A stretch of 24,000 nt of DNA from NCBI RefSeq assembly GCF_036967215.1, contig NZ_CP146016.1:1589337-1613336 (forward strand), read 5' to 3'. Positions 1-24,000 of the stretch are shown one piece after another (position 1 is the stretch's first letter; every line of letters begins with the position of its first letter). The notes under the pieces are model-generated. The model saw nothing but the letters and a program-made list of their open reading frames with translations. It had not been told where the DNA came from and did no database searches. A program made the translations under genes and the position numbers. This DNA comes from Sulfolobus tengchongensis. Lineage in GTDB: Archaea; Thermoproteota; Thermoprotei_A; Sulfolobales; Sulfolobaceae.

Positions 1-1
1 T

Positions 2-880
2 TTAGCTAAGGCTGCAGGACCTAGAACTATAGTAATAGGAGCAACAGGATGTATGTACGTAGCTAACACCACATACTATACAACGTCATGGATAGTTCCA
101 TGGGTACACACTCAATTAGGAGGTTCTGGTGCTGCAGTACTAGGAACTGCGGCTGCGTTAAGAGCGCTAATGAGAAAGGGAAAAATAAAGCAAGAACCCA
201 TAAATGTGATAGCGTTTTGTGGAGACTTAGGGTGCGCAGATATGGGGTTGTCTGGAGTCTCTAATGCTATGACTTATGACTACAATTTGCTAATAATATT
301 ATACGATAATGAATCCTCTGCGAACACTGATATTCAAGAAACTAGTATGACTCCATATGGAGCTCAGACTTCATTTAGTAGACCGGGGAAGGAAAGAAGA
401 ATAATGAAAAGGAGATGGAAGAAAAACGTAGTTTCAATGATAATAGCTGGTCATAGAAATGTTAAATACGCGGCTACAATGACACCAGCTTATCCATTGG
501 ATTCAATGAATAAGATAAGGAAAGCACTATCAATAGGAGGTCCAACGTTTATCCACTCTCTAGATCCATGCCCTAAGGGATGGGATTACGACCCTAAGTT
601 TTCACATGAATTGGGAGTGTTAGCTGTAGAAACTGGATTATGGCCATTATATGAATATATAAATGGGGAGATAGTGTATAATGAGCCTACAAAGAGTATT
701 GTTGAAGGTAGAATGAAGAGAAAACCAGTTAAGGAATATCTTGAGAAGCAGGGTAGGTTCTCTCATTTCACTGAAGAGGATATAGAGTACGTTCAGAAAA
801 TGGTTGATGAGATGTATGAAGAGTGGGAAATACCCGGTGTGATGCCAATAAAATCAATTAATGTGAAAATAAGTGATTGA
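2..880 (+). CDS. porB: 2-oxoacid (pyruvate):ferredoxin oxidoreductase beta subunit, TPP-binding; 5' end runs off the window
   Basis: The frame of ORF 53..880 stays open back to base 2 (LAKAAGPRTIVIGATGCMYVANT...). It has a GDLGCADMG thiamine-PP (GDG-type) motif and the YDNESSANT segment typical of Por/Vor beta subunits. A convergent Lrp regulator follows, as in the described por-lrpB locus. Confidence 0.85.
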   Translation, partial: LAKAAGPRTIVIGATGCMYVANTTYYTTSWIVPWVHTQLGGSGAAVLGTAAALRALMRKGKIKQEPINVIAFCGDLGCADMGLSGVSNAMTYDYNLLIILYDNESSANTDIQETSMTPYGAQTSFSRPGKERRIMKRRWKKNVVSMIIAGHRNVKYAATMTPAYPLDSMNKIRKALSIGGPTFIHSLDPCPKGWDYDPKFSHELGVLAVETGLWPLYEYINGEIVYNEPTKSIVEGRMKRKPVKEYLEKQGRFSHFTEEDIEYVQKMVDEMYEEWEIPGVMPIKSINVKISD

Positions 881-912
881 TTGATAGAATAATGAGGAAA
901 AAAGGTAAAACG

Positions 913-925
913 TTTTTCTTCTTTT
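913..925 (+). terminator. oligo-T tract (TTTTTCTTCTTTT) 33 nt after the porB stop
   Basis: T-rich run between two convergent genes. Archaeal RNAP terminates at oligo-T. Confidence 0.3.
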
Positions 926-1388
926 AGAGTAGCACGGAAGGATCTATTTTATATCTCTCAATTATTCTTGAGATTGAAACTGTCTTTATTCCCTTAATGT
1001 TGTACAATTTATTCGACACAAACTGATGAGCACTGGAATCATCTTTGAAGATCATGTGTACGTGCAATCTAGGACCATTATCTAAACCATATATTCTCAC
1101 CACTTCAGGGATTTCCCCTAACTCTTGGGCTACCTTTTTTATGGAGTAGGGTACAGTTTCTATTTCCATAACTAACGATACATTTAATCCTAAATTTACC
1201 CTATCTATTAATGCGACGTAGCCCCTTATTATTTGAGAATCCTCTAACCTTTTAATTCTATATCTTATAGTGCTTATGGGTATTCCCAACTCATCTGATA
1301 GTTCCTTTAAACTCTTTTTAGCATTATATCGTAAGATGTTAAGAATTTTTTCATCTATCTCATCAAGTCTTATCGTATTAACTCCCAT
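924..1388 (-). CDS. lrpB: Lrp/AsnC-family transcription regulator (Ss-LrpB-like)
   Basis: N-terminal HTH (LDEIDEKILNILRYNAKKSLKELSDELGIPISTIRYRIKRLE) followed by an RAM/AsnC_trans_reg domain. I prefer the ATG at 1388 (MGVNTIRL...) because a TATA-like TTATAT sits about 26 nt upstream. The longer ORF to 1463 would run through the operator boxes. Confidence 0.85.
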   Translation of the reverse strand: MGVNTIRLDEIDEKILNILRYNAKKSLKELSDELGIPISTIRYRIKRLEDSQIIRGYVALIDRVNLGLNVSLVMEIETVPYSIKKVAQELGEIPEVVRIYGLDNGPRLHVHMIFKDDSSAHQFVSNKLYNIKGIKTVSISRIIERYKIDPSVLL

Positions 1389-1411
1389 TAAATGTATATT
1401 ACGCATCTTAA

Positions 1412-1421
1412 GCATATAAGG
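1412..1421 (-). promoter_or_regulatory. TATA-like box (minus strand CTTATATGCT) for leaderless lrpB
   Basis: Its position is about -26 relative to the ATG at 1388. Confidence 0.4.
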
Positions 1422-1425
1422 ATTA

Positions 1426-1503
1426 TTGTAAAAAATGCAAATTATACATTCATAGAATTGCATGAAATGAGTTTTTACATACGATTAATTGTGAATATTC
1501 CAA
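1426..1503. promoter_or_regulatory. Three 15-bp Ss-LrpB-type operator boxes at 31-32 bp spacing
   Basis: 1426-1440 TTGTAAAAAATGCAA is a perfect fit to TTGYAWWWWWTRCAA. 1458-1472 TTGCATGAAATGAGT has a good left half-site only. 1489-1503 TTGTGAATATTCCAA fits 13/15. The regular spacing of about 3 helical turns upstream of lrpB matches the published Ss-LrpB autoregulatory architecture as I recall it. Confidence 0.55.
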
Positions 1504-1522
1504 GTCAAAGGAGCGTAGAGTA

Positions 1523-1536
1523 TTGCTATTTTGCAA
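1523..1536. promoter_or_regulatory. Fourth box-like palindrome TTGCTATTTTGCAA (one bp short of the 15-bp consensus)
   Basis: ATTGC/GCAAT arms with an AT-only spacer, 34 bp from the preceding box. Confidence 0.3.
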
Positions 1537-1632
1537 TAATTTATCTATATTATGTACTTAATAAAAAACATGGGTTAAAAACCAATAGTTTATATAAATA
1601 TTAGTTAACAAAATTTTTAAAGTATTAAACAT

Positions 1633-2562
1633 TTATGGTTGATATGTTACGGTGACATTTAGAGTTTGACCATTGGATAGGGTTAATTGTATAACGTAAA
1701 TATTGCCCGGAGTAAACATAAAGGAAGTCTTGAAGTTCATTTTAATATTGTTATAACCTATTGATAACTGATTAGGTGATATATCAGCAGTGCTATAACT
1801 TGTACCCATTATTATTGCATTTAGTATTTGTAATTGATATTGAGAATATATCATTACTTCAGCAATACCGTTACTATATAGCTTCCCAATTCCTATTTGA
1901 CCGATAGGTGAGGAAGGTGGCGGTATCTGTTGCTGTTGATATTGGCCTTTCATTACCTCATCTAATCCTGAACGTATCTTAAAAAATCCAATTATTTCTA
2001 CAATAGCTCCAACTATTGAAATAAATATACTAAGTATCGCACCTATTAAAACAAATAGCCCACCATCATCTAGATTGCGGTTGTTGTAGAACTTACCTAA
2101 ATCCCTAAAGCTTAGGGCAACAAACAAGTAGCCAATAAATGCAATAATCCCGCCAATTAATTCCAGTGCGACAATACCAATAATGCTGGTGAGTTCAACA
2201 CGGTGAATTCCAAACCTAATCGTTGGAAGAAGGAGTAATAGATATAAGATAGAGATAAAGAATATGATTAAACCTACAAGGACCAGACTAGTACCAGTTA
2301 TTCCTCTTCTTAAATCTCTTCCTAAGGACGTTAATAAACTAAATCCTTCTCTCATATTAAGAAGTGCTAATCCTACTAGAACTATTCCGATTACTAAAAC
2401 GATAATACTACCAGAAATAATTGGTAATCTTGCTCTCATAGAGAATAATATCGTTAAAAGTATAACCGCTGAGATGATCGAGAGTATAGCATTTATAATT
2501 AAATACGTTACGCCATTTCTCAGTTTAGCTAAACCAATTGTTTCGATATTCTGTTGGGACAT
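1633..2562 (-). CDS. Polytopic membrane protein with Q/P linker and beta-rich C-terminal domain (DUF973-like, function unknown)
   Basis: 309-aa ORF with about 6 hydrophobic helices, a QQQQIPPPSSP linker, and a C-terminal soluble segment. Confidence 0.7.
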   Translation of the reverse strand: MSQQNIETIGLAKLRNGVTYLIINAILSIISAVILLTILFSMRARLPIISGSIIVLVIGIVLVGLALLNMREGFSLLTSLGRDLRRGITGTSLVLVGLIIFFISILYLLLLLPTIRFGIHRVELTSIIGIVALELIGGIIAFIGYLFVALSFRDLGKFYNNRNLDDGGLFVLIGAILSIFISIVGAIVEIIGFFKIRSGLDEVMKGQYQQQQIPPPSSPIGQIGIGKLYSNGIAEVMIYSQYQLQILNAIIMGTSYSTADISPNQLSIGYNNIKMNFKTSFMFTPGNIYVIQLTLSNGQTLNVTVTYQP

Positions 2563-2722
2563 ATTATAAATAGTTTTGAGAAGAATATAAGAGCACTGAT
2601 TCGAAGAGCCTCATAAAGTTCCATATGTCGCTATTTTAGAAAAATTACTGTAAAATCTCTCTTTATGAAATTAATGTAAACATGTAAAAATTTCTATCAA
2701 AATATTTATTACTTAATGCTAT

Positions 2723-2769
2723 GAGTTCACGGTATAAATTAGTTATGTTATTAGAGGCAATAGTATGTA
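2723..2769 (+). repeat. Copy A of a 47-nt intergenic repeat (partner at 10496-10542)
   Basis: About 37/47 identical by eye, including an 18-nt perfect block TAGAGGCAATAGTATGTA (2752-2769 = 10525-10542). Confidence 0.7.
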
Positions 2770-2839
2770 GTGCTTCTACATTCAATCACAGTACTTAAAG
2801 ATTAATGTAAAGGATTTTTTGAATTATTAGTACAATATT

Positions 2840-2945
2840 TTGCTTAATGGGGTATTTGTAAAACTATCTGGTTTTGTACGTCCTTTTTTTACTATGAGGA
2901 GAACATAAAAAGTAGCTTAAGTTTTGAAAACCCCCACAAAGTACT
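2840..2945 (+). mobile_element. MITE copy 1 (~105 bp, imperfect terminal inverted repeats ~GTACTTTGTGGGG)
   Basis: Aligns along its length with 4153-4256, 6191-6294 and the reverse complement of 5654-5763. Shared core GGGGTATTTGTAAAACTATCTGG ... AAGTTTTGAAAACCCCCACAAAGTAC. Confidence 0.75.
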
Positions 2946-2988
2946 AGTTTAAGGTTTTATAGAGAGAATGTAGATTTTTGACTTTTTA

Positions 2989-3008
2989 CTACAATAATAA
3001 AATTGTAG
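2989..3008. promoter_or_regulatory. Palindrome CTACAAT-AATAAA-ATTGTAG about 80 nt upstream of pirin
   Basis: Perfect 7-bp arms. Possible transcription-factor site. Confidence 0.25.
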
Positions 3009-3056
3009 GGTGCAGTCAGATTCTCATTATCAAATAATCATAGTTAAGTTGTATTA

Positions 3057-3069
3057 GCTTTATATTTTT
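3057..3069 (+). promoter_or_regulatory. TATA box (GCTTTATATTTTT) for leaderless pirin gene
   Basis: Centred about 26 nt upstream of the ATG at 3089. Confidence 0.5.
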
Positions 3070-3088
3070 CAAAAGTAATATCTCATTT

Positions 3089-3967
3089 ATGATTCGTGGA
3101 ATAGATGGAGTATTAAAGGGAAGAGATACAATAGATGGAGCAGGAGTGAGGCTTTACAGAGTCTTTGGAGGCTTAGATACAGTGGACTTAACTGACCCTT
3201 TCCTCTTGTTAGACTTTTTTGGATCTAATAAGGTTGAAGAGTACATTAACGGATTTCCTTGGCATCCTCACAGAGGAATTGAAACTGTTACGCTACTATT
3301 TGAGGGAAAAGTTGAACATCAAGATAGTCTAGGCAATAAGGGTACGATATATCCTGGGCAAGTCCAGTGGATGACAGCGGGAAGTGGCATATTCCACCAA
3401 GAAATGCCTAAGCCTTTAGATGAAAGCGAAATACCTAAATATAATCAGGATCCATTGCTTGTTAGAGGTTTACAACTTTGGATTAATTTGCCTTCTTATA
3501 AGAAGATGACACAACCAGTGTATAGAGATGTAAAGAGAATACCTAAAGAGAAATTCGATTTTGGAGATGTTTCGGTACTTGCTGGAGAATTTGCTGGAAT
3601 AGAGGGACCGGTTAAAGTTAAAAGTGACGTTGATCCCTTTTACATACATGTCAATCTTAATGGAAATATGACTCTAAAGGTGAAGCAAGGATATACTGTG
3701 CTAGCTTACGTTGTTGATGGCAAGGCTAGATTTGCGCCTAACTCTCCAGAGATCGGAAAAGGTAATTTAGTGGTATTTACTAGAGACGGAGATGAGATTA
3801 AAATTAGTGGGAATGCGAGTTTCATAGTACTATCTGGAAGACCTTTAAATGAACCAGTAGCGTGGTATGGTCCAATAGTTATGAATACAGAAGATCAATT
3901 AATTGAAGCCTTTGAGGATTTAAGAAAAGGAACATTCATAAGGCATAAAGAGGTTCTATTTGAATAA
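3089..3967 (+). CDS. Pirin-family bicupin protein (quercetinase-like)
   Basis: Contains HPHRGIETVTLLFEGKVEHQDSLGN...GQVQWMTAGSGIFHQE, the pirin metal-binding His/Glu signature. Length is 292 aa with two cupin halves. Confidence 0.9.
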   Translation: MIRGIDGVLKGRDTIDGAGVRLYRVFGGLDTVDLTDPFLLLDFFGSNKVEEYINGFPWHPHRGIETVTLLFEGKVEHQDSLGNKGTIYPGQVQWMTAGSGIFHQEMPKPLDESEIPKYNQDPLLVRGLQLWINLPSYKKMTQPVYRDVKRIPKEKFDFGDVSVLAGEFAGIEGPVKVKSDVDPFYIHVNLNGNMTLKVKQGYTVLAYVVDGKARFAPNSPEIGKGNLVVFTRDGDEIKISGNASFIVLSGRPLNEPVAWYGPIVMNTEDQLIEAFEDLRKGTFIRHKEVLFE

Positions 3968-4152
3968 ATATATTTTTCTACACGGTAAATACTATTTTTA
4001 TTGAAACATAGCGTCATTCACATTAAGATTGGACTTTAAAAAGATATGCTCCTTGAATTCAGTGTCAAATGGCATTTCTGATAGAAGGTAATACTTGAAT
4101 ATATAAATTCTAGTTCATATCAATACAGACTCCATTATAATCAGTTAAAAAG

Positions 4153-4256
4153 AGTGCTTGTGGGGGGTATTTGTAAAGCTATCTGGTCTAAACTCTCTTT
4201 TTGCTATGTAGATAATGTAAAAGGTAACATAAGATTTGGAAAAACCTCACAAAGTA
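4153..4256 (+). mobile_element. MITE copy 2, flanked by 7-bp direct repeat AAAAAGA
   Basis: GTGCTTGTGGGGGGTATTTGTAAAGCTATCTGG ... CCTCACAAAGTAC. AAAAAGA occurs immediately on both sides (target-site duplication). Confidence 0.8.
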
Positions 4257-4292
4257 CAAAAAGAAAAGAGAAGAAAAAAGATGTTAGAAATT

Positions 4293-4589
4293 TTACCACC
4301 AACCCTTTCTGTGATGTAACCCCCTATGCCAGTCAATAATACCAGTTAAATAGCCCTTACCCAGATCAGTTATCTCTAAATACTCTACACCACCCTCAAT
4401 ACTTCTTTTAGCTAATCCAGTAGAGAGAAGAACGCTTATTGTAAAGTCGAAAGCTGATCCATATAGTGGCAAACTCTTCTTTAGTTCCTCTACGCTTTTC
4501 TTTCCTTTTGATAACTCTGTTAATGCTTGATAGGTCCACATTCTGAAGATTCCAAACAACTTCTTCACTAATATCAAATTCGATATCAA
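4293..4589 (-). CDS. Small winged-helix DNA-binding protein with His/Trp-rich tail
   Basis: 98-aa ORF, 5 nt downstream of the phosphoesterase gene on the same strand. It follows a wHTH-like pattern (W-Y-ALTELSKGKKSVEELKKSL...LLSTGLAKRS...YLEITDLGKGYL). Confidence 0.55.
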   Translation of the reverse strand: MISNLILVKKLFGIFRMWTYQALTELSKGKKSVEELKKSLPLYGSAFDFTISVLLSTGLAKRSIEGGVEYLEITDLGKGYLTGIIDWHRGLHHRKGWW

Positions 4590-4594
4590 AATAT

Positions 4595-5275
4595 TTAAAC
4601 TCGCCTATTTACCACTCTAATACCGTCTCTGTCAATAACAACATATCCTTTATCGTTGTAAAGGTTCTGTAAACTGGTCAAAGTACCCGCATTTGCGCAC
4701 CTTATACTTTTAAAATATCTTAAAGCATGTGAGTGCCCCAGAACTAGGGTATCCTTAAAGTTTCTTAGCATTACTCTGAAAAATACACAAAAGAGAAAAG
4801 GTGGAATATCTTCGTTTATTTTTCTCAACTTGTTAGCTATACTGTACTCCTTTTCCTCATTTACGAACTGATGTCCATGAAGAAGAGTATAATATTTCCC
4901 ATTATTTTTTACCCTAATAATATCGAAATCGCCCCTACATTTATCCTCATCGCCTTTAACGTAAATTATGTTTTTTCTTATTTTTAAATTTGAAAGAAAC
5001 TTTCTGTAATCTTCTTCGTTAGAAACTATTATATCTCCTAGAAGGATAATCAATGATGGTTTCTCATTCACTATAATCTCATTTATTTCATTAACGTCAC
5101 AAAAAGGGTAATGGATGTCAGATAAGATTAAGATTTTACCATTCCATTCTAGTTCAAGTCGCCTCCACCTTTTACGTAATTTTCTAGTTCCTATCAAAGT
5201 TTTTATCCCCTCTATCTTATTTATTCGCGTGGTAAAAAATGAAAATTCACTTTGAAGAAATATACGTTTCCACAA
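4595..5275 (-). CDS. Metallophosphoesterase (SbcD/Mre11-related archaeal small phosphoesterase type)
   Basis: Motifs in order: SDIHYP, LGDI, VKGDED, LLHGHQ, LGHSH. The true start may be an internal TTG near 5197, because the annotated N-terminus overlaps yjbQ. Confidence 0.8.
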   Translation of the reverse strand: MWKRIFLQSEFSFFTTRINKIEGIKTLIGTRKLRKRWRRLELEWNGKILILSDIHYPFCDVNEINEIIVNEKPSLIILLGDIIVSNEEDYRKFLSNLKIRKNIIYVKGDEDKCRGDFDIIRVKNNGKYYTLLHGHQFVNEEKEYSIANKLRKINEDIPPFLFCVFFRVMLRNFKDTLVLGHSHALRYFKSIRCANAGTLTSLQNLYNDKGYVVIDRDGIRVVNRRV

Positions 5276-5652
5276 CGAAACAGTTTGAGTTAATTGATAT
5301 AACTGATCAAGTTGAAGAGATAGTGAGGAAGAGTGGAGTTAATAATGGAATTTGTTTAGTTTTCGTAGCTCATTCTACTGCTGCAATTATTGCAAACGAG
5401 CATGAGAGGGGATTAATGGAGGATATCTTAACAAAAATAAAGGAGTTAGTAGAACCAAATAGAGGATGGAAGCATAATTTAATTGATGATAACGCTCACG
5501 CACATCTTGGCGGAACCTTATTAGGTGCAGATAGGGTTTTTCCAGTTAGAAACGGAAAATTAGTGAGAGGAACCTGGCAGAACATTTTCCTTGTAGAATT
5601 AGATGGTCCAAGAAGTGAAAGAAGAATCACTGTAGAAGTTCTAGGTGAATAG
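5239..5652 (+). CDS. yjbQ: YjbQ/UPF0047 family protein (secondary thiamine-phosphate synthase-like)
   Basis: Family signature segments: ICLVFVAHSTAAIIANEHE, WKHNLIDDNAHAHL, GTWQNIFLVELDGPR. Confidence 0.85.
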   Translation: MKIHFEEIYVSTTKQFELIDITDQVEEIVRKSGVNNGICLVFVAHSTAAIIANEHERGLMEDILTKIKELVEPNRGWKHNLIDDNAHAHLGGTLLGADRVFPVRNGKLVRGTWQNIFLVELDGPRSERRITVEVLGE

Positions 5653-5653
5653 A

Positions 5654-5763
5654 GTACTAACGCTTTGTCTGGGATTTCAGAACTTATGTTAATTTTTAAG
5701 ATCTCCCCAAGATAGCAGAAATGTAACGAACCAGACAGTTTTACAAATATCCCACTAACAGCG
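5654..5763 (-). mobile_element. MITE copy 3 (inverted orientation)
   Basis: The reverse complement reads CGCTGTTAGTGGGATATTTGTAAAACTGTCTGG ... AAGTTCTGAAATCCCAGACAAAGCG, colinear with the other copies. It starts 2 nt after the yjbQ stop. Confidence 0.7.
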
Positions 5764-6190
5764 TCTTTGATTAAAGGGTTTAAATACTAAGAGAAATTTT
5801 CTTTTATGATTTATCTAAACTAAGCTATACTATCTCGATTTCGAATCTAGCTAATAATGTAAAAATTTTATATTATCTTTTGCGAATATTCACATATGAG
5901 TGATATTGTTGATAAGTTAAAGAATGATGCGGATTTCATTAAAAAGGTAGCTGATGCAATAGCCTAAAATATTATTGTTGCAGAATAGATCAGAACTTTT
6001 TGAGGAAAAATTATCATACCAATAATTTTCACTATGAGACCAAAATATATCGAGAAGGAGTGTAAAGAAAAAGGAATTTTCCTAACCGATGGTTATAATG
6101 ACTATACTGAGTTAAAGGAGATAATGAAAATAAACAGTTAAATTAGGGGATAGACTGCGTTAATCTTCAACATAAATATTTGTAACCGTA

Positions 6191-6294
6191 CTATACTTTG
6201 TGGAGTATATTCGTAAACTATCTTAATTTTGTACGTTATTTTTACTACGAAGAGAATATGAAATAGTAAGGTAAGTTTTGAAAAATCCCATAAA
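6191..6294 (+). mobile_element. MITE copy 4, flanked by 9-nt direct repeat GTAACCGTA
   Basis: TACTTTGTGGAGTATATTCGTAAACTATC ... GTTTTGAAAAATCCCATAAA. GTAACCGTA is present at 6182-6190 and 6295-6303. Confidence 0.75.
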
Positions 6295-6405
6295 GTAACC
6301 GTATTATTCCTATTTACAAAAATGCGGGCAGAAAGCTTCGCCTTTTTAAGATGGAGATGAATACCCGCGTAATGTTTTTTAAACAGTTTCTTCAGAAATA
6401 AGCAT

Positions 6406-6846
6406 GTGCTGAGGGCTTCAGAGCGAGCTGTCCGCGAGGACAGTTCCATCGAGGAGGAGATCGTGACAATCAAAATGAAGATCTCCTCCTCGGCTCTGGA
6501 GCCCATAGCTATGAATTATATGCAAGCTAAGAGGTTCGTTCTACAATGGTTATATGAACACAAAACCACTTCTCTAAAAGAAGTACATAATGCATTGTAT
6601 GAAGTCCTCAGGGAGAAATTTGGTTTGAAATCAAAACTTGCTCAAGATTGCTATCGTGATGCTATTGCCGTGTATAAGAGTTGGCTAAAGAATCCCAAAA
6701 AAGGGAGATTTCCGATCTTAAGAAACGTTTCCTTATGGTTAACGCCAAAAGCTAGTTATACTGTTGATTTCAACACGATGACAGCTAAGATACTTGGAGA
6801 GGAAGTGAAAATAGTGGGATATCCTCACAATCTTTCACAGTACAAG
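6406..6846 (+). pseudogene. tnpB: tnpB N-terminal fragment (interrupted by IS110-family insertion)
   Basis: ORF 6406..6876 reads TnpB-like WED/REC sequence up to ...[10 protein letters not shown], then unrelated residues and a stop. It continues in-frame at 8348 once 1501 nt are removed. Confidence 0.75.
6413..6504 (+). other. GC-rich three-way-junction fold at the 5' end of tnpB
   Basis: The outer stem 6413-6424/6493-6504 is 12 bp with one T:G position. Hairpin 6428-6443 is CTGTCC-GCGA-GGACAG with a GNRA-type loop. Hairpin 6450-6492 has a perfect 13-bp stem CGAGGAGGAGATC/GATCTCCTCCTCG. Confidence 0.6.
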
Positions 6847-6883
6847 GCGTTACATGCTTCGCCTCTAACAATTTAACTATTTT

Positions 6884-8035
6884 TCATAACTTGTCTAAGG
6901 CTGAAGACAAGGTTGAATCCCCATCAACACTTGGCTCCCTCCCTTTCCTAACCCTGACCACCTTCTTAGAATCACCTTTATAAACACCATCACGTAAAAC
7001 GTGAAACACAATCCTAGCAAGCTTATTAGCAACAGCAACAAGAGCCTTCTTACCACTCCCACTCCTCTCCTTAATTCTAGTATAAAACTCATTAAACTTA
7101 CCATCAACCCTAACAGCAGCAAGAAAGAAAACACGCCTCAAATACTTATTACCCGGAATCAACCCATTGTGGCTCAAGAACTCACCACTCTGCTTAGTTC
7201 TTGGAGAAAGGCCTGCATAAGAGCAAAAAGCCTTAGAGTTTGAGAATCGAGAAATATCACCAACCTCTCCCAAAATAGTTGAGGCTGTGGTAAAACCTAT
7301 TCCGGGAATTTTGAGTAGTTCTGCAAGAGTAGCCTTGGGGATTAGAGTGGCAATCATGTCATCAATCTCCTTAACTTGCCCTTCAACCATATTCATCTCT
7401 TCTACTAGTTGTTTCAAAATTAATACTTCACCCTTGTTTAGTTTTCTCCCTAATAAGTTCTTTAGTTTCTCTTTCTCCTCATTGGTTAGTTCTTGTCCCT
7501 TTACTAGTTTGTCTAGTATTTGTCTTCCTTCTTTGTTGAATGGTTCTATCTTGTATCCTGCTGTTTGTAATGTTTTTCTTATCATGTTTTTTATTTGTGT
7601 TATTCTCTCCTCTAGTTGTTTTCTGTGTCTTTCTAGTTCTCTTAGTTCTCTTTCGTTTTCTTTTGGTATGTATGATGTTTTTATCGCTCCTATTGCGTAT
7701 GCTAGTGCTAGTCTTTTTGAGTCTAGTTCGTCTGTTTTCTTTCCAAGTATTTCTCTTAATTGTAATGGGTTTACTACTCCTATGTTGTATCCTTTTTGTG
7801 TTAGCTTGTCGTATAGGTAGTAGAAGTATACTCCAGTTGCTTCCATTATTCCTTCCTTGTAGTCTCCTAGGAAGTTTATGAGTTGTTGTATTCCTTCGTT
7901 GTCGTATTTGAATTCTCTTGTCTCACTTTCTCTCTCTATTAATTGTTCCCCTTGTTGTTCTAGTTTTACTTTTGTCACTACTATTTTTGATTCTCCAACG
8001 TCAATTCCAAAGGTTTTTAATTTTATTTGTTGCAC
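6884..8035 (-). CDS. IS110-family transposase/recombinase (DEDD RuvC-like N-domain + Tnp C-domain)
   Basis: GTG start. FGIDVGESK opens the N-domain, and the C-domain has LLKIPGIGFTTASTILGEVGDISRFSNSKAFCSYAGLSPRTKQSG. Length is 383 aa. Confidence 0.9.
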   Translation of the reverse strand: MQQIKLKTFGIDVGESKIVVTKVKLEQQGEQLIERESETREFKYDNEGIQQLINFLGDYKEGIMEATGVYFYYLYDKLTQKGYNIGVVNPLQLREILGKKTDELDSKRLALAYAIGAIKTSYIPKENERELRELERHRKQLEERITQIKNMIRKTLQTAGYKIEPFNKEGRQILDKLVKGQELTNEEKEKLKNLLGRKLNKGEVLILKQLVEEMNMVEGQVKEIDDMIATLIPKATLAELLKIPGIGFTTASTILGEVGDISRFSNSKAFCSYAGLSPRTKQSGEFLSHNGLIPGNKYLRRVFFLAAVRVDGKFNEFYTRIKERSGSGKKALVAVANKLARIVFHVLRDGVYKGDSKKVVRVRKGREPSVDGDSTLSSALDKL

Positions 8036-8145
8036 GTGTTATATTGTTTTTCCTCTCGTATTAGGTTTTCTATCATAATACTTCTATAGAATATCAGACT
8101 ATTTTTCACTTGTTTTCCTAGTTATGACTACTTTTTGCTCCTTGT

Positions 8146-8272
8146 AAAAAAGGTGATATTCTCCTACACGGGGTTTTAACCCCATTTGTTAGATTATTGA
8201 GGGGATCGTGAGCCAGCCTTGTACACGGGGTTTTTAGCCCCTACTTCGCTTTTGGCTTATGTTGATTTTTTC
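8146..8272 (-). ncRNA. Candidate bridge RNA of the IS110-family element
   Basis: A TATA-like AGTATTATAAC lies on the minus strand (8295-8305) and a U6 tract at 8146-8151. There are two hairpin modules (8168-8183, 8225-8241). Each abuts a segment complementary to an insertion junction, and there is a basal stem AGCCA/TGGCT (8211-8215/8253-8257). Confidence 0.4.
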
Positions 8273-8347
8273 TTGAGTGCTTATTTGTTTTTCTGTTATA
8301 ATACTTGGAGTGTTAACCTTGGTGAATGCCTTGCGTGAAAAACGTAG

Positions 8348-9067
8348 GAGGACTTCAAAGTGAAAGAAGCAAGACTAGTCAAGAGAGGAGATGATTGGTA
8401 TCTTAACGTGACAATGAAAAAGAAAGTACAAGTAGAGAAGCAAGTTAAAGGGCTTATAGCTGTTGATATAAACATGGACTTCATCACGTTAGGTAATGAT
8501 AAACAAGTTATAGAAATTCCGACACGTCTAGATGATTCAGTGCATTATAAGAAACTTGCTGAGAATCTGCAGAGAAAATACCCCAAGAGGTGGAGGGAGA
8601 ATAAGAGAATTCTCGGTAGGATTAGGAGTTTTCATATAAAGGCGAGGAATATTGTGCAGGACTTTGCTAAGAAAGTGGGGAAGTGGGTAGTTGATGAAGC
8701 AAGGAGACTGGGTGCTAACTACATAGTCCTAGAGGATCTGAATAAGATGATTTCTCACGTGAAGGGGTTGAAGAAAAGCTATAGGGAGAAACTATATTTG
8801 ATGCAATACAGACGTGTTCAACAATGGGTTGAGTGGGAGGCTAAGAAACAAGGATTAAACGTAATATACGTTAAACCAGCGTATAGTTCAACTACTTGCC
8901 CTAAGTGTGGAGAGAAAATGGTTGAATCTGGGTATAGGATGCTTAAGTGTGGGAAATGTGGTTTTGAGGATCATCGTGATTATATAGCTGTGTATAATCT
9001 TTGTGCGAGGGGGTCTCTGACCCTCTTAAGTGCCCCTCAAATGAGAGATGTAATTCCGAATCGATGA
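8348..9067 (+). pseudogene. tnpB: tnpB C-terminal fragment (RuvC + zinc finger)
   Basis: [21 protein letters not shown]..., AVDINMD (RuvC-I), IVLEDLNKM (RuvC-II), CPKCG...CGKCG zinc finger, [10 protein letters not shown] (RuvC-III). Confidence 0.8.
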
Positions 9068-9125
9068 GGGGAATCCTCGCCATTTTGATGGCGGGGAGGA
9101 AGTCAGATGCTTCTCGTTTATATAA
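8950..9125 (+). ncRNA. Putative omega/reRNA region of the TnpB-only element (scaffold to ~9105 plus ~20-nt flank-derived guide)
   Basis: It overlaps the tnpB 3' end and RE, contains the hairpin at 9078-9093, and ends in a conserved GGGGAGGAAGTCA(G) shared with the second element. Extent is inferred by analogy with characterised TnpB systems. Confidence 0.4.
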
Positions 9126-9170
9126 CAAATGATGTTTACCCAAACCAAAAATATGAAATTTAAAATATGG

Positions 9171-10409
9171 TTATTGTGTCTCGATGAGTCTTTTAAGGTC
9201 GAAATTCTCATCTTGTAACGAGCTTTTCTTATTTGAAACGTCAATACCTAGCTCTATCATTTTATTGAGCACTTCTAACTCACTATAATCCCTATTTATT
9301 GCTACATAGCCTTTTACTGCTCCTCCTTTTAAGTATATTACATTAAAATTCGGATTATTAACGTCAAATTTTCCTCTAATTACGTATTCATCATATCCCA
9401 TTGTATCTCCAGCTGATTCTATATGCAGATCGAATATATCCGACCATATTGACGATATGAAGTTATATGACTCTTGACCTCCACTCATGTTTCTAGCTGA
9501 TAATTTTCCAGTATATTCTGCGTTGTTCCAATGTTCAATTCTCTTTCTTCTCTTCTCTCTAGGATCGTATATGTTTGCAACATCACCTGCTGCGTAAACG
9601 TCTTTTGCACTAGTTTGCAAATATTCATTTACTACGATTCCGTTATTAACTTCAATACCGCTGTTCTGGGCAATTTCAACATTTGGAATTATACCAACTG
9701 CTATTAAAACGAGGTCAGTTTCGATATTCTTACCACCTGAGGTTTTGGCTATTAATCTTCCGTTATTCTTCAATATTTCCTTTACGGATTCATTTAATAT
9801 GAATCTCACGCCTTTACCTTCAAAGTATTGTTGGATAAGTTTCGATATTTTTTCATCAACAAACGTATTCCAGATGTATGGTTTCACTTCAATTACCGTA
9901 GTTTTAACTCCCAGTGTAGTTAAACTAGACGCTACCTCAACTCCTATGAAACCTGCTCCAATAATTAAGGCTTCTTTAGCTCTACTAACGGCATTCTTTA
10001 ACTTATCAGCGTCATCCAAGCTTCTCAAATAATAAGCGTGCTCCTCACCGGGAATGTTTAACTTTCTTGGTCTACCACCAGTTGCGATCAAAGCTTTATT
10101 GAATTTTATTGTGGTACCATTCTTTAAAATAGCTTCCTTGTTCTTAGTATCTATTCTCTCTACCTCGCTGTTTAATTTAACTTCAACGTTATCTGCTTTG
10201 TAAAAGCTAGGATCTTCAAAGAACAGCTTATCGCGTGGCATTTCTCCTCTTAAATAATATTTAGATAGAGGAGGTCTATCATAAGGAAACTGTGAGTCGC
10301 TAGATACCATTATTATCTTCGCCTTGGGATTCACGTTCAATAATTCCTTTAATGCATTATACCCTGCTATTCCACTTCCTATAATTAGGTATTCATAGGA
10401 TTTCTCCAA
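9171..10409 (-). CDS. FAD-dependent pyridine nucleotide-disulfide oxidoreductase family, ferredoxin/rubredoxin-NAD(+) reductase (AIF-like) type
   Basis: [12 protein letters not shown] fold, [31 protein letters not shown] fold, AAGDVA, and a C-terminal reductase_C-like domain. No CxxxxC redox disulfide is present. Confidence 0.85.
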
Positions 10410-10495
10410 TGGCTACACCATATTCCTTTTTGATCAATAAGCTATAAACTTTCGTTTCTAAGTTTACCTAAACGTTATTATTTTTGAATATCTAC

Positions 10496-10542
10496 GAATT
10501 CACAGTGCGAATTAGTTCAATTGCTAGAGGCAATAGTATGTA
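10496..10542 (+). repeat. Copy B of the 47-nt intergenic repeat (partner at 2723-2769)
   Basis: See copy A. It contains the local hairpin ATTGC-TAGAG-GCAAT. Confidence 0.7.
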
Positions 10543-10808
10543 AAGTCTCGTAGTATCGTGTTTTGGTATAAATCATTGATTAAAAATACATTTAACGATT
10601 TGAGGGAATTACGTAACGGAATTAAAATAAAATTAGTTAAAAGCGTTTGTCTGTACATACGATGCAGAGTTGTGATGCCATATTAAGGTTCCACGTTTTT
10701 GTTAATATTCTTAGCTTCATGAAGATAATAATTGCAGTTCGTAACATAATCTACGTTACTAACTTATTATGGGAAAGTTTTAATATTTAACAGATTCTAT
10801 TCTAACAT

Positions 10809-11204
10809 ATGCAAGATCCGGTATGTAAGATGGAAGTTGATAACACAACGAAATATAGGATAAACTATAAGGGTATAACATACTATTTCTGTTCACAAAA
10901 GTGCTTGGACGAATTCAAAAGTAACCCATTAAAGTATGTATCACCAGTGGATCTGAACAAAAAGATAGACATTAAAATAGTTTATTGTAGGCCTTGTAAA
11001 TTCATGGATAGGGCATTAAACTTAGCAAGGGATATATTGTCTTACTTTGAGGAAGCTAATGTGGAACTGGTGCAAGGGGATAAGGGAATATTTGACGTCT
11101 ATGTTAATGATGAGTTGGTGTTTTCAAGATATATAGAGAAAAGGTTCCCAGAGAGTGAAGAAATATTAAAAACTTTGAGTAATAAGTTACAACTTGCCAG
11201 CTAA
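10809..11204 (+). CDS. YHS-domain / Rdx (SelW/SelT/SelH-like CxxC) fusion protein
   Basis: The N-terminus DPVCKMEVD...[12 protein letters not shown] is a YHS/TRASH-type metal-binding motif. The C-terminus [11 protein letters not shown]...[15 protein letters not shown]...RFPESEEI follows the Rdx fold pattern with CxxC. Confidence 0.8.
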
Positions 11205-11450
11205 TCTTAGTATATCCATAATAATACTATCTATATTATTTATGTTACTATATCTCTTTTTTACATCCTCTATTGTCATTTTATTTTCGGTTAAATGCTT
11301 AACTAGTATATCGGTAGCTATTTTAGTTAAAGTTTCAATGCCTACCTCTTTATACTTATCCTTTAACTGTCTTACTGCTTCATCAACTGTGCAAGTCTTT
11401 ACATCAGTTGGTGTAGATAATCCCTTTAAATCCTTTAATTTCCAGCTCAT
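11187..11450 (-). CDS. Hypothetical small helical protein (87 aa)
   Basis: ORF only. Its 3' end overlaps the convergent YHS-Rdx gene by 18 nt. No motif recognised. Confidence 0.4.
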
Positions 11451-12046
11451 ACAGCAATATTCTCTCCCTCATTTTTAAATATTAGCGTCTAAAATCTCCA
11501 TAAGAGAAAATACGGTGTATAATGATATCGTTAAATAGTGTTATGTCAATCCTTTAGAAATCTACTAATATAATGATACCTTTATGGAAAGACAAAGTTA
11601 AGAAGGTAAGGAATAGATAACTCATTATTGAGAAGGTACAATTAATATGTGCAAGAAATAAATTGATCCCGTCAAAAATCAACACAGTAGAGGTACTAAA
11701 TCATGAATTTGTATTAGGTGAGTTATAATAAGAACTAGAATGAATTAGTTTGTGGCGTATCTGAAAATTGAGATTCTTCTCTTAATCAGAACTATTCGTA
11801 GAATTAGCGTTAAGTATTCAAATGCTACGCACTATTAATGAATTAGAAAGACAAGCTCATTGTGTCACCATAAAGGTATAAAATAATTTTCTCAAAATTT
11901 TAAATACTATTTAGTAATTTTACAATATATATTATTTAGGACTATGCAAGGAAACTCCAATCCTTAAAATTTATACCTATCTGGCAACACTATGAGACAA
12001 CTGATAAATAAAGTTACTATAAATACAAAATTAAAAAAAACAGTTA

Positions 12047-12562
12047 TTAAATAATTCTCGCAGAATAGAGCAACATTATTATACCTGCTAAGATTGCTAG
12101 TCCATTTACACCAGGATTATTATATTTAAAGTGGGCTAAAGCATACCTAGCCCATCTTCCCTTCTTCTTCACGTAAATACCTCTTTCAGTGAATACGTCT
12201 AGCAACATATGCGATGGACCTACAATTAAACCATCTATTACTATGATAAAGAGTAGAGAGGTATCATAAATAAAATTATGACTCTCATAGTCATAAAATG
12301 CCAATAATGCTATTATTGGAGTTATAGATAATAAACCCCAGACAATGCTCCTAAACCATGTGTGCGTTAAAGGAGTTCTTACTGGAATATAACCATATCT
12401 AGTTATGATTTCTTTATGGCCTATCCTATCAATAAGTGTGTTTGCAATTACTGAGACTATGCCAGCAACTATTAATATATAGTAAAAATATTCGTGTGAT
12501 AAAATGGAGTCTACTAAAGCTAACAAACCTATTGAAAAAATGTAATGTGTTCTAAGTAGCAT
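12047..12562 (-). CDS. Small integral membrane protein (DUF1286 / YdjM-like membrane hydrolase-like)
   Basis: 171 aa with 4-5 TM helices and conserved-looking His residues (RIGHKE, LTHTW, PSHMLLD). Confidence 0.6.
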   Translation of the reverse strand: MLLRTHYIFSIGLLALVDSILSHEYFYYILIVAGIVSVIANTLIDRIGHKEIITRYGYIPVRTPLTHTWFRSIVWGLLSITPIIALLAFYDYESHNFIYDTSLLFIIVIDGLIVGPSHMLLDVFTERGIYVKKKGRWARYALAHFKYNNPGVNGLAILAGIIMLLYSARII

Positions 12563-12840
12563 GACTCATAAATTCTTTTATAACTTATAAACTTCACTAG
12601 AGAGTGTCCGGAATGAGAAAAATTCAGTGAATAATTATTTGAAATCTGTCTCGTTAACGAAAAACTGAATAATACTTAAGTTGGGCAAACTGATATCTAA
12701 GTTAGTCAATTTAACATTGGATCAAGGTAATAACTTGGAACATAGAGTTAATTTTATGCCATACATATATTAAAACAAGCTGAATTTTATACAATCTTGA
12801 CACTCTAACTAGTTTAGAGCACAATTTCTCTGATAGTTGG

Positions 12841-13929
12841 TCATCTATGGGGATTCCTTACTCCATCGAAATTAAATACCTCATTACCATTTTCTCTTAC
12901 TGCAATATCATCTCGTTTTATCAGTAAAATTTCGGGCTGAGCGATTATCATTAGGATTTCTCCTTCTTCTCCATACTTAACTACTTCCATTTCCTCGTTA
13001 ATAACCGAGAAATTCGTAAATGGAAGGCTAGGATAGTACACTATTCCTTTACTATCAACAAATCCTATTGACGATTTTCCCGCAAAATGACCATATGAGG
13101 GAATCACTACAATCTCCTTTTCTTTAGATACTTTCTCAATAGTTTTGTTATCCACTTCAGTTCCGGAAATTTTCAAGATCTCTATGTGCTTAAGCATATC
13201 CCCTGGGAACATGGAAATAGCCTCTTTAGAGAGAGTCATTAGCCCTACTCCTCCTCTCTTTTGAAGATAATTTATCGCAATTTCATATTTAGGCGCAATT
13301 CTTCTGTTCATCTCTTCTCTTGAAGCTAGTTTTAATCCTGTAGTATCAAAACCTAAGTCCACATATTTAAGTCCCAATAAGTTGGAAAGATACTCATGCT
13401 CCTTTTGAAAAGCTCCTACGGGTCCAAAAGCTAACAGCCTTTTACCGTTTCCTTGATATCCATTAACGTAAAATTGTATTCCAGAATATTCATTAACTGC
13501 AGATACTGCCAATGGGACTTCACTATGGTAAATTATTTTAGCTGGGCCAGTGGTTCCAGAGGATCCACTCCTATAGAGCTTTAGTTCACTTAATCCTTTA
13601 GGCTTGTAGTATTCTTCATAACCATTCTCCCTAGTTAACAACGAATAATCACTTTCCCCTAACATATTAATTAACTCTGTAACTGAACTTATTCCTTCAA
13701 TATCCTTAGCTTTTATATTTCTCTCTCTAGCTCTCTTAACCCAAAAAGGAGAACCTGTACTTTCGGAAATATTGAAGAGAACTATTTCTTTTAGCCATTC
13801 CTTATAGAATTCATTAACGTTCTTATTCCTTAAATTCTGTACTATGTAATTTACTAATTCCTTACTGTATTTATTATCGAAATCAAGTTTAGGTAATAAT
13901 TCTCTTATATTTTCCTCATACTTTGCCAT
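12841..13929 (-). CDS. ANL-superfamily adenylate-forming enzyme, PaaK/F390-synthetase-like, N-terminal domain only
   Basis: SGSSGTTGPAK (A3/P-loop-like motif), YGHFAG, and the hinge-like LLIKRDDIAVRENGNEVF. The ORF stops about 15 aa after the hinge. Confidence 0.65.
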   Translation of the reverse strand: MAKYEENIRELLPKLDFDNKYSKELVNYIVQNLRNKNVNEFYKEWLKEIVLFNISESTGSPFWVKRARERNIKAKDIEGISSVTELINMLGESDYSLLTRENGYEEYYKPKGLSELKLYRSGSSGTTGPAKIIYHSEVPLAVSAVNEYSGIQFYVNGYQGNGKRLLAFGPVGAFQKEHEYLSNLLGLKYVDLGFDTTGLKLASREEMNRRIAPKYEIAINYLQKRGGVGLMTLSKEAISMFPGDMLKHIEILKISGTEVDNKTIEKVSKEKEIVVIPSYGHFAGKSSIGFVDSKGIVYYPSLPFTNFSVINEEMEVVKYGEEGEILMIIAQPEILLIKRDDIAVRENGNEVFNFDGVRNPHR

Positions 13930-14341
13930 TTGGTCACCATTATAAAATTATTGGTTATCACAATATTCATATATATCTTAAAGTAGAATATGTTTGCAAT
14001 TTTTTAAATAACCTTTAAGGATAATGATAGTTACAGTAACCCTTAAATGAGTTTAAAGTAGCTTGCACTTACGTGATACCATAAGGTCCTTCCAAGAATA
14101 TTAAAGGACCAGAAATTGCAAGGGTAATGCTGATTAAGATGATAAAGAAAAACTTCAGACTGTTATATACCTATATTAAGACACTATGAATGATGGGTTT
14201 TTATCAATAAAGTTATGGAATCGTTTTTAGGGAGTACAATAGAGAAGCTTGCCCTACTTTTTATCAAATAACTCAAAGATATCTCAAAAAAGTCACCTTC
14301 TAATGTAATATTTTTTCTCATTTACGTAAAGTATTTATGAT

Positions 14342-15230
14342 TCATTGTCTTAACCATTTTTTTGCTGAAACTCTTAACCCTAATTTAGTTGGCATATCAT
14401 TGGGTAATGAATAAATCCCAAGTTTTACCTTGATAACGAATCCATAATTAATTAGAGTGTCAATTAACTCCTTTACTCTTCCCTCACTAACATTTTCCTT
14501 TAACAAAGTGGAAAGGTACGAGGTTATTTCTTTTAGCCTAGCTTTCCTCAATTCACTAAGAGAAAGAACAATACCAGCATATCTATAAGGTGAATTAGAA
14601 GTCTTCAAAAACCTTTGGAAATCTGAAGTAACTTGCTTAGATGCCTCCTTTACAATCTCCTTAATATCTGGGTTTAAGCCGTGTTTTAATGAGTACGTAT
14701 AACTTCTTCCAAAGTATGCCAGCCAACCCGGAATACCGTCAAAATATTTTACCGCTTTTTCTACTACATCTTTACTTATTTCAATTCCTTCTTCCTTAAA
14801 TCCTCTTATAAGGAACTCCTTAGATTTTTCCACCTCAAACCTATCGAGATAAATTCTGATAAAATTTCTTCCATAAAAAGGTTTTTCAGCCTCAACTTGC
14901 TTTAGAACTTCCTCCATAAGGCCTACAATACTCCCAGAAACTATAACGGTTGTATTATCACACCAATCAAATATATCATGAAGAAGTGAGGAATAATTTA
15001 ATTTCACTTTTTTATATACTGAAATTCGTCAAAGAATAGAACGAAAGTTCTTTTATTGTCCTTACTAATCCTATCAAATTCCTTAATTATCTCGATTATG
15101 TCATCACTTTCAATCTTTTTAAGTGTTAATCCTACCTTTATCCAGTTAGTTTCTAATAAGTCACTTTCATTTAAACCGAGTTTATTTGAAATAAGCCTTG
15201 CTACTTTTCCAAAGAATGTGTAACTTTTAA
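14342..15230 (-). pseudogene. Archaeal ATPase (Arch_ATPase/PF01637-like), middle and C-terminal parts; frameshifted
   Basis: 15230-15004 reads ...KSYTFFGKVARLISNKLG...VLFFDEFQYIKK* (Walker B DEF). It shifts frame in a 6-nt homopolymer run (15008-15013) into ORF 14342..15007 (KLNYSSLLHDIFDW...VIVSGS...). Confidence 0.75.
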
Positions 15231-15287
15231 TGACAAAAGAACGGACAAGCCTCGCCTCTCTGAGACAGGGTAACGCTTTTAATCTCT

Positions 15288-15305
15288 GAATACTTTAAAG
15301 TATTC
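15288..15305. repeat. Perfect 18-nt palindrome GAATACTTTAAAGTATTC abutting the tnpA start
   Basis: Read directly from the sequence. It is a candidate LE hairpin or tnpA operator. Confidence 0.6.
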
Positions 15306-15707
15306 GTGAAATACAAATCAACCAGGCATGTAAAATACCTATGCAATTACCATTTCGTATGGATACCAAAATACCGTAAAGCTGTACTAGAGCCCATAGC
15401 AGAGGAACTAAAACAAACACTCATAAACATTGCTGAAGAACTAGGATGCGACGTTTTAACCATCGAAATCATGCAAGACCACATACACCTTTTCGTCAAT
15501 TGCCCACCACGATATGCTCCCTCTTATTTAGCAAACTACTTCAAGGGCAAGTCCGCTAGACAAATCCTTAAGAAACACCCAGAACTCAAGATAAAAGACG
15601 GTCTGTGGACTAGAAACTACTTCGTTGCAACAGCTGGCAATGTAAGTACTGAGACGATCAAAAAGTACATTGAAAGCCAGAAAGTGAAAGAAGATGAAGA
15701 GGAGTAA
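15306..15707 (+). CDS. tnpA: IS200/IS605 TnpA (Y1 HUH transposase)
   Basis: YHFVWIPKYR, the HUH motif DHIHLFV, and the catalytic Tyr region RNYFVATAG. Length is 133 aa. Confidence 0.92.
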   Translation: MKYKSTRHVKYLCNYHFVWIPKYRKAVLEPIAEELKQTLINIAEELGCDVLTIEIMQDHIHLFVNCPPRYAPSYLANYFKGKSARQILKKHPELKIKDGLWTRNYFVATAGNVSTETIKKYIESQKVKEDEEE

Positions 15708-16917
15708 CATCGTTAGACTAGTAGTAGACAAAAAGACTAGAGAAACGCTTGAGAAACTCTCTGAAGTATACAAAGCTTGTTGGAATACTGTTAATTGGTT
15801 AAGAATGCAACAGTATAAGAATCATGAGAAAATAGACTTCAACACAACAGAAAAACAAGTTTATCAGCAATTTAAAGACAAGCTTAAGGTTAATACACAA
15901 CAAGTATCTAGGAAAAATGCTGAAACATGGAGATCCTTCTTCTCATTATCTCATGATAAAAAGGAAGGGAAGTTACCTAGGTGGTTTAAGCCAAGACCAC
16001 CAGGGTACTGGAAACAAGGGATAATACTCGCAAGAAATGATAGATATGTGATAGATGAAGACAGTAGAACGATATATCTCAAGGATTTCAAACTTTCATT
16101 AAAGTTCAGAGGAATGCTGAAATGGAAGGGTAAACAAGGTAGACTAGAAATTTTCGAAAGGAATGATAAATGGTATGCGATGATACCAGTAGAGGTCGAT
16201 TTCACACCGAAACAGCCTAAGGGCGATTTGAAAGCTTCAGTAGACTTAGGTATTGTTAATCTTGCCACTATCTATGTTGAAGATGGCTCTTGGTTCCTAT
16301 TCAAAGGAGGTAGTGTGTTGTCTAGGTATGAATATTATTCCAAGAGGATTGCAAGAGTTCAAAAGATCCTCTCTATTCATAAGCAAAGGAGGAGTGAGAG
16401 ACTCTCTCGCCTTTACGAGAAAAGGAGTAGATTTCTTAGACACGCTCTGAACTCCATGATTAGAAAGATAGTAGAAATCGCATATGAGAAAGGTGTTTCA
16501 GAGATTGTAATTGGTCATCCCAAAGACATTGCTAGGAACAGAGGAAATAAGCTAACTGTGAATTTCTGGAACTACTCTTATATTATACGTCGCTTTAGTG
16601 AGGTTACTGAAGAATACGGAATCAAAGTCAAAGAAGTAGATGAAGCATGGTCTTCTAAGACGTGCTCCCTATGTGGGGAGATTCATGAAAATGGTAGGGT
16701 TAAAAGGGGTTTGTTTAAGTGTCCCCACATAGGGGTAATAAATGCTGATTTAAACGGAGCAATGAACATTTTACATATTCCCGAGTCCCAAGGAAGTGGG
16801 AGTGGGGGGCAACTCCCACTGAGGGATAGGGGTAATGGGCTTAAGACTAAGCCCGTGGTCTACCGCTGGATGAATGGAGCGGGGTGGGGATTTTATCCTC
16901 TACCAGCAATGAAGTGA
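15694..16917 (+). CDS. tnpB: TnpB (OrfB) RNA-guided nuclease family
   Basis: Overlaps tnpA by 14 nt. SVDLGIVNLAT (RuvC-I), CSLCG...FKCPH zinc finger, INADLNGAMNI (RuvC-III). Length is 407 aa. Confidence 0.9.
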   Translation: MKRSNIVRLVVDKKTRETLEKLSEVYKACWNTVNWLRMQQYKNHEKIDFNTTEKQVYQQFKDKLKVNTQQVSRKNAETWRSFFSLSHDKKEGKLPRWFKPRPPGYWKQGIILARNDRYVIDEDSRTIYLKDFKLSLKFRGMLKWKGKQGRLEIFERNDKWYAMIPVEVDFTPKQPKGDLKASVDLGIVNLATIYVEDGSWFLFKGGSVLSRYEYYSKRIARVQKILSIHKQRRSERLSRLYEKRSRFLRHALNSMIRKIVEIAYEKGVSEIVIGHPKDIARNRGNKLTVNFWNYSYIIRRFSEVTEEYGIKVKEVDEAWSSKTCSLCGEIHENGRVKRGLFKCPHIGVINADLNGAMNILHIPESQGSGSGGQLPLRDRGNGLKTKPVVYRWMNGAGWGFYPLPAMK

Positions 16918-17015
16918 TGAAAGTGAAGGCGGTAAACCACAAACCAATGATCCGCCCTAGGGGAACCCTTTCCCTTCAGGACGGGGAGGAAGTCAGTTCT
17001 TTTGCCCCTTCTAGA
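16800..17015 (+). ncRNA. Putative omega/reRNA of the tnpA-tnpB element (scaffold to ~16995 + guide from flank)
   Basis: Includes the 3' end of tnpB plus RE, the stem GGCGG...CCGCC, and the conserved GGGGAGGAAGTCA(G) terminus. Extent is by analogy only. Confidence 0.4.
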
Positions 17016-17266
17016 AAAAGCTTAGTGAACATATCAGTTGAGTAGTTCCTCTTTCCTTCTAATCTTGCTAGATTTATGTTAAACGATATAATCTCCTCTC
17101 TTAGCTCATTTAGTCCCACCTTGACTAAACTCGTTTTTCCAATTCTCCTTATTCCTACTACCGCTCCGAAATCCTTATGTCTAATAACGTCTATTAAGCC
17201 TTCCAGCTCTTCCTCTCTGTCAAACAGATCCTCCCTTTTACTTTTCGGCCTTGTGTCAAATAAAAT
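16996..17266 (-). pseudogene. Archaeal ATPase N-terminal part (Walker A), separated from the rest by the IS
   Basis: The minus strand reads (I)LFDTRPKSKREDLFDREEELEGLIDVIRHKDFGAVVGIRRIGKTSLVKVGLNEL...MFTKLFLEGAKE. There is no ATG/GTG/TTG at the expected Met position (ATT). Confidence 0.7.
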
Positions 17267-17267
17267 T

Positions 17268-17298
17268 TTCCGCCACCGGAATCATTCCGCCACCGGAA
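17268..17298. promoter_or_regulatory. Twin operator-like repeat TTCCGCCACCGGAA x2 (17-bp period) between TATA-like box and ATPase start
   Basis: Both 17268-17281 and 17285-17298 read TTCCGCCACCGGAA; each has TTCCG/CGGAA inverted arms. A minus-strand TTTAAATT lies immediately upstream. Confidence 0.5.
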
Positions 17299-17639
17299 AA
17301 TTTAAACTTCTCTTAAGTCCTATTAAAATGTATGACTGATAAAGGAGTTGTAATTGAGGTGTAATCATCTCCTCCTTACCTAAAGGATGAGAGTCTCCTT
17401 AGGGTTATCATAGGTTTAGTTAATTATCTTCCCTTACGAGGACACTTCTTCGAAATAGAGTTGTTCTTTATAGGCCTTGATGAGAAAGGCTTGACTACTT
17501 TTTGTCAGTTATCTTTATTTAGCGTATTATTCATTTAGAATTGGAAAGTATTCCTAAGGTTTTATTTGTTTAAGCCCTTATAACTTATGTTAGATAAATT
17601 TATAAAATAGGAGTTATATATATACATAGGGTGAAATAT

Positions 17640-17816
17640 ATGATAAGTCTCAAAATTGGTCACAAGAAGGAACAAAAACAAAATGTTACCTTTAACATTC
17701 CCGTTTATGATATATCAAAGTTACCTGAAGAATATTTGAGGAATGAGTTCCCGGAAGAATGGAAAGCATTACAAAAGGAGAAGAAATCATATTATGGATG
17801 GATTTGGTATTCCTAA
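17640..17816 (+). CDS. Hypothetical small protein (58 aa from the ATG; a GTG at 17631 is also possible)
   Basis: ORF preceded by the strong TATA TTTATAAAATA at about 17598-17608. No homology recognised. Confidence 0.3.
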   Translation: MISLKIGHKKEQKQNVTFNIPVYDISKLPEEYLRNEFPEEWKALQKEKKSYYGWIWYS

Positions 17817-18020
17817 CCTAAATTAAAACCTTTTTATACTATTGTATTCTTCTATATCTTATCTATTAAACACTTGTTATCTATTTTATTTATCTCTAAA
17901 AAGGAGTTATAAGGTTAACGTTAAGGAATCAACTTTTTCTAATCTTATGATAATACCTTAAGTTATACTTATCTAAAAACCGTAAAGTATATTTAAGAGA
18001 GTAACATAAGGATATCTTGA

Positions 18021-18221
<201 letters not shown>

Positions 18222-18263
18222 ATATTAAGAGAGAAGGAAGTGTCTTAATTTAAAAGCTATTGT

Positions 18264-18291
18264 TGTTTTTCTTGGCTAATATCTGTTTTTT
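18264..18291 (+). terminator. Two oligo-T tracts downstream of sso7d
   Basis: TTGTTTTTCTT and CTGTTTTTTCCC lie 40-70 nt after the stop. Confidence 0.35.
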
Positions 18292-18355
18292 CCCATTTTA
18301 TGACGATTTCTGAAATATATAAAATTTAGCTAATTTCATATTAATAAATAAAACG

Positions 18356-18470
18356 GATTTTGCTAGGAAAGTAGGTAAATGGATTATTGGGAATGTCGTC
18401 ATATAGGCATAAATTATTTCTCTAGAGCATTTCAATAAAGCATTAATTTCCATAAACTAATGATTTAACT
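18356..18470 (+). pseudogene. Short relic of a TnpB gene
   Basis: Translates, with one frameshift and stops, to DFARKVGKWII...ECRHIGINYFSLEHFNK. This parallels [30 protein letters not shown] of the tnpB at 8348-9067. Confidence 0.5.
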
Positions 18471-18520
18471 TTAACTTTAATTCCTAAGATTTCATAGCAT
18501 ATAATAAAAATTCCTAGTAT

Positions 18521-19690
18521 TTATTTCTCTTCTTTTTTCTTATTTAACTCTTTGGAAATTTCTATCAGTTCCTTAGGACCTATTGAAACATCACCAATTT
18601 CTGGGGGTTTATCTTTCAGGCTTATCAACCCTACTTTTTCTGCAACTTTACTCATTTTCTTTATTGCTTCCTTAGCTTCTGATGTTGTTATTTCTCCCAT
18701 TTTAACCTCAAATGCTATAATTCTTTTCTTTCCCTTCATAACTATCATATCAATGTCTTCTTTTGGAGAGTAAACGAAATCTCCTCCATAATATTTACTT
18801 ATCATTTCACCTACAGAAAATTGGACCTCTAACCCTATGGGTAATTCGTATATTTTGACGTCTCTTTCTGTGATTAAATATTTTGATTCAGCATATAAAG
18901 ATAAGGAAATTACTGGGGAAACATGTCTATAATAATATTCTTTCCCTAAAGTTCTAATCTTCTTTATCAACCCCATTTTGTTCAGTTTATTCATTAAGGA
19001 AGAAACAGTGGCTTCTCCTCCTTTTACTTGTAAAATTCCAGCCAATTCTGAAGTTCTCCAAATTCCTTCTGCTACTCTCAAAAGTAATTGATAATATGTT
19101 TCTGTCAAACTTCTTTCTTCTTCTTTAAATACTTCTCCTATTAATCCCTTTGAAATTAAAGAGAATTCCTTTATCCTGTTCACAAATTCTTCATAAGAGT
19201 TTATAAATGGAATAATCCAGGGATCTCTAAAAAGAGTAGAAAGTAATGGATCTTCAAGTTGGGATAAAACTTCTTCATAGCTGATAATTGGAATTTCCTT
19301 TGGGGTTATCAACCCTAAAAGTGGAGAGTTTCTATCAAAGACTTTATTAAGAATTCCATAACTAGAGCCGGACAAAATTAAAATTCCACTCTTATCAAAA
19401 GTGGAAATGTCTACGTAAAATTTTTCCGGTAATCTTTGAAATTCATCAATAACTACTTTATTCCCCCTTTTAAGTTCAGAACGTACTTCTTTTAATAGCT
19501 CTTCTATCTTTATCCTTTCACCACCTTCTAATAATCCTTCTGTTTCGTTTGCTATTGTTACAAAATAATCATATTTAATGCAATTTTTTATTAATGTAGT
19601 TTTACCAGTTTTTCTTCTACCGTAAAGCAATAACCAATAATCAACATTTTTTAGTTCTTCACATTCTTTTCTTTTCAGGACTAGTCTCAT
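18521..19690 (-). CDS. AAA ATPase - wHTH - PD-(D/E)xK (DUF234-type) fusion protein
   Basis: Walker A GRRKTGKTTL, Walker B VVIDEFQ, a central wHTH-like segment, and C-terminal EDIDMIV...IIAFEVKMG, a restriction-endonuclease-like D...E-x-K motif. Confidence 0.8.
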   Translation of the reverse strand: MRLVLKRKECEELKNVDYWLLLYGRRKTGKTTLIKNCIKYDYFVTIANETEGLLEGGERIKIEELLKEVRSELKRGNKVVIDEFQRLPEKFYVDISTFDKSGILILSGSSYGILNKVFDRNSPLLGLITPKEIPIISYEEVLSQLEDPLLSTLFRDPWIIPFINSYEEFVNRIKEFSLISKGLIGEVFKEEERSLTETYYQLLLRVAEGIWRTSELAGILQVKGGEATVSSLMNKLNKMGLIKKIRTLGKEYYYRHVSPVISLSLYAESKYLITERDVKIYELPIGLEVQFSVGEMISKYYGGDFVYSPKEDIDMIVMKGKKRIIAFEVKMGEITTSEAKEAIKKMSKVAEKVGLISLKDKPPEIGDVSIGPKELIEISKELNKKKEEK

Positions 19691-19703
19691 AGGACTAGTC
19701 TCA
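19677..19703. repeat. Tandem 13-nt repeat AGGACTAGTCTCA x2 (14-bp period) spanning the ATPase start codon
   Basis: Copies at 19677-19689 and 19691-19703. Each contains the 8-bp palindrome GACTAGTC, and the first copy includes the ATG (19688-19690, minus strand). Confidence 0.6.
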
Positions 19704-20106
19704 GCAGACTATAATATATAAAGTTATTCATTCCGAAAACGCTCAAAGAAATTATTCTTTAAATACCATTACGGCTTTTATTTCAGTGAGAGCAGAAGCT
19801 TATTGTATCTAAGGGAATATTCTACAGATAAGCGCTAAGCTTTCTCTTGTTTAGACAATTTATTAGAAAGACTTAAATATTTCAAGACTTTCAGCTCAAA
19901 TTCATTTTCAGGCTACCTAATTCCCTCGTCATTAGAATCCTTTAACTTAAAGTGGAATTACATAGAAAAAGGTCTTTCAGAAGCTTCAATTCCAGCGAAG
20001 GGAATAGAATAAGGAGCAACTATCGGAGGATTAAATGCTATTGTTAGGAGAGTAGGAAAAAGCCATAGGGAAAAGGATAACAACAATACCTAGCTGTGCG
20101 AAACTA

Positions 20107-20499
20107 TTAACTTAAAATATTTTCTCTTATCCTTTTTATTAAAGGCAATAATTTATTTTCTACAGTATTTATACATATTTCAGCATCTTCTTTCGTTATA
20201 TCAGAATATTGCCCTAAGTTTCTAGAGTTTTCTACTATTATAAATTCTTTTCTATTTTCTCTTATTATTTTTCTTATCTCCCCTTCGAAACTTGGAATAT
20301 GAAAGGACAAAGATGAAAGAATTTTTCTGATATTATGAAAAGAATAATACGGAGGATCCTTCCTTATTAGACTATAAACTGATCTTATCATTAATTCTGC
20401 TGAAATTGCGCAATTAGTGGAAGAAACGTCATAAAATGATTTTTCTAAAGCAGTCTTAGAAATAATTAAGTATCTTAAAGATCTTTCATATAAGTCCAT
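20107..20499 (-). CDS. HEPN-domain-like protein, no adjacent nucleotidyltransferase partner
   Basis: From the internal Met (MDLYERSLRYL...). It shows a helical HEPN pattern (AISAELMIRSVYSLIRKDPPYYSFHNIRKIL) with an R...H segment. The N-terminal extension to 20556 looks spurious. Confidence 0.5.
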   Translation of the reverse strand: MDLYERSLRYLIISKTALEKSFYDVSSTNCAISAELMIRSVYSLIRKDPPYYSFHNIRKILSSLSFHIPSFEGEIRKIIRENRKEFIIVENSRNLGQYSDITKEDAEICINTVENKLLPLIKRIRENILS

Positions 20500-20649
20500 G
20501 CTTATATTAAAGGAGATAAGGATAGTAAATCTATTGCTGTTCCACATAATATTCACTCTATTAAATTAGTTACTGGAGTTTCTGAAGAGTTAACGTTAAG
20601 ATGTCATAATACCAATGATAATCATGTCCTCTGAGAAAGGAAATAAACT

Positions 20650-21476
20650 AGAGATTGGTCAAAGTACGACGAGAACCTCATAACTAGATACGAGATGATA
20701 TTCCCTTACTACGTGTTCGAACATTGGTACGAACTTCTAGAGGAGGACAATAAGAAGGCTAAATCAAGACCCTACAAAGCACCACTCATGTTAAACGAAT
20801 TCCTAGCCTTCCTCTGGAGGGATTCTAAGAGCATTCCACGAAGTGAGAATAATACCAGTCTACCTCGACTACAAGACCATCCACCTAAGACTAAAAAACA
20901 TGCAACTAGACTACAACAAAGTCAAGGATGAAGTAGAACTAATAAGCGACGGCACGGGAATAAGCGTTGAACAAGGAGGTAGGTACATAAGGGCAAAGTG
21001 GAAAAAGAGTGAGAAGAGGAAGTTCCTCAAAATAGTAGTTCACGTTGATGCTAATTCCATGAAGGTTTTGAAGGCTGAGGTTGAGAACTCTGAGGTTAAG
21101 TCGGCAGTTAAGGAGGTAAGTGAAGAGGGCGGGAGGTTACGAAGTTTTATGGGGATAAGGCTTATGATTCTAATGCTATTTATGATCTAGTTCCTGAGGT
21201 TGTGATTCCGCCTAAGAGGTCGGCTAATGTGGATAGGGCTAGTCCGAGGAGGCGTGATACAATTCTAGATAAGGAGTCGTCACGTGATTGGAGGAGGGGT
21301 TGTGGTAGGAGATGGTGGGTTGAGGTTGTGATATCTGCTGTGAAGAGAATTTTTGGTCATGGGATTCGTGCTAGGGGTGTTCTTTAAGCTACTTTTTTAA
21401 AGTTTTGGCTTTATCACGTTATGAGGGAGATGGCTGATTTCTTGGTGGGTGAGGTTCACGCGGTTCGCGTAGCGTA
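20650..21476 (+). pseudogene. IS5-family (ISC1058-like?) transposase remnant with at least 3 frameshifts and no start codon
   Basis: Pieces in different frames: (TRD)WSKYDENLITRYEMIFP...KSRPYKAP; DGTGISVEQGGRYIRAKWK...RKFLKIVVHVDANSMKVL; VIPPKRSANV...RRWWVEVVISAVKRIFGHGIRAR; KFWLYHVM.... Element ends could not be defined. Confidence 0.65.
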
Positions 21477-21499
21477 GTGTGTAGTCTAATGAGTTTAGT

Positions 21500-21637
21500 T
21501 TAGAGGAAATTTAGTGAAACAAATATATACTTTATGAAGAGATAATTCAGATACCACACACTAAAACTTTTCTCATGATATTCAGTATCTTGAAACATTG
21601 AGTAGACTAGAATATTTGTATCAACTATTATAATCAT
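21500..21637 (-). pseudogene. vapC: vapC (PIN-domain toxin) N-terminal fragment
   Basis: MIIIVDTNILVYSMFQDTEYHEKSF.... The ATG overlaps the end of the upstream AbrB-type gene. The rest of the PIN domain is missing next to the IS5-like remnant. Confidence 0.55.
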
Positions 21638-21853
21638 CAGTAAACGCCTTATTCACTATTTCATCAATCTCCTCAACACTTAATTTTCTACCCAAACTTC
21701 TAACAATCCATGGTCTTCTCATAACCTTCATAACTACCTCCTCTCCTCTTACTTAAAAAATCACGTAATCGCCTTTTTTATTCCTAGCTTCTCTCTTATT
21801 TCTGCAGGGATAGTAATTTGATAATTCCTTGTGACTTTGGTGAATGCTTTCAT
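21621..21853 (-). pseudogene. vapB: AbrB/SpoVT-type antitoxin (vapB-like) with a frameshift and an in-frame TAA
   Basis: MKAFTKVTRNYQITIPAEIREKLGIKK then a shift in an A6 run, then GDYVIF*VRGEEVVMKVMRRPWIV...DDYNS. The total of 233 nt is not a multiple of 3. Confidence 0.6.
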
Positions 21854-21951
21854 AGTAATTTTACTGTTAACTATATATGTAAACTTTTCTAGTAGGAAAT
21901 AAGATTCACGTATTTAGCCTGACGTTTTCACTCTACATTATGATAAAAGCA

Positions 21952-21992
21952 GAATTCATCATTTCATAATGTCATTATGAAGTTATGAATTC
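21952..21992. promoter_or_regulatory. 41-nt imperfect palindrome GAATTCAT-CATT-TCATAATG-T-CATTATGA-AGTT-ATGAATTC
   Basis: Two 8-bp arm pairs, located 100-140 nt upstream of the vapB-like gene. Confidence 0.3.
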
Positions 21993-22337
21993 AAATAACT
22001 ATGATTTCTACTCATAACCCTATATTGTGATATTTACTTGTTATCGAATTATGAAATTTCAGGGCGATTTGTTTCATATCTATACGACTGCACTGTGGAT
22101 ATACTCACTTACAATAAATGTAAAAAACTGCAATTTTCTACACTTCTACATTACTTATAAAACTAAAATTTTAATAATTATCTATTCGATATATTATGCA
22201 AATTATCTATAAAAGCTATTTATTCAATTTTATACAAATTTGACGCTCTCGAGAATAGTGGTTAAGATTAATACTTTGACTCTCACTAACTTCATCTCTT
22301 TTACCCCCATTAGAGTTAAAAACTAGCAAAAAGTGAT

Positions 22338-22408
22338 TTTTAGTCAGATGATTAAAGTGGCCAGGGCTGAAAGAAAAAGTGATGACATGTTTTTAAGATG
22401 AACTAAAA
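22338..22408 (+). ncRNA. Candidate C/D box sRNA
   Basis: C AUGAUUA (22348-54), 12-nt spacer, D' CUGA (22367-70), C' GUGAUGA (22379-85), 12-nt spacer, D AUGA (22398-401). The terminal stem TTTTAGT (22338-44) pairs with ACTAAAA (22402-08). The C position-6 G-to-U change is matched by the D position-1 C-to-A change. Confidence 0.55.
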
Positions 22409-24000
22409 TTGTAATTTGTATGTTCTACCTATCCAATAGCCTCTTTGAATTGCCTTACCTATAGTTGGTTGGTCATCCACAATATTGTGTATCTCAAGAT
22501 CGAATTTCATACCATTACTTTCTTCTATGAATTTAACTCCTGCTTGAGATAATGAGTTTCTTAACAAGTACTCTCTAGTTCTATCCAAACCCTTAAAAGA
22601 CCTTTCAGTCATGTAAACCTCATTATATTTGGCTAACTCGAACGCATAGTCGTGATATGCGTATATATTGGAGTCTATCAGGATTCTCTCTCCTTTAACT
22701 TCTGGCATTTTAGGTATTTCATAATCTGGTACTGCTAATATACAGTCCGAGCATTCCATCTTAGTGTTAAGTTTTATCTCGACGTTAAGTCTTCTTAATT
22801 CCCTTTCATAATACTTTATCAGTTCATTAAACTCATTAATTTTCCAAGGATCCTTAAGTAATAAGAATTGTCCACCTAATTTGTTGTTCTGCTCATATAA
22901 AGTTACGGTGAAACCTCTTAATGCTAAGACTCTAGCAGCCTCTAAGCCCATTACACCTCCTCCCACTACCGCGACCTCACCTTTTCCTTTTTCAAGAGGA
23001 GGTAATAACTCCCAACCTAATTCTGGATTAACATCGCATCTAACTTCCTTATACACTACACCTCTGCACGATTGGTTACACCTAATGCATGGCCTTATTG
23101 GTAAGCCCTTAATTGCCTTATTTAACCAATGAGGATCTGCTAATAATTGCCTTCCTAATACGACAACGTCAGCTACATCCCTAACCTTTAAGGCTTCCTC
23201 TGGAGTTATTATTGACCCTACAAGGAATAATGGAACCTTAATAGCGTCTCTTACGACTTTAGCGTATTCTAGGAAAGATACTCTTTTGTAATAATAAGGC
23301 ATGCTTGAACCCAAAGGACCATCTCTACCGGCAGATAAGTGAATGTAGTCTATCCCAGCTTTTTCCAATCTCTTACTTATCTCAGCTACCATTTCAGGGG
23401 TTAAGCCTTCATTGTCAAACTCAGTTACGCTAATCCTTATACCAACGGTAATCTTAGCCTTCTCCTTTATACTTTTAAGAATCTCCTCAGCGAACCTAAC
23501 TCCATCTTTATACTCATCCGCCCTTTTATTAGTAGCTGGTGAGAAAAATTGTGCCAATAAGTAACCATGTGCTCCATGAAGTTCTATTCCATCAAAGCCT
23601 GCTCTCTTAGCTCTTATTGACGCATTTACAAAATCGTTCTTCACTCTCTCTATATCGTCTTTTGTCATTTCTCTTACTTCATCCATTATTGGAATAGGTG
23701 AGGGAGCGATAGGTGTATTTCCCCAGATGATATCCCTTCTAGTTTTCCTACCAACGTGAACCAATTGTACGAAAATCTTACTTCCTAATGCGTGTATCAT
23801 CTCAGTTAATCTCATAAATTTTGGTGTCAATTCATCAGAATACATACCTAGTTCATTAACTGATCCTCTGGCATCTGTGCGATTAACGTAGGTATATTCA
23901 GTTATTATTAATCCAACTCCTCCTTTAGCTCTTTCAGCTAGATATGCTATATGGGCATCGCTCGGGTACCCCTCTGGAGTTCCTAAATTACTTATCATTG
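22403..24000 (-). CDS. Old-Yellow-Enzyme/2,4-dienoyl-CoA reductase-like NADH:flavin oxidoreductase with Fe-S Cys cluster and C-terminal FAD/NAD(P) domain; N-terminus beyond window
   Basis: TIM-barrel OYE motifs ([23 protein letters not shown]), [10 protein letters not shown]...C, and the Rossmann motif [12 protein letters not shown]. The ORF is open to the window edge. Confidence 0.85.

Follow-up and report, generated by a model that had tools for sequence, protein, structure and literature searches.

A conserved locus of Sulfolobus tengchongensis predicted to encode a dual-guide box C/D sRNA for 23S rRNA domain IV, with a putative U:A pair in its terminal kink

Positions 22348-22401 (plus strand) of the analysed window, a 24,000-nt stretch of the 2.77-Mb genome of S. 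tengchongensis (G000:C1:1589337-1613336), very probably constitute a gene for a dual-guide archaeal box C/D sRNA with predicted methylation at G1993 and A1942 of 23S rRNA. We put the probability of this reading, which is based on sequence comparison, at about 0.88. The following model for transcription, RNP assembly and methylation is what we infer from the anatomy of the locus, its target complementarity and its conservation. An sRNA of ~54-60 nt would be made from its own TATA-like promoter ~30 nt upstream, and L7Ae, Nop5 and fibrillarin would bind to two kinks, a terminal one formed by AUGAUUA and AUGA and an internal one formed by CUGA and GUGAUGA. The two 12-nt guides would pair with stretches of 23S domain IV that flank one hairpin, 51 nt apart, and the N+5 rule would direct 2′-O-methylation to G1993 through the D′ guide and to A1942 through the D guide. 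The terminal kink would keep its two sheared G.A pairs and its U.U pair, with the almost universal G:C at position 4b:4n replaced by U:A. The RNA is almost certainly an ordinary member of a well-known sRNA class with one unusual, conserved kink pair, and it leaves the understanding of box C/D RNPs unchanged. The elements of the locus, in order, are as follows.

22316-22322, plus strand: TATA-like A/T run TTAAAAA, putative own promoter, 26-32 nt 5′ of box C
22338-22344, plus strand: 5′ arm UUUUAGU of a 7-bp flank complementarity, probably without function
Between the UUUUAGU arm and box C, plus strand: CAG
22348-22354, plus strand: box C, AUGAUUA (consensus RUGAUGA, G6 changed to U)
22355-22366, plus strand: D′ guide AAGUGGCCAGGG, 12 nt, predicted target G1993
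22367-22370, plus strand: box D′, CUGA, canonical
22371-22378, plus strand: variable loop between D′ and C′, AAGAAAAA, 8 nt
22379-22385, plus strand: box C′, GUGAUGA, canonical
22386-22397, plus strand: D guide CAUGUUUUUAAG, 12 nt, predicted target A1942
22398-22401, plus strand: box D, AUGA (consensus CUGA, C1 changed to A)
22402-22408, plus strand: 3′ arm ACUAAAA of the flank complementarity, overlapping the stop codon of the convergent gene
22403-23998, minus strand: convergent flavoprotein gene (Oxidored_FMN and Pyr_redox), a neighbour outside the sRNA

The initial annotation had pointed to the box order and to a spacing of exactly 12 nt for both guides, and these hold letter for letter at 22348-22401, where AUGAUUA, 12 nt, CUGA, 8 nt, GUGAUGA, 12 nt and AUGA follow one another on the plus strand. 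The internal boxes, described there as canonical, are indeed CUGA and GUGAUGA. Each terminal box carries one substitution, and both keep their GA dinucleotides as well as the partner uridines U5 and U2. A relaxed motif, defined by at most one substitution per terminal box, canonical internal boxes, 12-nt guides and a loop of 3-10 nt, has four matches in the 2.77-Mb genome, 22348-22401 among them, and none in any of 10 second-order Markov genomes, so that the C/D arrangement lies far above chance. On the plus strand across the sRNA, the ORF list of the window contains no ORF of at least 40 aa. Two other parses of the site were considered and rejected: AUGAUUA as the C′ box of a longer sRNA beginning at GUGAUUU (22333) finds no fitting D′ box or 12-nt spacer, and for a minus-strand reading the box order fits nowhere on that strand. 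The features that place the RNA in the box C/D class are boxes C and D with their GA dinucleotides, internal D′ and C′ boxes separated by a short loop, spacers of ~12 nt, at least nine contiguous rRNA pairs around a Watson-Crick N+5 pair, and conservation in relatives.

The genome contains a single rRNA operon (C1:149336-154066). The D′ guide AAGUGGCCAGGG can form 10 Watson-Crick pairs and one G-U pair with 23S positions 1989-1999 (within UCCUGGCCACUG), and the C that lies five positions upstream of box D′ gives the N+5 pair C:G1993 (G1833 in E. coli). The D guide CAUGUUUUUAAG makes nine contiguous Watson-Crick pairs with positions 1940-1948 (within AAUAAAAACAUA). With the guide numbered from box D, positions 3-11 are paired, whereas positions 1 and 2, which adjoin box D, and position 12 are mismatched; the N+5 pair is U:A1942 (A1782 in E. 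coli). The E. coli numbers were obtained by 23S alignment and checked against the H69 pseudouridines 1911, 1915 and 1917. Both predicted targets belong to 23S domain IV and lie on the two sides of one hairpin, at a distance of 51 nt. When the guides were compared with rRNA and tRNA, 23S targets that obey the N+5 rule were found for both of them, and the best match to a tRNA was only 8 nt long.

For Pyrobaculum, a published prediction rule (PMC6009581) asks for nine or more contiguous pairs around N+5 and for a second guide that pairs within 100 nt; both guides of the present sRNA pair in this way. With shuffled guides (20,000 pairs), runs of 9 nt or more appear in 7.3% for the D′ guide and in 1.2% for the D guide, and both such runs within 100 nt of each other appear in just one pair (1/20,000, or 5e-5). 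Relatives with the D guide AAUGUUUUUAUU form 11 pairs with the same 23S target, and the relatives overall reach 10-11. The two stretches of 23S rRNA targeted by the guides do not differ among the 12 Sulfolobaceae genomes read, and because of this identity covariation between guide and target cannot be seen. Two concrete 2′-O-methylation sites in 23S domain IV are thus predicted. For the site equivalent to E. coli A1782, the 489 sRNAs of Dennis et al. 2015 include no guide, and neither the AUGUUUUUA guide nor its overlapping 9-mers match anything in that 489-gene list.

The D guide forms only nine pairs, its positions 1, 2 and 12 being mismatched, and the terminal kink is non-canonical at 4b:4n. 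These features also allow for a box C/D-type RNA in which a single guide half is active, or the main role of which is to chaperone rRNA folding by holding the domain IV hairpin at its two flanks; the variant kink, or a D duplex of 9 bp, would then be too weak to support catalysis. Targets that flank one hairpin are a layout discussed for chaperone-like sRNAs (PMC4644070), and in genus g5 a decayed D′ guide, with an 8-nt match elsewhere, stands beside an intact D guide. However, both N+5 positions hold a Watson-Crick pair, the nine contiguous pairs of the D guide reach the published prediction threshold (PMC6009581), and the guide cores are invariant, that of the D′ guide in two genera and that of the D guide in all three. 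We therefore regard such a division of roles as very unlikely, and methylation guided by both halves as the preferred reading.

The dual-guide sRNA has 15 homologues across three Sulfolobaceae genera, in differing gene neighbourhoods. BLAST of the region recovered the sRNA together with the 3′ end of the flavoprotein gene in five genomes of the same genus, and the sRNA by itself in a second genus; a sequence model built from nine copies gave further copies in another genome of the same genus and in a third genus. The search pattern TGANNNNATGTTTTTANNNTGA, in which the first nucleotide of box D was left free, matches in six of the seven genomes of the window's genus (g1), in all four of g8 and in all three of g5. 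There is one match per genome except in G004, which has two. The 33 genomes of 11 other genera contain no match, and neither does a reversed control pattern match anywhere. A scan of contigs with the exact pattern returned mostly random bacterial matches and one Sulfolobus MAG. The two copies of G004, L173 (G004:C1:1789233-1789254) and L184 (1914770-1914791), each adjoin a flavoprotein gene copy of their own, the proteins of which are 86-87% identical to that of the window; the copies represent a segmental duplication of the sRNA-flavoprotein gene pair.

Parsed side by side, the boxes of all 15 copies read AUGAUU(A/U) for C, CUGA for D′, NUGA(U/A)GA for C′ and AUGA for D. The first nucleotide of box D is A in every one of the 15 matches, although the pattern had left it free. 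Every copy has the same D-guide core, AUGUUUUUA, and those of genera g1 and g8 also share the D′-guide core GUGGCCAGG. Only guide positions 1, 2 and 12 and the loop differ between copies, and guide positions 2/3-11 do not vary; the loop has 3-10 nt of free sequence, and the guide spacers have 11-12 nt. In genus g5 the D′ guide of this family is a decayed 11-mer with an rRNA match of only 8 nt, located elsewhere, next to an intact D guide. Conservation in related Sulfolobales, which had been proposed as a check, is thus borne out at syntenic and non-syntenic Sulfolobaceae loci alike, where boxes and guides are kept. Together with the exact anatomy and the two N+5 targets in 23S rRNA, the conserved boxes and guides support the identity as a C/D box sRNA that was originally suggested.

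Terminal boxes that are both off consensus, an unremarkable fold energy and the lack of any Rfam family at threshold might be expected of a box-like sequence that arose by chance or is decaying without function, such as a pseudogene derived from an sR4-like gene. This is highly improbable in view of the 15 loci in three genera, which combine invariant boxes and guide cores with a free loop, and of the significant rRNA complementarity of both guides. Moreover, the TATA-like element is conserved at a fixed distance, and the locus is the sole carrier of the G1993 guide in the S. tengchongensis genome.

The sRNA gene would be transcribed from a TATA-like promoter of its own, to judge from the upstream sequence. 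An A/T-only, TATA-like run lies between -35 and -23 from box C in 15 of 15 copies. The centre of an archaeal TATA element is usually found at about -26/-27 from the start, and from this geometry and the TATA-like run a start is predicted at ~22344-22345, 3-4 nt before box C. In archaea, oligo-T tracts serve as terminators. The D guide (22386-22397) contains a T5 run on the coding strand of the sRNA, which might end some transcripts before box D. This run is invariant in the 15 homologues because the rRNA target is A5.

The initial annotation had described a 7-bp terminal stem that closes the molecule, and the complementarity between UUUUAGU (22338-22344) and ACUAAAA (22402-22408) is perfect over 7 bp, with only 0.7% of random genome positions offering 7-bp complementarity of the same geometry (P ~0.007). 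It is probably no functional stem that closes the RNA. It is kept in none of the 14 other homologues, in which the flanks pair in other registers and over no more than 3-5 Watson-Crick pairs (4-6 if G-U is counted). In addition, the 7-bp helix begins at -4:+1 and would leave a 5-nt bulge, as against 3 nt for a k-turn, with A:A at -2 versus +1. A standard k-turn C stem directly after a 3-nt bulge is thus absent, and no register is conserved among the 15 homologues. The 71-nt RNA folds no better than its shuffles (z = -0.09), and the 5′ arm lies at or before the predicted transcription start, so that it is likely untranscribed. The complementarity is probably fortuitous or lineage-specific and without a functional role.

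The 3′ arm does overlap the stop codon of the convergent gene, as had been noted, the codon being located at 22403-22405 on the minus strand. The S. tengchongensis flavoprotein has the C-terminus ...YKLQF*, and its stop codon lies 1 nt beyond box D (window 22403-22430). In most relatives of the same genus (compared: L003, L002 and L006), the protein ends in ...FKSY*, with the stop inside the D guide and an overlap of ~10 nt. On the minus strand the loop at 22371-22378 is a T5 run, ~27 nt after the flavoprotein stop codon. Loops of A4-A6 (T5-T6 on the flavoprotein strand) are present in all seven tail-to-tail copies, and the loops of copies elsewhere mostly differ (GCAGUA, UAUG, UAUU, AAG and GCU), with G055 as an exception. 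It may be that the free loop also provides the convergent flavoprotein gene with its oligo-T terminator.

It is scarcely credible, however, that the element merely serves this neighbour, as a 3′ UTR element, a terminator or a source of antisense RNA, and is no trans-acting guide. Such a role would account for the abutting stop codon, for its overlap with the sRNA in most same-genus relatives and for an A-rich loop that reads as a T5-T6 run on the flavoprotein strand, but it leaves the rRNA complementarity of the guides unexplained. The flavoprotein gene adjoins the sRNA in only 7 of the 15 copies, all in genus g1; it lies ~1 kb from the sRNA in G005 and is absent within 1.5 kb in g8 and g5. 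In the eight homologues without an adjoining flavoprotein gene, boxes and D guide are unchanged. Since only seven copies have this neighbour, the sRNA is conserved independently of it. A search for contigs encoding the flavoprotein found nothing.

As a guide RNA, the sRNA is related to a known family through one of its halves. At gathering thresholds the window has no Rfam match, and at E values up to 10 there are only sub-threshold C/D matches, the informative one being half of sR4 (RF01125). Positions 29-56 of the sR4 model cover its C′ box, D guide and box D, and their counterparts in the present sRNA are box C, the D′ guide and box D′; the alignment scores 15.3 bits over only 26 nt, against a gathering threshold of 50, and 16.7 bits in a whole-genome search. 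The sRNA shares one guide with Rfam sR4 yet falls outside the family. Its gene is a methylation-guide gene that has gone unannotated, and the 15 copies make up an sRNA family that Rfam lacks; the S. solfataricus orthologue may already have a name.

The likeness lies in the guide and its target. Sac-sR4 of S. acidocaldarius and Pca sR13 of P. calidifontis, both identified by RNA-seq (Dennis et al. 2015, PMC4644070), have the D guide AAGUGGCCAGG(U/G), which corresponds to the D′ guide here and has the same predicted 23S target, and sR4 is likewise a dual-guide box C/D sRNA for the same stretch of domain IV. In sR4, however, the shared guide occupies the C′-D half, whereas it occupies the C-D′ half in the window sRNA, and the terminal boxes of sR4 are canonical. 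The second guides differ too: where the present sRNA has CAUGUUUUUAAG, Sac-sR4 has GCACAUUCUUUU, and the sR4-like genes of other families in the order have GACACACCCUUU, which pairs with LSU 1966-1975, the hairpin between the two targets of the window sRNA.

True sR4 genes that score above the cut-off are present in three other Sulfolobaceae genera, and none of full length is present in the window's genus. One of them lies at G041:C1:2217111-2217166; since Dennis 2015 places Sac-sR4 at 2217167 on the negative strand, G041 is evidently S. acidocaldarius. The best sR4 matches in G003, G004, G007 and S. tengchongensis are the loci of the present sRNA itself, and 22348-22401 is the only box-flanked copy of GUGGCCAGG in the S. 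tengchongensis genome. Elsewhere in that genome, outside the window, there is a UUGAUGA at G000:C1:1879669-1879760 (plus strand) with GAAGACACACCCUUUU after it, a sequence similar to the D′ guide that sR4-like genes have in other families of the order; no recognisable D′ box or second half comes next. This site may be an sR4 remnant.

In genus g8 an sR4-like gene persists with a D guide that lacks one C (GUGGCAGGG vs GUGGCCAGG), and the intact G1833-equivalent guide is carried by the present sRNA. The sR4-like loci of g8 are L020-L023 (for example G024:C1:2468334-2468381, minus strand), and their D′ guide ACUCACCCUUUU tracks a g8-specific change in the 23S hairpin (GGGUGAGU vs GGGUGUGA). In these genes, one half looks to have covaried with its target and the other to have decayed. 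The G1833-equivalent guide is thus carried by different sRNA scaffolds in different genera. Duplication, drift and mobilisation of guides have been described by Dennis et al. (PMC4644070), and such switching between scaffolds fits that description.

The remaining peculiarity of the sRNA is its terminal kink. In the box C/D k-turn, position 6 of box C is the Watson-Crick partner of position 1 of box D, the two making up 4b:4n (PMC7994747). In archaeal box C/D k-turns this pair is a strongly conserved G:C, and G:C at this position impairs ion-induced folding (PMC5689011). The initial annotation had placed the two terminal deviations at positions that pair with each other, and G6 to U and C1 to A are precisely the 4b:4n partners (PMC7994747, PMC5689011). 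Its further claim, that the change is compensatory, is one that we infer from isosteric logic. U6 and A1 are fixed in 15 of 15 homologues from three genera, and because they never vary no covariation is seen that would prove the U:A pairing. Among 47 family genomes and 141 order genomes, no orthologue with canonical G6/C1 boxes was found. A genome scan that left both positions free yielded 14 candidates that match rRNA over 9 nt or more, in which 4b:4n is G/C twelve times, U/A once (the 22348-22401 sRNA) and a doubtful U/U once. As judged by these comparisons, the double deviation U6/A1 is unusual and clearly maintained. The scan also brought up, outside the window at G000:C1:783544-783597 (plus strand), a second box C/D-like candidate in which the terminal boxes are non-canonical (GUGAUUC ... 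UUGA) and the D guide has a 10-nt rRNA match.

That the fixed U:A is itself a selected feature, which alters folding of the terminal kink or recruitment of L7Ae and Nop5 beside a canonical internal motif, seems to us unlikely. If it were, the internal motif may be the primary site of assembly, or the RNA may have a circular form with two k-loops, and the rule by which a box C/D kink requires G:C at 4b:4n in order to stay unfolded until protein binds could be put to the test on this natural example. A natural U:A replacement at a strongly conserved G:C position is in any event useful for studies of k-turn folding, and the variant is relevant to sRNA gene finders that demand canonical boxes. Non-canonical K-motifs have also been published for those Pyrobaculum and Pyrococcus sRNAs, 3-11% of the total, that escape a covariance model.

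Compared with the canonical archaeal box C/D sRNAs, which have RUGAUGA and CUGA boxes and form an RNP with L7Ae, Nop5 and fibrillarin, the present sRNA has the same box order, 12-nt spacers, GA dinucleotides and U.U pair, the same canonical C′ and D′ boxes, two nearby rRNA targets and the N+5 geometry. It differs from them in two respects, namely U:A instead of G:C at 4b:4n and the lack of a conserved terminal (C) stem. For the first of these, Pca sR118 of Pyrobaculum calidifontis, identified by RNA-seq (Dennis et al. 2015, supplementary list, PMC4644070), offers a parallel: it starts with AUGAUUA and ends with AUGA, which gives U:A at 4b:4n. Its guides are, however, unrelated, and it belongs to another order (Thermoproteales), with no sign of common descent. 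Pca sR118 is, by analogy, a precedent for the kink variant only.
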